Positions 1-64,000 of a stretch of 64,000 nt of DNA are shown in pieces (positions within the stretch are counted from its first letter, which is position 1; every line of letters starts with the position of its first letter). The notes beneath the pieces are model-generated. The model saw only the letters and a program-made list of their open reading frames with translations. It ran no database searches and had not been told where the DNA came from. The translations under genes and the position numbers were made by a program. The DNA comes from Acidobacteriota bacterium (GTDB lineage: Bacteria > Acidobacteriota > UBA890 > WLXD01): NCBI GenBank assembly GCA_965248695.1, contig CBDFKD010000002.1, forward strand, positions 480,001 through 544,000, given 5' to 3'.

Positions 1-83
1 TGAGCAACGAGTTCGGCCTCGGCCGCAAGTAAGATCCGACGAACCGAAAACGCGAGTTCCGAAACCGCCTCGTCGGGACCACC

Positions 84-3000
84 ATGAACCCGGAGTCGAA
101 CATGCGTTCTCCCAGACTCTTCGCCGCGTTGGTGTCCGCAGCCCTGGCGCTGGTGTCTGTTTCCGCCGCGGGAGCCGCACCGCAGGCCGACGACACCAAC
201 ACAATCGTCGATCCGGCTCTCTACCAATCGCTGCGCTTCCGCTTTCTCGGCCCCTACCGCGGTGGGCGCTCCGGCGCCGTCATGGGCGTTACCGACGAGC
301 CGCACACCTTCTATCTCGGAGCCTCCGGCGGCCTGTACAAGACCACTAACGCCGGCGAGACCTGGAACAACATCTCCGACGACGACTTCGAGGTGAGCAC
401 CATCGGTGCGATCGCGGTGGCGCCGTCGGACTCCAACGTCGTCTACGTGGGCACCGGTCAGAAGACGATCCGCAGCAACGTCTCGATCGGCAAGGGGATG
501 TACCGCTCCACGGACGCCGGGCGCAACTGGACGCACATCGGTCTGCGCGACGCCGGGCAGATCGGACGCATCCGCGTACATCCGACCGATCCCGATCTGG
601 TCTACGTGGCCGTCATCGGCAACCCGTTCGGGCGCAGCGAGACGCGCGGCGTGTTCCGCTCGCGCGACGGCGGCGACAACTGGGACAAGATCCTCTACTT
701 CGACGACGACACCGGCTCCAGCGAGCTGGAGCTCGACCAGAACAACCCGCGCAACCTGTACGCCACGGCGTGGACGGTGGAGCGCAAGCCCTGGACGATC
801 ATCTCGGGCGGCGACGACGACGGCATCTACAAGAGCACCAACGGCGGCGACACGTGGAAACGACTCGAGGGCGGGCTACCCGAGACCACGATGGGCAAGA
901 TCGGGCTGACGCTGTCGCAGTCGAACCCGGACAAGCTGTACGCGCTGGTGGAGGCGGAGCCTGAGGTGGCCGGGTTGTACATCTCCGATGACGCCGGCGA
1001 GAGCTGGCGGCTTCAGGAGACCAACGTCGGCCGCAACCTCTACGAGCGCTCCTGGTACTACACCCACATCTTCGTCGATCCGCAGAACGAGAACCTCGTC
1101 TATGCGCTCGCCGTGGGCCTGTTCAAGTCCACCGACGGTGGGCGCACGTGGGAGCGCCGCAGTGCCCCGCACGGCGACTATCACGATCTCTGGATCAACC
1201 CGAGCGACTCCGACATTCTGGCCATCAGCGACGATGGGGGCGTGCAGGTAACCCTGGATCAGATGGAAACCTGGACCACCTATCTGAACCAGCCGACAGC
1301 GGAGATCTACAACATCTTCGTCGACAACCTGTTCCCGTATCACGTGTACGGCTCGCAGCAGGACAACAGCACGATCCGGCTGCCGAGCCGATTCCTGGGC
1401 GCGCTGACGCCCTACGGCTACTGGCGTAGCGTCGGCGGCTGCGAGTCGTCGCACATCGGCTTCGACCCCAACAACCCGGTGGAGATCTACGCCGGCTGCT
1501 ACTCGGGCGAGATCAGCCGGGTGAATCTGGAGACCGGCGATCGTCAGGCGATCATGGTCTACCCGCAGTGGGAGTTCGGGCTGCCGGCTTCGGATCTGAA
1601 GTTCCGTTTCAACTGGAACGCTCCCATCCGCATGTCGCCCTACGATCAGTCGATCGTCTACCACACCGCCCAGAGTGTGGTGCGAACGCGTGATGGTGGC
1701 CACAGCTGGGAGGTGATCAGCCCCGACCTGACGACCGACGATCCCGAGACGCAGCAGCATTCCGGTGCGCCGATCACGCATGAGAACACCGGCGGCGAGA
1801 TCTTCAACACGATCTTCGCGTTCGAGGAATCGTGGTACGAGGAGAACCTGCTGTGGGTCGGCACCGACGACGGCAAGGTCTGGGTGTCGCGCGATGCCGG
1901 CGGCGACTGGACCGACATCACTCCACCCGGCATGCCGCCGCGCGGCACGGTGAACAACATCGAGCTATCGGCCCACAATCCGGGACGGATCCTGGTGCCG
2001 GTGAAGCGTTACATGCTCGACGACTGGGAACCGTATGTCTTCGCCACCAGCGACTACGGCGCCAGCTGGATGCGGCTCACGACCGGTACCAATGGCATCC
2101 CGGCCGACACGCCCGTACGAATCGTCCGCGAGGACCCCGACGTGCCCGGGCTGCTGTACGCCGGCACCGAGTTCGGCCTCTACGTGTCGTTCGATGACGG
2201 CGCCCACTGGCAGAAGATGCAGCTCAACCTGCCGCCGATCCCGATCACAGACATGCGGGTGCACCAAGGCGATCTGGTCATCTCGACACAGGGTCGCGGC
2301 ATCTACATCCTCGACGACGTCACGCCGCTGCACCGGGCCCGCGAGGCCCACGCGGCGCTTGCCGAAAGTTCTTCGCCGGCCTACCTGTTCGCGCCGCGCG
2401 ACACGGTGACGGCGTTCGGCGGCGGCCGATCGGGGCCAGAGGGGCGCGGCGGCGAGGGCCCGCCGGCCGGAGTGCAGATCTTCTACGCGCTACCGGGCGC
2501 TAGGGGCGACGACACCGAAACGGACGGCGACCCGCTAACGCTAGAGATCTTCGGCTCAAACGGCGATCTCGTACGCACTTTCTACAGCGACCGTGATCCG
2601 GATCCGAATCCCCGCGACATCGGCTTCGCCGGGCGCGGCGAGATTCGGCTCGCCGCCACGGCCGGGATGAACCGCTTCGTGTGGAACACCCGCTACGCGC
2701 CGACCGACCGACCCGACGGCATGGTGCTCTACGGGCTCACGCATGGTCCGCGCACCGTCCCCGGTGAACACCGCGTACGGCTGTCGGTGGGTGACTGGAG
2801 TCAGGAGGCGACCTTCCGGATCGTCGCCGACCCGCGCATGGACACTCCGCAGGCGCATCACGACGAGCGCCTGGAAATGGAGCTCCGCCTGCGTGACGAC
2901 CTGCAAAGCGTCTTCGACGCTCTCCGCACCCTCTGGTCGGTGCGCGAGCAGATTGCCGATCGACTCGACGTCATGCGCGCCGCCGACATCGACGTGACCG

Positions 3001-3320
3001 ACATCGAGGCCGCCGCAGAACCGATCCGGGCCCGGCTCGAGGAGGTCGAGTTACTGCTGTGGAACCCGCAGATCGAGGGCTTCAACGATACCCAGAGCTT
3101 CCTTCCCGGCTATGACAACAAGCTCGCCTACCTCTACTCGAAGATCGACCGCTCCGACCATCGTCCGACCACCGGTCAGCGCCAGCGGTATGAGGAGTTA
3201 CACGCCGAGATCGAGGAGGTGCTCGCAGGTCTGGACGCGCTGTACCGCTCCGATGTCGCCGACCTGGACCGCATGATGCGCGACGCCGGGGCGATGCCGG
3301 TCCAGGTATCCGTGCAGTAG
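84..3320 (+). CDS. Secreted VPS10/sortilin-like BNR (Asp-box) repeat glycosyl hydrolase-like protein
   Basis: N-terminal signal peptide (ALVSAALALVSVSAAGA); many Asp-box S/T-x-D/N-G-G-x-T/N-W repeats (STDAGRNW, SRDGGDNW, STNGGDTW, STDGGRTW, SFDDGAHW); C-terminal helical region. Start may be the ATG at 102. Confidence 0.85.
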   Translation: MNPESNMRSPRLFAALVSAALALVSVSAAGAAPQADDTNTIVDPALYQSLRFRFLGPYRGGRSGAVMGVTDEPHTFYLGASGGLYKTTNAGETWNNISDDDFEVSTIGAIAVAPSDSNVVYVGTGQKTIRSNVSIGKGMYRSTDAGRNWTHIGLRDAGQIGRIRVHPTDPDLVYVAVIGNPFGRSETRGVFRSRDGGDNWDKILYFDDDTGSSELELDQNNPRNLYATAWTVERKPWTIISGGDDDGIYKSTNGGDTWKRLEGGLPETTMGKIGLTLSQSNPDKLYALVEAEPEVAGLYISDDAGESWRLQETNVGRNLYERSWYYTHIFVDPQNENLVYALAVGLFKSTDGGRTWERRSAPHGDYHDLWINPSDSDILAISDDGGVQVTLDQMETWTTYLNQPTAEIYNIFVDNLFPYHVYGSQQDNSTIRLPSRFLGALTPYGYWRSVGGCESSHIGFDPNNPVEIYAGCYSGEISRVNLETGDRQAIMVYPQWEFGLPASDLKFRFNWNAPIRMSPYDQSIVYHTAQSVVRTRDGGHSWEVISPDLTTDDPETQQHSGAPITHENTGGEIFNTIFAFEESWYEENLLWVGTDDGKVWVSRDAGGDWTDITPPGMPPRGTVNNIELSAHNPGRILVPVKRYMLDDWEPYVFATSDYGASWMRLTTGTNGIPADTPVRIVREDPDVPGLLYAGTEFGLYVSFDDGAHWQKMQLNLPPIPITDMRVHQGDLVISTQGRGIYILDDVTPLHRAREAHAALAESSSPAYLFAPRDTVTAFGGGRSGPEGRGGEGPPAGVQIFYALPGARGDDTETDGDPLTLEIFGSNGDLVRTFYSDRDPDPNPRDIGFAGRGEIRLAATAGMNRFVWNTRYAPTDRPDGMVLYGLTHGPRTVPGEHRVRLSVGDWSQEATFRIVADPRMDTPQAHHDERLEMELRLRDDLQSVFDALRTLWSVREQIADRLDVMRAADIDVTDIEAAAEPIRARLEEVELLLWNPQIEGFNDTQSFLPGYDNKLAYLYSKIDRSDHRPTTGQRQRYEELHAEIEEVLAGLDALYRSDVADLDRMMRDAGAMPVQVSVQ

Positions 3321-3414
3321 CGTTGTCGTCACGCGGGGGCTCGTCGCATCCCGGCAGAACTTCGCGCCGACCGTGCTACTTTAGACGGTGCAAGACCTCG
3401 CTGAACCATGAGGG

Positions 3415-5871
3415 ATGGTGCGCCCAACCATGAAGACAGGTGCCGCACGTGCTGCGGTCGTCACGATCTGGCTTGCGGCTGGATGTCAGCCTGCCTGGAT
3501 TGGTGCGGGCAGCTTGCCAGCGACAAACGTGCTCTCGGCCGCGAACACGCTAGCGGTCACGCGCTGGGCCGCCGGGACGCCCCCTACTGGCCCGTCGGAG
3601 CTGAACCCGGTCATCGTGCAGTACTGCGTCCGGTGTCACAACGACCAGATGCTGCGGGGCAATCTGTCGCTCGAGACGTTCGACGCCGCCACGGCCCACG
3701 AGCGCGCGGCAACGGCCGAGAAGATGATCGTCAAACTGCGCGCCGGGATGATGCCGCCACCGGGCGCGCGACGGCCTGCGGCGGATACGCTCCTGACCTT
3801 GGTGGAGACGCTCGAGACCGTGGTCGACACGGCCGCCGCGGTCGACCCGAATCCCGGCGCGCGTAGATTCCAGCGGCTCAATCGCGCCGAGTACGAACGC
3901 GTGATTTACGATCTGCTGGCGCTGGAGGTCGACGCCAGCCGGTGGCTTCCAGCCGATACCTACCTTGGCAACTTCGACAACATGGCGGACGCGCAAGGGT
4001 TGTCGGCGACGCTGTGGGAGGGGTTCCTGCGGGCCGCAACGGATATCAGCCGCCTGGCCGTCGGTAACCCCGCAGCGCTCTCCGCCAGCACGAAATACAC
4101 CAACCCGATCGAGGTGTCGCAACACGCCTGGGACCACCTCGAAGGCGCGCCCTACGGGACGCGCGGCGGGATGGTGGTCACCCACGACTTCCCCGCCGAT
4201 GGGGAGTACGTCATCTCCCTCGACACCCTGTTCGGCAACGGCACCGGATTCGAGGACATCGACATCTCGATCGATGGCGGGGGCGTGGCGCTTCTCGCGC
4301 TGCCGCACGGCGGGCCTTCAAGGATTCCTTTGCGTACGGAGCCCGTCTTCGTTCGCGCCGGCCAGCGCCGCATCTCGGCCGCGTTCGTTCGCAAGATCGA
4401 AGGCCCGTACGAGGATCGCCTGAGCCCGCATGCGTGGTCGTTCGTCGGTGGCGAAGACTCGGTGGCCTGGGCGAACTACGGGATCACGGCGCTACCGCAC
4501 CTCAGCAACCTCATGCTCACCGGGCCTGAACGCCCCAGCGGGCTCTCGGAAACGGCCAGCCGCGAGAAGATCTTCAGCTGCCGTCCGGCGGCCGCACACG
4601 AAGAGCGCCCGTGTGCGGCAGCAATCGTCTCGCGTCTCGTCCTGGAGGCATACCGCCGGCCGGTCACGGCAGACGACCTCGCCGGGCCAATGTCGTTCTA
4701 CGACCGCGCCGCGGCGGAGGACGGGTTCGAGGTCGGTGTCCGAACCGCGCTACAGGCGATCCTCGCGAGCCCGCTGTTCATTTTCCGTCTCGAGCGACCG
4801 CCCGCCGGCGTGGCGGCGGGCGAGAGCTATCGTTTGAGCGACCTCGATCTAGCCTCGCGTCTGTCGTTCTTCCTCTGGGCAAGCAGCCCGGACCACGAGC
4901 TGCTCGAGCTGGCGGCAGACGGAAGGCTGTCGGACGCGGGCGTGCTGGAGCAGCAGGTCGAGCGCATGCTGAAGGATCCGCGGTCGAATGCGCTCGCCAC
5001 GCGGTTCGCGTCGCAGTGGCTGCGTCTACAGGACACCGAGGACAACCAGCCGGAGCCCTACCTGTATCCCGATTTCACCGGCCAGTTGCGTCATGACCTG
5101 GTACGGGAGACGCAGCTCCTCTTCGATCACCTCGTGCGCGAGGATCGCAGCCTTCTGGAGCTGCTCACGGCGGACTACACCTTCCTCAACGCTCGACTGG
5201 CGCGTCACTACCGGATTCCCGGGGTAACGGGCGACGAGTTCCGTCGGGTGAGCTATCGCGACGACAGCCGACGCGGCGTTCTGGGTCACGGCAGCATCCT
5301 CCTGCTAACTTCGATGTCGGCGCGCACGTCTCCGGTATTGCGCGGCAAGTGGGTGATGGAAGTTCTGATGGGTACGCCTCCTCCTCCCCCGCCGCCCGAC
5401 ATCCCGGCCTTCGAGGAAACCAAGAGCGCCGTCCAGGGCCGGCGGCTGACGACCCGCGAGCGGCTGGAGATCCACCGCGCCAACCCCACCTGCAACTCCT
5501 GCCACCGGTTCATGGACCCGATCGGTCTGGCGCTCGACAACTATGACGTGACGGGCCGCCTGCGAACGCGTGAGAACGGCGTGCCGCTGGACACTCAGGG
5601 CACGTACTACGACGGCACCGACGTGAGCACCCCGAGCGAGCTGCTGGACGTGCTCATGAAGCGTCCGATCCCGCTGGTGCGGAACTTCGCGGCGAACATG
5701 CTCGCCTATGCCATGGGTCGACGCGCGGAGTACTACGATCAACCGGCGATCCGGGCCCTCGTCCGTGACGCGGAAGCGAACGACTACAGGATGTCGTCGT
5801 TCATTGTCGGAATCGTGAAGAGCGTTCCGTTCCGCATGATGCGATCTGAAGCCGTAGTCGACCAACACTAG
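3415..5871 (+). CDS. DUF1592/DUF1588/DUF1587/DUF1595/DUF1585 protein with planctomycete-type cytochrome c domains
   Basis: Heme motifs YCVRCH and TCNSCH; family signatures RLNRAEY, LASRLSFFLW, TSPVLRGKWVMEVLMG-PPPPPP, DPIGLALDNYD. Confidence 0.88.
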   Translation: MVRPTMKTGAARAAVVTIWLAAGCQPAWIGAGSLPATNVLSAANTLAVTRWAAGTPPTGPSELNPVIVQYCVRCHNDQMLRGNLSLETFDAATAHERAATAEKMIVKLRAGMMPPPGARRPAADTLLTLVETLETVVDTAAAVDPNPGARRFQRLNRAEYERVIYDLLALEVDASRWLPADTYLGNFDNMADAQGLSATLWEGFLRAATDISRLAVGNPAALSASTKYTNPIEVSQHAWDHLEGAPYGTRGGMVVTHDFPADGEYVISLDTLFGNGTGFEDIDISIDGGGVALLALPHGGPSRIPLRTEPVFVRAGQRRISAAFVRKIEGPYEDRLSPHAWSFVGGEDSVAWANYGITALPHLSNLMLTGPERPSGLSETASREKIFSCRPAAAHEERPCAAAIVSRLVLEAYRRPVTADDLAGPMSFYDRAAAEDGFEVGVRTALQAILASPLFIFRLERPPAGVAAGESYRLSDLDLASRLSFFLWASSPDHELLELAADGRLSDAGVLEQQVERMLKDPRSNALATRFASQWLRLQDTEDNQPEPYLYPDFTGQLRHDLVRETQLLFDHLVREDRSLLELLTADYTFLNARLARHYRIPGVTGDEFRRVSYRDDSRRGVLGHGSILLLTSMSARTSPVLRGKWVMEVLMGTPPPPPPPDIPAFEETKSAVQGRRLTTRERLEIHRANPTCNSCHRFMDPIGLALDNYDVTGRLRTRENGVPLDTQGTYYDGTDVSTPSELLDVLMKRPIPLVRNFAANMLAYAMGRRAEYYDQPAIRALVRDAEANDYRMSSFIVGIVKSVPFRMMRSEAVVDQH

Positions 5872-5893
5872 AGCCAGCCAGGACAAGAAAGCC

Positions 5894-7324
5894 ATGGAGT
5901 TCATCACCGGGAAGCACCTCTCGCGTCGCTCGTTCATCCGTGGCACGGGTGTGAGCGTGGCGCTGCCGTTCCTCGACGCGATGGTGCCGGCCGGGCGGGT
6001 CTGGCGGGGCGGCGCCCGCGCGCCGGGCTTCACGCGTCTGGTGTGCATCGAGGAGTCGATGGGCGCGGCCGGCTGTAGTGACTGGGGCGCTGCCCGGCAC
6101 CTGTTCGCGCCGGCCCAGGTCGGGCGTGACTTCGAGTTCGTGACGGAAAGCCAGCTGCTACCGCTGGCGGACTTCCGTGACTACATGACGATCATCAGCA
6201 ACACCGACTGCCGGCCGGCCGAGGCGTTCCGGGCGGAGGAGATCGGCGGCGATCACGAGCGCTCCACGTCGGTCTTCCTGACCCAGGCCCACCCCAGGCA
6301 AACGCAGAGCTCGGACATTTTTCTCGGCACCTCGCTCGACCAGCTGCACGCGCAGCGGTTTGGGCGTGATACGGCGCTCGCGTCGCTCGAGCTCTGCATC
6401 GAGGGCATCGACCGTGGCGGCGGCTGCGCCTACAACTACCACTGCGCCTACACCGACTCGGTGTCGTGGGCTTCGCCCACCCAGCCGCTGCCGGCCATTC
6501 GAGAGCCTCGTGTGGTGTTCGAGCGGCTGTTCGGCACCGGCGACACCCCGGAGGACCGCGCCGCTCGCCGCCGCACCGACCGTAGCGTGATCGACTGGAT
6601 CGTCACCGAGGTGGCGCGATTCAAGCGCGACCTCGGAGCGGTGGATCGCGCCGCGCTGGAGCAGTACGTGGATCAAATCCGCGAGATCGAGCGTCGCATC
6701 CAGCTCGTCGAGGGACGCAACACGAGTGGCGAGGTGCGCGAGATGCCCGAGGCGCCTTCGGGTGTCCCCGACTCGTTCGAGGAGCACATGCAGCTGATGT
6801 TCGACCTGCAGGTGCTCGCGTTGCGCACCGACCTCACCCGCGTGATCAGCTTCAAGACCGGCTTCGATCAGTCCAATCGCACCTTTCCGGAGAGCGGCAC
6901 CACGAAGTCGATCCACGGGGTCTCGCATCACGGCAGTGTTGCCGCGGAGGTCATGGACTTCCACCGGATCAACAGGTACCGACTCAGCCAGCTGCGCTAC
7001 TTCCTCGAGAAGATGCGCGACACCGTCGACGGCGAGGCATCGCTGCTCGACAAGACCGCGATCGTCTGGGGGTCGGCGATGGCCGACGCCAACCTCCACA
7101 ACCATCGTCGGGCTCCTCTTCTGATCCTCGGGCGCGCCAATGGGGCTCTCGAAGGAGGCCTGCACGTGCGCGCACCGGAAGGCACGCCGATGGCGAACGC
7201 GTTGCTCGGCCTGATGCACAAGATCGGGCACGACGAGATGCAGACGTTCGGCGACAGCAACGGGGCGCTCTCGCTGGACTTCCCGCGCGGACCCACGGCT
7301 ACGAACAGGAGCGAGGCGGGATGA
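5894..7324 (+). CDS. DUF1552 (HXXSHH) family protein with Tat-like signal
   Basis: SRRSFIRG twin-arginine motif, ALPFLDAM, HGVSHH motif; canonical position after the DUF1592 gene. Confidence 0.88.
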   Translation: MEFITGKHLSRRSFIRGTGVSVALPFLDAMVPAGRVWRGGARAPGFTRLVCIEESMGAAGCSDWGAARHLFAPAQVGRDFEFVTESQLLPLADFRDYMTIISNTDCRPAEAFRAEEIGGDHERSTSVFLTQAHPRQTQSSDIFLGTSLDQLHAQRFGRDTALASLELCIEGIDRGGGCAYNYHCAYTDSVSWASPTQPLPAIREPRVVFERLFGTGDTPEDRAARRRTDRSVIDWIVTEVARFKRDLGAVDRAALEQYVDQIREIERRIQLVEGRNTSGEVREMPEAPSGVPDSFEEHMQLMFDLQVLALRTDLTRVISFKTGFDQSNRTFPESGTTKSIHGVSHHGSVAAEVMDFHRINRYRLSQLRYFLEKMRDTVDGEASLLDKTAIVWGSAMADANLHNHRRAPLLILGRANGALEGGLHVRAPEGTPMANALLGLMHKIGHDEMQTFGDSNGALSLDFPRGPTATNRSEAG

Positions 7325-9285
7325 GAGTGCACCCGGTCGCCCCACACAGGCTGCTGGCAATGGTCAGCCTGATAGCCCTTCTCTGCGGCGCAGCCTTCTC
7401 GCCCGACGCCCAACTCATCGATGCCGCGCGCCGCGGCGACGCCGAGGCCGTTCGTACGCTCCTCGATGCGGGCGCCGACGTGAACGCGGCGCAGGGCGAC
7501 GGCATGACCGCGCTCCACTGGGCCGCCGAGCGCGGCCACGCCGCGGTGGCCGAGCACCTGATCGCGGCATCTGCCGATGTCGGAGCGAAGACGCGCCTCG
7601 GCGGCCAAACGCCGCTGCACATGGCCAGCCGTGGCGGGCGCGGTGCGATCGTCCGCATGCTGCTGGAGGCCGGCAGCGACCCCGCCGCCGTCGCGACCAG
7701 TAGCGGCGCGACGCCGCTGCACCTGGCCGCCGCGGCGATCGACGGCACCGACGCGGTCGCCACGCTGCTGGCTCACGGTGCGAACCCCGACGTTCTGGAA
7801 TGGTCGGCGGGGCAGACCCCGCTGATGTTCGCCGCCGGAGCCGGTCGCGCCGGAGCCGTGCGCGAGCTCCTTGCGGCCGGCGCCGACCCCGGGCTCAGCA
7901 CTCGGGTCGTGGACGTTCTGCCGCAACTGGCGCTGGATCGCGAGGCCACACGCCGCCTCGACGAGATGGTCGGCGTATCACGGGCCGCCGAGGACGGCTA
8001 CGGCGAGGGAACGGCGAACGCCATGCCCGCGGCCGAGGAGCCGAGCGCCGCGCAGGTGCAGGCAGCCATTCTCGCGCAGCGCGAGTTTCTACGCTCCGAC
8101 TACGATGTCGGCGAAGTCGACCCCTACTCGCTGGCACGTATCCGCCCCGACTATCCGGACGGGCCCGACCTCGCGCGGCCTCCGTACCGGGAGACCCTGG
8201 TAGGGATGACCGGCGGCATGACGGCGCTCCTGCACGCCGCCCGAGAGGGACACATCGAAGCCGCCGTGGCGCTGCTCGATGGCGGCGCCGACGTCGACCA
8301 GGTGAGCGGCGGAGATCACACCAGCGCGCTGCTGATGGCGGCGCTCAACGGCCAGTTCGATCTCGCCCTGATTCTGCTGGAGGCGGGTGCGGATCCCGAC
8401 CTGGCGGCGTCTACCGATGGGGCCACACCGCTGTTCGCGGTGCTGCAGACACAGTGGGCTCCGAAGTCGAACTACCCCCAGCCGCGAGCTCAGGACGATC
8501 AGCGGTCGCAGCACATGGAAGTTCTGGAAGCACTGCTCGCAGCAGGCGCTAATCCCGACGTCCGGCTGAACACGCATCTGTGGTACTGGGAGTTCGGGCT
8601 CACCAAGATGGGGCTCGACCTGACCGGCGCGACGCCGTTCTGGCGGGCCGCCTTCGCCCAGGATCTCGACGCCATGAAGTTGCTCGCGGCGCACGGCGCA
8701 GATCCGAACATCCCGACTAGGTGGCCGGCGGTGGGAATGCGCGAGCGGCGACAGCAGGACGGGCGCCAGCAGGAGGACTCGCGCCTTCCCTACATCCCCG
8801 AGGGGGCGCCCAGCGCCTATCCGATCCACGCCGCAGCGGGGGGCGCGTATATCGGGCTCGGTGCCTTCAGCTTGCGCAGCGCACCCGACCAGTTCCTCCC
8901 TGCGGTCCAGTACCTGGTCGAAGAGCTCGGAGCCGACGTGAACCTCGCTGATTCATGGCTATACACGCCACTGCACTACGCGGCATCTCGCGGCGACAAC
9001 GAGCTCATCGAATACCTCGTGACGAAGGACGCCGACGTCACGGCGATCACGCGACTGGGCCAGTCAACGGCCGACATGGCGCGCGGCGGGCAAGGCGGGT
9101 TCTTCGTGCGCGTGGCATACCCGGAAACAGTGGAGCTGCTAACGAGCCTGGGCGCGACGCTCGAGTGCCTGAACACGCACTTCCTCGGCACGGGAGACGT
9201 CTGCGAAGGCGCCGGCGTCAACGATCCCTGGGCGCAGCCGGCGAACAGTCGTACGGCGACGTCGGGCACTCAGGAGAGACCATGA
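7321..9285 (+). CDS. Secreted ankyrin-repeat protein
   Basis: Repeated GxTALH/GxTPLH...GADVN motifs, signal peptide; ATGA overlap with the DUF1552 gene. Confidence 0.88.
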   Translation: MRVHPVAPHRLLAMVSLIALLCGAAFSPDAQLIDAARRGDAEAVRTLLDAGADVNAAQGDGMTALHWAAERGHAAVAEHLIAASADVGAKTRLGGQTPLHMASRGGRGAIVRMLLEAGSDPAAVATSSGATPLHLAAAAIDGTDAVATLLAHGANPDVLEWSAGQTPLMFAAGAGRAGAVRELLAAGADPGLSTRVVDVLPQLALDREATRRLDEMVGVSRAAEDGYGEGTANAMPAAEEPSAAQVQAAILAQREFLRSDYDVGEVDPYSLARIRPDYPDGPDLARPPYRETLVGMTGGMTALLHAAREGHIEAAVALLDGGADVDQVSGGDHTSALLMAALNGQFDLALILLEAGADPDLAASTDGATPLFAVLQTQWAPKSNYPQPRAQDDQRSQHMEVLEALLAAGANPDVRLNTHLWYWEFGLTKMGLDLTGATPFWRAAFAQDLDAMKLLAAHGADPNIPTRWPAVGMRERRQQDGRQQEDSRLPYIPEGAPSAYPIHAAAGGAYIGLGAFSLRSAPDQFLPAVQYLVEELGADVNLADSWLYTPLHYAASRGDNELIEYLVTKDADVTAITRLGQSTADMARGGQGGFFVRVAYPETVELLTSLGATLECLNTHFLGTGDVCEGAGVNDPWAQPANSRTATSGTQERP

Positions 9286-9353
9286 GGGTGCCTGCCGTGG
9301 ACGGGGAGCTCCTGATGCAGTGGGGGGCGCTCGGAGACGGCCCTCCGGGGTAA
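9282..9353 (+). pseudogene. Truncated remnant resembling the start of an NHL-repeat protein
   Basis: ATG overlaps the ankyrin stop, with RBS CAGGAG upstream; peptide MRVPAVDGELLMQWGALGDGPPG* resembles the NHL segment G.LL..WG..G.GPG; only 23 codons. Confidence 0.3.
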
Positions 9354-9549
9354 GCGACGCGTCGCTCAGGGTGATGTGATCCGTTAGCTGGGCGATATCG
9401 AACCGGCGTCGCCCCTCGGGCGTGAGGTAGCCGCTGGGAATGTTGTCGCGCAGCCAGATCGACGGGAAGCGACTCTGCTTCGCTCCCCGGTCGATGACGC
9501 CTGGAAGCCGTCCTCGAGCCGGAAGAATGTATGCGGCGCGCTTGTTCAT
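9333..9549 (-). pseudogene. Fragment of gamma-butyrobetaine hydroxylase-like N-terminal (GBBH_N/DUF971) domain
   Basis: SRFPSIWLRDNIPSG...GRRRFDIAQLTDHITLSDASLT..GRL resembles the SRFxxIWLRDN motif of GBBH/TMLD N-domains; no dioxygenase domain follows. Confidence 0.45.
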
Positions 9550-9591
9550 ATCCTAGTATCGCGCACCAGGCCACTCGCTACGGGGCAGGGG

Positions 9592-11235
9592 ATGGCGAAT
9601 CTGCATACCAGATCCGGAACTCAGGTGGGATGGTGGAGCGGGCCCGCCGCGAGCGTGCACTCCGGTTCAGGCGACCTTTCCGAGGGCCTGGCCCGCATAG
9701 GCCGCCCCCTCTATCTGCTCGACTACGGCGACTCGCTCGCCTTCTCCCACGAGGGCCGGGGCGAGCTGGGCGTTGGCCACGGCGGGGACGGCGTTCCGCT
9801 CCTGGCCGTCGCGCCGGTATGCCGGCCGGGGCATCTCGGCTCCGCGAGCTTTGCCCGTGACCACGGCGTGCGCTACTGCTACCTGGCCGGGGCCATGGCC
9901 AACGGAATCGCCTCCGCGGAGCTGGTGGAGTCGATGGGCCGGGCGGGAATGCTCGCCTTCTTCGGCGCCGCGGGGCTCGATCCAGGAGCGGTCGAGGACG
10001 CCATCGATCGCATCTCTACGCGCCTCGGCAACCTGCCCTGGGGCTTCAATCTGATCCACAGCCCCTACGAGCAGCAGCTGGAGGAGGAGGTGGCCGACCT
10101 GTATGCGCGCAGGGGTGTCAAACGCGTGTCGGCCTCAGCGTACATGGACCTGACGCTGCCGCTGGTGCGCTACCGGCTGCACGGCATCCAGGCGGACGCA
10201 TCGGGCCGTGTGATGGCGCCGAATCGCATCGTGGCCAAGGTGTCGCGCATCGAAGTGGCGCGGAAGTTCCTCGCACCCGCCCCCGCCAAGATGGTAGCGG
10301 AGCTGGTCTCCCGAGGCGAACTGTCGGACGAGCAGGCTCGCATGGCCGAGTCCATTCCGGTGGCTCAGGACCTCACCGTCGAGGCGGACTCGGGCGGTCA
10401 CACCGACAACCAGTCCGCCATCACCCTCCTTCCCACGATGCTTGCTCTGCGCGATCGGCTACAGGCAGAGCACGGCTACACCGTTCCCTTGAGGGTGGGT
10501 GCCGCGGGAGGCATGTCGACGCCACATTCGGTGGCAGCGGCCTTCGCCATGGGAGCCGACTACGTCGTCACGGGATCGGTCAACCAGGCCTGTCGGGAAG
10601 CCGGGACCTCTGACCCGGTCCGACGCATGTTGGCGCAGGCGGAGCAGGCCGACGTCACCATGGCTCCCGCCGCCGACATGTTCGAGATGGGGGTCAGGTT
10701 GCAGGTGCTCAAGCGGGGGACGATGTTCCCAATGCGAGCACGGCGCCTATATGATCTGTACCGTGCCCATGCGGGGCTCGAGGACATTCCCGACGACGAA
10801 CGGAAGAACCTCGAAAGCACGATTTTCCGTACCTCATTGGATGAGGTTTGGGCTGAGACACGGCGCTTCTGGGCTCAGCGTGATTCGGCACACGTCGAGA
10901 GGGCCGGACGCGATCGGAAGCATCGGATGGCGCTGGTTTTTCGGTGGTACCTCGGCATGTCTTCCCGCTGGGCCAACAGCGGTGAGCCGGGCCGCGAGAT
11001 CGACTATCAGGTCTGGTGTGGACCGGCCATGGGTGCTTTCAACGAATGGGTTCGAGGCAGCTTTCTGGAGTCCTGGGAGGGTCGGCGCGTCGTCAACGTC
11101 GCCCATAACATGTTGTACGGGGCGGCGGTCATGACCAGGGCCAATGCTCTGCGAAGCCAGGGGATCGAGCTTCCCGCCGACAGTGTGGACGTCAGACCCC
11201 GGGAAGCTGACGAACTCGAGGAACTGCTGTCTTGA
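9592..11235 (+). CDS. pfaD: PUFA synthase enoyl-ACP reductase (FabK/NPD-like TIM barrel)
   Basis: YLAGAMANGIAS, GFNLIHSP, VAKVSRIEVA, VEADSGGHTDN, APAADMFEMGVRLQVLKRGTMFP, YQVWCGPAMGAFN. Confidence 0.95.
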   Translation: MANLHTRSGTQVGWWSGPAASVHSGSGDLSEGLARIGRPLYLLDYGDSLAFSHEGRGELGVGHGGDGVPLLAVAPVCRPGHLGSASFARDHGVRYCYLAGAMANGIASAELVESMGRAGMLAFFGAAGLDPGAVEDAIDRISTRLGNLPWGFNLIHSPYEQQLEEEVADLYARRGVKRVSASAYMDLTLPLVRYRLHGIQADASGRVMAPNRIVAKVSRIEVARKFLAPAPAKMVAELVSRGELSDEQARMAESIPVAQDLTVEADSGGHTDNQSAITLLPTMLALRDRLQAEHGYTVPLRVGAAGGMSTPHSVAAAFAMGADYVVTGSVNQACREAGTSDPVRRMLAQAEQADVTMAPAADMFEMGVRLQVLKRGTMFPMRARRLYDLYRAHAGLEDIPDDERKNLESTIFRTSLDEVWAETRRFWAQRDSAHVERAGRDRKHRMALVFRWYLGMSSRWANSGEPGREIDYQVWCGPAMGAFNEWVRGSFLESWEGRRVVNVAHNMLYGAAVMTRANALRSQGIELPADSVDVRPREADELEELLS

Positions 11236-14200
11236 GCGATCGGAACGAAGATCGGGCCGCGGCCCAGTCCCCCATTGCCATCGTAGGCATCGCTTGCCTC
11301 TTCCCGCGAGCGGGCAGCCTGCAGGAGTACTGGGCGAACATACGCGACGGCTTCGACGCGATCACCGAGGTACCGGAAGGGCACTGGAAGCTCTCCGACT
11401 ACTTCGACGCCGATCCCAAGGCTCCGGACATGACCTACGGCCAACGGGGCGGGTTTCTCGATCCCGTCGACTTCGAACCGATGGCGTTCGGCATCTCCCC
11501 CCGTGATCTCGAGGCGACTGACACGACGCAGTTGCTGGGCCTGCACGTGGCCCGGGAGGCCCTGCGGGACGCGGGGTACGGCCCAGAGCACCGCGAGTTC
11601 GACCGCGACCGCACCAGCGTCATCCTGGGGGTGACCGGAACGCTGCCCCTGGTGATTCCCCTGGGAGGGCGCCTCGGCCACCCGATCTGGCGCCAGGCCC
11701 TGGAAGAGGCCGGAGTCGATCCGGAGACCAGCGAGGACGTGATCCGGCGTATCGCCGAGGGCTACGTGCCATGGCAGGAGAACTCCTTCCCGGGGCTCCT
11801 GGCCAACGTCGTGGCGGGGCGCATCGCCAATCGACTCGATCTGCACGGCACCAACTGCGTCGTCGACGCCGCTTGCGCCTCTTCGCTGAGCGCCATCCAC
11901 CTCGCGGCCCTCGAGCTCGAGGCCGGCCGGGCCGACATGGTCCTGAGCGGTGGACTCGACGCGTTCAACGACATCTTCATGTACATGTGCTTCTCCAAGA
12001 CGCCGGCGCTCTCGGCCTCGGGCAACGCACAGCCGTTCAACCAGGACGCCGACGGCACCGTTCTGGGCGAGGGCGTGGGCATCGTGGTGCTCAAGCGCCT
12101 GAGCGACGCGGAGCGGGACGACGATCGTATCTATGCGGTGATCAAGGGCCTGGGATCCTCCAGCGACGGCAAGGGGCAGGCGGTCTACTCGCCTTCCCCG
12201 GAGGGACAGGCGCGGGCGCTCCAGGCCGCCTACCGCAACGCCGGAGTCAGCCCGGCCACCGTCGAGCTGGTCGAGGCGCACGGAACCGGGACCCGCGTCG
12301 GAGACGCCACCGAGGCCACAGGCCTCACCACCGTCTACCGCGAGGCCGTCGAAGCGGGGACCTGGTGCGCACTCGGCTCGGTCAAGTCGATGATCGGCCA
12401 CACCAAGGCGGCGGCGGGGGCGGCGGGCCTGATCAAGGCGGTCATGGCGCTGCACCACAAGATCCTGCCGCCGACCATCAAGGTGGAGAGCCCCAACGAA
12501 GCAGTCGCTCCCGGTGAGACCCCGTTCTACGTGAACACCGAGGTGCGGCCTTGGCTGTCCAGGAGCGCTCACCCACGCCGAGCGGGCGTCAGCGCCTTCG
12601 GGTTCGGGGGGAGCAACTTCCACTGCGTGGTCGAGGAGTACGAGTCGCAGCTCGCACAGACGGACTGGGACGGCCACGTCCAGATCCTGGCGTTTTCCGC
12701 AGACGACCGTGCCGTCCTGACGAAACAGCTGCATGACTTCGATACGGAGTGTGCCTGGGACGAGATCCGCGGGGGAGCCGCCGAGAGCCGCGCCTGCTTC
12801 GACGCGGCCGCCGCCGTGCGTCTGCTCCTGGTCGTGGAACGCCACGGCACGCCCGTGGTCGACATGATCTCGATGGCCCTGTCGCAATTGAAGGACGAAC
12901 GGATGGCCTGGGCGATGCCGCAGGGCATCTACTTCGGAACGGGCCCCGCCAAGGGAACGTGGGCCGCCTGCTTCCCCGGCCAGGGCGCGCAGTACGTCGG
13001 AATGCTGCGGGAGCTGGTGTGCCGTTTCCCAGTGGCCGCCGACACGCTGACCGCCGCGATGGAGGTGACTCCCGAGCTGGCGGACAGGATCTACCCGCAC
13101 CCCGCCTTCGACGACCGCACACGCGCCGAACAGGAAGCGCAGCTACGGGAGACGCAGATCGCCCAACCGGCCATCGGCGCGGTGAGCCTGGGGGCGCTCG
13201 GAGTGCTCGAGCAGTTCGGGCTCTCCCCGGACGCCACCTGTGGGCACAGCTACGGCGAGTTGGTCGCGCTGTGCGCGGCGGGTCGAATGCGCCCCATGGA
13301 GCTGCACGTGGTCTCGCGGCGCCGGGGCGAGCTCATGGCCTCCGGCAACGGTGACCGAGGCTCGATGCTCGCGGTCGCCGCCGAGCTGACCTGGGTCGAG
13401 CAGTTCCTCAAAACCCACGACTTCGACCTGGTCGTCGCCAACCACAACGCGCCCCAGCAGGCGGTGCTCTCGGGGCTGACGTGCGACATCGAGCGGGCGC
13501 AGGATCTACTGTGCCGTGAAGAGGTCAACGTGAAGCGGCTCCCGGTGGCGGCCGCTTTCCACAGTAGCCTGGTGGCGCAAGCGGGAGCGCCCTTCGCCGA
13601 GAGCTTGATGAGTATCGAGCTACCCGGCGGCGCCGTGCCGGTATACGCGAGCGCCACGGGGACCGCGTACCCGGAGTGCTCGGCGGACGCCCGCGCGCTC
13701 TTGGCCAGCCAGCTGACCTCCCGGGTGGACTTCGTGCGATGCGTGAGATCGATGTTCGATGACGGCGTGCGCACCTTCGTGGAGGTAGGTCCCGGCCGCA
13801 GGCTGTGTGCCCTGATCGACGAGATCCTCGCGGACGAGGACGTCACCTCGGTGGCCATCGACGCCTCGGTCGGGCACCGAGCGGGATTCGTGGACTTGGG
13901 TCGCACGCTCGCACAGTTGGCCGCGAACGGGCACTCGGTTGCCTTGAACAGGTGGGATGAGTGCGCCTTGGAGGCGTGGCAGCGCAGGCTCGCTCTTGCC
14001 AAGCCGGCCATGACTGTGAGGATCAGCGGCGCCAACCACGTCGAGCCGCGGCCCAAGAGGTCCCCGCGGGCGGCGGCGCCCAGCGCATCATCGAGATGCA
14101 GGCCGGAGGCGGCATCATCATCGGCACCCGTTACCTCGGACCCGCAGGTGCTGGCCGCGGCCATGAACGCCAGCGCGGCGAGCCTCGCCGCGCTGGTTCG

Positions 14201-17200
14201 CTTGCAGGAGAAGACGGCCGAGGTGCACCGGCGGTTCCTGGAGTTCCAGGAGCGCTCGATCCAGGCGATCGTTGGCCAGCAGGGCTCCCCGGTGTCCGAG
14301 CAGAACCCGGCGCTGCCCCCCAGTGTGACGCCCCCGCCACCCCAGGTGGCGACTCCGTCACCGGGTCTGGCGACGACAGCAATACCTGCACCGCCGATAC
14401 CCGATCAGGCCGAGCAGGCTGACGACGTTGCCGCGGTGCTGCTCTCCGTGGTCTCCGAGACGACCGGCTACTCGGAGGAGATGCTCGAGTTGTCGATGGA
14501 CCTGGACGCTGACCTCGGCATCGACTCGATCAAGCGGGTCGAGATCCTGTCTGCCCTCCAGAAAAGGCTACCGGACGCCTCGAGCATCGAGCCCGAGCAC
14601 CTCGGCGAGATCCGAACGCTGGGTCAGATCGTCGAGTTCCTGGGCGCAAGCGCTGCGGCACCGGCCAACGAGGGGGTCGACGTCGGCGAGCTATCGCAGG
14701 TCCTGCTGAGCGTGGTTGCCGACAAGACCGGATACCCGGTGGACATGTTGGACCTGTCGATGAACCTGGACGCGGATCTGGGCATCGATTCCATCAAGCA
14801 GGTGGAGATTCTGGCGGGGCTGCAGGAGGCGCTGCCCGACGCTCCGGCGGTGGCGCCAGACCAATTGGGCGAGTTGCGCACGCTCGGCCAGATTGTTGAA
14901 GTGCTGTCAAACGGAGCGGGATCGTCCGGCGACACGAAGCGCGGCGCGTCTTCACGATCAGGTGCCTCCCGCGCGGAGGTTCTGACCAAACCGGCCGGCG
15001 CGATCGTCGCCGAGCCGGCGCGGGCAAAGCCGGTTACCGTACCCACCCCCGAGCAGGCTCCGCCGACCACGGTCGGCGTCGAGCGCCTGGTCCCGACGCT
15101 CCGGCCCGTGGATGCCCCCACCGAACCCATCGACCTGCCCGTCGGCTCCAGGATCTGGGTCACCAGGAGCGTCGACGTGCTCTCGGGGCAGATCGTCGAA
15201 GAGCTGAGCGCGCGGGGCTTTGCGGCCGAAGAGGTGGAGCTGGCCGAAGAGATGCACAACCCGCCCGATGAGCTGGCGGGCCTGATCGTCGTCGTTCCTC
15301 CTCAGGTCACGGACGAGGACATCCTCTTCGGCTTCGGACGCGTGCGCATGATGGCGCCGGTCCTGCGCCGTGCCGCAGTGCAGGGTGGAACCCTCCTGTG
15401 CACGGTGACCTGCCTGGGCGGCGGCTTCGCACTCGACGCCCCTCCGCCTGAAGACGTCGATCCTACGGGCGCGGGCTGGGGAGGAATGCTCAAGACTGCC
15501 GCGGTCGAGTGGACCGACGTCAACTGCAGGGCAGTCGACGTCGATCTGACGCGGGACGGCCTGGCGGCCGAGGTCGTGAAACACGTGCTGGCCAAGGGAC
15601 CAACGGAGATCGGCCTGGGAAGCCACGGGCCACGAACCGTGGTGCTGGAATCGCACCCCGTAGAGCCCGCTGAGCAGCCCGTCCTGGGTTCGGACGACCT
15701 GGTGGTGATCACGGGTGGAGCGCGCGGGGTGACCGCTGAAGTCGCCGTGGCGCTGGCCGAGGCCGGACAGCCCCGGCTCATCCTGCTGGGCCGCAGCGCG
15801 GAGCCGACCGTAGAGCCCGACTGGCTGGTCGGCCTCGAGAGCGAGCCAGAGATCAAGCGCGCCATCATGGAGCGTGCCGAAGGCGCCATCAGCCCCCAGT
15901 CGGTCGAGGCGGAGTTCGCCCGAGTATCGGCCAGCAGGGAGATCCTGCACAACGTTGCCCGCGTTGCCGCGGCCGGCTCCAAGGTCGCCTATTGCTCCGT
16001 GGACGTTCGCGAGACCGAAGCGGTGCGCGCGTGTCTCGCGCCGCTCGTCGAACAGTACGGCCCGGTCACCGGGCTGGTCCACGGCGCCGGGGTGCTCGCG
16101 GACCGCAACATCGAGGACAAGACCGACGAGGATTTCGCCTCGGTCTACGACACCAAGGTCGGGGGCTTGCGTGTCCTGCTCGCGGCGTTGGATGACGCCC
16201 CGCTGAAGGCATTGGTGCTGTTCTCGTCCTCCACAGCCCGCTTTGGGCGCCGAGGTCAGGTCGACTATGCCGCGGCCAACGAGGTGCTCAACAAGCTGGC
16301 CCAGGTCGAGGCCACGCGCCGCAACGGATGCCGAGTGGTCTCGGTCAACTGGGGTCCCTGGGACGGCGGCATGGTCACGCCGGCGCTCAAGAGCATGTTC
16401 GAGTCCGAGGGCATCGAGGTCATCGGGCTGCAGAGCGGTGCACGCTACCTCGTTGACGAGATCGCCGCCGCCGATGGGCCGACCGAGGTGCTGATCCTCG
16501 GCTCCGGATCGGAACTGCCCGACCAACGGCCGGCGGAGACGGTCGTCCCGGGCGCTGACGATGAGCTTCTGCTGGTCTTCGAGCGCACACTCGCCACGGA
16601 AACCCACGAGTTCATGGCCTCTCACGTCCTCAACGGGCATGCGGTCCTGCCGGTGGCCATGACGCTGGAGTGGCTCGCCCACGGCGCGCTGCACGGCAAT
16701 CCCGGGCTGTGCTTCGTCGGCGTGGACGACCTGAGGATTTTCAAGGGCGTGCTGCTCGAGCCCGGAGAGTCCCGCCGTGTGCGCGTGTGCGCGGCGCCCG
16801 CACGCAGCCAAGGAGACGACTTCCTGGTCACGGCCGAGCTCTGCAGCGGCGGCAGCCACCGGCGCCGCGTGCTGCACGCCCGAGCCCAGATCGTGCTGGC
16901 CTCTCGCCAACCCGATCCCGCCGCCGCCACCGCGTCGGCTGACCTGCCCGCGCTCGGGCAGTCCATCGACAACATCTATTCCGAGACGCTGTTCCACGGG
17001 CCGGCCATGCGCGGGCTGATCGACGTCGAGAGCTGTGGAGACGAGGGCCTGGTCGCCCGCTGCCGCGTCGCGCCCCCACCCCGCGACTGGATGCACGAGC
17101 CGGTACGCGGCCGCTGGATCGCCGATCCGCTCGTGCTCGACAGCGCTCTTCAGGCAATGATCGTGTGGACGTCGGACCGGGTCGGAGAGGCGTCCCTGCC

Positions 17201-17435
17201 GTCGAGGCTAACTAGCTATCGGCAGTTCGTTCCGCACTTCCCCGAGAGCGGAGCGCGCATCGTAATCAAGGTGCGGGACCGGAACAACGGGCTGGTCGTA
17301 TCGGACATCGACTGGGTCGGTGAGGATGGGAGCTTGCTCGCCCGCTTGGAGGGGTACGAGTCCGTGGTGGATTCCTCTCTGGACTCGGCGTTCCGCAAGA
17401 ACCGACTCGGCGAAGTCACGCCCACGCGGGCTTGA
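11232..17435 (+). CDS. pfaA: PUFA synthase subunit A: KS-MAT-ACP-ACP-KR-DH(PKS)
   Basis: KS (VDAACASS, EAHGTGT, IGHTK); AT (GHSYG, AFHS); two ACPs (LGIDSIKRVEI, LGIDSIKQVEI); KR (ITGGARGVT, HGAGVLAD, YAAAN); DH (HVLNGHAVLP). TTG start overlaps the pfaD stop. Confidence 0.95.
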   Translation: MSDRNEDRAAAQSPIAIVGIACLFPRAGSLQEYWANIRDGFDAITEVPEGHWKLSDYFDADPKAPDMTYGQRGGFLDPVDFEPMAFGISPRDLEATDTTQLLGLHVAREALRDAGYGPEHREFDRDRTSVILGVTGTLPLVIPLGGRLGHPIWRQALEEAGVDPETSEDVIRRIAEGYVPWQENSFPGLLANVVAGRIANRLDLHGTNCVVDAACASSLSAIHLAALELEAGRADMVLSGGLDAFNDIFMYMCFSKTPALSASGNAQPFNQDADGTVLGEGVGIVVLKRLSDAERDDDRIYAVIKGLGSSSDGKGQAVYSPSPEGQARALQAAYRNAGVSPATVELVEAHGTGTRVGDATEATGLTTVYREAVEAGTWCALGSVKSMIGHTKAAAGAAGLIKAVMALHHKILPPTIKVESPNEAVAPGETPFYVNTEVRPWLSRSAHPRRAGVSAFGFGGSNFHCVVEEYESQLAQTDWDGHVQILAFSADDRAVLTKQLHDFDTECAWDEIRGGAAESRACFDAAAAVRLLLVVERHGTPVVDMISMALSQLKDERMAWAMPQGIYFGTGPAKGTWAACFPGQGAQYVGMLRELVCRFPVAADTLTAAMEVTPELADRIYPHPAFDDRTRAEQEAQLRETQIAQPAIGAVSLGALGVLEQFGLSPDATCGHSYGELVALCAAGRMRPMELHVVSRRRGELMASGNGDRGSMLAVAAELTWVEQFLKTHDFDLVVANHNAPQQAVLSGLTCDIERAQDLLCREEVNVKRLPVAAAFHSSLVAQAGAPFAESLMSIELPGGAVPVYASATGTAYPECSADARALLASQLTSRVDFVRCVRSMFDDGVRTFVEVGPGRRLCALIDEILADEDVTSVAIDASVGHRAGFVDLGRTLAQLAANGHSVALNRWDECALEAWQRRLALAKPAMTVRISGANHVEPRPKRSPRAAAPSASSRCRPEAASSSAPVTSDPQVLAAAMNASAASLAALVRLQEKTAEVHRRFLEFQERSIQAIVGQQGSPVSEQNPALPPSVTPPPPQVATPSPGLATTAIPAPPIPDQAEQADDVAAVLLSVVSETTGYSEEMLELSMDLDADLGIDSIKRVEILSALQKRLPDASSIEPEHLGEIRTLGQIVEFLGASAAAPANEGVDVGELSQVLLSVVADKTGYPVDMLDLSMNLDADLGIDSIKQVEILAGLQEALPDAPAVAPDQLGELRTLGQIVEVLSNGAGSSGDTKRGASSRSGASRAEVLTKPAGAIVAEPARAKPVTVPTPEQAPPTTVGVERLVPTLRPVDAPTEPIDLPVGSRIWVTRSVDVLSGQIVEELSARGFAAEEVELAEEMHNPPDELAGLIVVVPPQVTDEDILFGFGRVRMMAPVLRRAAVQGGTLLCTVTCLGGGFALDAPPPEDVDPTGAGWGGMLKTAAVEWTDVNCRAVDVDLTRDGLAAEVVKHVLAKGPTEIGLGSHGPRTVVLESHPVEPAEQPVLGSDDLVVITGGARGVTAEVAVALAEAGQPRLILLGRSAEPTVEPDWLVGLESEPEIKRAIMERAEGAISPQSVEAEFARVSASREILHNVARVAAAGSKVAYCSVDVRETEAVRACLAPLVEQYGPVTGLVHGAGVLADRNIEDKTDEDFASVYDTKVGGLRVLLAALDDAPLKALVLFSSSTARFGRRGQVDYAAANEVLNKLAQVEATRRNGCRVVSVNWGPWDGGMVTPALKSMFESEGIEVIGLQSGARYLVDEIAAADGPTEVLILGSGSELPDQRPAETVVPGADDELLLVFERTLATETHEFMASHVLNGHAVLPVAMTLEWLAHGALHGNPGLCFVGVDDLRIFKGVLLEPGESRRVRVCAAPARSQGDDFLVTAELCSGGSHRRRVLHARAQIVLASRQPDPAAATASADLPALGQSIDNIYSETLFHGPAMRGLIDVESCGDEGLVARCRVAPPPRDWMHEPVRGRWIADPLVLDSALQAMIVWTSDRVGEASLPSRLTSYRQFVPHFPESGARIVIKVRDRNNGLVVSDIDWVGEDGSLLARLEGYESVVDSSLDSAFRKNRLGEVTPTRA
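14430..14910 (+). repeat. Tandem duplicated ACP-coding units within pfaA
   Basis: Two similar ~75-codon units: VLLSVV(S/A)(E/D)xTGY...LSM(D/N)LDADLGIDSIK.VEIL..LQ..LPDA...LGE.RTLGQIVE; boundaries approximate. Confidence 0.8.
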
Positions 17436-17447
17436 CAGCGGCAGGCC

Positions 17448-20400
17448 ATGACACGCGAGCCGATCGCTATCGTCGGACTCGGCGGAGTGCTCCCCGGCGC
17501 TCCCACCCTGGATAACTTCTGGCAGGTTGTCGAGGGAGGTGTCGACACTGCCTCCGAGCCCCCGGCCGGACGCTGGCCGCTGGAGCTCGATCTCGCCTAC
17601 CATCTCGACCATGCTCGGGCCGACCGGGTCTACTCGCGTCGCGCCTGCTTCGTTCGGGACTTCCGGCTGGACCCGACCGGACTGGACCTGCCGCCTGACC
17701 TGCTCGACGCCTTGGATCCCATGGTGCACCTGGCGCTGCATGCGGGGCGAGAAGCCTGGCACGAGGCGGTCGCCGAGCCCGTAGATCCGCGCCGGGTCGG
17801 CGTGATGCTGGGCAACATCGTGCTCCCCACGGCGGCGGTGTCGGCCATGGCCGACTGGATCCTCGGGCGTCGCTTCGAGAGGGAGCTTTTTCGGGCCGCT
17901 GGCGTACCCACGCCTCCCGAGACCAGATCTCCGGTGAGCGCCGTCAACCGCTGGGTAGCGGGCCTCCCGGCGGCCATGCTGGCGCGGGCCTTGGGGCTCG
18001 GCGGAGAGCGCCTCTGCCTCGACGCCGCCTGCGCCTCCTCGCTCTTTGCGGTTGGGCTGGCGGTCGACGCCCTGCGCAGCGGGCGCCTGGACGCGGTGCT
18101 CGCCGGCGGCCTGTCGCGGCCCGACTCGCTGTACACGCAGATGGGCTTCTCACAGCTGCTGGCGGTCTCGCCCACCGGTCGCTGCGCGCCCTTCGACCGT
18201 AAGGCCGACGGGCTGGTCGTGGGCGAGGGGGCGGGTGTGCTCGCCCTCAAACGACTGTCGGACGCGCTGGCGCACGGAGACCGCATACGGGCCCTGGTTC
18301 ACAGCGTCGGCCTCTCCAACGACGTCGAGGGCAGCCTGCTCGCGCCCAGTCGGGAAGGTCAGCTCCGGGCCATGGCTGATGTCTACCGGGCGGCGGGGTG
18401 GCGGCCAAGCAACGTTGATCTGGTGGAGTGTCACGCTACCGGTACCCCGGTGGGAGACGCTGTCGAGTTCGCTAGCTTGCAGGCGCTTTGGGAAGAGGAG
18501 GACGCCTCTCCGGGCGCCTGCGTGATCGGCTCGGTCAAGTCGAACACCGGCCACCTCCTGACGGGCGCGGGTGCGGTGGGCATGCTCAAGACCGTACTGG
18601 CCCTGGAGCATGGCGTGCTGCCGCCGACCGCCAACTTCGAGCAGGCCGGCGACAACGTCGAGCTGGCCGGCAGCCCGTTCCGCGTCTTGCAGCGGGCAGA
18701 GCCGTGGCCTTCCCCCTCCGGCCACCCCCGCCGGGCGGCGGTCAGCGGCTTCGGCTTCGGTGGCACCAACGCCCACGTGCTCTTGGAAGAGGCGGTGGAA
18801 CCGTCGCGCGTGGCGGTCTCAGTTAGCCTGCCGGAGCGACCTCCCGACCCGGACGTGGTCATCGTCGGCCTGGGCGCCCGCATCGGACCCTGGCGCGATT
18901 TGACCGCGGTGCGGCAGCGCATGTTCGGCCGCGGCGAGGACCACGCGGCCGCGCCCAAGCGACACCACTGGGGTATCCCGGACGCTCCGGTGGGGTGGTT
19001 CATCGAAGAGCTGGAGATCCCGTTCGGACGCTTCAAGATTCCGCCGCGCGAGATCGAGGATGCGCTTCCGCAGCAGATTCTGATGCTACAGGTGGCCGAG
19101 CGCGCCATTGCGGACACCTGCCTCGATGACGTCGAGCGGCTCCGCACCGGGGTGTTCGTGGGCGTCGAGCTCGACCTCAACACGACCAACTACCACCTGC
19201 GCTGGTCGGTGCGGGCGCGTGCCGCCGACTGGGCCCGGCGGCTCGGCCGTCCCGCCGAGGGCGAGGAGTTCGAGCGTTGGGCCGACGGGCTGTGCGACGC
19301 GATCGGCCCGGCGCTCAACGCCAACCGGACCATCGGCGGCCTCGGCTCCATCGTTGCCAGTCGCGTGGCGCGCGAGTTCGGCCTGGGAGGGCCGAGCTAC
19401 GTGCTCTCCAGCGAGGAGACCTCTGGCCTGAGCGCTCTGCGCGCGGCTACCCGCGCGCTCCAGCGTGGCCGCCTCGATTGCGCCCTCGTCGGGGCCGTCG
19501 ACTTTTCCGGAGACGTGCGCTCGCTGCTGTCCCTCTCCAGCGCCGAGGGCTTCTCGACGGACGGCGGCCCGGACTCCTTCGAGGCAGGCGCGGACGGGAT
19601 CGTGCCCAGTGATGGAGCGGTGGCCCTGGTGCTCAAACGTGAGCGCGACGCGCGGCGCGACGGAGATCGGATCTATGCGATCGTCCGCGGCATCGGAAGC
19701 GCGGGGGGCGACCTGGAGCACGCGTGCGACCAGGCGATCCGGTGTGGATGCGAGGCCGCCGGTGTCTCGCCGCGCGAGCTCGCCTACGTCGAGTCGGATG
19801 GAAACGGCGCGGGACGCCAGGACCGGGTCGAGGCTGCCGTCCTGAGACGAACCTTCCCGGCCGATACCCTCAACGGCTGCGCCAAGGCCCGCGTGGGAAA
19901 CGTGGGTGCGGCCGCGGGTCTGGTGTCCGTCCTTGGCGCCACGCTGTCGCTCTACCACCAGATGCTGCCGCCGGCAGGCCCAACCGGGCGGGGCCCCGGC
20001 GAGCCAGAACTCACCCATTTGCGCCAGCCTCACCCGTGGGTGCGAGACCAGATCGACGGTCCGCGGCGGGCGGGCGTGCTGGCACGCGCGCGTTCGGGTG
20101 CCTGTGCCTATGTCGTATTGCAGGAGTCCGACCGCGGGGCTCAGAAGGACGACTTGGCCCAGCCGCTCGGACCGACGCCGGAGGGGCTCTTCGTGGTCGA
20201 GGCCGACGACGCCGACAGCCTGACGGTTGGCCTGCGGCGCCTCTCGGCGTTTGCGTCCGGCGGTGAGGATCGCCCCGTGGCGTACCTCGCCGAGAGCTGG
20301 TGGCGGGAGCGGCCTCTGCGCGCGGAGGCCCCGCTGGGTGTCACCTTGGTCGCTCGAAACGCCTCTGAGCTGGAGAGCCTAGCCGGCACCGCAGCCGACC

Positions 20401-23400
20401 AGGTGGATCGTGGCGAGGATCCGTCCGATCGGAGCGTCGGCCGCATCTTCTTCGCTCGCCAACCGCTCGGGCCCGGCGGCGAGCTCGCCTTTGTGTATCC
20501 GGGCTCAGGCAGCCAGTTCAACGGGATGGGGCGCGAGACATGCCTGCAGTGGCCGGGGATCGTATGGGAGCAGGACCGCACCAACGACAGGTTGCGCTCG
20601 CAGCTTGTGGCGGACTCGATCTGGCGCGGCGATGCCGCCGCGCTCACGGACGCCCGCACGGTGATCCTGTCGCAGGTGACCCTGGGCACCATGGCGACGG
20701 ATCTGATGAACGGCTTCGGCGTTCGACCCGACGCGGTGGTGGGCTACTCCCTGGGCGAGACCGCCGGCCTGTTCGCAATGGGAGCGTGGCGCGAGCGCGA
20801 CGAGATGCTGCGGCGCACCATGGAAGGCGACCTTTTCGTCAGCTCGCTCACCGGCGAGTGCTCGGCGGCACGGAGGGCATGGCGTCTCGCCGAGGACGCC
20901 GAGCTCAAGTGGCTGGTTGGCGTCGTCGATCGATCCGCCGATCGGGTGCGGGAGACTCTGCGGCGACGGCAGCGTGTCTACCTGCTGATCGTCAACACAC
21001 CGGATGAATGCGTGATCGGGGGCGACGCGGCCGCCGTCGAGGAGGTTGTCGAAGCGCTGGGGGCAGCGTTCCACGAGCTGCAGGGGGTCCCCACCGTGCA
21101 CTGCGAGGGGGCCCGTGAGGTGGAGGACGAGTACCGGGACCTGCACCTGCTCGACACCCGTGCTCCCGCGGGCGTCCGCTTCTACAGCGGCGCCTGGGGC
21201 GAGGCGTACGAGGTCGACCGGGAGAGGGCGGCGGACTCACTGTTGGCGCAGGCGATCCACGGCGTCGACTTCTCCAAGACGGTGCAGCAAGCGTACGAGG
21301 ACGGGGTTCGGATCTTCTTGGAGATGGGCCCGGGCGCTTCCTGCACCCGAATGATCCAGGTAATCCTGGAGGGTCGCGCGTTCCGGGCCCGCTCGATCTC
21401 GTCGCCGACCCAGAACGAGACGTCGACGGTGCTGCGCGCCCTGGCCATGCTGATCGCCGAACGGGTGCCTGTCGACCTGGGCCCGCTGTACCGGGGTATG
21501 CCGGCCGACGAAGAGGATCCCGGGCCGCTGAGCCGTGTGCCCGTCGGGCGGGGTGGCTTCGGGTTTTCGCAGCCGGTCCTCTCCGGCGCCCTGGCGCAGC
21601 TTCCGACGCGCGGTTCGGAGGTGACTATGGCGTTCCCGCACGGGGCCCCGGACCTCAGGATCGACTCTCCCACGGGGCCGTTGGACGTCACTCGCGTGCC
21701 CGCCGGGGTGGGGGCCGCTGTGCGCGCCGCCGAGACCACGATCCAGGCGCACGAGGCCTACCTGCGAGGAGCGCAGCGGACGCAGGAGCTCGGCGCCCTC
21801 CAGATCGCGCACCAGCGGGAGCTCATCCGGGCGATGGCGCAGGGAGGGGCCGCACCGGTGACCGTGCGGTCCGCGGATCCCGCTGCAGTCGATGGCGGCC
21901 TCGGCACGACGCATCCGGTCGGCCCGACCGCGGTTCGCCCCGTCGTTCTCGACCGCGACCAGCTCATCGAGTTCGCGGTGGGCTCTATCAGCAAGGCATT
22001 GGGCCCGGCGTTCACGGCGGTCGACGCTCACCCGACGCGCGTCCGACTGCCGAACGAGCCGCTGATGCTCGTCGACCGGGTCACCGCCATCGAGGGCGAG
22101 CCGCACTCCATGAGCTCGGGGCGCATCGTCACCGAGCACGACGTCCTGGAGGGAGCGTGGTACCTGGACGGAGGCCGGATTCCCACCTGCATCGCCGTCG
22201 AGGCGGGGCAGGCCGACCTGCTCCTGTCCAGCTACTTGGGCATCGATACGGAGACCAAGGGGCGGGCCGTGTACCGGCTGCTCGACGCCGTCATCACCTT
22301 CCACAGCGAGTTGGCTGGCCCTGGGCAGACCATCGTCTATGACATTCGGATCCTGCGGTTCTTCCGACAGGGCGACACCTGGCTCTTCCGCTTTCAGTTC
22401 GACGCCAGCGTTGCCGGCCGCCCGCTGATGACCATGAGGGAGGGCACGGCGGGCTTCTTCACACAGGCCGAGCTGGACGCTGGGAAGGGCATCGTCCAGA
22501 GCAACATGGAGCAGCGCCCGCAGGCGAGCACGCGGCCCCACGACTGGCGCCAGCTCGTGCCCATGCGCAAGGAGTCCTACGATGCCGAGCGGCTCGAGGC
22601 GCTCCGTGCCGGCGATTTGGGGAAGGCGTTCGGCGACGAGTTCGCCGGGCTCGGCGTCGAGCGCCCGCTGACCATCCCGGGCGGCCGGATGCGGCTCGTG
22701 CATCGGGTCACCGAGTTGGACCCGGAGGGAGGCCGCTACGGTATGGGCAGCATCGTGGCGGAGGCCGACATCCAACCGGACGACTGGTTCATCACCTGCC
22801 ACTTCGTCGACGACGAGGTCATGCCGGGCACCCTGATGTACGAGTGCTGCATGCACACGCTGCGCATCTTCCTGCTGCGAATGGGCTGGGTGGCAGAAGC
22901 GGGCACGGCGACCTGGCAGCCGATCCTCGAGACCAAAAGCCGGCTCCGCTGCCGCGGGCAGGTGCTCAGCTCCACCCGCCTGGTCACCTATGAGATCAAC
23001 GTCCGCGAGCTCGGGTACGGTCCTCAGCCCTACGCCATCGTGGACGCCCTCATGTACGCGGACGGCAAGCCGATCGTGGAGCTCCACGACATGTCCGTTC
23101 GCCTGACCGGGGCGAGCCGTGAGGGGCTGGAGTCCTTGTGGGCCCGCCGGGGCGCTGCTGCCTCCGGCGCCAGAACGGTCCCGTACGACAAGGCGAGCAT
23201 CCTGGCCTTCAGCAACGGCAAGCCGTCCGTGGCCTACGGCGATCCCTACCGCATCTTCGACGAGGGTCCCCGGCGCATCGCACGCCTTCCCCGTCCGCCG
23301 TACCAGTTCCTCGACCGCATTACCTCGGTGCAGGGAGAGCCCTTCGTCATGAAGGCCGGCGCCCGGGCCCGAGCCCAATTCGACGTGTCGCCGGAACATT

Positions 23401-24257
23401 GGTACTTCGCCAGCAACCGGCAGCACGAGATGCCGTTCGGGGTGCTGCTCGAGGTCGCGCTCCAGCCCTGCGGATGGCTCGCGGCCTACGTCGGCTCCGC
23501 GTTGACGTCGGAGAGCAACCTGCGCTTCCGCAACCTGGGCGGAGACGCCGCACAACTGGCGCCCATAACGGCCGGGGCCGACGTCATCACGACCGATGTG
23601 GAGCTCACCAGCGTATCGACGTCTGCCGGCGTCATCATCCAGCACTACCACGTGGCGCTCGAGAGTGAGCGCGCCGGACGCCTGTACGAGGGCACGACCT
23701 ACTTCGGCTTCTTCTCCGACCGGGCGCTGGCCGCCAAAGTGGGCATGCGCGACGCTGTGATCTATCAGCCTTCAGCGGCCGAGAGCGAAAGGGGCACCAG
23801 CTCCCCGGTACCGAGCGCGCGTCCGTTTCCGGACCGGCGCATGCGCATGGTGGATCATATCGAGCTGCTGGTTCCCGACGGCGGCCCCGAAGGCCTCGGG
23901 TGGATCCACGGCTCCATCGCCGTCGACGCGGATGCCTGGTTCTTCGAGGCACACTTCTACCAGGATCCCGTGTGGCCGGGCTCGCTGGGGCTGGAGGCCT
24001 TCCTGCAGCTCCTCAAGATCTACGCCGCGCGGCGCTGGGGCCTGGGCGAGCATGTCCGGTTCTCCTCGGTGGCCGAGCGCAAGCACCGCTGGAGCTACCG
24101 CGGCCAGATCATACCGGGCTGCGAACGTGTCGAGGTCCTTGCCAGCATCACCGCGGTGGACGACGATCGACACAGCCTGGTCGCCGATGGCTTCCTCGTC
24201 GTGGACGGCCGGACGATCTACTCCATGAACGACTTCAGCCTGGAGTGCCGCAGGTGA
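17448..24257 (+). CDS. pfaC: PUFA synthase fused subunit B/C: KS-CLF-AT-FabA-like DH domains
   Basis: KS (DAACASS, ECHATGT, TGHLL); Cys-less CLF (SSEETSG); PfaB-type AT (GYSLG, TVHC); FabA-type DH motifs CHFVDDEVMPGTL and AHFYQDPVWPGSLG. Confidence 0.92.
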   Translation: MTREPIAIVGLGGVLPGAPTLDNFWQVVEGGVDTASEPPAGRWPLELDLAYHLDHARADRVYSRRACFVRDFRLDPTGLDLPPDLLDALDPMVHLALHAGREAWHEAVAEPVDPRRVGVMLGNIVLPTAAVSAMADWILGRRFERELFRAAGVPTPPETRSPVSAVNRWVAGLPAAMLARALGLGGERLCLDAACASSLFAVGLAVDALRSGRLDAVLAGGLSRPDSLYTQMGFSQLLAVSPTGRCAPFDRKADGLVVGEGAGVLALKRLSDALAHGDRIRALVHSVGLSNDVEGSLLAPSREGQLRAMADVYRAAGWRPSNVDLVECHATGTPVGDAVEFASLQALWEEEDASPGACVIGSVKSNTGHLLTGAGAVGMLKTVLALEHGVLPPTANFEQAGDNVELAGSPFRVLQRAEPWPSPSGHPRRAAVSGFGFGGTNAHVLLEEAVEPSRVAVSVSLPERPPDPDVVIVGLGARIGPWRDLTAVRQRMFGRGEDHAAAPKRHHWGIPDAPVGWFIEELEIPFGRFKIPPREIEDALPQQILMLQVAERAIADTCLDDVERLRTGVFVGVELDLNTTNYHLRWSVRARAADWARRLGRPAEGEEFERWADGLCDAIGPALNANRTIGGLGSIVASRVAREFGLGGPSYVLSSEETSGLSALRAATRALQRGRLDCALVGAVDFSGDVRSLLSLSSAEGFSTDGGPDSFEAGADGIVPSDGAVALVLKRERDARRDGDRIYAIVRGIGSAGGDLEHACDQAIRCGCEAAGVSPRELAYVESDGNGAGRQDRVEAAVLRRTFPADTLNGCAKARVGNVGAAAGLVSVLGATLSLYHQMLPPAGPTGRGPGEPELTHLRQPHPWVRDQIDGPRRAGVLARARSGACAYVVLQESDRGAQKDDLAQPLGPTPEGLFVVEADDADSLTVGLRRLSAFASGGEDRPVAYLAESWWRERPLRAEAPLGVTLVARNASELESLAGTAADQVDRGEDPSDRSVGRIFFARQPLGPGGELAFVYPGSGSQFNGMGRETCLQWPGIVWEQDRTNDRLRSQLVADSIWRGDAAALTDARTVILSQVTLGTMATDLMNGFGVRPDAVVGYSLGETAGLFAMGAWRERDEMLRRTMEGDLFVSSLTGECSAARRAWRLAEDAELKWLVGVVDRSADRVRETLRRRQRVYLLIVNTPDECVIGGDAAAVEEVVEALGAAFHELQGVPTVHCEGAREVEDEYRDLHLLDTRAPAGVRFYSGAWGEAYEVDRERAADSLLAQAIHGVDFSKTVQQAYEDGVRIFLEMGPGASCTRMIQVILEGRAFRARSISSPTQNETSTVLRALAMLIAERVPVDLGPLYRGMPADEEDPGPLSRVPVGRGGFGFSQPVLSGALAQLPTRGSEVTMAFPHGAPDLRIDSPTGPLDVTRVPAGVGAAVRAAETTIQAHEAYLRGAQRTQELGALQIAHQRELIRAMAQGGAAPVTVRSADPAAVDGGLGTTHPVGPTAVRPVVLDRDQLIEFAVGSISKALGPAFTAVDAHPTRVRLPNEPLMLVDRVTAIEGEPHSMSSGRIVTEHDVLEGAWYLDGGRIPTCIAVEAGQADLLLSSYLGIDTETKGRAVYRLLDAVITFHSELAGPGQTIVYDIRILRFFRQGDTWLFRFQFDASVAGRPLMTMREGTAGFFTQAELDAGKGIVQSNMEQRPQASTRPHDWRQLVPMRKESYDAERLEALRAGDLGKAFGDEFAGLGVERPLTIPGGRMRLVHRVTELDPEGGRYGMGSIVAEADIQPDDWFITCHFVDDEVMPGTLMYECCMHTLRIFLLRMGWVAEAGTATWQPILETKSRLRCRGQVLSSTRLVTYEINVRELGYGPQPYAIVDALMYADGKPIVELHDMSVRLTGASREGLESLWARRGAAASGARTVPYDKASILAFSNGKPSVAYGDPYRIFDEGPRRIARLPRPPYQFLDRITSVQGEPFVMKAGARARAQFDVSPEHWYFASNRQHEMPFGVLLEVALQPCGWLAAYVGSALTSESNLRFRNLGGDAAQLAPITAGADVITTDVELTSVSTSAGVIIQHYHVALESERAGRLYEGTTYFGFFSDRALAAKVGMRDAVIYQPSAAESERGTSSPVPSARPFPDRRMRMVDHIELLVPDGGPEGLGWIHGSIAVDADAWFFEAHFYQDPVWPGSLGLEAFLQLLKIYAARRWGLGEHVRFSSVAERKHRWSYRGQIIPGCERVEVLASITAVDDDRHSLVADGFLVVDGRTIYSMNDFSLECRR

Positions 24258-25333
24258 GGTACTCTCGCGTCTTCATCGAGAGCTTCGGATACGAGCTGGC
24301 GCCCTGCGTAGTTACCACGGCGGAGTTGGAGGAGCGGCTGGCCCCCGCGTATGGCAGCCTGCACATCCTGCCCGGGCAGCTCGAGCAGATCACCGGCATT
24401 CGGGAGCGACGCTACTGGCCGCCGGGTTACACGGTGACGCGAGGTGCCACGGCGGCGGCCGAGAAGGCGCTGAACGGCTCGCCCGTCCCGTCCGAGGCCT
24501 TGGAGATGCTGATCTACGGCGGCGTCTGTCGCGAGCACTTCGAGCCCGCGACCGCTTGCCACGTGGCCGCCGGGCTGCAGGACGCAGGTCACTCGATCCA
24601 CCCCTCGGCGCACGTTTACGACGTCGGCAACGCTTGCCTCGGCGTGCTCAACGGCATGCTCGATATCGCCAACCGCATCGAGCTAGGCCACATCCGGGCG
24701 GGCATGGTGTTCAGCTGCGAGACGGCGCGCCACATCGTCGAGACCACGATCGCCCGGCTCAACGGTGCCGCCGACATGGAGGAGTTCAAGACCGCCGTCG
24801 CCACGCTGACCGGCGGAGCGGCGGCCGTTGCGGTGATCCTGAGCGACGGATCGTTCGACGAGGGCGGACGGCGGCGCCTACGAGGAGCGGTGGTGGAGGC
24901 GGCGCCGGAACATCACACGTTGTGCTGCTGGGGAATCGACGCCCATCCCGCCGGCCAAGCGCCCGGGGCGGAGGCCAGCCTACGGCAGTTCGCCAGCACC
25001 GACGCGAGCGCTGTGCTCGAACACGGCGTCGCGCTCGGGGAGCGCACTTGGGAGCTGTTCCTCCGGGAGATGCAGTGGCAGGTTTCGGACGTGGATCGGA
25101 CTCTCTGCCACCAGGTTGGATCGGCGCACCGTGAGGTCATGCTAGGACGTATGGGACTGCAGCCGGAGCAGGACTTCATTACCTACGAATACCTCGGGAA
25201 CACGGGAACGGCGGGGCTCCCAGTCGCGGCCGCCCTGGCCCAGGAGCGAGGGTTCGTGCAGCCGGGTCACCGGGTCGGCCTGCTCGGCATCGGCAGTGGG
25301 CTCAACTGCATGATGTTGGGGGTGGAATGGTGA
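24254..25333 (+). CDS. oleA: Acyl-CoA head-to-head condensing thiolase/FabH-like enzyme OleA
   Basis: True start is probably GTG 24254 (GTGA overlap with the pfaC stop), giving MRYSRVFIESFGYELAP; catalytic residues in FEPATA (Glu), NACLG (Cys), CHQVG (His), LGNTG (Asn); ends GIGSGLNCMMLGVEW. Confidence 0.92.
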   Translation: MRYSRVFIESFGYELAPCVVTTAELEERLAPAYGSLHILPGQLEQITGIRERRYWPPGYTVTRGATAAAEKALNGSPVPSEALEMLIYGGVCREHFEPATACHVAAGLQDAGHSIHPSAHVYDVGNACLGVLNGMLDIANRIELGHIRAGMVFSCETARHIVETTIARLNGAADMEEFKTAVATLTGGAAAVAVILSDGSFDEGGRRRLRGAVVEAAPEHHTLCCWGIDAHPAGQAPGAEASLRQFASTDASAVLEHGVALGERTWELFLREMQWQVSDVDRTLCHQVGSAHREVMLGRMGLQPEQDFITYEYLGNTGTAGLPVAAALAQERGFVQPGHRVGLLGIGSGLNCMMLGVEW

Positions 25334-25363
25334 GCCAACTGCTGATGTTGGGAGTGGAGTAGC

Positions 25364-26251
25364 GTGAGCGCGCTCTTCCCCTTCACCCCCCACTACCTGG
25401 ACATCGACGGCCACCGGATGCACTACGTGGACGAGGGCGAGGGCGAGGTGATCCTCATGCTGCACGGCAATCCGAGCTGGTCCTTCCTGTACCGCGACCT
25501 GATCGGTGAGCTGATGCGTGGTCACCGGGCCGTCGCACCCGACCACATCGGCTGCGGCCGCTCCGATAAGCCCGGCGACGGCGCCTACGACTACACCCTG
25601 GCGTCCCGGGTCTCGGACGTGTCCCGGCTCGTTGAAGAACTGGACGTGGACAACATCACGTTGGTGGTACACGACTGGGGCGGCATGATCGGGATGGCCT
25701 GGGCCACTCGGCACGCCGATCTCGTCTCGCGCCTCGTGGTGCTGAACACCGCGGCGTTTCCGCTGCCGCCCGGCAAGCGCTTTCCCCGCGCCCTTGCGCT
25801 GGCGCGAGCCCCCGGGATCGGGGCGCTGCTGGTGCGGGGCGCCAACGCATTTTCTCGCACCGCCGTTCGCCGCTGCGTCACCCGCAAGGCCATGAGCGAT
25901 GAAGTGGCAGCAGGGTACCTGGAGCCCTACGATTCCTGGGCCCACCGGATTGCCATCCATCGCTTCGTCCAGGACATACCGCTAGGCGCCGGCGATCGCA
26001 GCTACGGGATCGTGCAGAGGACCGCGGAGCAGCTCGACCGGCTGGCTGATATCCCTCTGATGATCTGCTGGGGCCTGAAGGACTTCGTCTTCGATCGGTA
26101 CTTCCTCGACGAGTGGCAGCGCCGCTTTCCCGCGGCCGAGGTGCATCGCTTCGATGACTGCGGACACTACGTGCTCGAGGACGCCGGAGAGGAGATCGTG
26201 CCGCTGGTGCGCCGCTTCCTCGAAGCGCACCCGCTGAGAGCATCGGTGTGA
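25364..26251 (+). CDS. oleB: Beta-lactone decarboxylase (haloalkane dehalogenase-like alpha/beta hydrolase) OleB
   Basis: LHGNPSWSF, APDHIGCGRS, VVHDWGG nucleophile Asp, GHYVLEDA; lies between oleA and oleC. Confidence 0.92.
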   Translation: MSALFPFTPHYLDIDGHRMHYVDEGEGEVILMLHGNPSWSFLYRDLIGELMRGHRAVAPDHIGCGRSDKPGDGAYDYTLASRVSDVSRLVEELDVDNITLVVHDWGGMIGMAWATRHADLVSRLVVLNTAAFPLPPGKRFPRALALARAPGIGALLVRGANAFSRTAVRRCVTRKAMSDEVAAGYLEPYDSWAHRIAIHRFVQDIPLGAGDRSYGIVQRTAEQLDRLADIPLMICWGLKDFVFDRYFLDEWQRRFPAAEVHRFDDCGHYVLEDAGEEIVPLVRRFLEAHPLRASV

Positions 26252-27933
26252 GCATCGACGGGGCCGCCGCGGCGGAACCGTCCGTTGACCACGTCAACGT
26301 TGCCGCCTACCTCCCCGAGATGGCCGTCCGCCAGCCGGACACGCTGGCCGTGGCCGTGGCCGCCGGAAGGAACCGCGACGGAACCGCGCGCTACGTTCGC
26401 CTCACGGCGCTCGAGCTCGATCGCCGCTCCGACCGCATCGCCCATGCCCTGGTCGGCGTCGGAATCGGCGAAGGCGTGCGCACGGTCCTCATGGTCAAGC
26501 CCAGCCTGGACTTCTTCGCCCTGACGTTCGCGATGCTCAAGGTCGGGGCCGTCCCCGTGATGGTCGATCCTGGCATGGGAACCAGGAACCTCCGCACTTG
26601 CCTGGACGAAGCGGAGCCGGAGGCTTTCATCGGTATCCCGAAGGCGCACGCGGCTCGCGCCGTGCTCGGTTGGGCCAGGAAGACGGTTCGCACCAAGGTG
26701 ACGGTCGGCCGCAGGCTCTTCTGGGGCGGGCACGTATTAGCTAAGCTGGAAGCTGCCATCCTCGACCAGCCCTACCCGGTGCTCGAGCCCGACCCCGAGC
26801 AGACCGCCGCGATCCTCTTCACCAGCGGTAGCACCGGTGTCCCGAAGGGCGTGGTGATGCCGTTTCGCGTGTTCGCCGCCCAGGTAGAGGCACTCAGGAA
26901 TGTCTACGGGATCGAGCCAGGCGAGCGCGACCTCGCCACCTTCCCGCTGTTCGCGCTGTTCGGTCCGGCGCTGGGCATGGCCTCGATCGTTCCGGACATG
27001 GACGCCAGTCGTCCCGGTGCGGCCGACCCCGAGCGCCTCTTCGAGGCCTTGAACGACTTCCAGTGCACCAACCTCTTCGCCTCACCCGCCCTGATAGACA
27101 AGCTCGGCCGGCACTGCAGCGACCAGGGGCTCGAACTCTCGTCGCTGCGGCGTGCCCTCTCGGCCGGTGCGCCCGCGTCGACGCCGGCGCTGGAGCGCTT
27201 TCAGAGGGCGCTGCCGGAGGGCGTGGAGGTCCTGACCTCGTACGGCGCCACGGAGTCGCTGCCCGTCTCCGTGATGGGAAGCGAAGCGATTCTGCGCGAG
27301 ACAAGCCAGATTACCGATCGCGGCGGGGGAGTGTGCGTAGGTCGACCCGTGCCGGGCTTGGACGTGCGCATCATCCCCGTCCACGACGAGCCGTTGGAGG
27401 CCTGGTCGGAAGACCTGCCGTTGCCGGTGGGTGAGATCGGGGAGATCGCGGTGCGCGGAGCCGTGGTCACGCCGTCCTACTACAAACGCCCCGAGGCGAC
27501 CAAGCTGGCCAAGATCCGCGGGTCGGACGGCCGGCTCTGGCACCGCATGGGCGACGTCGGTTACCTCGACGAGCAGGACCGTATCTGGATGTGCGGCCGC
27601 AAGGACCATCGCGTGCAGACGGCACAGGGAACGATGTTCACCATCCCCTGCGAGGCAGTCTTCAACACCCACCCGGCCGTTCGTCGCAGCGCACTCGTCG
27701 GCGTAACGCGGTCCGGGCTGGTCCAGCCGGTGCTGTGCGTGGAGCGAGCGCCCGGCCACGATATTCGATCAGGGGCGTTGACGCGGGAGCTTCTGGGTAT
27801 CGCCAAGGAGCACGAGCACACGAGTCGCATCGAGACCGTGCTCTACCACGACTCCTTTCCCGTCGACGTCCGTCACAACGCCAAGATCTTCCGCGAGAAG
27901 CTCGCCGTCTGGGCGCAGGAGCAGTTCCCGTGA
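26248..27933 (+). CDS. oleC: Beta-lactone synthetase (AMP-forming ligase) OleC
   Basis: FTSGSTGVPKG, SYGATESLP, WHRMGDVG, OleC-type C-terminus FPVDVRHNAKIFREKLAVWA; GTGA overlap with oleB. Confidence 0.92.
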   Translation: MSIDGAAAAEPSVDHVNVAAYLPEMAVRQPDTLAVAVAAGRNRDGTARYVRLTALELDRRSDRIAHALVGVGIGEGVRTVLMVKPSLDFFALTFAMLKVGAVPVMVDPGMGTRNLRTCLDEAEPEAFIGIPKAHAARAVLGWARKTVRTKVTVGRRLFWGGHVLAKLEAAILDQPYPVLEPDPEQTAAILFTSGSTGVPKGVVMPFRVFAAQVEALRNVYGIEPGERDLATFPLFALFGPALGMASIVPDMDASRPGAADPERLFEALNDFQCTNLFASPALIDKLGRHCSDQGLELSSLRRALSAGAPASTPALERFQRALPEGVEVLTSYGATESLPVSVMGSEAILRETSQITDRGGGVCVGRPVPGLDVRIIPVHDEPLEAWSEDLPLPVGEIGEIAVRGAVVTPSYYKRPEATKLAKIRGSDGRLWHRMGDVGYLDEQDRIWMCGRKDHRVQTAQGTMFTIPCEAVFNTHPAVRRSALVGVTRSGLVQPVLCVERAPGHDIRSGALTRELLGIAKEHEHTSRIETVLYHDSFPVDVRHNAKIFREKLAVWAQEQFP

Positions 27934-28949
27934 AGGCCTTGGTCACCGGGGCAGGCGGGTTCGTGGGCGGAGCCGTCGCGCGAGCGCTGCGGACGCAGGG
28001 CGACGACGTCCGGGGCTTCTCCCGCGGATCCCACCCGGAGCTCAGCGCGATGGGCGTCGACCAGCGCCGCGGCGACATCGCGGACGACCGCGCGGTGCAG
28101 GACGCCGTGCGCGGGGTGGACGTGGTCTTCCACGCCGCCGCCAAGGTGGCGGCGGGCGGGCGTTACGCCGACTTCCACGCCACCAACGTGCGTGGGACCG
28201 ACAACGTCATCGCCGCATGCCGGAAGTGTGGTGTGCCGGTTCTGGTGTACACGTCGACGCCGAGTGTGGCGTTCGGGCGGTCGGATCTGGAGGGCGTGGA
28301 CGAATCGATCGGGTACTCCGATCAGCACGACTCGCTCTACGGACGCACCAAGGCCGAAGCCGAGCGGCTGTTGCTGGCCGCCGCCTCGGACGAGCTGCGC
28401 ACCGTGGCGCTGCGGCCGCACCTGGTGTGGGGCCCCGGAGATACGTCTCTCCTTCCGCGAGTGGTGCAGCGGGGCCGGAGCGGAGCGCTCCGCCGCATCG
28501 ACGGGCCCGCCAAGCGGATGGACGTCACCTACATCGACGACGCGGTCCACGCTCACCTCCTTGCCGCCGAGCGTCTGCTGGCCGGCGGCGAAGCGGCGGC
28601 GCGAGTCTGCGGCAATGCGTACTTCCTCAACTCCGGTGAACCGGTCGAGATCTGGGAGTTCATCGACCGGCTGCTGGCGGCGGCCGGCGTTGCGCCGGTC
28701 GAGAAGCACGTATCGCTGCGAGCCGCGATGGCGGCGGGATGGGTGCTCGAGGTGGTCCACGCGCTGACCGGCGCCAAGGGTGACCCGCGCATGAGCCGCT
28801 GGATCGTGCGCGAGCTGACCACCGCCCGCTGGTTCGACATCAGCGCCGCGCGTCGCGACCTGGGATACCAGCCAGGGGTGTCGCTGGACGAGGGCATGCG
28901 CCGGCTGGCCGCCTGGATCCAACCCGCTAGTACCGGGCCCGCCGCGTAG
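27930..28949 (+). CDS. oleD: 2-alkyl-3-oxoalkanoate reductase (extended SDR/3-beta-HSD family) OleD
   Basis: GTG start at 27930 overlaps the oleC stop; ALVTGAGGFVG, VYTSTPSV, YGRTK (YxxxK), LRPHLVWGPGD. Confidence 0.92.
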   Translation: MKALVTGAGGFVGGAVARALRTQGDDVRGFSRGSHPELSAMGVDQRRGDIADDRAVQDAVRGVDVVFHAAAKVAAGGRYADFHATNVRGTDNVIAACRKCGVPVLVYTSTPSVAFGRSDLEGVDESIGYSDQHDSLYGRTKAEAERLLLAAASDELRTVALRPHLVWGPGDTSLLPRVVQRGRSGALRRIDGPAKRMDVTYIDDAVHAHLLAAERLLAGGEAAARVCGNAYFLNSGEPVEIWEFIDRLLAAAGVAPVEKHVSLRAAMAAGWVLEVVHALTGAKGDPRMSRWIVRELTTARWFDISAARRDLGYQPGVSLDEGMRRLAAWIQPASTGPAA

Positions 28950-28980
28950 CGCCGCGCCGGAGCCAGGGCTCGGCAAGTGC

Positions 28981-30270
28981 TCAGTGCCAGTCGAGACGAT
29001 GCGCAGCGGCAATCGCTTCGGCGCGCGCCCGCGGGACGTGCGCGACGGCGGCGTACTCCGGCCACCGCGCCACCGTTGCCGACACATCGTCGAGGATCGA
29101 CAGCGCCAGCCCGCGCCGCAGCAGGGCGAGTTTGCCGAGCGCCAAGAAGTCGGCGGCTTCAAAGCGGTCGCGCTTGCGGTTGAGGCTCATCTGCTGCCGG
29201 GCGGTCCACGCCCCCTGCGGGTTGTAGCTGTAGGTCACGTCGAAGGCCGGAGCGAGCGACCAGTTCCCAGCGCGATCCATCAGGAACGCGACGTTCTTGA
29301 CATGATCGTCTTGGTTGCGCGCCACGATGTTGAACACCATGCGCCGGAACATCTGCTCGCGGCTGGCAGCGGGTAGAACGAGGCGCGCCATCACCTCGAA
29401 CGCCTGCTCGTAGGAGTGGGCTCCGGCGAGATTGAAGTCGTAGTGGGCGATGGCTCCCAGCGACAGCATGTGCAGCCGGCCCCCGCGCGCCGTACGGTCG
29501 AACCGGCGCGTCATGAAGTGATGTCGGGGTCCGTCGTCGAGAACCCGACACTCCGCCATCTCGATCCCCGCCTCCAAGGCCATGAGGTGATAGGCGTACT
29601 CGATGAGGCCGTAGCCGGCGGGGTCTTCCATCTCCTTGTCCCGGTTGCCAGCCACGCCGTCGAGCTTCAGGATCCAGTGCGAGAACCCGGCGGGCGCGGC
29701 GAGTTGACCGGAACGTACCTCGCCGGTATCGGGGTTCCAGGCAATTACCGCCTTGGCACGGGCACCGCCTGCCGACGTACCCACGCGCAGAATCTGCTCC
29801 AACCCCTCCGCGTCGAGTGCGTGCTGGAGATCCTGTCGCTGCGAGAGCACGTCGCTCGCCAGCTCGACGAGATGGTCCACTTGCAGCTGCTCGTCGGCTG
29901 TTGCGCTGGGACCAATCAGCGGCCGAAACTCTAGCGCTCCCATCCCACGCCGGCCGACGTAGCAAAGTCGTTCGACGGGGTCGAAATCGGTCGCGGCACG
30001 CCCCTGGGTGGCGAGCCAGGCGTCGATGAGCGCGTTGCCAAAGCGGTCGGGCAGCGAGTCGGCGAGCAGACCGGGCAGTCCCTGGAACGTCTGCCGCGAC
30101 AGCGCCGGGAAAGAGTGGATGCTCGCTCCCAGCGGCATCGTCAACGGCGCGACCTGAATGCCGCTGTCGCGGAACCCGTCGGCGTACTCGAAGAACGCCA
30201 GCGCCTGGTCCGGGTCCCACGACACCGCGCCAACCGTTCGACCCCACAGACGGACCTCGGCGAGGGTCAC
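28981..30270 (-). CDS. hipA: HipA family Ser/Thr kinase toxin (type II TA)
   Basis: N-terminal Couple_hipA-like region (LLADSLPDRFGNALID); P-loop GTSAGGARAK; RNQDDHVKN and LAPAFDV catalytic motifs. Confidence 0.93.
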   Translation of the reverse strand: MTLAEVRLWGRTVGAVSWDPDQALAFFEYADGFRDSGIQVAPLTMPLGASIHSFPALSRQTFQGLPGLLADSLPDRFGNALIDAWLATQGRAATDFDPVERLCYVGRRGMGALEFRPLIGPSATADEQLQVDHLVELASDVLSQRQDLQHALDAEGLEQILRVGTSAGGARAKAVIAWNPDTGEVRSGQLAAPAGFSHWILKLDGVAGNRDKEMEDPAGYGLIEYAYHLMALEAGIEMAECRVLDDGPRHHFMTRRFDRTARGGRLHMLSLGAIAHYDFNLAGAHSYEQAFEVMARLVLPAASREQMFRRMVFNIVARNQDDHVKNVAFLMDRAGNWSLAPAFDVTYSYNPQGAWTARQQMSLNRKRDRFEAADFLALGKLALLRRGLALSILDDVSATVARWPEYAAVAHVPRARAEAIAAAHRLDWH

Positions 30271-30623
30271 CGCTCATCACCCCAGGTCCAGGGTTCGGCC
30301 GACGTGCCTTGATCGAGCGCGGCGGCGCCCCGCGACGCGCGTTGCCTGCGCCGACCTCGCGTTCGCAGCTGCAGCATCGGGCTGACGGGCGGCTCCGGCA
30401 CCAGCACATCGAGGTTGACCACCAGATCGAGTGCCCGCAGCACCCGCACCATGTTCGTCAGGCTGGTCGACCGACCGCGCTCGAGCCTCGACACGGTGGG
30501 AACCGACACGCCGGCCTCGTCAGCCAGCCGCTCCTGCGACCAGTCCCGATTCAGCCGATGGCGAGCAAGCCGCTCCCCTACCCGTGCCAGGATTGCGGTA
30601 TCGGAATCTTCGGGTTCGTACAT
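30267..30623 (-). CDS. hipB: XRE-family HTH antitoxin (HipB-like)
   Basis: WSQERLADEAGVSVPTVSRLERG HTH; overlaps the hipA start by 4 nt. Confidence 0.85.
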   Translation of the reverse strand: MYEPEDSDTAILARVGERLARHRLNRDWSQERLADEAGVSVPTVSRLERGRSTSLTNMVRVLRALDLVVNLDVLVPEPPVSPMLQLRTRGRRRQRASRGAAALDQGTSAEPWTWGDER

Positions 30624-30687
30624 AACAAATCAATTATGATTTATTAATTGTTTAATATCAAGTAATACATCATTTTTGATCTGTTAT
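30622..30687 (-). promoter_or_regulatory. hipBA sigma70-type promoter with two palindromic operators
   Basis: Minus strand TTGATA (30661-30656)-17 bp-CATAAT (30638-30633) ends 9 nt before the ATG; ATCA-N4-TGAT palindromes at 30629-30640 and 30669-30680; 19-bp arms 30622-30640 and 30669-30687 form an inverted repeat with 3 mismatches; strongly AT-rich patch. Confidence 0.7.
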
Positions 30688-30730
30688 TTAAACACCATTC
30701 TCCGCAGAACCGTGTAGGGCGATGCCACCT

Positions 30731-31495
30731 TCACTGAGTTCGGAACGTCACCTCCGAGATCATTCGATTGCCGCGCTTCTCGATGGCCACCACGCGGACC
30801 TTGTAGTCCGTCTTGCGCTGTGTGAACTCGGGCGGCACCGTTACGCTCCTTGCCTTGGCGCCGACCTCGACAGAGAACGAACGCGGTTTCTTATCGAGGC
30901 TGGTGACCACGACCTCGTAGCCGACGGTCTTGGCGCGAAGCCGGGGTGGGCCGACATTAGGCATCCATTGGATGACAACGTCCCCGGGGTCGATGCCGGT
31001 GTCGCCCTCCAGGGGGAGAAGGAGTAGCGGCGCGGGCGGAAGCGCGTGCGTCAGCGGCGCCGATCCCGTCAGCGGCATTCCATCCGCTGTCGTCCCGTTG
31101 AAGGTGTACTCCCCCTCCGGAAAGAGGGCGAGGAGGTCCTCTAGAGGCTGCTCGTCGAAAGATGGCTCGGCGCTCTCGAAGAACAACTCCGTGATGCCCT
31201 GATTCCCCACCGGCCCGTCGGTGAATATGTCGGTGATCGGATCGTTGCTCGGGTCGCGCACAGACATGAAGTCCCAGCCCTCACCATCGAGGAAGATCTG
31301 GATTCCGGCGTCGCCATCCGTGTCATTGACTTCGATGAAGATGGCCGCGTCAGCGAGTGGAATCCTCGCCTGAGCGTGTGGACCCGTCTGGCCCAACGCC
31401 TCGTTCCTGGCGGCCGAGCCCGCGGCGCCCACAACGAGCGCGGCGCAAATCAGCGCCCAACGGGTCCAATTCGAACGAGTGTATTGACTCCTCAC
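30731..31495 (-). CDS. Secreted hypothetical protein with a C-terminal fibronectin-III/Ig-like domain
   Basis: RBS CAGGAGG before GTG 31495; signal-like WALICAALVVGAAGSAA; FN3-like pattern VIQW...GYEVVVT...YKVRVVAIEKRGN. Confidence 0.6.
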   Translation of the reverse strand: MRSQYTRSNWTRWALICAALVVGAAGSAARNEALGQTGPHAQARIPLADAAIFIEVNDTDGDAGIQIFLDGEGWDFMSVRDPSNDPITDIFTDGPVGNQGITELFFESAEPSFDEQPLEDLLALFPEGEYTFNGTTADGMPLTGSAPLTHALPPAPLLLLPLEGDTGIDPGDVVIQWMPNVGPPRLRAKTVGYEVVVTSLDKKPRSFSVEVGAKARSVTVPPEFTQRKTDYKVRVVAIEKRGNRMISEVTFRTQ

Positions 31496-31767
31496 CACAA
31501 CCTCCTGATCTCGCTGGCCGCCGTGGCGGCGGCCAGACACGCGCAGATCTTTCTGCCTAGTGGGTCATGGGAGATCCTGAACGCGTTCGCGCCACCGGCC
31601 GACCCCGCTCGAGAAGTGCACCGTGCAGGGTGGTTCGAAACCGAGTAACGTCGCACGCTACGCGGGCAGGTCCCACGTGTACGGAATTCGGCAACTCGGG
31701 CGCCGAGTGGACGGCCGACGGTGTGGTGTCTTGTCGCCGGTCCGCTGGACGCCCTCGGGAGGGCACC

Positions 31768-32283
31768 ATGACCGACGAAACGACTCTGTTTGAAGGCAGT
31801 TGTGCCTGCGGCGCCGTGCGCGTAGCCGTCACCGGGACACCGCGTGCCGCCGGCTATTGCCACTGCGAGTCTTGTCGCCGGTGGCATACCGCCCCGATCA
31901 ACGCCTGGGCCGCGTGGCCGGGTGACGCGGTGACCATTACCAAGGGCGAGGATGACCTCATCCAATACGACGCCTACCGACTTCGTCAGTTCGAAGACCA
32001 AGAGCCCACCGGCGGGCAAACGAGCGCCAACGGTCGCTGCGCCTGCCGCCGATGCGGCGCCGGGGTGATGAACCGCAGGCACGACGGGGTGACGGTCGTT
32101 TACCCGTCAGCGCTCTACGGCAGCGGCTTCACGCACGAGCCGAGCGTCCATATCCACTACCAGGAGCGCGTGCTCGACGTCCGGGACGGGCTGCCCAAGT
32201 TCGCCGACAGCCCGACGGATTTCGGCGGGTCTGGCGAGATGATCGAGGAGCCTCCAGCCACGGGGCCGACCGGCAGTAGCTGA
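31768..32283 (+). CDS. GFA/CENP-V family Zn-binding protein
   Basis: GSCACGAV, YCHCESCRRW, CRRCG, HIHYQERVLDVRDGLPKF; RBS GGAGGG before ATG 31768. Confidence 0.85.
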   Translation: MTDETTLFEGSCACGAVRVAVTGTPRAAGYCHCESCRRWHTAPINAWAAWPGDAVTITKGEDDLIQYDAYRLRQFEDQEPTGGQTSANGRCACRRCGAGVMNRRHDGVTVVYPSALYGSGFTHEPSVHIHYQERVLDVRDGLPKFADSPTDFGGSGEMIEEPPATGPTGSS

Positions 32284-32353
32284 CACCGAGCGCGCCGGAC
32301 AGCACCGTCGGCGGCGATCGATTACCGGAGCGCAGTCCTCGGCCGGTGTCTGG

Positions 32354-35137
32354 TCAGCCGGCGGCCATCCGTCTGAGCACGGTGTGCAGGATGCCGCCGT
32401 TGCGGTAGTAGTCGACCTCGACCGGCGTGTCGATGCGGACCACGGTGTCGAACTCCGTCACTGCACCGTCGACCTTGGTGGTGCGAACGGTGAGCGTCTG
32501 CTTCGGCTGCAACTGCTCGGGCAGATCGATGTCGAAGGTCTCGGAGCCGTCGAGGCCGATGCTGTCGGCCGTGTCACCGGGTGTGAAGGTCAACGGCAGC
32601 ACGCCCATGCCGAGCAAGTTAGATCGGTGAATGCGCTCGTATGATGTGGCGATCACCGCCTTGACGCCCAGCAGCAGCGTGCCTTTGGCGGCCCAGTCGC
32701 GTGACGAGCCCATGCCGTAGTCCTTGCCGGCGAGCACCACCAACGGAACTCCGGCGGCGCTGTAGCTCTCCGAGGCTTCGTAGACCGTCTTCACGGCCCC
32801 ATCGGTGAAGTCGGTGGTCAACCCGCCTTCGGTACCGGGGGCGAGCTGGTTGCGCACGCGCACGTTGGCGAACGTGCCGCGCGTCATGACGTTGTGGTTG
32901 CCGCGCCGTGATCCGTAGCTATTGAACATCGACCGCTCGACACCGCGACCGCTCAGGTACTCGCCGGCGGGCGTGTCGGGGCCGATGGCGCCGGCCGGCG
33001 AGATGTGGTCGGTGGTCGTCGAATCGCCCATTTTCGCCAGACAACGCGCGCCGCGAATGGACGCGATCGGAGGCGGCTCGGGCGGCATGTCCATGAAGAA
33101 CGTCGGTTCCTGTATATAGGTGCTGTCGTCGGACCACTCGTAGTTGGCGGCATCCGAGGTGGCGATTGCCTTCCACTCGTCGCTGCCTTCGAAGACGTTG
33201 CCGTACTTGTCGAGGAACTGGTCGCGCGACAACGAATCCCCGACGACTGTCTGGATCTCGTCCTCGCTCGGCCAGATCTCGTGCAGGAACACGTCGTTGC
33301 CGTCGGGGTCCTGCCCGAGGGGATCGTTGACCAGGTCGATGTCGACCGTGCCAGCGAGGGCGAACGCCACCACCAGCGGCGGTGAGGCCAGGTAGTTGGC
33401 CTTGATATCGGCGTGGATACGACCCTCGAAGTTGCGGTTGCCGGAGAGCACAGAGGCAACCGTGAGGTCATGGTCGCGCACCGCCGCTCCGATGGCCTCC
33501 GGCAAGGGTCCGGAGTTGCCGATACACGTGGTGCAGCCGAAGCCGACCACGTAGAAGCCCATGGTCTCGAGCTCATCGAGCAAACCGGCCTTCTCCAGGT
33601 AGTCGGTCACCACCTGCGAGCCGGGCGCCAGCGAGGTCTTCACCCATGGCTGTCGTTGCAGGCCGCGGCGCGCCGCGTTGCGCGCCAGCAGCCCGGCGCC
33701 CACCATGACGCTCGGGTTCGACGTATTGGTGCAGCTGGTGATGGCGGCAATGACCACGGCGCCGTCGCGCAGGTGGAACATATCGCCATCGAGATCGACC
33801 TCCACGGAACGCACCAGCCCGGTTGCGACGGCGGCGGCCTCGGCGGAGAGCGCTCCGCCGGCAGCACCCATTCCCGACAAAGCTCCGTCGCCGGACGCCA
33901 CGAGGCCGAGCGACGCCGCGTCGAGCTCCGCGTCATCGCGCGCGAACGTGGTGGCGAGCCCCTCACGCCACCGGACGCCCATGTCGCCGAGCGCGATTCG
34001 ATCCTGCGGTCGCTTGGGACCGGCCAGCGCTGGTTCGACGCTGCCGAGATCCAGCGATAGCCCATCGGAGTAGGTGATCGACCGCTCGTCGTCGCGCCAT
34101 AGACCCTGGGCGCGGTAGTAGGCCTCGACGGTATCGATGAGCTCCTGGGACCGGCCAGTAAGCCACATGTATTCCAGCACCCGTTCATCGACTGGGAAGA
34201 AACCGCAGGTGGCGCCGTATTCGGGGGCCATGTTGGCGATCGTCGCCCGATTGGCCACCGGCATCGCCGCCAGCCCGGGGCCGTAAAACTCGACGAACTT
34301 TCCGACCACGCCCAGCTCGCGCAGCATCTCGGTCACGCGCAGCACCATATCCGTTGCGGTGCTCCCGGCTCTCAATTCCCCTTCGAGACGAAACCCCACC
34401 ACCTCGGGCATCAACATGTAGATCGGCTGCCCGAGCATCACCGCCTCGGCCTCGATACCGCCCACGCCCCAGCCGAGCACGCCGAGGCCATTGATCATCG
34501 TGGTGTGCGAGTCGGTACCTACGAGGCAGTCGGGGTACAGCTGTTCACCGTCGTCCCACACCACCTTAGCGAGGTACTCGAGATTTACCTGGTGCACGAT
34601 GCCGGTGGCCGGCGGCACGACGCGAAAGTTGTCGAAGCCGCTCTGGCCCCACTTGAGGAACTCGTAGCGCTCGCGGTTACGCTCGAACTCTTTCTCGGCG
34701 TTGATCTGCAACGCCATGCCGGAGTTGAACGCGTCGACCTGTACCGAGTGATCGATCACCAGATCGCAAGCCACCAGCGGGTTCACCTTCGACGGGTCGC
34801 CGCCCATGCGCACCATCGCCGAGCGCATGGCGGCCAGATCGACGACCGCGGGGACGCCCGTGAAGTCCTGCAACACCACACGGCCGGGGGTGAAGGGAAT
34901 CTCGACGGCGGCAACGTTGGCGGCGTCGTAGCTTGCGAGCGCCCCCAGGTGCCCAGCGGTTACCACATGGTCGTCGAAGTTGCGCAGACAGGACTCGAGC
35001 AGCACCTTGATCGTGTAGGGCAGCGAATCGATCGCGCCAAGATCGCTCAGCGCGTTCAGGCGAACGATCTGCCGCTCTCCGAGGGCGGTGTCCAGGCTCT
35101 GGCGAGCTTGCCGGACGAGCTCCGTGATCTCATGCAT
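32354..35137 (-). CDS. acnA: Aconitate hydratase A
   Basis: [79 protein letters not shown]; start taken at MHEITEL. Confidence 0.96.
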
Positions 35138-35262
35138 GCGTCCGATTCTAGCGCAGGCCTTCGGAGGCCACTCCCGAGCATCGGCCGTTTTACAGATCGC
35201 CAGCCTCGCGATACCGTACGGCGCCCCAACAGCCCGAGTAGCCAATCACAAGGAGAGCTTCT

Positions 35263-35649
35263 GTGTCAGAGAACGTGAAGCGACGACCTGACGGAGTAAC
35301 GATCCTCGCGCTCTGGTACCTGGTGTTAGCAGGTGGGGCTGCGTTCGGCGCCTGCGCGATGACTATCCCCATCGGGGTCATGTCGTTCGTCGCCGATATA
35401 CCGGCCGGAACGAGCCGCATCGCGGCGCTGGCGCTCGGCGTCGGCCTCACGGTCACGCTCGTTGTTGGCGCCGTCTGTGCGCTGCTCGCCTGGGGTCTGT
35501 GGACCATGAAGGAGTGGGCCCGGATCGCCGCGCTGGCTCTGGCTATCCTCCACCTGCCGTTCTTCCCGGTCGGCGCCGCCATCGGTGTCGCAACGCTGTG
35601 GTACGTCGGCACGCACCCGGAGGCCCAGGAGGCGTTTGGCAGCCCTTGA
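35263..35649 (+). CDS. Small integral membrane hypothetical protein
   Basis: RBS AAGGAG before GTG; RPDGVTIL N-terminus; 3-4 hydrophobic segments; GLWTMKEWARI motif. Confidence 0.65.
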   Translation: MSENVKRRPDGVTILALWYLVLAGGAAFGACAMTIPIGVMSFVADIPAGTSRIAALALGVGLTVTLVVGAVCALLAWGLWTMKEWARIAALALAILHLPFFPVGAAIGVATLWYVGTHPEAQEAFGSP

Positions 35650-35696
35650 TCGTATGCCTCACGCTGCGTCGAGTTTGCGCGCGCACCTCAGAGGCT

Positions 35697-36609
35697 CTAC
35701 CAGCTGACGTATTTGTACATCAGGCGGATGAGCTGGTAGGCCTCGCCCATGGTGCGCGCCTCGTATTCCACCGTCGTGCCGTCAACCCGGCTCATGCCGG
35801 GAATCGCCTGCAGGATATCGGCGCGTGTGGTCGTCGCCGACCGCATGCGCAACACGACCGGCTCCGACACCGATAAGGTCGTGGCGCCGGGAAGATCGGC
35901 GAGCGCCGCCAGCGTCGCTTCGCGTAGAGCGGCGAGCACCACCGCCGGGTGCAGGAGCTTGGCGACCGAGGATCCGATGGCTTTCTTTGGTGGCCACGGT
36001 GCGCGTATTGACCAAGGCGCTGAACTGCTCCGTGAACGTCCGGTCGCCGGCAGCAACGATCACCGGCACCCCCTGGGCCGCAGCGAAGTGCGCGTTGAGC
36101 CCGCCCTCGCCCACCTCTGTTCCGTTCAACCACAGGCCCTTCACCGAACCGGATCCGGTGTGGGCCAGGAAACCGTCCGGGGTCCCGGCGCGGGCGTGAT
36201 AGCCCAGGAAGATAGCCGCATCGAACGAGCTGTCGAGGCCCTGCACCATTCCCAGTGGCTTGATGTTCCCCTGGATGTACTCGACCCGCTCGTCGAGCTC
36301 GGTGTGCAGGAGGTTCTGCATATCGCCGTGGGAGTCGTTCACCAGGACCTCTGCCGGCCCGTGCGCGAAAATCGCCTCGACCACCGTGTTGACCTCGGCC
36401 GTCATGAGCTCGCGACCGCGGGCGTAGTCCTTGCCGGCTCCGGAGGTCATCTTGCCCGTGCCGATGCCGCCGATTCCCTCCATATCCACAGAGATGAAGA
36501 TCCGCAGCGCCTCGTCCTGGGCGCCGACCGCGGTGCCTGCAACGCCGGCAACGGTCGCCCCGAGGGCCATGACGACAACCAACAAATGCGGCCCGACACG
36601 TCGAATCAT
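35697..36609 (-). pseudogene. dppA: M55 family D-aminopeptidase with signal peptide, frameshifted at ~35983
   Basis: IFISVDMEGIGG, LVNDSHG, FLGYHARAG, LAHT, GEGGLNA. The frame breaks at ACC AAA GAA A GCC ATC (one extra A) and continues AIGSSVAKLLHP...YKYVSW in another frame. May be a sequencing error. Confidence 0.8.
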
Positions 36610-36650
36610 GGCGCCGACTGTAGCAGTTCTAAGGTCAGCTGCCAGGCCGT

Positions 36651-38339
36651 CTACGCTCGCGCCGCGGTCCACGCCACGGCGGGCAACTTCCTCCAGGAAG
36701 GCTGCGCTTCGAACTCGGTCCATAGGCGGCCGAAGCTGTGCAGGGTGCGGTGACCGGGAAGCCACGGCGGAATGGGCCATTGCTTGAACGGTGCTCGTGC
36801 CACCGATTTCTGCGGACGATCGAACATCAGGGCGTTACCGACGGTACCGATCCCGGATCGCACGTCGCTCAGGGTGTTGCCGGGAAATGCTCCCCACGAG
36901 GTCGACGACAGGCCGAACAGCACCGACGACCAAGTGTTGATCGCGACGCCGCCGTAGCGCAGATCCGCAACTGCCTGATCGAGGTGTGTCGCAAGATCCC
37001 TCTCGGTACGCGGGTCGATGAGCAGGTTGCACGAGAGGTTGCCCCAGATCTCGTCGTTGGCGACGCGGGTGGCTTGCGCCAGGAAATCACCGGCATCGGC
37101 TGCCGGTACGGGAACCTCCGCGAGAACGCCACAGAACGCCTCGTTGCCGAGGGCGTACTCCTCGCGCCGCGGCGCCAGATCTAGGATCAACGTCCATGGC
37201 AACGTGTCGTCCGCCGCCGCTTCGCCCAGCCTCTGCGCTCCGGCGTACGCGACGCAAAACCGCCGATGGCGATCCGCCGCACCGGGATAGTAGGCGCGCC
37301 GCTGAGGCGTGGCAGCAAGAATCTCGCGCAGTCGATCGACGAAGCGCTCGCGCAGCCCCCATTGCGCCTGCACCAAAAGTGCCTTCGCAGCGGTGCAGTT
37401 GAAGCTGGCGTTGTGCGTAACCATGCCGGCGACGCTGCGAGCCTGAAACTCGAGCTCCGCGTCGGTCCATTCGCCCGGCACCACGATAACCGGGCTGACA
37501 CAGCCGAGCTCAGAGGTGATGTGCTTGTCGATAACCGGCGCTCCCGTGTCCTTGCGTCGGCGACGCTCGTCCTCACTGGAACCCCACACGATAGCGTCGT
37601 GGGTATGGTGCGAGCCGGTGAGGTGAATCGAGGTCACGGCCTCGTGGCGGCACAGATAGGCGCCTACGTCGGCACCACCGTAGACGATCCGCAGGAAACC
37701 GGCCTCGACCAGCGCCGCGAAGGCCCTCTCGAAGACCGGCCCGAGGTAGGCGTTCACCGGGTGCATCTTGAGCACCACGACCTCGTCCTCAACGCATAGC
37801 TTGTGCACCAGATCGCGCGGGGCTATCGCCGAGATATTCCCGGCCCCGAGCACCAGCGCGACGCCTCCCCCGAAGGCTCGATCCTTCTGCTTGTCGCGAT
37901 AGAGCCGCCCGCGCCGCGGCTCCGCGCCCGGCTCGATCCGCACCTCGGCAGTGATCCCCGCCAGCACGAGCTTCTCCAGCGGCCCGTCCGGAGTCACCTC
38001 GACGATGACCTGGCCGGCACGCTCGCGCGTCGCGACGGGTGCCCGCCAGTCGTCGGCGTGCAGCGTCGCGGCGGTGACGCGAAGACAACGGATGGTGGTC
38101 ATCGGGCCGCTCAGCCAAGCTTCACCCGCAAGCGGCGACTTGGGATCGATGCCCTTCGCGGCGCATACCCGGCTGACCCACTCCGGCGCCGCACGGCGGA
38201 CGCCCGCCAGACACGTCCTCAGCAGCGCCGCCCGCTCGCGAGCATCGACTCGTATCCAGGCGCCGCGCCGCTGGCGAAGGCGCTCCAGCGCCGCGTCGAG
38301 ATCAGCGGTCGGTGTCGCCGCCACGGACGTCGTGGTCAC
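36651..38339 (-). CDS. Aldehyde dehydrogenase family protein
   Basis: LVLGAGN, VLKMHPVN, IHLTGS, SELGCVSP (Glu), SFNCTA (Cys), EAFCGVL. Confidence 0.85.
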   Translation of the reverse strand: MTTTSVAATPTADLDAALERLRQRRGAWIRVDARERAALLRTCLAGVRRAAPEWVSRVCAAKGIDPKSPLAGEAWLSGPMTTIRCLRVTAATLHADDWRAPVATRERAGQVIVEVTPDGPLEKLVLAGITAEVRIEPGAEPRRGRLYRDKQKDRAFGGGVALVLGAGNISAIAPRDLVHKLCVEDEVVVLKMHPVNAYLGPVFERAFAALVEAGFLRIVYGGADVGAYLCRHEAVTSIHLTGSHHTHDAIVWGSSEDERRRRKDTGAPVIDKHITSELGCVSPVIVVPGEWTDAELEFQARSVAGMVTHNASFNCTAAKALLVQAQWGLRERFVDRLREILAATPQRRAYYPGAADRHRRFCVAYAGAQRLGEAAADDTLPWTLILDLAPRREEYALGNEAFCGVLAEVPVPAADAGDFLAQATRVANDEIWGNLSCNLLIDPRTERDLATHLDQAVADLRYGGVAINTWSSVLFGLSSTSWGAFPGNTLSDVRSGIGTVGNALMFDRPQKSVARAPFKQWPIPPWLPGHRTLHSFGRLWTEFEAQPSWRKLPAVAWTAARA

Positions 38340-38343
38340 CGCG

Positions 38344-39777
38344 CTAGCGCACGCGCTCGAACCACAGATCGACGACGCGTCCAGCGTCGAGCTCGAAGCC
38401 GCTCACCCGCCCGGCCGAGTCGCGCTCGAATCGGAACAGTACCGGCCATTCCTCCGCGCGCATGTGGTCCGGCCCCTCCGACGCCAGACGATCGCGACGA
38501 CGCAGAGAGATCTCCCAGAACAGCTCGCCATCCTGGATCTCCAGCATATAGGTGACGCGTAACTCCGGGCTCACGTAACGGCCTTCGAAATCCCTCAGCT
38601 CGGCAACCGACAGCGCGAACTCCTGCGGCGCCCCTACCGCATCCTCGACCGCCGCCACCGACGGGCGCGGCCCGAGCTCGTCGGCAAGATAGATGTCGGC
38701 GACACGACGCCCGAGCTCGGAGGGGTTGGCGGTCGAGACATTGCACAAGACGGTCACGCCGAAACGCTGCTCCGGGAACCGCAGCAAGTCGGCCCGGAAA
38801 CCGACGAAGGCGCCGCCGTGACTCACCAGACGCTGACCACGATAGGTCGTAACCGCAATCCCGGCCGAGTACTCGATCGGCTCGCCGCTGTCGAGCGTGC
38901 CGGGCTGTAGCCAGCGTCGGACAAGCTCCGGAGATCCGCCTCCTAGACGGTTGTCGTAGAAGTTGCGGTCCCAGGGGAGCGACTCGTTGACGGTCGTGAA
39001 GAGGCCTCCGTCGCCGACGATGGGTAGCGTCGTCATGCTGACGTCGAATCCACCGTCGCCGGGGGAATAGCCGTAGGCGCGGTTGGGCACCAAGCGAGTG
39101 TGCTCATCGTGCAAGTGCGTCCGACCCATCCCGAGCGGTGCGAAGATCCGTTCCTTGGCCACAGCGGCCAGGCTCTGCCCGGTGACCCGCTCGACCACCT
39201 CACCGAGCAGGAAGTACCCTGAGTTCGAGTACAGGTGCTCGGCCCCCGGACGGAAGTTGAGGTCGCGCTGACGCGACAACATGGCCAGCAGATCGTCGGC
39301 CGAGTAGTAGTCGGCTTCGCGGTACCCGGCCAGTGCCATCAGGGTCAGGTAGTCGCGGATACCGCTGGTGTGGTGGATCAGCTGCCGGACGGTGATGCGG
39401 TCGCCGAAGTCACGCAGCTCCGGTACCCAGCGGCGGACAGGATCATCGAGCGACAGCCGCCCTTCCTCGGCCAGCAACAGGATGACCATAGCGGTGAACT
39501 GTTTGCTGACCGAGCCGGTCCGGAACACCGTGTCGGCGGTGATCGGAACCGAGTGCTCGAGGCTCGCCATGCCGTATCCACGCCGATAGATGAACTCGCC
39601 GTCACGGATCACGCCGAGGGCGCACCCCGGTGTTTGGTCGCCGTAGGCGGCAAACACCGCGTCGACCTCGGGCATCGCCCCCGCCAGCGGCGCATCGACC
39701 GGGTTGCTGCAGCCAGCGATCCACATGAGCAACACGGCGCTCGGCGCCAGGCGTCGCCAGGCGATGCGATGCATCAT
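38344..39777 (-). CDS. Serine hydrolase, beta-lactamase class C/PBP-like family, probable lipoprotein
   Basis: SVSK (SxxK), LIHHTSGI, YSNSGY, HGG; lipobox-like WIAGC; start taken at MMHRIAW. Confidence 0.87.
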   Translation of the reverse strand: MMHRIAWRRLAPSAVLLMWIAGCSNPVDAPLAGAMPEVDAVFAAYGDQTPGCALGVIRDGEFIYRRGYGMASLEHSVPITADTVFRTGSVSKQFTAMVILLLAEEGRLSLDDPVRRWVPELRDFGDRITVRQLIHHTSGIRDYLTLMALAGYREADYYSADDLLAMLSRQRDLNFRPGAEHLYSNSGYFLLGEVVERVTGQSLAAVAKERIFAPLGMGRTHLHDEHTRLVPNRAYGYSPGDGGFDVSMTTLPIVGDGGLFTTVNESLPWDRNFYDNRLGGGSPELVRRWLQPGTLDSGEPIEYSAGIAVTTYRGQRLVSHGGAFVGFRADLLRFPEQRFGVTVLCNVSTANPSELGRRVADIYLADELGPRPSVAAVEDAVGAPQEFALSVAELRDFEGRYVSPELRVTYMLEIQDGELFWEISLRRRDRLASEGPDHMRAEEWPVLFRFERDSAGRVSGFELDAGRVVDLWFERVR

Positions 39778-39802
39778 TCGCGCTCCAGCCGAAGACGCCG
39801 GT

Positions 39803-40747
39803 CTAGCGCCGCCGGGCGCGCAGATCTCGGCGCAACTCGGCTGGCTGCGGCAGGATTCCTCTCCACACCTCGACCGTTTCGCCATCGCGCAAGTACACCA
39901 GCTGTGGCACCGACCCCTCGCCGGTGACGCGGACGAAGGTCTGCGGAGGGAGCACCTGGACAGGCATCTGCAGATCGTAGCGCTCACGATAGCTGTTCAC
40001 GTCGGTACCAGAGGTCTCGTAGGTGAGCCCGACGACCGGCGGCAGCACGGCGTCCTTGGTGTAGTCCGACACGCGCGGGCTCATCGCGGCGCAGTGCGGG
40101 CATTCATGGTGGAACAGATACAGCAGGTGCTCGCCACGCTCGAGGTCGACCTCCCGCATGTCCATGGTTCTGCCGAGCGCTGCCGCCGACGCGCCACTCG
40201 GACCGCTGGTGTAGCCGAGGACGCTCATACCCAGCGCTGCCACGGTGGTAATCCCGAGCGCCGCGGCGCGCCAGTCGGCGCGAGTGCGGGCCACCGGAGT
40301 CCAGAAACACACGCCCACGGCGATGGCCATGAACGCGAGGTCCATCAGGAAGGCGTCGCGCGGCTCGCGCTCCATCATCGGTCCGAAACAGCCGCACTCA
40401 TCGAGTGTACCGGCGGCCCAGCCGTAGCCGATGGCCACGAGGAACACGGCCATCAGCGCCGCGGCCACGGTGGCAGCCAACCGCACGCGCCAGCGCACCA
40501 GCAGCATCACCGCAACACCGATCTCGACCGCCGGCAGCAGCAAAGCCACCGGTGTCCGCATCCAACCAGGCACGCCGTAGCCACCGAGCGAGCCCAGGAA
40601 GCTCCACGGGTCGAGCACTTTGGCCACCCCCGCGATCAGGAACATCAGGCCGAGAATCACCGGCCCGAACGATCGGATCATGCCCGACAGCCCCGCTCCG
40701 GAAGCCAATTCCTTCTTAGATGGCATGGCAGCTTTCTTCGATGGCAT
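39803..40747 (-). CDS. MauE/DoxX-like membrane protein fused to a thioredoxin-like CxxC domain
   Basis: LMFLIAGVAKV, ECGCFG (MauE signature), several TM helices, C-terminal ECPHC and VPQLV cis-Pro loop; start uncertain (40747/40726/40682). Confidence 0.75.
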   Translation of the reverse strand: MPSKKAAMPSKKELASGAGLSGMIRSFGPVILGLMFLIAGVAKVLDPWSFLGSLGGYGVPGWMRTPVALLLPAVEIGVAVMLLVRWRVRLAATVAAALMAVFLVAIGYGWAAGTLDECGCFGPMMEREPRDAFLMDLAFMAIAVGVCFWTPVARTRADWRAAALGITTVAALGMSVLGYTSGPSGASAAALGRTMDMREVDLERGEHLLYLFHHECPHCAAMSPRVSDYTKDAVLPPVVGLTYETSGTDVNSYRERYDLQMPVQVLPPQTFVRVTGEGSVPQLVYLRDGETVEVWRGILPQPAELRRDLRARRR

Positions 40748-40762
40748 CGCAGCGCTCCCCGG

Positions 40763-42619
40763 TTACCAGGCGATTCCGTAGTCTTCGCCGTGATGGCTCG
40801 AACCGCCCCAGAAGGTGCCGTGCTCCCAGTCGACGAACAGCGCGTTGATCGGCCCCGAGGTGCGCTCGCGATCGACCAGTGAGTAACCCATGCTGCGGAG
40901 CTCCTCGCGTACCCACGGCGGTGTGGCCGACTGGATCAGCAGACGACCCGGGCTCGACTCGTGTTCGGCGAACGACCCTTGCATCTGGTAGCTGTTGATA
41001 TTGGGCGCCTCGACCGCCTGCTGCACATCCATCCCCCACTCCACGAAGTTGAGGAAGAACTGCAGCAGGTTCTGATCCTGGCCATCGCCACCCTGAACCG
41101 CGAACGACAGGTAGGGACGGCCATCCTTGAGCGCCATCCCGGGAGTCAAAGTAGCGCGCGGACGCTTCCCCGGCTCGACCACGTTGTAGGGGTTCTGTGC
41201 CGCATCCAACACAAAGCTCTGCATACGCTGGCTCATGCCGATGCCGGTTCGACCGGCGATAACCGCCGGAATCCACCCGCCGCTGGGTGTGATCGAAACC
41301 ACCCAACCGTCGGCATCGATCGCCTGGATGGACGTCGTGCCGGCGTAGAAGTCCTCGTCGAACTCGGCCAGAGCCGCCGAGCTCGCATCCGGAGCAACGG
41401 TGGAACCTCCCCAGTTCTCGAGGTAGCGCAGAAAGGGGTTCTCGCCGCCCTGGAACGGATAGGGATCGCCCGGCCGAACCGACTCGTCGTTGCGCTCCCA
41501 GTTGATCTCGGCGACGCGCTCGGCGGCGTACTCCTTCGACAGCAGTCCCTCGATCGGTTCCGCGGGCGGGAAGTAGGGATCGCCGTAGTAGAAATCGCGA
41601 TCGGCGAAGGCCATGTTCATGACCTGATAGAGAGTGTGCATGTAGCGCGCGCTGTTGAAGCCCATGCCCTTGAGATCGAGGTTCTCGAGCATGTTGAGGG
41701 CTTGCAGCATGACCGGTCCCTGCACCCAAGTGGTGAGCTTGTAGACCTGGATACCCTTGTAATCGACTGACACCGGCTCCTCGAGATAGACCTCCCAGTT
41801 GGCGAGATCCTCGAGGGTGTGCAGGCCTCCCTGCTCCTGCGAGCCACGCACGAACTCGGCCGCAATATCGCCGCGATAGAAACGGTCGTAGGCCGACTGA
41901 ATGGCCTCTTCACGCGAGGCTCCGCCGATCAGCGCTTCAGCTTCGGCGTCGACCATCTTGCGCAGCGTCGCCGCCAGGTCCTTCTGCCGGAAGATCTCGC
42001 CCGGGTACGGGGCAGCGCGATCACCGTCGCCCAGGTGTGGCAGGAACACCTCTTTGGAGTACGGCCACTGCTGGAGTCGCTCCCGCTCGCGCTCGATCGA
42101 GTTCGCCGACTGCTCCTCGATCGGATAGCCGTCGGCCATCTCGATCGCCGGCGCCAGGACCTGCGCCAGGCTCATGGTGCCAAATTTCTCCAGCATCACC
42201 AGCAAGCCGCCGGGCGTGCCCGGCGTGACCGCGGCGTGCGGACCGTACTCGGGTGGGTAGCCCAATCCCATGTTCTTGAAGAACTCGGGAGTGGCCCCGG
42301 TCGGCGCGACCCCCAGCGCGTTGACGCCGACGACCTTCCTTTCGTTCGGGTCGTAGATCAGCGCCTGCGTCTCACCGCCCCAGCCGAGCACGTCCCACAT
42401 GGTCGACGTGGCCGCCAACATGGCGCACGCGGCGTCGACTGCGTTGCCGCCCTGCTGGAAGATCATGGCGCCGGCGGTGGCCGCCAGCGGCTTACCGGTG
42501 ATCGCCACCCAGTGGCGGCCGTGCAACACCGGCTTGGCGGTGCGTTGAGCCAGCCCGGGGCTGGCGAGCGTCATGGAAGCGACGAGGGCGACGGCCAGGG
42601 CGATACGCGAGTTTCGCAT
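40763..42619 (-). CDS. ggt: Gamma-glutamyltransferase family protein, secreted
   Basis: GGNAVDAA, VTPGTPGG, AFADRDFYYGDP, autoproteolytic GTTSIQAID, PGKRPRATLTP, QGGDGQDQ; signal peptide MRNSRIALAVAL. Confidence 0.9.
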   Translation of the reverse strand: MRNSRIALAVALVASMTLASPGLAQRTAKPVLHGRHWVAITGKPLAATAGAMIFQQGGNAVDAACAMLAATSTMWDVLGWGGETQALIYDPNERKVVGVNALGVAPTGATPEFFKNMGLGYPPEYGPHAAVTPGTPGGLLVMLEKFGTMSLAQVLAPAIEMADGYPIEEQSANSIERERERLQQWPYSKEVFLPHLGDGDRAAPYPGEIFRQKDLAATLRKMVDAEAEALIGGASREEAIQSAYDRFYRGDIAAEFVRGSQEQGGLHTLEDLANWEVYLEEPVSVDYKGIQVYKLTTWVQGPVMLQALNMLENLDLKGMGFNSARYMHTLYQVMNMAFADRDFYYGDPYFPPAEPIEGLLSKEYAAERVAEINWERNDESVRPGDPYPFQGGENPFLRYLENWGGSTVAPDASSAALAEFDEDFYAGTTSIQAIDADGWVVSITPSGGWIPAVIAGRTGIGMSQRMQSFVLDAAQNPYNVVEPGKRPRATLTPGMALKDGRPYLSFAVQGGDGQDQNLLQFFLNFVEWGMDVQQAVEAPNINSYQMQGSFAEHESSPGRLLIQSATPPWVREELRSMGYSLVDRERTSGPINALFVDWEHGTFWGGSSHHGEDYGIAW

Positions 42620-42744
42620 GGTAGCTCTTGTCCTGTGTCTGTTGGGCGTGATGAGGAGCCTACCGCCCCGCATCCGGCGGCGTCGAGGGGATCCCTGGCG
42701 AGCGTTGCGGGGGGCTGACAGCGGCTCGAGGCGCGGTCGCCAGA

Positions 42745-43284
42745 TCAAGGATCGATTTCCACCACCATCTCGATCTCGACAGGGATGCCGCGCGGCAGCG
42801 TCGCCATGCCCACCGCGGCGCGGGCGTGGCGGCCCCGGTCGCCGAAGATCTCGACCAGAAGATCCGAGGCGCCGTTGATTACCTCGGGCTGCTGTCCGAA
42901 TCCATCCACCGCTTTGACCATGCCAAACACCCGCACGATGCGCCGAACGCGTCCGAGATCGCCGATCTCCTTCTTCAGTGACGTCAGCAGTCCGATGGCC
43001 GTAAGACGTGCAGCGGCGTATCCCTCTTCGATCGTGAGATCGGCACCCACGGTACCCGTCAGGAACGACCCGTCGGCTTGGGTGGGGCCGTGCCCGGCGA
43101 GGAAAACCAGGTTCCCCGTGGTCACCGCATGCACGTAGTTGGCCACCGGCGGCTCCGGATCGCCTAGCTCGATCCCGAGCGCCCGCAGACGAGCCTCGGG
43201 ATCGTAGCCGTCCTGACCCGGCGCCGGCTGCACCAGCACGGTAACCGCAAGAACGAGCGTTGCCACACCAGTGAGTTTGATCAT
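42745..43284 (-). CDS. RidA/YjgF family protein with N-terminal signal peptide
   Basis: PVANYV, LVFLAGHGP, INGASDLL, GRHARAAVG, LPRGIPVEIE; hydrophobic leader MIKLTGVATLVLAVTVLVQPA. Confidence 0.88.
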   Translation of the reverse strand: MIKLTGVATLVLAVTVLVQPAPGQDGYDPEARLRALGIELGDPEPPVANYVHAVTTGNLVFLAGHGPTQADGSFLTGTVGADLTIEEGYAAARLTAIGLLTSLKKEIGDLGRVRRIVRVFGMVKAVDGFGQQPEVINGASDLLVEIFGDRGRHARAAVGMATLPRGIPVEIEMVVEIDP

Positions 43285-43295
43285 CGTTTCACCCT

Positions 43296-43333
43296 GATCC
43301 TGCGAGAGGGACGCGATCCTGCGAGGGGAACGC
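43296..43333. repeat. 19-bp tandem direct repeat upstream of the RidA-like gene
   Basis: gatcctgcgagagggacgc / gatcctgcgaggggaacgc, 17 of 19 identical. Confidence 0.6.
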
Positions 43334-43388
43334 GGATGACATCCACGTGATTAGGCCAGTTGCGGGTGCCCCCGTCCAGCAACGCTGG

Positions 43389-43940
43389 CTAGCGGGCCGC
43401 GGCGTCGCGATCGCGCCACAACAGCAGGGCGGCAAACCCGGGGACGAACGCCACGCACCAGTACGCGAAGTTCCTCCAGTACAGCGGCCCGGGGGTGTGC
43501 GCGCCCAGCCAGATGTCGGAGATCATCCAGAAACCGAGCCCGGCCGTCAGCGCTGCGAGCACACCGCGGGTCACCGTACGCGATCCGGTCTCGGCACGGC
43601 TACTGGCGGTATTGCCGACGAACGCCAGCGCGACCCACAGGGCCATCCAGGCGACCACCATCGCGATCACTCCGATCACCGGAAACAGGAGATAGAAAAG
43701 CGCCGCGGCCAGGACGCCGACAAGCAGGCCGGCCAGGGCAGCGAACCCGTTGCGGCTCCCACCCGTGGCCCGCGCGATGACCAGACCCATGACCGCAAGC
43801 AACAATCCACCGTGAATCAGGCCGTAAAGCGCCTTGTGTTCGGGCACCGCCGCCGCCCAGAAAGCATCGGCGAAGGCGCTCGTAGCGGCCATCACCAGGG
43901 TGGCGACCAGGGTTTCTCGAAGTCCGTTGACAGCGCTCAT
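43389..43940 (-). CDS. Integral membrane hypothetical protein
   Basis: About six hydrophobic segments; 10 nt downstream of the M24 peptidase gene. Confidence 0.7.
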   Translation of the reverse strand: MSAVNGLRETLVATLVMAATSAFADAFWAAAVPEHKALYGLIHGGLLLAVMGLVIARATGGSRNGFAALAGLLVGVLAAALFYLLFPVIGVIAMVVAWMALWVALAFVGNTASSRAETGSRTVTRGVLAALTAGLGFWMISDIWLGAHTPGPLYWRNFAYWCVAFVPGFAALLLWRDRDAAAR

Positions 43941-43950
43941 GGCAGGTACC

Positions 43951-45333
43951 TCAGTGGATCAGGTGCAGCTCGGTCTGCCGCCGCAGCGACCAACGCCGCT
44001 CACCGGCGGGCGTCACCTCCGCTTCCTCTTCCATCATCATGCGCACCGGCTGCCCGTCCCACTCCGCGACCGGAGTCGTAACCTGGAGCTCGGTAGAGAA
44101 CCACATGTTCGCCAGCACCGGTACGTCCCCACGGCCCGGGACGCCCTCCTGGTAGTCCCACAGTCCGATCAGCGGCCCGGCGCCGTGGCCGTGATCGCCG
44201 ATCGGGTGGGTGTACATGGTGCCGTCGAGCCCTTCCGCGTGCATGCGCTCGAGCACCTCGTAGAGTACCTCGTTGCCGGAGCGGCCTACGTGCATCTCTT
44301 CCAGGAGGATTTCCTGCAGCTGCTTGCTGTTTTCGAGCGCAGCTTGAAGCCCGGCGGGGGCATCCGTCTCGCCGTCGCGAAGCACGTAGCCCATGTGCTG
44401 GGTGTCGGTATTGAGGCGCATCACGGTGATTCCGAAGTCTGTATGCAGCACATCGCCGCGCTCGATCACTGGGTCAGAGCCGAGATCGGCGGCATCGGTT
44501 CCGCGTCGCTGGATGCTGACGGAGGGTTGAAACCAGGTACCGAAGCCGAGGTCGTGAACCCGCTGACGCATCCACCAGACGACGTCCTGAGTGCTGGTGA
44601 CCCCCGGCGTGATCACCGCGTTGGAAAACGCCGCACCGATGATCTCGTGCACGTAGGCCTGCATGCGCCGATAGACGGGCGTCATGCTGGGAACCCGCAG
44701 CGCCAGGTAATCGATCGCCAGCCGCGGGTTGGGCGCCACACGCCCGATGAGCTCGGGCCCGAGCGCCGACTGCATTTGTTCCCACTCGCCGGCAGTGAGG
44801 CCGTCCGCAAAGTTGTGCTCGTGGGCGATGTTGACCGCGATCACCTGCGGATCGCGGTCGCGAATCAGATCCGCGAGCAGCGTCCACTGCGAGCTTCCCC
44901 AGAGCTCCGCCTGGACGCCCTCACGACTGGTGGCGATGTTGGCGCGATACGCCTCGTACAGTCCGCCCTGCGATCCACCGCCCAGGGCCAATCGCTCGAC
45001 GCCACGCTCCGGGCCCAGGTCGGTAAAGACGTAGATCGTGCGCCGTCGTGCCGCGAAGCTCGTCGGTGCCACCAGGGCGCGAAAGACGGGGTCCTCGTTG
45101 TACTCGCGCATCGGAACGACCCACATGTCCACCCCGTGGTCGCGCATCACCAGGGGCAGATTGACGTCGAGTCGCTCCTGTACCCAGGTCTGCTGGATCG
45201 CCGCCTGTTCCTGCAAGGTGCCGAACGGTCGCGTAGTGCGAAAGCTCGGCTCCTGGGAAGCAGGCGTGGAAAGCGAGGCAGCAAGTGCCAGCGTCACTGC
45301 GGCGAAGCGAGTCATCTGTTTCCTCGGGTGCAC
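43951..45333 (-). CDS. M24 family (Xaa-Pro aminopeptidase-like) metallopeptidase, secreted
   Basis: Metal-ligand motifs HTDFG, NTDTQH, THPIGDHGH, FSTE, MEEE; signal peptide MTRFAAVTLALAASLS (alternative start 45315). Confidence 0.85.
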   Translation of the reverse strand: MHPRKQMTRFAAVTLALAASLSTPASQEPSFRTTRPFGTLQEQAAIQQTWVQERLDVNLPLVMRDHGVDMWVVPMREYNEDPVFRALVAPTSFAARRRTIYVFTDLGPERGVERLALGGGSQGGLYEAYRANIATSREGVQAELWGSSQWTLLADLIRDRDPQVIAVNIAHEHNFADGLTAGEWEQMQSALGPELIGRVAPNPRLAIDYLALRVPSMTPVYRRMQAYVHEIIGAAFSNAVITPGVTSTQDVVWWMRQRVHDLGFGTWFQPSVSIQRRGTDAADLGSDPVIERGDVLHTDFGITVMRLNTDTQHMGYVLRDGETDAPAGLQAALENSKQLQEILLEEMHVGRSGNEVLYEVLERMHAEGLDGTMYTHPIGDHGHGAGPLIGLWDYQEGVPGRGDVPVLANMWFSTELQVTTPVAEWDGQPVRMMMEEEAEVTPAGERRWSLRRQTELHLIH

Positions 45334-45466
45334 GTTGAGGGATATCGGTACTCACGGCTCGCCGGCGAGCGCCGGGCGCGCCCCGCTATCCAACCGCGCC
45401 GCGCCTCGACCTGCAAACGGCGTCCGCAGGGTCACCCCAGGTGGCGAGGAACAGCAGCGTCCGAAG

Positions 45467-48271
45467 CTACTCGACCCGCAAGGCTTCGACTGGATCCACT
45501 CTCGCGGCGCGGCGCGCCGGTAGGTACGCGGCACCAGCGGCGACCAGCAGCAATGTGATCGTCGCTGCGACCACGGTCGGCGGATCCATCGGCTCGAGCC
45601 CGTACAACGTGCTCTCCAGCAGCCGAGTCAACAACGCCGCCGCCACCAGCCCGAGGCCAACCCCGAGACACACGGTCACCAGCTCGCGCATGACGAGTCG
45701 GACGACATCGTTGGACCGCGCTCCGATTGCCATACGGATGCCGATCTCACGAGTCCGCCGAATCACGCTGTACGACAGGATGCCGTAGAGACCGATGCAG
45801 GAAAGCAGCAAGGCCACCGCTCCCAACGCCGTGGAGAGTCGCGCGAAATGGTGCTCACCCACGAGGTTCCGGTCCTGCTGCGCTCGCTGTGTGGAGATGC
45901 CGTACAACGGCACGTCCGGGTTGAGCTGACGTAGCGACTGTCGCATTTGCGGCACCAGGCTCAACGGATCGACCGCGACCCGGACCACGAAGGTCATGGG
46001 GCCGAGGTCTCTGACTCCCTGGCGGTAGAGAAGGTGGACCGCCGGCCATGCCTCATCGCGGAGATTCTGATATTTGACGTCTGGCACCACACCGACGATC
46101 TCGACGTCTCCGGCGTGCTCGATGTTGCCGAAGCCGACACGTCTTCCGACGGGGTTGACGCCTTCGAAGAAACGGTCGACCAGGGTCTGGTTGATCACTG
46201 CGACCGGCGCAGCTGACGGCCCGTCATGGTCGCCGAACAGGCGTCCCCGGATGGCACGGATCTCGAACGTCGAGAAGAAATCCACACCGACCACATTGAT
46301 GAAGGCATTCGTGCTCTCATCCTCGGCGGGTTGATAGTCCTCGATATACACCGTCGACGAGGTCATCGAGCCGCTCGCCGGCCCGTGGGCTACAACGCTG
46401 ACGGCCAACACTCCCGGTATTCGCTCGATCCCCCGCAGCGCTTCGTAGTAGAAACCAGCAAGCTCATCGCCCGCGTAACCGCTCAGACGCGGGTCGGCCC
46501 GGAACAGCAATACGTTGTCGGCGTCGTAACCTCGAGCCTCGCTCTCGAGACCCCGGACCGTGCCGATGAACAACCCCGCCACGACCAGCAGTACGAGCGA
46601 GGTAGCGACCTGGACCACAAGCAACGCCCGCGAGAGACCCAGCCGTTCGCGATGCCCCGCTGCCGCGGGCTCAGCTTTGAGCGCCGGCGCGAGATCCAAC
46701 CGCGACGAGCGCAACGCTGGTGCGATACCGAACAGGACACCGGTGAGAAGCGATGCCGCTGCGGTGAAAAAGAGCACGTTGGTGTCGAGGCGCACATCGA
46801 GAGCCATTTCCGAGCTATCGACAACTCCGAGGAAAAGCCCCCGCACCGCGAACGCGAGCAGCAACCCGAGCACACCCCCACAGCCTGCGAGCAGCACGCT
46901 TTCGGTCAGCAGTTGCCGCACCAGGCGCCCGCGGCTGGCACCAAGTGATCGCCGCACGGCGATCTCGCGGCGTCGTGCTCCCGATCGTGCCAGCAACAGG
47001 TTGGCGAGGTTCGCGCAGGCAATCAGCAACACGGCTCCGACCACTGCACCCAACGTCAGTAACGGCTGCACCATCAGGCTTCGCTGCTCGGTCATTCCAC
47101 GGCCGCCCGGAACCGCACGGGCATCCGGAACGGGCTGACCGGCTTCGAGGTCGGCCTCCACTGACTGGCCCAGGACGAGATCGGCAACCGCCTCGGCCTG
47201 TTCGATCGTGCCTCCCGGACCCAACCTCCCCATGATCCGTAGCCACCAGTAGTCGCCCCGATCGAGCAGCTCTCGATTGCGCATCACCAGAGCTTGATGA
47301 ACCAGTGGCACCGTGACCTGGGGCACCGTCCCGACCTGCAACGCTCCTTCGAATGCCGGCGGCGTTACGCCGACGATGGTGAAAGCGGCGCCATTCACGA
47401 AGATCGTCTGCCCGAGCACCTCGGACTCGCCACCGAACCGACGCTGCCAATATCCATACGACAAGACAGCCGCCGGCTCGGCGTCGGGATCAGCGTCAGC
47501 CGGGCCCAGCAACCGGCCCAGCTCGGGTCGGACGCCGAGCATCGAGTAGTAGCTCGCCGACACCACTTGTCCGCTGCCGAGATCCGCCTCGCCTCGAAAT
47601 CTGGCGTTGATGCGATACAACGGCGCGAACGCGGCGAGCTCTACGAACGGCGTGTCAGCAGCTCGCAGACGTTGATACATTAGATGGGAGAAAGACGAGC
47701 TCTCACTGCGGCCCGAGTCACCGCGGATCATCCAGCCATTTATGGAAATGTCGGGACTCTCACCGGACTCGTGCACCAGCCAGTGCAGCACGACGAGATC
47801 CTCGGGGCGCTCAACCGGGAGCCGGCGCAGCAAGGCTGCATCGACAATGCTGAAGATCGCCGTGTTTGCGCCGATTCCGAGCGCCAGCGACAGCACCGCG
47901 ATCACCGTGAAGCCGGGGCTCTTGCGCAACATACGAAGTGCATACGCAACGTCCTTGACGAACGCGTCCAGATCACTCGAGAGCAGCGATTCATCGGATG
48001 GGAGCAACCCACCGGCTCCCGGAAGCTGGCGTCCGCGCACCGAGCGAAGTCGCAAGCGCAGATCATCCCAGCGCGCGCCCAATCCGTTGCGCAGCAGGTC
48101 CCATGCGGTCCGTGCCCGACCCGCCTGTCGAACATCCCGGTAGAGTTCCCCGAGATCGCGGCCGAGGCCGGCGCGAAATCGTCGCGGGAAGGCCAACAGG
48201 CAGATTCGGAACAGCAAGGTTGCCGGCGGCGCGGTCGCTCCACCGCGAGTTGGATGAGTCGGCCCGCTCAC
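45467..48271 (-). CDS. Duplicated MacB/FtsX-type ABC permease (ADOP family)
   Basis: [85 protein letters not shown]. Confidence 0.92.
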
Positions 48272-48609
48272 GAGGTCGTACCCGAGTCTGACTCGGTTGC
48301 CAACACCCTTGCCGACACGTTTGCCATCAAGCTCGCTTCCGCCACTGCCACCCGCTTGCCGCTCTCGGTAATGCGGTAGTAGGTGCGACGCGCGTCGCCG
48401 CCGCCCACCTCGGACCGACCAGCCGACTCCAGGAGCCCGGCGCGCTGCATGCGGTACAGAACCCGATACACATCGCCGGGACGAAGCTGTACTCGGCCCC
48501 CGCTGAGTTCATCGATGGCTCGAACGATCCCATAGCCATGAAGAGGCTCGCTCTGCAGCACGGCGAGAACCAGGAAGTCGACCTGGCGCAGGGTCTTGGG
48601 CGTCGTCAT
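48268..48609 (-). CDS. PadR family transcriptional regulator
   Basis: [28 protein letters not shown]; coupled to the ADOP permease. Confidence 0.9.
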
Positions 48610-48660
48610 TCAGTCTCCTCCCGATCGGAGGCCCGGAGGCGCGGCAAGGCGGATGCGCCA

Positions 48661-48699
48661 ACTATACGTATTTTTCGTATATGCGCAAGCTACGTATAG
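48661..48699 (-). promoter_or_regulatory. Putative padR promoter/operator
   Basis: Minus strand TTGCGC (48688-48683)-16 bp-TATAGT (48666-48661); palindrome TATACG-N7-CGTATA at 48663-48681; 9-bp inverted repeat ctatacgta/tacgtatag at 48662-48670 and 48691-48699. Confidence 0.55.
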
Positions 48700-49649
48700 C
48701 GACCGAGCTCGACCGGTGGACTCAGCGGCCGCGCGAAGATATCCAGGCCGGTGAGCCGCTCGTGCAGCTGCTGAAACTCCCGGTCATGCAAGGAGCGCAG
48801 CGGCAGGCGCACGATGCCGCAGTCGACGCCGAGCATCGACAACAGAGCCTTGCTGGCGCGGACCGCGCCGAACTCCTGCAGAACCCGTCCCAGGTGGAGC
48901 GTCTTGGCATGCTCGGCGCGAGCGGTTTCGATGTCGCCGGCCATGAAGGCGGCCTCGATGCGTCGATACAGCGGCGCGGCGAACCCGATGGAACCACCGA
49001 CGGCGCCGCGGGCGCCCAGCGCCAGCGCCGGCAACCAGCTCTCCTCGCTGCCGACCAGCACGTCGAAGTCGCCTTCGAGTTGCTGACAGCGGGCGAACGT
49101 CTTCAGATCCGATGAGGTGAGGTTGACGCCTGCCAGGTTCGGAATCCGTAGTCGCCCCCACTCGAGCACCTGCTCGGTGGGGAAGCACACACCGTTGCGC
49201 TCTGGGACGTCGTAGAAGAAGAACGGCATTTCCGGTACCGCGGCGGCCACGGCAGCGAGGTACTCGATGAGCTCCTCGAGCGTCGCCGGCGGATAGTAAG
49301 CTGGCGCCATGGCAGCTACAGCCGTCGCGCCCGCCGTACCGGCGTGCTCGGCGAGCCGGACGGCGTCACGCAGTGAGCTGTGGCCGACGTGGGCGATCAG
49401 GGGCACCTCGCCGTCGGTTACCCCTACCCACGTCTCGAGCACGGCCTGTCGCTCGGCCACCGACAACGAGTGGCCTTCTCCCTCGATGCCACAGACGAAG
49501 ACCCCGCCAATCCCTGCATCGCGGAACAGGTCGTACTGCCGCTGTATCACGCTGCCGTTGAATCGACCGACGTCGTTGAACGGTGTATGCGCCGACGCGA
49601 ACAGGCCAGAGAAAGCCGATCCCTTGGCGCCGCCTCGTGCCTCGTTCAA
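48690..49649 (-). CDS. DHDPS/N-acetylneuraminate lyase-fold protein with degenerate active site
   Basis: HTPF, GVFVCGxxGEGHSLS..ER, LIAHVG, FFYDVP, IPNLAGVNLT (Asn at the Schiff-base Lys position), VRLPL. Confidence 0.82.
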   Translation of the reverse strand: MNEARGGAKGSAFSGLFASAHTPFNDVGRFNGSVIQRQYDLFRDAGIGGVFVCGIEGEGHSLSVAERQAVLETWVGVTDGEVPLIAHVGHSSLRDAVRLAEHAGTAGATAVAAMAPAYYPPATLEELIEYLAAVAAAVPEMPFFFYDVPERNGVCFPTEQVLEWGRLRIPNLAGVNLTSSDLKTFARCQQLEGDFDVLVGSEESWLPALALGARGAVGGSIGFAAPLYRRIEAAFMAGDIETARAEHAKTLHLGRVLQEFGAVRASKALLSMLGVDCGIVRLPLRSLHDREFQQLHERLTGLDIFARPLSPPVELGRYT

Positions 49650-49668
49650 CTGGCCCCCGGCACGCTGC

Positions 49669-50091
49669 TCAGCGTGGCTGTCGTGCCACGATCGTGGCCT
49701 CGGTCTCGATCACTGGACCGTCCTCAGCCGCGAAATCGTCTCGCTCGCCGAACCACCTCGCTGACACTCGTTCGGCTCGCAGACGCATCTCCGGAGTGAC
49801 CGAGGCAGCAACCGCCGCCAGCGCCATGACGAGCACCCCGAGGTCATCGCTGTAGCCCAGCCCCGGAATCAGGTCCGGGATAGCGTCGATCGGAGAGATG
49901 AAATAGCCCAGCGCGCCGATGACGGCCGTCCTCGCCCACACCGGAGCCTGCGGGTCGCGCAGCACCTGGTACAGCAGCACCGCTTTCTCGACCACTTCGC
50001 GACCAGCGGCGCGCGCATAGCGCGCCAGCTTGGCCGTGAGAGCCTCCGGCGAATACACCTCTCGATAGGCAGAAGTGGAATCGTCACCCAT
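49669..50091 (-). CDS. YkvA/DUF1232 family protein
   Basis: GALGYFISPIDAIPDLIPGLGYSDDLGVL signature. Confidence 0.88.
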   Translation of the reverse strand: MGDDSTSAYREVYSPEALTAKLARYARAAGREVVEKAVLLYQVLRDPQAPVWARTAVIGALGYFISPIDAIPDLIPGLGYSDDLGVLVMALAAVAASVTPEMRLRAERVSARWFGERDDFAAEDGPVIETEATIVARQPR

Positions 50092-50155
50092 AGCTCAAGC
50101 CTACCATCTGACCTACGCCCCGGATCGGGGACTCATTCGACGTCGCGCCTGAGCC

Positions 50156-51202
50156 TCATGGTCTCAACACCACCTTGGTGTAGCCGTCCCGGCGCTCGTC
50201 AAAGCTCCGATACGCTTCGGGGCCTTCGGACAGCGGCAACCTATGGGAGATCACCCGGGCAATGTCGAGCTCTCGATCGCGCACGATCGGTGCGAGTCGC
50301 TCCATATAGGCACGCGCCGGGCAGCGGCCAACCCGGTAGGTCAAGTTCTTGTCATAGGCCTCGACGGGGCTGAACGGGAAAGTATCGTCGGTGTGGACGC
50401 CGACCACCGAGATGGTGCCGCCTGGACGCACGAGCTCGATGGCCATTCGGGCCGCCTTGTAGGTGCCGGCTGCCTCCATCACAGAATCGGCGCCGCGACC
50501 GTCGGCGCTGTCGCGAACGGCGCGCACCGGATCCTCGGCCTTGAAGTCGATCGGCACCGCGCCGACCTCGCGCGCCAGATCGAGTCTTTCGGGGACGGAG
50601 TCGATGGCATAGATCATTTCCGCGCCGAGCTCCTGCGCCGCCAGGATCGCCAGAATGCCGACCGGGCCGCATCCCACAACCGCGTAGACACCACCGGGCT
50701 CGATCTGCGCCATCTCGGCACAGAAGTACGCAGTGGAGAAAACATCTCCGAGCAACAGCGCCTGTTCGTCGGTCACCCCCTCGGGAATCCGCAGCAAGGT
50801 CGAGTCCGCCAGCGGCACTCGCACGAGCTCCGCCTGGCCGCCCTGCAATCCCTCGCCCATCCCGACCCAACCGAACAGCTGGCCGCGTGGGCAGCGGCTG
50901 GTCAGACCCGACAGACAGTACGAGCACTGCCCGCAGCTCGTGGTGAACGGGCTGAAGACGCGGTCGCCGGTGCTCAGACCGCCGACCTCGGCACCGGTCT
51001 CGACGATCTCACCGACGAACTCATGGCCCATCACCGTGCCGATATCGAGACCCTCTTCGCGCTCGTTGTACGGATGAAGGTCGGAGCCACATACGCCGGC
51101 GATATCGACCTTCACGATGACGTCGGTGGGGGCATCGATTGCCGGGTCGGCCACCGTTTCGTGCACCGCCGTACGGTAGCCGCCGAACGTAATCGCTTTC
51201 AT
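50156..51202 (-). CDS. Zn-dependent alcohol/formaldehyde dehydrogenase (MDR family)
   Basis: GVCGSDLH, GHEFVG, structural Zn CGQCSYC..G.TSRC, LGDVFST, VGCGPVG. Confidence 0.9.
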   Translation of the reverse strand: MKAITFGGYRTAVHETVADPAIDAPTDVIVKVDIAGVCGSDLHPYNEREEGLDIGTVMGHEFVGEIVETGAEVGGLSTGDRVFSPFTTSCGQCSYCLSGLTSRCPRGQLFGWVGMGEGLQGGQAELVRVPLADSTLLRIPEGVTDEQALLLGDVFSTAYFCAEMAQIEPGGVYAVVGCGPVGILAILAAQELGAEMIYAIDSVPERLDLAREVGAVPIDFKAEDPVRAVRDSADGRGADSVMEAAGTYKAARMAIELVRPGGTISVVGVHTDDTFPFSPVEAYDKNLTYRVGRCPARAYMERLAPIVRDRELDIARVISHRLPLSEGPEAYRSFDERRDGYTKVVLRP

Positions 51203-51353
51203 CCGCGTTCAACTCGACCGGGTCGTTGCAATCTGGTCGCGGACGGCCCCGGCGAGACTCCGCAACGCTGTCTGGCACGGATCATAGGGTACCGAGTTGC
51301 CATCGCAAGAGGATCCGCCGATCGAAACCGGCCTCATTTGTAAGGCGCACTCC

Positions 51354-52850
51354 TCAGAGACGCAGCCCACGCGGCACGATCATGCGCTCTACCAGGTCGA
51401 ACGCCCCCTGGACCAGCAGCGCGAGAACTGCCGCTGGTACCGCCCCCTCGAGAATGAGCGTCGTGTCGTTGAGACGAATACCAGCGAGAATCGGCTGCCC
51501 GTAGCCACCGGCCCCGATCAGCGCGCCGAGCGTCGCCGTTCCAACGTTGATCACCGCGGCGGTCTTGATGCCGGCGAGGATCGAGCGCGAGGCGATGGGC
51601 AGCTCGACGCGCCACAGGCGCGCCCGGCGCGGCAGCCCGAGAGCATCGGCCGACTCCAGCAGCCCCAAGGGGATTGATGTCAGCCCGGTGGCGGTATTGC
51701 GGACGATCGGTAGCAAGCTGTATAGAAACAGCGCCACGATGGCGGGCGGCGCGCCGATGCCGAGCAGCGGTATCAGAAAAACTAGCAACGCCAGCGATGG
51801 GATCGTCTGCAGCACGCCGGCGGCGCTGAGCACGAACCGACCGATGGCCGGACGACGCGCCGCCAGCGTTCCCAGCGGTAGCGCCACCAGGATCGCCGCC
51901 GCCAGCGACACCACCACCAGGCCGAGATGGTCCCGCGTGTTGACCCACAGCCGATCACCGAACCCGGCAGCGACTCGATCTGCCGTCACGCCTAGCCTGG
52001 TTTGCAGAAAGCCGACGGCGACGTCCGTCTCCGGTCGGCGCTCAATCTGGGAGGCGGCGTTCATTCCGACGATCGCCTCGGTGTCGATGCTGCCCTGCAA
52101 GCGCTCGATGGCTTCGACCACCTCCGGGGCCGATTCCAGCGCGGCTCGATAGAGGATCACGGCCCTGTAGTCAGGGAAGTAGGCGCGATCATCGCCCAAC
52201 ACGCGCAGGTCGTAGTGGCGAATCTCCGCATCGGTGGAATACAGGTCGGTGACGTCGAGCTCCTCGGCTTCGAGCCCGCGATAGGCGAGGTCATGGTTGA
52301 GCCCGCGAACGTCCCGATGTGGCAATGCGTAGCGCTGGCGTAGGCCAGGCCAGGCATCCTGTCGCTCCATGAACCCGTCCGAGAACCCGATTCGCAACTC
52401 GGGATGGCTCGCGAGATCGCTGATCGTTTCAATGCCGAGCGGCTCGGCGACACGCCGCAACATGCCGATCGCATAGGTGTTGTCGAACCCCAGCGGCGCG
52501 CTCATTCGCACCCCGTCGGCCGCCACTGCCTCGCGGAGCGACGCGAGGTCGGTCCCCACCCGGCCGCCGAAGATCTCTTCTCCAAGGGTTCCGGTGTACT
52601 CGACGTAGGTGTCGATCTCGTTGGCCAGCAACGCGCTCCAAAGCACCCGGCTACCGCCGAGCTGACGCCGGTGCTCGACGCTGGCTCCGACCGAAACGAA
52701 CAATCCCGCCATGATCTCGCCGAGGATGACGCTCTCGGTGAAGGCCTTCGAGCCCACCACGACTTGGGGGCCGGACGTAGCGGCGCTATCCATGCATGCC
52801 GAGCCTACGATCAGCATCGCGAGCAACCCGCCGCCGAACCGTCGACTCAC
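51354..52850 (-). CDS. Osmoprotectant (glycine betaine/choline) ABC transporter, fused binding protein + permease
   Basis: VGSKAFTESVILGE, YVEYTGT, GFDNTYA, YSTD, FPDY; C-terminal QTIPSLALL and EAA loop LESADALGL. Confidence 0.9.
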   Translation of the reverse strand: MSRRFGGGLLAMLIVGSACMDSAATSGPQVVVGSKAFTESVILGEIMAGLFVSVGASVEHRRQLGGSRVLWSALLANEIDTYVEYTGTLGEEIFGGRVGTDLASLREAVAADGVRMSAPLGFDNTYAIGMLRRVAEPLGIETISDLASHPELRIGFSDGFMERQDAWPGLRQRYALPHRDVRGLNHDLAYRGLEAEELDVTDLYSTDAEIRHYDLRVLGDDRAYFPDYRAVILYRAALESAPEVVEAIERLQGSIDTEAIVGMNAASQIERRPETDVAVGFLQTRLGVTADRVAAGFGDRLWVNTRDHLGLVVVSLAAAILVALPLGTLAARRPAIGRFVLSAAGVLQTIPSLALLVFLIPLLGIGAPPAIVALFLYSLLPIVRNTATGLTSIPLGLLESADALGLPRRARLWRVELPIASRSILAGIKTAAVINVGTATLGALIGAGGYGQPILAGIRLNDTTLILEGAVPAAVLALLVQGAFDLVERMIVPRGLRL

Positions 52851-53593
52851 GAGCAGTCCTCGGTGGCTTGCAAGTACCGCTGGGCACGGACGAACTCGCG
52901 AACGAAATCGGTCGCCGGAGAGGACAGAAGCTCCGCGGCGGTGGCCACCTGCTCGACACGGCCGCGGCGCAGCAAGACGATCTGGTCGGCCAGATAGACG
53001 GCCTCCGCGAGGTCGTGGGTTACGAGCACGACCGTGGTCTCGAGGCGCCGGAAGATACCCCGCAGATCCTCCTGCAGATCGGATCGGATCATCGGGTCAA
53101 GAGCAGCCATCGGCTCGTCGAGCAGCAGCACCTCGGGCTCCAACATGAGTGCGCGCATGAGCGAGATGCGTTGCGCCTGTCCCCCGGAAAGCTCGACAGG
53201 GAAACGCTCCAGCAGCCCGGGTCTCAGCCGTGTCAAATCGGCCAGCTCCTCCAGTCGGCGATCGATGCGGTCCGTTTCCCAGTCTAGAAAGCGCGCCATC
53301 AGCGTGATGTTCTCGGATGCCGTCAGGTGCGGAAACAGTCCGCCATCCTGGATCACGTAGCCCATTCGACGGCGCAGCTCGTTTACGTTGGTGCTCGTCA
53401 GACGCTCGCCGTCGAACCACACTTCACCCGTATCGGGAAACAGGAGACCGTTGAGCAGCCGAAGCAGGGTCGACTTGCCGCAGCCGCTGGGGCCGATGAG
53501 CGCCGTCGTTTGGCTGCGCGGCAACTTCAGGTGCGTCGCCTGCAGCGCAACGGTGTCACCGAACCGCTTGCTGGCGCCCTCGAGATTCAGCAT
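52847..53593 (-). CDS. Osmoprotectant ABC transporter ATP-binding protein
   Basis: GPSGCGKST, GYVIQDGGLFPH, LSGGQAQR, LLDEP, VTHD. Confidence 0.92.
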   Translation of the reverse strand: MLNLEGASKRFGDTVALQATHLKLPRSQTTALIGPSGCGKSTLLRLLNGLLFPDTGEVWFDGERLTSTNVNELRRRMGYVIQDGGLFPHLTASENITLMARFLDWETDRIDRRLEELADLTRLRPGLLERFPVELSGGQAQRISLMRALMLEPEVLLLDEPMAALDPMIRSDLQEDLRGIFRRLETTVVLVTHDLAEAVYLADQIVLLRRGRVEQVATAAELLSSPATDFVREFVRAQRYLQATEDCS

Positions 53594-53639
53594 CGACCAG
53601 GCTCTCTCCTGACGGGCCGCACCGCGCGCCGTATCCGCG

Positions 53640-53876
53640 TCAGTCGTCGCGTACCCAATCGAAGCTCGTCCGACACGCCCTGCAGTGATACTGCGCCACC
53701 ATCATGTGGCATCCGTAGATCGACACCGGCTCGGTGTCCAGGCTGTCACAGAAAACGCAGCACACCGCTGGCATGGCGTCACGGGGCACCACCGACTCGT
53801 GGCGAGGGGACTTCGCCGTCAGCCTCACGACCTTGCCGGCAGCCGACTCCGACACTGGTAGCCTGTTGCCGGCCAC
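53640..53876 (-). CDS. Stand-alone PaaD-like zinc-ribbon protein
   Basis: CVFCDSLDT...YG......YHCRACRTSFDW matches the PaaD C-terminal Zn ribbon pattern; GTG start overlaps the paaC stop (alternative ATG 53775). Confidence 0.7.
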   Translation of the reverse strand: MAGNRLPVSESAAGKVVRLTAKSPRHESVVPRDAMPAVCCVFCDSLDTEPVSIYGCHMMVAQYHCRACRTSFDWVRDD

Positions 53877-54715
53877 TAGTCGGCCACGCCGATGGCGCGC
53901 GCGTGAGCGCCGGTGAGCATGGCGAACGACTCGGCGTCGAAGTCCGGCGTACCGATGCGCCGCGTGCTCTCGTTCCAGTTGCCCCAGTCGATGTCGCAGC
54001 CAACGGTTCCGACCTCGTTCTCGTCGACCGGCAAGCGCACCTTGCCGGCGAACAACGGTGTGATCACCTCCAAGTAGCGGTCGCGCAGGGGACGCGCGCC
54101 GACGTCGATCACATCAGCTGCTGCGAGTCGGTCGAGCGCGTTATCTCCATCGCGGCCAAACCACGCCACGCACTGGGGAAAAACGGTGGTGGCGGCAGCG
54201 CGAACCGCCTCGACGATGTGGTCAGGACCATCGAGCAATCGCTCCATCCACGCCCGCGCGTGCAGTGAGTGGTAACTCTCCTCGGAAACCGCCTTCCTCA
54301 GCCGCTGAGCCAGCAGCCGCACGTTACCGGCGGTTGCCGCCTCGAGATTCACGGTGAGGAGATTGTCGATCAACGCGTTGAGCACAACGACCTCCGCCCA
54401 GCCCCTGGCAGGGCGGTCGAGGGCCGCCAGGCATCTCCAGGCGTCGGCGTCCTCGCGTCGCAGCTCGGTGCGCGGATCCTCGGGCAACTCGGCGAGGACC
54501 CCGCGTAACAAGCGGGCGTGGCCGAGCTCGTATTGCGCCATCGCCGAAATCGACACGTTGGCCTCGAGCTCGGGCGCGCCAGTACACCACTCCGCATAGC
54601 GGAGCCCGAGCACCCGTTTGTTGTCGGCCAGCGCAAGCAGCCAATCGGCCAGGTCACGGCGAACGCTCGCCGGCAAGTCGCCGGGGCGCTCGACTGCGCT
54701 CACGCTCGGCTCCAC
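53876..54715 (-). CDS. paaC: Phenylacetyl-CoA epoxidase beta-subunit-like protein
   Basis: LADNKRVLGLRYAEWCTGAPELEANVS..AMAQYELGHAR, EESYH..HA..W. Confidence 0.8.
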   Translation of the reverse strand: MEPSVSAVERPGDLPASVRRDLADWLLALADNKRVLGLRYAEWCTGAPELEANVSISAMAQYELGHARLLRGVLAELPEDPRTELRREDADAWRCLAALDRPARGWAEVVVLNALIDNLLTVNLEAATAGNVRLLAQRLRKAVSEESYHSLHARAWMERLLDGPDHIVEAVRAAATTVFPQCVAWFGRDGDNALDRLAAADVIDVGARPLRDRYLEVITPLFAGKVRLPVDENEVGTVGCDIDWGNWNESTRRIGTPDFDAESFAMLTGAHARAIGVAD

Positions 54716-54746
54716 CGCCGGACAAGCGGTGCACCGATGCGGACGA

Positions 54747-54995
54747 TCATTCCGTTGACTCGATGAGCGGCACCAGATCGAGAACCGTGATCAGCGCGCT
54801 GCGCGGTACGACCATCACCTCGACCCAGTTCTCCTCGTCGTAGGTGTTGCGCGCGTACACCTTCGCGAAGTCGTCGTTCGGCGCCCTCACCGTGCCGATG
54901 TGAGCCAGGGCATCGCGCCGCTCCTTGCGGGCGAACACCTCGTACAGCTTGCGCCTCATCGGGCGTATCGAGGAGTTCGGGATGTCGGCCGTCAA
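54747..54995 (-). CDS. paaB: Phenylacetyl-CoA epoxidase small subunit B-like protein
   Basis: YEVFARK....LAHIGTVRAP....AKVYARNTY....WVEVMVVPRS; TTG 54995 overlaps the upstream stop (alternative ATG 54959). Confidence 0.8.
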   Translation of the reverse strand: MTADIPNSSIRPMRRKLYEVFARKERRDALAHIGTVRAPNDDFAKVYARNTYDEENWVEVMVVPRSALITVLDLVPLIESTE

Positions 54996-55396
54996 AGGGC
55001 GATCCCGTAGGCACGCATGCGCTGTCGCCCGTCCGGGGAGATGCGCGACGCGGCCCAGTTGACCTCCCACGTCTCGTTTATCTCCACTGATTCGACATCG
55101 GCCTCGCGCAGGAGCCGCTCCCTGATGTCGTCTTTGATCATGCTCACGGCCGGGCAGGCGGTCGAAGTGAAGGTGACATCGACCTCGACACGGTTTGCCG
55201 TGCAACGAATGTCACAGATCAGGCCCAGGTCAACGACGCTCACCGGAATCTCCGGATCGAGCACCTCGCGCAACGCTTCCCACAACGTGGTCGCTTCGGG
55301 ACGGATCGTACGAGCCACTGCGGGCGCCTGCTGGCGACGCAGCGCATCCACCGTCCGATTACACGGGGAGCCGGGGCGCGCCGTGGTGCACGACAT
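54992..55396 (-). CDS. paaD: DUF59/PaaD-like metal-sulfur cluster assembly factor
   Basis: LREVLDPEIPVSVVDLGLI, TFTSTACPA, W....ISPDGRQRMRAYGI; ATG overlaps the paaA stop. Confidence 0.8.
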   Translation of the reverse strand: MSCTTARPGSPCNRTVDALRRQQAPAVARTIRPEATTLWEALREVLDPEIPVSVVDLGLICDIRCTANRVEVDVTFTSTACPAVSMIKDDIRERLLREADVESVEINETWEVNWAASRISPDGRQRMRAYGIAL

Positions 55397-56355
55397 CAGA
55401 TGTCCTTGAACATCCAGCCAAAATCGCCTTTGGAGCGCTGGAGATCCTCGATCATGGCCTCGTTTCGAGGACCGCGCGCCTTCCAGCGCTTCACCACCTG
55501 GTCCCAACCGATGTGCTCATCCCAGAGCCATCGCTTGGCTTCGGCGTCGAACTGGAGCGGCAGGTCGTACTCGAGCTCCCAAGCAGTGTCGTCGCCGTTT
55601 CGATGCGCCGGCACGCGCAACCCGATGCTCTCGCAGAACGGCACTACCTCGGTCATCCAGCCCTGCCGGAGCTCGTCGTTCGTAAGCCCCTTCATCTTGT
55701 ATTCGAGTTGCCCGCTATGAGTCTTCAAGTTGTCCGGTAACCCGAACCACTCAACGGTCAACGGGAACATCCAATCAACGGCCTGTTGCACTAGCTCCCG
55801 CCCACTATCGCTGCTATCGACGATCTTCTTCATCCAGCGCCGACCGTGCAGGAGATGGAAGGTCTCCTCCTTGCTCACCTTTACCAGACCCCGTTTCCAG
55901 GGGCCGTACGAGGTGTTCTCGAAGACGTCCCCGAGCAAACAAAACCCTGCCTGGTCGTAGAGAGCGTTCGCAACACACAGCTCAACCCAGGAATCCAGCG
56001 GCACGTCGAACGCGTACGGATAACGGAACTCGTGCGGCTGGCGCTCGTACATGAGCCAGTCGCGATCGACGCCCAGCTCTTCCAGCACACGGTAGGCGAT
56101 GTGCGCGTGGGCAAGCTCATCCTGGATGATCGCCATCGCCGAGATCATGCTGTTGACGGACGGGGCCTTGCGCGCCGCGTAGTAGTACGCCGGCGCGCTC
56201 AACAGCTCGGTGTCACCGGAGACCGTGACGATGTGGCGCAGCTCGCGCTTGTACTCCTCGGTCATCTCACTGACCGACTCGATCAGGCCACCTTCATGGA
56301 CCCGCTCGCGAAGCAGTGCATCGGCGCCCGTGCTCAAGGATACCTCCGGCGACAT
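55396..56355 (-). CDS. paaA: Phenylacetyl-CoA epoxidase alpha-subunit-like diiron protein (divergent)
   Basis: Ferritin-like diiron ligands DTE, QDELAHA, KEETFH; SYGPW, QQAVDWMFP...WFG, NDELRQ. Confidence 0.8.
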   Translation of the reverse strand: MSPEVSLSTGADALLRERVHEGGLIESVSEMTEEYKRELRHIVTVSGDTELLSAPAYYYAARKAPSVNSMISAMAIIQDELAHAHIAYRVLEELGVDRDWLMYERQPHEFRYPYAFDVPLDSWVELCVANALYDQAGFCLLGDVFENTSYGPWKRGLVKVSKEETFHLLHGRRWMKKIVDSSDSGRELVQQAVDWMFPLTVEWFGLPDNLKTHSGQLEYKMKGLTNDELRQGWMTEVVPFCESIGLRVPAHRNGDDTAWELEYDLPLQFDAEAKRWLWDEHIGWDQVVKRWKARGPRNEAMIEDLQRSKGDFGWMFKDI

Positions 56356-56400
56356 GGAGCGTGGAGAGGCGAGGAACCGCTGAGGTCGTCGTCAGAACTT

Positions 56401-56429
56401 ACCTTAGAGGGCACCTGGAGGGCGGGCAA
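56401..56429 (-). promoter_or_regulatory. Possible sigma70 promoter of the paa-like operon
   Basis: Minus strand TTGCCC (56429-56424)-17 bp-TAAGGT (56406-56401), 46 nt upstream of paaA. Confidence 0.3.
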
Positions 56430-56490
56430 GCTAGCCCTGGCCTGCGGCTTTCCACCTAGAGCTGCATGCGGCCTGGCAGGTCCGAGTCTG

Positions 56491-56718
56491 TCAGACAGCT
56501 GCTTGGCGATGCGTCGGCGAGTCGCCCGAGACCCCCGCGTGAAGAAGCCCCTCGAGCCGCTGACCGCAAGGCTCGCAGACGAGACAATGCGCCAGGATAG
56601 CCACCGCGTGGCCGCTGGCCAGCGTGCCGCGGACGTAGTGTCGGAACTCGATCTCAGACGGATGACCTTCGTCCGGCCGGATCGGCGACGTACCGGAACG
56701 GCTCGGGTTGGCCGTCAA
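56491..56718 (-). CDS. Stand-alone ZAS (zf-HC2) zinc-binding microprotein 2
   Basis: TTG 56718 overlaps the upstream stop (TTGA); HPSEIEFRHYVRGTL...HCLVCEPCG; about 75 aa, no TM segment. Confidence 0.65.
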   Translation of the reverse strand: MTANPSRSGTSPIRPDEGHPSEIEFRHYVRGTLASGHAVAILAHCLVCEPCGQRLEGLLHAGVSGDSPTHRQAAV

Positions 56719-56933
56719 TGAGTCGTGCCTGAGGCGGCGTAGGCTTCGCCAAGGCCGGCGTACGACCGTTCCAGGCCAGCGGCTGCTCGCAGCCACAGCA
56801 GTCCACGCGCTTGATTGCCGCAGGTCTCACAGACCAGGCAATGTCGATGCAGGCGCCGCGTCTCTTCGGGGGAAAGCGCGCCGCGGGTAAACGCGACGAG
56901 CTCCAGCGCTTCGGGATGGATCGTACATTTCAT
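56715..56933 (-). CDS. Stand-alone ZAS (zf-HC2) zinc-binding microprotein 1
   Basis: RBS AAGGA before ATG 56933; HPEALELVAFTRGAL...HCLVCETCG; 72 aa, no TM segment. Confidence 0.72.
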   Translation of the reverse strand: MKCTIHPEALELVAFTRGALSPEETRRLHRHCLVCETCGNQARGLLWLRAAAGLERSYAGLGEAYAASGTTH

Positions 56934-56988
56934 CGAGGATGTCCTTTGCCAGCCGCGCCCGCACCGTGGTGCTGTCCGGCGCGGGACG

Positions 56989-57020
56989 GCGTGCGGAGCC
57001 GATTTGGTGGCTCCGCACGC
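56989..57020 (-). terminator. 12-bp perfect hairpin between the thioredoxin-fold gene and the ZAS microproteins
   Basis: gcgtgcggagcc-gatttggt-ggctccgcacgc; no U-tract, so a terminator or mRNA-stabilising role is uncertain. Confidence 0.45.
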
Positions 57021-57049
57021 AGCACCCGGCTCGGTGTCGAACGGCGCTC

Positions 57050-57667
57050 CTATGGCCGGTCCAGTGAGGCGTCCGTGGTGAGTGCCACGGAACTGACCAC
57101 CGGGGCGGTCATCGCAGAGCGGGCCCAAGTGCGCACCACCTCCTGATCGGCGTCGTTCAGCACGCCGTCCCAGGCGGCGATGCCGCGGGTCAGTGGGTCG
57201 ATCCCCAGAGTGCTCGGATACGCGGTCAGGCCCAACAGCGGCAGCACTGCCTTGTCGACGAGCCGAACCGGCAAGTCGAGCTCATGCGTGGCGAGAAACT
57301 CCTGCGTTTCGTCAGGCGTACTCACCGACAGCACGTAGATCTCCGGCGCTCGTGGACCGAGCTCGGCGATCTGCGAAGCCAGGCTCCGCCACTCCGGCAT
57401 GTTTTGCTCGCAGAAGGGGCACGCCGTGCTCAACACGAACAGCATCAGCGGCCGCGGGCGACCGCTGACATCGAGCGCAGACGGCTCTCCGGTCAACGTC
57501 CGGCCCGGGATATCAACCGGCGCTGTGAGCGGACCGTTGATCCTCGAGGCCTGCCCGTGGGTGACGTAGTTGTGGTGCATCATCTGGCCTAGCCAGGCAG
57601 TCCCGGCGACCAGTACCAGGATGAGCCCCACCTCGGCGATCTTGGCAATCCGGGGCATCGACGTCAT
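57050..57667 (-). CDS. Membrane-anchored thioredoxin-fold thiol:disulfide oxidoreductase (TlpA/MauD-like)
   Basis: N-terminal TM helix, STACPFCEQNMPEW (CxxC), YPST cis-Pro loop; 3 nt after the peptide gene. Confidence 0.8.
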   Translation of the reverse strand: MTSMPRIAKIAEVGLILVLVAGTAWLGQMMHHNYVTHGQASRINGPLTAPVDIPGRTLTGEPSALDVSGRPRPLMLFVLSTACPFCEQNMPEWRSLASQIAELGPRAPEIYVLSVSTPDETQEFLATHELDLPVRLVDKAVLPLLGLTAYPSTLGIDPLTRGIAAWDGVLNDADQEVVRTWARSAMTAPVVSSVALTTDASLDRP

Positions 57668-57670
57668 CTC

Positions 57671-57895
57671 CTAGACGACGCAGATGCTTCTGCCTCTGGA
57701 GCCGTCCTCACAGACCCAAACGCAACCGCAGCCAGCGCTACCGTACGCGGCACAATCGCCGCAGTTGTCCGAGCACTCCTGACCACAGGAGCTATGCGAC
57801 GCCTCGACCTGTTCGGCCTGAAACGACAGGCCGAAGACCAAGAGAATCGCCCAGCTGATGAGCAGTACCTTCTTCCAGTTGATTGAGCGTCGCAC
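57671..57895 (-). CDS. Secreted cysteine-rich small peptide (8 Cys in a ~42-aa mature region)
   Basis: Strong RBS GGAGGAG before GTG; signal peptide MRRSINWKKVLLISWAILLVFGLSFQAEQVEA, then SHSSCGQECSDNCGDCAAYGSAGCGCVWVCEDGSRGRSICVV. Confidence 0.78.
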   Translation of the reverse strand: MRRSINWKKVLLISWAILLVFGLSFQAEQVEASHSSCGQECSDNCGDCAAYGSAGCGCVWVCEDGSRGRSICVV

Positions 57896-57943
57896 CGTAC
57901 TCCTCCGGTAACGAGTGATGGGTTTGCTATCACCGAACGGAGG

Positions 57944-57959
57944 AGCAAGACGGATGCCG
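57944..57959 (-). promoter_or_regulatory. Sigma54 (-24/-12) promoter
   Basis: Minus strand CGGCATCCGTCTTGCT versus consensus TGGCAC-N5-TTGCW, with exact GG-N10-GC spacing, ~50 nt upstream of the peptide start; a sigma54 activator is encoded 1.8 kb away. Confidence 0.65.
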
Positions 57960-58088
57960 AAAGGACGCGACGCTCAGTCGCTGCGGGGCAACTCTTGTCG
58001 GGGCAAGAACTTACGGGTGATGGTCCGCAGCAGCCATGGCTTCAGGGGCCGGTGGCAAGTAACGGCGGGTCGCAATCCCGCCGGACGC

Positions 58089-58110
58089 CCCCGCCCGGCG
58101 GCGGGCGGGG
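58089..58110 (-). terminator. GC-rich hairpin after the anti-sigma gene
   Basis: ccccgcccg-gcgg-cgggcgggg 9-bp stem starting 12 nt past the stop codon; no U-tract. Confidence 0.35.
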
Positions 58111-58121
58111 CACGGCGACGG

Positions 58122-58964
58122 CTAGCTGAGCTCGAGTAGAAGCTGGTTGACTGCTTCCTGGACCCTGTCACCGTCGGATGACCCGTCGTGCTGGACGATA
58201 CGAGCCAACAACGTGCGAGCAGCGGCGTACTCGCCGGCCTGCACTTGGAGTCGAGCCAGGTAATAGGCAGCGGCGCGCCCCGCCGTACCCCACTCACTGT
58301 CCGAATCCTGCAACCTCGACACGTGGGCCTCGAGCGCCTGGCGGGCGGCCGGCATTCGGCGTCCCTCGAAAAACAGCGCCAAGCCGAGCAGGAGTGTCCC
58401 GTCTGGGTGATACACGCTGGCGAATTCGGCGAGATGGCTGCCCGCCTCACCGTAGCGAGCATCGCCGAGCGCGCCAACGCCGGCCAGCAGGGCGATGGAC
58501 CTATCAGCCTCTGCCCCTGAGCCCGTAACCACACGGCCGGGCTCGTGCACAGCCTCCAACATGAAAGCAATCGCGCCGAGGATTCGAGCGTCCGAGGGTG
58601 TCACTTCGAGATAGTCGCGGCCGGCGAGCTCGGGCGGAGGCGCTGCCCCCGGCGAGGCCGCGACGGCGGCGTGATTGTCGGTCGAACCGGCAACGGATCG
58701 TTCGGTGCCAAACCCGACGAACCAGACCGCAGCACCGACGAGCAGCACCGCTGCGGCAGCTGCGGCGACAGACCGATGTGCGTACCACGGCGCCTGGTTC
58801 TGTCGCGGCGCGGCGCGGCGCAGGAGGATCACGGCGGCCAGCTGATCGCCGCAATCGCGGCATGCAAAACAATGCTCACGCACCTCATCGGCGCGGTCTT
58901 GGCTCAGTGAGCCACGAACATAGTCGACCATGTCCAGAGGATCTGCGTGCATCCCCACACTCAT
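58122..58964 (-). CDS. Membrane-bound ZAS anti-sigma factor with extracytoplasmic TPR-like domain
   Basis: N-terminal HADPLDMVDYVRGSL...HCFACRDCG; TM helix VAAAAAAVLLVGAAVWFVGF; TPR-like helices (AAYYLARLQVQAGEYAAARTLL); ATGA coupling to the sigma gene. Confidence 0.8.
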   Translation of the reverse strand: MSVGMHADPLDMVDYVRGSLSQDRADEVREHCFACRDCGDQLAAVILLRRAAPRQNQAPWYAHRSVAAAAAAVLLVGAAVWFVGFGTERSVAGSTDNHAAVAASPGAAPPPELAGRDYLEVTPSDARILGAIAFMLEAVHEPGRVVTGSGAEADRSIALLAGVGALGDARYGEAGSHLAEFASVYHPDGTLLLGLALFFEGRRMPAARQALEAHVSRLQDSDSEWGTAGRAAAYYLARLQVQAGEYAAARTLLARIVQHDGSSDGDRVQEAVNQLLLELS

Positions 58965-59520
58965 GTCTGCCCGCCACCGTTCGATTCCACACTCACTCGA
59001 CGTCCGAGTTGTGACAACGCTGCCTGCAACCGGCTGTGTACCGTGCTGATCGGCGCGTCCTGAATCGCCGCCACTTCGCGTAGCTTCATCGGCGGATCCC
59101 GCAATACAAGCAGCTCGAGCACCTCGCGATGGACCGGTTCGAGACCATCGAGCAGCCGGAGCGCCGTCTCCACGAGCTTCCGTTGGGTGCGCGACCTCTC
59201 CGCACCGAGCAACATTCGCAAAGGATCGGAAGCAACTTCCTCGCTCGGCGCGGGTGCAGATACCTCATCCAACGGCCGAGTCGGCGCCGTTGCTGGAACA
59301 GTTGCAATGCTGCAGTGCGAACCGCCGTGAGCACGTAGTTATGGGCGTCCTGCTCGCTGCCGAACGTGGGGCGCGCATGCACGGTTCGAGCGACGGCTTC
59401 CTGAACAACTTCCTCCGCGTCCGTCACATTACCAGTGAGGGACAACGCGTACCCTCTCCAACGATGAAAGCGGGAGAGCCACGCCTTTTCGATGTAGTCG
59501 TAGGAAGTTATCGATGCCAC
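58961..59520 (-). pseudogene. ECF RNA polymerase sigma factor, frameshifted at ~59275 between regions 2 and 4
   Basis: Region 2 (YALSLTGNVTDAEEVVQEA...YVLTAVR) lies in ORF 59520-59086 and region 4 (LEPVHREVLEL...LREVAAIQDAPISTVHSRLQAA) in ORF 59272-58961; one extra C (CTC [C]GG CCG TTG) would join them. Confidence 0.78.
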
Positions 59521-59737
59521 GGGATCGCAGTCCTCCGAAGGCCAAGTTGCACGACCAGCGCATTCTATCCTTGTCCGGTTGCCGCAACGGCGTCAATGGG
59601 CCGTTCGGAAACCGCCGGACCACCGGCCTCTGACCACAAAAAACTTCTACAAATACGCCCGACAACAACGTCGCGCCCGATGCTTCCAGGCGCTGTGCCG
59701 GTTACGATTCCATTGGAGGCAGAATCACGGATGGCTC

Positions 59738-60715
59738 GTGCGACGTACCCCAGGTCAGCCTCAGCCGGCGCAACGCAGCGAAAGCCGCTTACTCGGCGGC
59801 AGCGACACGATGGGTCAGGTTCGCGATCAGATCAAGGTCGCCGCGCAGTTCAGCGAACCGGTGCTCGTGTTGGGCGAGACCGGTGTCGGCAAGGAGCTGG
59901 TGGCGCAGCAGATCCACAGCCGCAGCCCGCGGTCTCAGGCGAGAGCCGGGCTCCAGGTCGTCAACTGCGCCGGGCTGAGCCCCGATGTGCTCGCCGCCGA
60001 GCTGTTTGGCCACCGCCGCGGTGCGTTCACCGGTGCTGATCGTGATCGCAGCGGTCGGATCAGGTCGGCAGACGGCTCGACCATGGTCCTCGATGAGATC
60101 AGCGAAGCTCCTCCGTCACTCCAAGCCACCGTCCTGCGTACCGTGGAGTATGGCGAAGTGCAGCCGGTCGGTTCGGATTTTCTTTTCCGCGTCGATGTGC
60201 GCTTCGTCGCCACCAGCAACAGAACGCTGACAGAGCTCGGGCTCAGTGATGCGTTCCGCACCGACCTGTTACACCGCCTTGCGGCATTTGTAATCGAAAT
60301 CCCGCCACTGCGGCACCGGTCTGCTGATCTGGACGAGATCGCCGCCGCGTACCTCGCAACACTCGCCGATCGGTACGGGCGCGAGTGCGAATTGAGCGTC
60401 GGAGGCATGGCCCTCCTGCACGAGCATTCGTTCCCGGGCAACGTACGCGAGCTGCGACAAATTCTGTTGCGAGCCTATGCTGCATCCACCGGCGGTCACA
60501 TCGCCCCGGACGCAATTGCGGCAGCAATCCTCCCGACCGACCACGAAGCCGCTGGCATCTCCGACATCAGACCGCAGACGCTGTCCTACCGCACATTCCT
60601 CAACGCGTTCCGCGCCGAGACCGGCATGTCGCCGAGTGGCTTCCAGAGACGCGCCCTCGCCACCGTTCGAGCACCGGCGGTCGAAGCCCGGACGCCTTAT
60701 CGGCGCTCCGCCTGA
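59738..60715 (+). CDS. Sigma54-dependent activator (bEBP AAA+) without a sensory domain and with an AraC-like C-terminal tail
   Basis: LLGGSDTM, GETGVGKE, VNCAG, ELFGHRRGAFTGA, VLDEI, FRTDLLHRL, FPGNVREL; tail SYRTFLNAFRAETGMSP. Start uncertain: GTG 59738, or ATG 59731 with a frameshift. Confidence 0.85.
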   Translation: MRRTPGQPQPAQRSESRLLGGSDTMGQVRDQIKVAAQFSEPVLVLGETGVGKELVAQQIHSRSPRSQARAGLQVVNCAGLSPDVLAAELFGHRRGAFTGADRDRSGRIRSADGSTMVLDEISEAPPSLQATVLRTVEYGEVQPVGSDFLFRVDVRFVATSNRTLTELGLSDAFRTDLLHRLAAFVIEIPPLRHRSADLDEIAAAYLATLADRYGRECELSVGGMALLHEHSFPGNVRELRQILLRAYAASTGGHIAPDAIAAAILPTDHEAAGISDIRPQTLSYRTFLNAFRAETGMSPSGFQRRALATVRAPAVEARTPYRRSA

Positions 60716-60724
60716 ACAACCGGA

Positions 60725-61102
60725 TCAGCCGATAATCTCGGCGATCTCTTCGGTGTTGGGTACCGCCAGCACGAACGCCGCGGTACCGCTGGTGCGATTG
60801 CTAACGGTGTACGAATGATCGATGTTGATCCCGGCCTGGCCGAGCTCCCGGGCGATCTCGGCCAGGTTACCCGGCTCGTCGGGAACCACGAGGCGCAATA
60901 CATCGACGAGCTCGACGGCGAACCCGTGCCCGACCAGAATCTCAGCCGCCTGTTCGGGGTCGCTGCTGAGAATATGGGCGGTGTCTCCCCAGACGGCAAA
61001 GCCGAGGATGTTGATCTCGCGGCCGCCAAGCACCTCGGAGATCGTCCCCAACACGCCGGGTTTATCGGCCACCTGAACTCTCAGCTCGCGCGCCGCCGCC
61101 AT
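60725..61102 (-). CDS. Tandem ACT-domain protein
   Basis: VADKPGVLGTI...GINI-type and VPDEPGNLAEI...GINID repeats; RBS GGAGGG. Confidence 0.88.
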   Translation of the reverse strand: MAAARELRVQVADKPGVLGTISEVLGGREINILGFAVWGDTAHILSSDPEQAAEILVGHGFAVELVDVLRLVVPDEPGNLAEIARELGQAGINIDHSYTVSNRTSGTAAFVLAVPNTEEIAEIIG

Positions 61103-61176
61103 CGTCCCTCCACCGTGGGCCCACCGGGCATCATCGTAGCAGCCGCCCGAACGGCACAGTAGAGGTGCAACGTGTG

Positions 61177-61973
61177 CTATTCCGTCGTCGCGGTCTTGCG
61201 TCGGCGGTAACACGTCCACATTTCGCGAACCCAGTCAGCAACCGGACGAACCGCCACCTCTTCCAGGAATCGAGTCATCTCTTCCGGGGGGTATCCCGGC
61301 GGTAGCGGCGAGTTCTCGATCGCTCGCGCGTCCCAAGGCGATCCGGGTGGGCGAACGGCGGGCCCGAGCACGGCGGCTGCGGTCAGATCGGCGGCCCGGT
61401 GAAATGGTCTCCGACCAGGAACGGCCCGGTGACCGTCGAGATCCACTCCTCCAGCTGGTCGAGGGCGGTCAGCAGCTCAGCGCGCCGGCGAACGGTGTTG
61501 TCGGCGGTGAGGGTGCGCCGCCTGCGCATGCCGCGCTGAACGAGCGGCACCGAGAGCCGTACCAGCAAGCGCCCGGCCGGCCCCAGACCCTGCTGGAAGA
61601 CGTGCCGAAGCACCTCCGGATGCTGCGTGATGTGGAAGTACAGGTAGCGCGAGACGTTTGGGGCACAGTGCTCGTCGCAGAAATCCTCGATTTCGGCAGC
61701 CCTGACAGCGTGCTCGGCATCGTGCGGGAAGAGGGGCGGATCCGGGCGAATCCGATCGAGGTAATGAAGGATATCCGTCGAGTCCTTGACCACCACATTG
61801 GTGTCGGAATCGACCAGAACCGGCACCGTCGACGTTCCAGCCACACGCTTGACGGTGAGGATGTGGGCACCGGGAACCAGCAGCCGCGAGCGATACGGTA
61901 GCCCCTTGTAGTCGAGAGCCCAGCGCACCTTCTCGCTGAAGTGCGATACGTACAGATGGTAGAGCGTCAGCAC
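61177..61973 (-). pseudogene. Glutathione S-transferase family protein, frameshifted at ~61397
   Basis: SHFSEKVRWALDYKGL, TVPVL, DSTDI; FLVGDHFT joins AADLTAAAVLGP in another frame at ACC GG GCC GCC GAT. May be a sequencing error. Confidence 0.78.
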
Positions 61974-62039
61974 GGCGCGAACTCGCGATAACCTATCGTA
62001 ACGGCTTGACCTGACCGCGCCACGCAACAGGATGGAAGC

Positions 62040-62267
62040 ATGCGTTTCCGCGTCAAGGTGAATCCGAGCTCCAAATCAGAAGGTGTCCGACTGCTGGAGG
62101 AGGGGTTCTATCAGGTGCGCACGCGTGCCCCCGCAGAGGGCGGCATGGCCAACCGACGTGTGCTGGAGCTGCTGGCACGCGAGCTCGGGTGCAGGGTCGA
62201 CAACCTGCGGATCGTCGCTGGCGCCACCGGCACGCTCAAACAGGTGGAGCTGCTCCGCACCCCATAA
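62040..62267 (+). CDS. DUF167/YggU (UPF0235) family protein
   Basis: RVKVNPSS, RAPAEGGMAN, IVAGATGTLK. Confidence 0.85.
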   Translation: MRFRVKVNPSSKSEGVRLLEEGFYQVRTRAPAEGGMANRRVLELLARELGCRVDNLRIVAGATGTLKQVELLRTP

Positions 62268-62277
62268 CCAACCCCGG

Positions 62278-62928
62278 TCAAACGAGCACCGGCCCGCTCG
62301 CGATCCGGCGTGCCAGTAGCAGGCCCCAGGGACCCCAGAGCACGTACGCCATACGCAGCGGCGCCGCTCCGGCTGGAACTTCCAGCACCAGGTGGGCCCC
62401 GACGGCAAGCACAGCCAGCGCCGCGAATCCACTCGACAGGTAGCCGAAGCCGCGCCCTGCTGCCGGCCGATCGGGCGACGTGGCGTGGCCGGCGCGCAAT
62501 ACGTGCCATCCGATCGCGCCCCACCACGACCCGACCGCCAGAACCGCCATCACCTCGCTCAACATCATTGGCCAGTCGGCAAGGTCGGCAAGCAGACCGA
62601 GCGCCGAGACCAGGAACCCCGCTGCGCCGAGAAGCGCCCATGAGCGCATATGTCTGGAACGACGTGGCAAGGCCGGCCGGGCACCGAGTGCTACCGAAGC
62701 GGCGGCCAATCCCAGACCGGCCAGCGCGAAGCCCCAGCCCACGACAAGTCCGGATTGACCCGCCAGATGAAAGAACAGGGCCACGGTGGAGGCCAGGGCC
62801 GTGGCACCACCGAAGAGCGCCGCCCGCGCCGCTGGTAGCTGCCAACCGGCAGCCGCGGGGCTGTCGCTTGCAGGCGCCTGAGGTTCGCCGCCCGCGCTGT
62901 CTGTCGAGCGTTCGTCGCTGGGTTCCAT
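62278..62928 (-). CDS. Integral membrane hypothetical protein
   Basis: About six hydrophobic helices; no recognisable motif. Confidence 0.55.
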   Translation of the reverse strand: MEPSDERSTDSAGGEPQAPASDSPAAAGWQLPAARAALFGGATALASTVALFFHLAGQSGLVVGWGFALAGLGLAAASVALGARPALPRRSRHMRSWALLGAAGFLVSALGLLADLADWPMMLSEVMAVLAVGSWWGAIGWHVLRAGHATSPDRPAAGRGFGYLSSGFAALAVLAVGAHLVLEVPAGAAPLRMAYVLWGPWGLLLARRIASGPVLV

Positions 62929-63035
62929 CGGTCACCGGTTACGGGGCCGAGATCTATCTGAGAGTAGCAGCTCTACGCCGGATGGCGGACCGAGAAGGCA
63001 AGTCCAGCGCGTAGAACGCCAGTCAGCGAGATACT

Positions 63036-63785
63036 TCAGGTAAGCAGCACGAACGCGGCGGCGGAAGCGGCTACCTGGATGGTGAAGTTGTCCAGGCCAT
63101 GGTTGCTCACCGCCTCGACAAGCGCTCCGAAGACGCCACAGGCAATCCCGACCGCCAGCGCGGCGCCGCCGGAAAGCCCGAACAGGTACAACCCGGTCGC
63201 AGCGGCGAACGCACCGCCAAGGCAGACCGCAAGAGAGCCCTCGAGTGTTCGGTGCGCCCGTACGCCGCCGATCGACGGCACGCGATAGCCGTGCTTCCCC
63301 CATCGCGACCCCACCGGCTCACCCAACGCGTCACCCCAGCCGCAGACGAGATAGCCGACGAAAGCGAACTGCGGGAAGAACAGATTGCTGGCCAGCCCGC
63401 CGGCAGCGGTGGTGGCCAACGGCACGAGGATGAACAGCGATCGGCGCGGCCGATCGGTGTCACGCGCCATCGCCTCGTAGACCGGATAGCCATCGCCACG
63501 CCAGACCGCATAGAGCACAATCGCGGCAACCAGGCTGCCGAACAACGAAACCGCCGGCAGACCCCAGGCAATCTGGACGAGCCCGGCAACGGTGAAGATC
63601 GAGAAGTGGAAGATCTTCCGCGTGTACGACACGCGCACACCACGTGAGCTCCGCAGCCAGCCGGCGAACCACGCCGCCGATGCCCCATAGGCCAGAAACA
63701 GCGGCCCGAGCGCGTACAGCATCCACGGCGTCGGAATTGTTCCGAGCAGGAAACTCCAGCTCCGCACAACCAACTCGCCAGCCAC
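63036..63785 (-). CDS. CTP-dependent lipid kinase family (dolichol/phytol/diacylglycerol kinase-like) membrane protein
   Basis: YTRKIFH, GWGDALGEPVGSRWG, RTLEGS, VEAVS..GLDN; RBS GGAGG before GTG 63785. Confidence 0.82.
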   Translation of the reverse strand: MAGELVVRSWSFLLGTIPTPWMLYALGPLFLAYGASAAWFAGWLRSSRGVRVSYTRKIFHFSIFTVAGLVQIAWGLPAVSLFGSLVAAIVLYAVWRGDGYPVYEAMARDTDRPRRSLFILVPLATTAAGGLASNLFFPQFAFVGYLVCGWGDALGEPVGSRWGKHGYRVPSIGGVRAHRTLEGSLAVCLGGAFAAATGLYLFGLSGGAALAVGIACGVFGALVEAVSNHGLDNFTIQVAASAAAFVLLT

Positions 63786-64000
63786 TACATGCCTCCGGCA
63801 GCGTCGGCCGCCGGCGGTTCCTGTAACGCGCTCAGCTGGCCGCTGAAGCGTCGCTGGATCCGCCGTTGGACGGCGCCGAGCCCAGGACCGTACACGTACC
63901 AGGGACCGCCGCTGGCGAGCGTCTCGAGCAACGCCGGCGAGCCTGGCGCCACTGACCTCCACTCGAGCCCCGCCTCGCCGATGGCCACCCGGCGGTCGCC
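63785..64000 (-). CDS. C-terminal part of a gene extending beyond the window (function unknown)
   Basis: Its stop TAG overlaps the start of the kinase gene; the frame is open to the window edge. Confidence 0.4.
   Translation of the reverse strand, partial: GDRRVAIGEAGLEWRSVAPGSPALLETLASGGPWYVYGPGLGAVQRRIQRRFSGQLSALQEPPAADAAGGM

Follow-up and report, generated by a model that had tools for sequence, protein, structure and literature searches.

A cassette in the window, the whole 64,000-nucleotide stretch of acidobacteriotal DNA that was analysed, recurs through the host class in two families and would have as its core a three-gene transmembrane switch, made up of an ECF sigma factor, a ZAS-TM-TPR anti-sigma factor and an exported disulfide-rich mini-protein. 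Structure prediction suggests that the mature mini-protein probably binds the anti-sigma factor's periplasmic TPR-like domain. The best explanation of the cassette, which we hold tentatively, is that the bound mini-protein caps the anti-sigma factor, with a sigma54-dependent operon as the shut-off arm.

Layout and condition of the locus

The elements of the locus are as follows.

58961..59520, minus: ECF sigma gene; Pfam PF04542 (region 2, 59520-59290) and PF04545 (region 4, 59272-58961) in different frames
58122..58964, minus: membrane anti-sigma factor, 280 aa; zf-HC2, hydrophobic helix, TPR matches
about 58088..58110, minus: GC-rich inverted repeat, from RNA folding
57944..57959, minus: sigma54 -24/-12 box (GG 57958/57, GC 57946/45), predicted start about 57933
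57671..57895, minus: 8-Cys mini-protein, 74 aa; an ORF whose sequence pattern suggests export
57050..57667, minus: membrane-anchored CPFC thioredoxin-fold protein, TlpA/ResA-like; Pfam AhpC-TSA, Redoxin
56989..57020, minus: 12-bp RNA hairpin between the thioredoxin-fold and ZAS1 genes, conserved in relatives
56715..56933, minus: ZAS-only microprotein 1 (ZAS1), 72 aa; paralog of the anti-sigma N-terminus
56491..56718, minus: ZAS-only microprotein 2, 75 aa, TTG start; ChrR N-terminal match
59567..59596, minus: putative sigma70-like promoter of the sigma/anti-sigma operon; TTGAC, 18-nt spacer, AAGGAT
59680..59708, plus: putative sigma70-like promoter of the bEBP gene; xTGxTT, 17-nt spacer, TACGAT
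59738..60715, plus: sigma54 enhancer-binding protein (bEBP), divergent from the sigma gene; PF00158

All the parts listed by the sequence-only reading are present, and its gene order, strands and coordinates hold. The bEBP gene is indeed divergent from the sigma gene, but its proposed start at 59579 is replaced by a GTG at 59738 as the most likely one, as in relatives. The anti-sigma start overlaps the sigma stop by 4 nt, as do the two ZAS-only ORFs each other (56933-56715 and 56718-56491).

The sigma gene is a probable pseudogene. A 1-nt frameshift near 59279 splits it between region 2 and region 4, and the window is matched gap-free by contigs assembled from four runs of a single sample. The two halves had no match to the NCBIfam sigma models at cut-off. 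Sigma2 and sigma4 in one short polypeptide, as expected of an ECF sigma factor, are found not in the window gene but in the orthologs of G001, G002, G004, G006, G007 and G010, where the gene is in one frame; in G003 there is a premature TAA. The bEBP has an AAA+ domain (PF00158, E 3e-49) with GAFTGA and Walker A and B motifs intact and no N-terminal regulatory domain. Its C-terminal Fis-type HTH (HTH_8) is missing in the window because of a deletion of about 0.65 kb near 60583 (661 nt against G003, 611 nt against G001), so that the AAA+ domain now runs into the final 43 aa of the AraC-like gene downstream (from 60584). HTH_8 is found in G003 and others; of the loci, L016, L113, L114, L117 and L131 have the HTH and in L024 it is weak. 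Since the sigma gene is frameshifted and the bEBP lacks its HTH, the window copy is decaying and the circuit in this genome probably dead; the earlier reading missed the deletion and the probable loss of function.

Distribution of the cassette

Across 28 peptide loci in 17 genomes a ZAS-TM-TPR anti-sigma gene lies upstream on the same strand in 27, a count to be read with the caution that most of these loci also went into the profiles and that related loci do not count as independent; for the remaining locus only 1.2 kb was fetched upstream. Two loci that came to light only after profile building conform: L174 has the anti-sigma gene and L181 has the box, a propeller and the bEBP. The gene order of the window is repeated in all four same-genus genomes and in G007, beyond what chance would give; the parts, whose conserved synteny had been proposed as a check, form one conserved module. 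Viewed from the sigma side, 24 of the 42 sigma genes of the clade have a peptide in view; the other 18 comprise seven cut by contig ends, two ambiguous, three without a peptide and six of a more distant sub-clade without one. Genes for the bEBP, the thioredoxin-fold protein and the ZAS-only proteins count as accessories and not as part of the core: 12 of the 28 loci show no bEBP (16 do, and six of the 12 have under 2.5 kb on one side), and ZAS-only genes were seen in family f1 alone. Behind the peptide gene of L125, L127, L130 and L148 there is neither a TlpA nor a propeller.

The sigma54 box, with its predicted start at 57933, stands as first read. GGCA-N6-TTGC is invariant in all eight aligned intergenic regions (47% mean identity), compared with a background frequency in the genome of 0.023 per kb per strand, and the box precedes the peptide operon in 16/16 loci with a bEBP and 1/12 without. 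The genome has an RpoN gene. Nineteen locus bEBPs fall on one side of a branch, opposite the 10 other bEBPs of G000 (support 97/93). The GC-rich repeat sits about 130-150 nt upstream of the box and may be a bEBP binding site (UAS) or a weak terminator; it has no U-tract and was not called by a terminator scan, and type II loci have a conserved palindrome at a similar distance upstream of the box.

The anti-sigma factor and its soluble paralogs

The anti-sigma factor consists of a ZAS domain of HHCC type (H6, H31, C35, C38), one hydrophobic helix and a periplasmic TPR-like domain. Its Pfam matches to zf-HC2 and TPR_19 are both under the curated cut-off; the family profile matches consensus TPR structures with an E of 2e-19. 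The ZAS class I motif, HxxxCxxC with a C or H 23-26 residues upstream, is present, and the four ligands are invariant in 12 of 12 anti-sigma factors and 14 of 14 ZAS-only proteins, with partial loss of the motif in type II members L114-L118. The membrane protein is encoded directly downstream of the ECF sigma, as expected of a ZAS anti-sigma factor, and the two ZAS-only proteins are not.

That the microproteins are real ZAS paralogs is borne out by both: ZAS1 is 35% identical to the anti-sigma factor over 52 aa (E 6e-6; hhalign probability 98%), the second matches the ChrR N-terminus (E 5e-4), and these small ORFs, whose conservation had been put forward as a check, are under purifying selection (dN/dS 0.15 and 0.20). 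ZAS1 is present in genus g1 and G007 and absent in genus g3; the second is found in G001-G004, G006, G007, G009, G010 and the metagenome loci L153/L154. The 12-bp hairpin upstream of them is kept in 6/6 genomes, with two of 13 pairs changed on both sides; it has no U-tract and no Rfam match. The thioredoxin-fold protein has the features of TlpA/ResA (N-terminal membrane anchor, thioredoxin fold, CxxC, conserved Pro) and is a predicted oxidoreductase, its CxxC invariant in all 12 aligned members. Its MauD/ResA matches are weak, and MauD identity was rejected (TIGR02661 22 bits against a cut-off of 188.6, no mau genes among the neighbours scanned).

Predicted binding of the mini-protein

The predicted mature part, residues 33-74, is modelled as a helix and three strands (pLDDT 82) with a net charge of -3. 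The window protein matched nothing in Pfam or NCBIfam, and none of 36 family peptides matched the MucB/RseB family in Pfam; clustering at 50% identity puts the family at 85 clusters with E<=0.001, including a few repeat proteins that are unrelated. The dN/dS is 0.12 for the leader and 0.36 for the mature part. Within the genus, change is fastest in the mature peptide (54% identity) and in the anti-sigma periplasmic domain (53%), against 71-94% for the cytoplasmic domains and TlpA.

Prediction of the complex between the mature peptide and the periplasmic domain gave a score of 0.74 compared with 0.03 for the best control, with at least 88% of contacts in agreement between runs and a partner pLDDT of at least 78; the mark for this score is attained by 116 of the 157 solved pairs and by 2 of the 215 mismatched ones, numbers that are only rough with own alignments. 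At the level of a model this favours binding of the peptide to the TPR-like domain, which the sequence-only reading had named as a possible reader of it. The predicted interface on the anti-sigma factor is more variable than the rest (29 of 82 positions identical against 317 of 584). A mirror-tree test gave no specific signal, with rho 0.29 for mature peptide and periplasmic domain, 0.30 for leader and periplasmic domain and 0.63 for mature peptide and ZAS. The binding mode may not be general, as the interface segments align poorly beyond family f1. The binding model would be the same for an activating ligand as for a cap, and the direction of regulation is one that we infer.

A cap model and its alternatives

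In the cap model, the mini-protein would sit on the periplasmic domain in the manner of RseB/MucB, so that the bound anti-sigma factor is protected and sigma is off. Were the cap lost, misfolded or reduced, the anti-sigma factor would be open to proteolysis and sigma released. The membrane-anchored partner, either the thioredoxin-fold protein or a six-bladed propeller, would provide the input by folding, reducing or presenting the cap. In many loci a dedicated bEBP and sigma54 promoter would control cap production, and in family f1 the sigma54 operon may also make soluble ZAS proteins that mop up free sigma; peptide, thioredoxin-fold protein and soluble ZAS proteins would together constitute the shut-off arm. 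In six bEBP-less loci (L120, L124, L127, L128, L129, L133) the peptide match starts within about 10 nt of the anti-sigma stop, which would give coupled, stoichiometric expression as expected.

Alternatively, the mini-protein could be an activating ligand, a pheromone-like or cell-contact key whose binding inactivates the anti-sigma factor, with the sigma54 arm amplifying, the ZAS-only proteins ending the pulse and the variable interface giving kin-specific signalling. This shares the binding model and would fit the rapid change of peptide and receptor surface, seen even among single-copy orthologs, as well as the presence of as many as five peptide loci in one genome, of two copies in tandem in G021 and, in G003, of an orphan anti-sigma-like gene paired with a peptide that has its own sigma54 box. 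TPR domains also serve as peptide-pheromone receptors in the RRNPP family. We nevertheless consider it doubtful: neither an exporter nor an importer is seen, dN/dS is well under 1 (0.29-0.36), coupling to the anti-sigma gene in the bEBP-less loci would mean constant self-activation, and the operon would combine an activator with inhibitors. A bolder reading, to which we give a similarly small chance, is of private signalling channels, several in each genome and perhaps linking cells. Mini-proteins would be the keys and TPR anti-sigma factors the locks, their surfaces diverging together; periplasmic redox would act as the gate by way of the thioredoxin partner, and sigma54 activators of a dedicated clade would provide the amplification.

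A linear cascade, in which the ECF sigma transcribes a constitutively active bEBP that turns on the sigma54 operon (HrpRS to HrpL runs the other way round), is improbable. The bEBP has no regulatory domain and is divergent from sigma in family f1, and AAACTT-N16-CGAC-like spacing is found upstream in three of five genus-g1 genomes, but G007 and G008 have not conserved that -10 element, whereas they have conserved the sigma70-like TACGAT box, and the A-rich motif goes with the AraC-like gene. Type II loci have a convergent bEBP that is extended at its N-terminus by about 120-150 aa. A simple ECF-to-bEBP cascade is further argued against because the sigma and bEBP genes both have putative sigma70-like promoters. 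The bEBP promoter spacing is the same in genus g1, G007 and G008; TTGAC-N19-AxGAT lies upstream of sigma in 10 of 11 family-f1 loci with the bEBP beside sigma, being missing in the second G010 locus (L131), and a strict scan did not call the window promoter at 59567..59596. No target promoter of the ECF sigma was found.

It is also distinctly improbable that the ZAS-only proteins act in trans on the head-less bEBP, as PspA and HrpV do, rather than on sigma. Such bEBPs are inhibited in trans (PMC7057263), and among the loci examined ZAS-only genes occur only with head-less bEBPs, but they are clear paralogs of a sigma-binding domain, the pattern also follows ancestry, and in L024, which has a head-less bEBP, 16 kb of sequence contains no gene of the ZAS-only kind.

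In line with the cap model, a Sec-type protein of 4 kDa would be expected to stay in the periplasm of a cell that has two membranes. The antimicrobial option raised for the peptide is weak, and such a role unlikely, because the peptides are mostly anionic (21 of 26 mature peptides negative, range -10 to +1) and no exporter is seen in the ORF listings of the loci. A defensin-like or metal/redox-scavenging effector folded by the thioredoxin protein, its anti-sigma contact immunity-like or a modelling artefact, is very improbable given this charge, the constant linkage to the anti-sigma factor, control scores of at most 0.03 and, unlike the actifensin loci (PMC6989792), no ABC exporter or protease in view. 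In its favour, the CxxxC helix and CxC strand resemble defensin spacing, and Pfam Defensin_like matches two of the 36 peptides at E 0.005. In structure comparison termicin aligns over 33 residues with Z 2.7 and rmsd 2.1, but ranks 38th, level with unrelated folds, where the best Z is 3.6.

To our knowledge, few transmembrane anti-sigma factors have a known periplasmic signal. Here gene context and controlled structure prediction name a concrete 42-residue candidate ligand, and both binding and direction lend themselves to tests with synthesised peptide and a soluble domain of small size. The loci found all belong to one uncultured class, and the window copy is broken; the abundance of natural pairs provides specificity controls from the outset and potentially orthogonal switches for use in synthetic biology. 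An ECF switch is seen here gaining a sigma54 arm and extra soluble anti-sigma paralogs, and the private channels, if true, would be a way of controlling ECF sigmas by peptide sensing that did not turn up in the literature searched.

Comparison with known systems

No published description of the cassette was found in the literature searched, in keeping with the first impression that the combination is not a described system, and 14 of the 16 places where 'tetratricopeptide' occurs in the supplement of PMC7826278 gave no matching ECF-group context. The comparisons here draw on parts of each cited source. ECF35 also has an anti-sigma factor with one TM helix and sometimes periplasmic TPRs; it is described as 100% Proteobacteria with DUF3520 neighbours, and no Cys peptide, thioredoxin or bEBP is mentioned with it in those parts of PMC7826278. 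In HrpRS-HrpV-HrpL and PspF-PspA (PMC7057263; ECF32 in the PMC7826278 supplement) there is likewise a bEBP without a cis-regulatory domain and a sigma54 promoter, with an ECF sigma in the circuit (HrpL). In hrp that promoter drives the ECF gene, whereas in the cassette it lies behind the anti-sigma gene and drives the peptide operon, the sigma gene having a sigma70-like promoter.

The ZAS domains of RsrA/ChrR share HxxxCxxC with a fourth ligand 25 residues upstream, and RsrA is also a soluble single-domain protein (PMC4960319). All three cassette ZAS proteins are of HHCC type, the soluble copies being extra paralogs that end another operon away from sigma; oxidative release is tied to the CHCC type (PMC4960319). 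Actifensin-type defensin-like bacteriocins are likewise small Cys-rich peptides with a leader and variable between conserved cysteines, but have six Cys and ABC-transporter loci, whereas the mini-protein has eight, is mostly anionic and is anti-sigma-linked (PMC6989792).

RseB and MucB are encoded right behind the anti-sigma gene. In RseA-RseB and MucA-MucB a periplasmic protein also sits on the anti-sigma periplasmic domain and pairs are not interchangeable; RseB/MucB are large two-domain proteins with no homology to the 42-aa mini-protein, RseA/MucA is the smaller partner of the complex and there is no sigma54 arm (PMC7400510). The likeness is functional only. PADLOC defence models matched nothing in the locus except generic bEBP models. 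A DdvA-type TPR-CHAT anti-sigma factor was rejected, the whole protein having 280 aa and Pfam showing no CHAT domain in it. DdvS/DdvA of Myxococcus xanthus likewise pairs an ECF sigma with a single-pass anti-sigma factor with cytoplasmic ZAS and periplasmic TPR. DdvA has a periplasmic TPR-CHAT protease of ~900 aa and controls a defence island (PMC11506125), whereas the periplasmic part in the cassette is ~170-190 aa, with a small exported Cys protein as its predicted partner.

Conservation of the cassette

ORF listing and family scans confirmed, in its place, every part that a sequence-only reading had named here. The genes lie at the following window positions, with the most probable start given for the bEBP:

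59738-60715, plus strand: sigma54 enhancer-binding protein (bEBP)
59520-58961, minus strand: ECF sigma factor
58964-58122, minus strand: membrane ZAS-TM-TPR anti-sigma
57895-57671, minus strand: exported 8-Cys peptide
57667-57050, minus strand: TlpA-like thioredoxin-fold protein (TlpA)
56933-56715, minus strand: ZAS1
56718-56491, minus strand: ZAS2

Orthologous loci of the window's genome (G000; 5.89 Mb, 96% complete, window at G000:C2:480001-544000) were reached starting from the thioredoxin protein. Going by the taxon met most often among clusters resembling the anti-sigma, the host is probably a member of the Acidobacteriota. The expected synteny held, with the complete order and both ZAS genes found in 4/4 same-genus genomes and in G007, a further genome of the class; G006, G009 and G010 retain ZAS2 alone, without ZAS1. 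The small ORFs proved to be conserved as well, with pooled dN/dS between G000 and the same-genus genomes of 0.12 for the peptide leader, 0.36 for the mature peptide, 0.15 for ZAS1 and 0.20 for ZAS2, and the small genes of the cassette are real. The 12-bp RNA hairpin between the thioredoxin gene and ZAS1 (56989-57020) has no Rfam match. The PaaA/PaaC/PaaD-like ring-epoxidase genes at 53876-56355 flank the cassette only in loci of f1, the family of G000, and look like neighbours rather than parts.

Within the class, 20 of 26 genomes have sigmas of this clade, at most 8 in a genome, and 17 of the 26 have the peptide (29 genes in total, one of them in G000). Of 28 peptide loci tabulated for layout, 27 have the anti-sigma upstream, and the remaining locus covers just 1.2 kb on that side; the profiles were derived from most of these loci, which as kin are not independent. 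For 24 of the clade's 42 sigma genes the peptide can be seen nearby; contig ends interrupt another 7, and the other 11 lack it or are ambiguous. A metagenome scan gave 8 loci, mostly from the lineage of the window. A contig scan with the sigma alignment was set aside, since the matches listed were all generic ECFs (22-41% identity). The anti-sigma profile, scored on 6 candidates per genome, matched in 17 of 401 genomes of the phylum, 5 of them outside the class; at these 5 look-alike loci no peptide, TlpA or bEBP match was found, at a search depth too low for absence to be implied.

Three layouts and the sigma54 box

Layouts of the peptide loci
Type I (window and 8 further loci): head-less bEBP, without the N-terminal regulatory domain; sigma54 box immediately 5' of the peptide
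Type II (6 loci and truncated L119): box, NHL propeller, peptide and often TlpA; convergent bEBP of ~530 aa
Type III (11 loci): no bEBP and no box; peptide directly behind the anti-sigma, then TlpA, a propeller or nothing
Orphan (L148:6148-7768, in G003): anti-sigma-like gene, sigma54 box and peptide only; no sigma or bEBP

The box is present in 16/16 loci with a bEBP and in 1/12 without, 6 of these 12 having less than 2.5 kb on one side, against a chance expectation of ~0.04 per locus. A looser sigma54 pattern matches two type III loci, inside the anti-sigma coding sequence. In a tree with an outgroup from one genome only, the locus bEBPs cluster apart from the other ten bEBPs of G000 (support 97/93), with types I and II as separate sub-groups. 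Inhibition in trans is the usual form of control for head-less bEBPs (PMC7057263).

Looking for a UAS in type I loci by motif discovery gave nothing above shuffles at width 10 and a modest 93 against 78-84 for shuffles at width 16; the latter motif is not convincing as a UAS. The palindrome GTGCCGA..TCGGCAC, conserved ~90-150 nt upstream of the box in L113, L027, L114, L117, L118 and L119, scored 105, well above the 64-68 of shuffles, and is a candidate UAS or terminator. IHF-like words occur in 6/18 promoters, as a raw count. Inspection by eye of 36 sigma upstream regions revealed no common ECF autoregulatory motif. Between the two divergent promoters lies a 14-bp A-rich motif (59637-59650), single-copy in G000. 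The 6 relatives in which the bEBP is followed by an AraC-like gene, whole or as a remnant, all have the motif, against 0/14 other loci; it is a candidate AraC site, though its distribution also tracks ancestry.

Lesions in the window copy

Compared with seven relatives, the sigma gene has a 1-nt gap near 59279. Contigs without gaps, from four runs of a single sample that may be the source of the assembly, show the same frameshift. Sequencing error is disfavoured as its cause, as there is no homopolymer and the contigs are gap-free in all four runs, and the frameshift is probably a real lesion. The window bEBP has lost its Fis-type DNA-binding helix together with most of the downstream AraC-like gene. 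The nearest relative, G003, carries a separate lesion as assembled, a TAA near the sigma start; because dN between G000 and G003 is still very low, the losses are recent.

Two other genes near the cassette also have frame breaks, which tempers the case against sequencing error in sigma. As assembled, the glutathione S-transferase gene at 61383-62027 is broken near 61400 relative to its 264-aa ortholog in G001, and a further break lies at G000:C2:570652. A second, stand-alone AraC-like gene (G000:C2:5715586-5715963), 56% identical to the deleted one, adjoins an integrase-like ORF.

The peptide and its predicted partner

The peptide family forms ~80 clusters at 50% identity, with no informative name and no Pfam family. 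The mature part (residues 33-74 of 74), mostly acidic across the family, is modelled as a helix and three strands (pLDDT 82). Foldseek with the full and mature peptide found no match at E<=0.001, structure comparison gave best Z values of 4.3 for the full peptide, where the leader helix dominates, and 3.6 for the mature part, and a PDB sequence search found no relative (best E 0.31). PAN/apple-like repeat proteins, which match the profile through many repeats, and a best Atlas score of 0.81 are leads only. The leader (57800-57895) is 90% conserved within the genus against 54% for the mature part, unusual for a plain signal peptide, and may be retained as a membrane anchor.

Complex prediction is in line with the suggestion that the anti-sigma TPR domain may read the peptide. 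Anti-sigma residues 112-280 folded with peptide residues 33-74 scored 0.74, against 0.03 for the best control; 116 of 157 solved pairs attain the score mark, compared with 2 of 215 mismatched ones, rates that are only rough for our own alignments. Contact agreement between runs was at least 88% and partner pLDDT at least 78, with a predicted interface of anti-sigma 131-139, 223-228 and 260-268 and peptide 36-54, 59-61 and 65-69. The model supports binding of the mature peptide to the anti-sigma periplasmic domain; to our knowledge no comparable complex has been solved. Peptide and periplasmic domain change faster than any other part of the cassette, the predicted interface positions are more variable than the remainder, and a mirror-tree comparison of peptide and anti-sigma gave no additional support for binding.

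Possible mechanisms

The reading we tentatively prefer, at somewhat under an even chance, is that the peptide would act as a cap shielding the anti-sigma periplasmic domain, in the manner of MucB/RseB, and that the sigma54 operon would serve to shut the system off. The role fits because peptide and anti-sigma expression is coupled, the peptide is likely to reside in the periplasm and anti-sigma paralogs lie in the same operon. The predicted binding is shared by the main rival, that the peptide is an activating ligand, which seems a good deal less probable. A direct cascade from the ECF sigma to the bEBP is not favoured, since sigma70-like promoters precede both genes. That the peptide is an antimicrobial is unlikely.

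TlpA and the propeller-like proteins encoded after the peptide in type III loci L128, L129, L133 and L174 have a common N-terminal anchor motif, WLGxxxxxN. This suggests from sequence that they are exchangeable input partners, and weakens the case for TlpA as merely the folding enzyme of the peptide. Each of the three ZAS domains is of the HHCC type, and by PMC4960319 this makes a role in sensing cytoplasmic redox state less likely. Further exported Cys-rich small proteins with other Cys patterns (L024:9886-12759, L028:7260-9837 and L125:8578-11353 (G011)) are encoded beside sigmas of this clade and genes resembling those of TlpA or the propellers; L024 and L028 are broken up by transposase-like insertions.

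Comparison with known systems

The literature searched, mostly open-access, contained no description of the combination, in keeping with the earlier view of it as undescribed, and the portion covered of the ECF classification and its supplement has no such gene context. The cassette is real and conserved, and represents a variant of ECF/anti-sigma signalling that is apparently undescribed and for which a candidate ligand can be named. The nearest known systems are DdvS/DdvA (PMC11506125), RseB/MucB and HrpRS/HrpL; the features tested place the cassette in none of these, and its likeness to MucB/RseB (PMC7400510) lies in the cap role proposed for the peptide.
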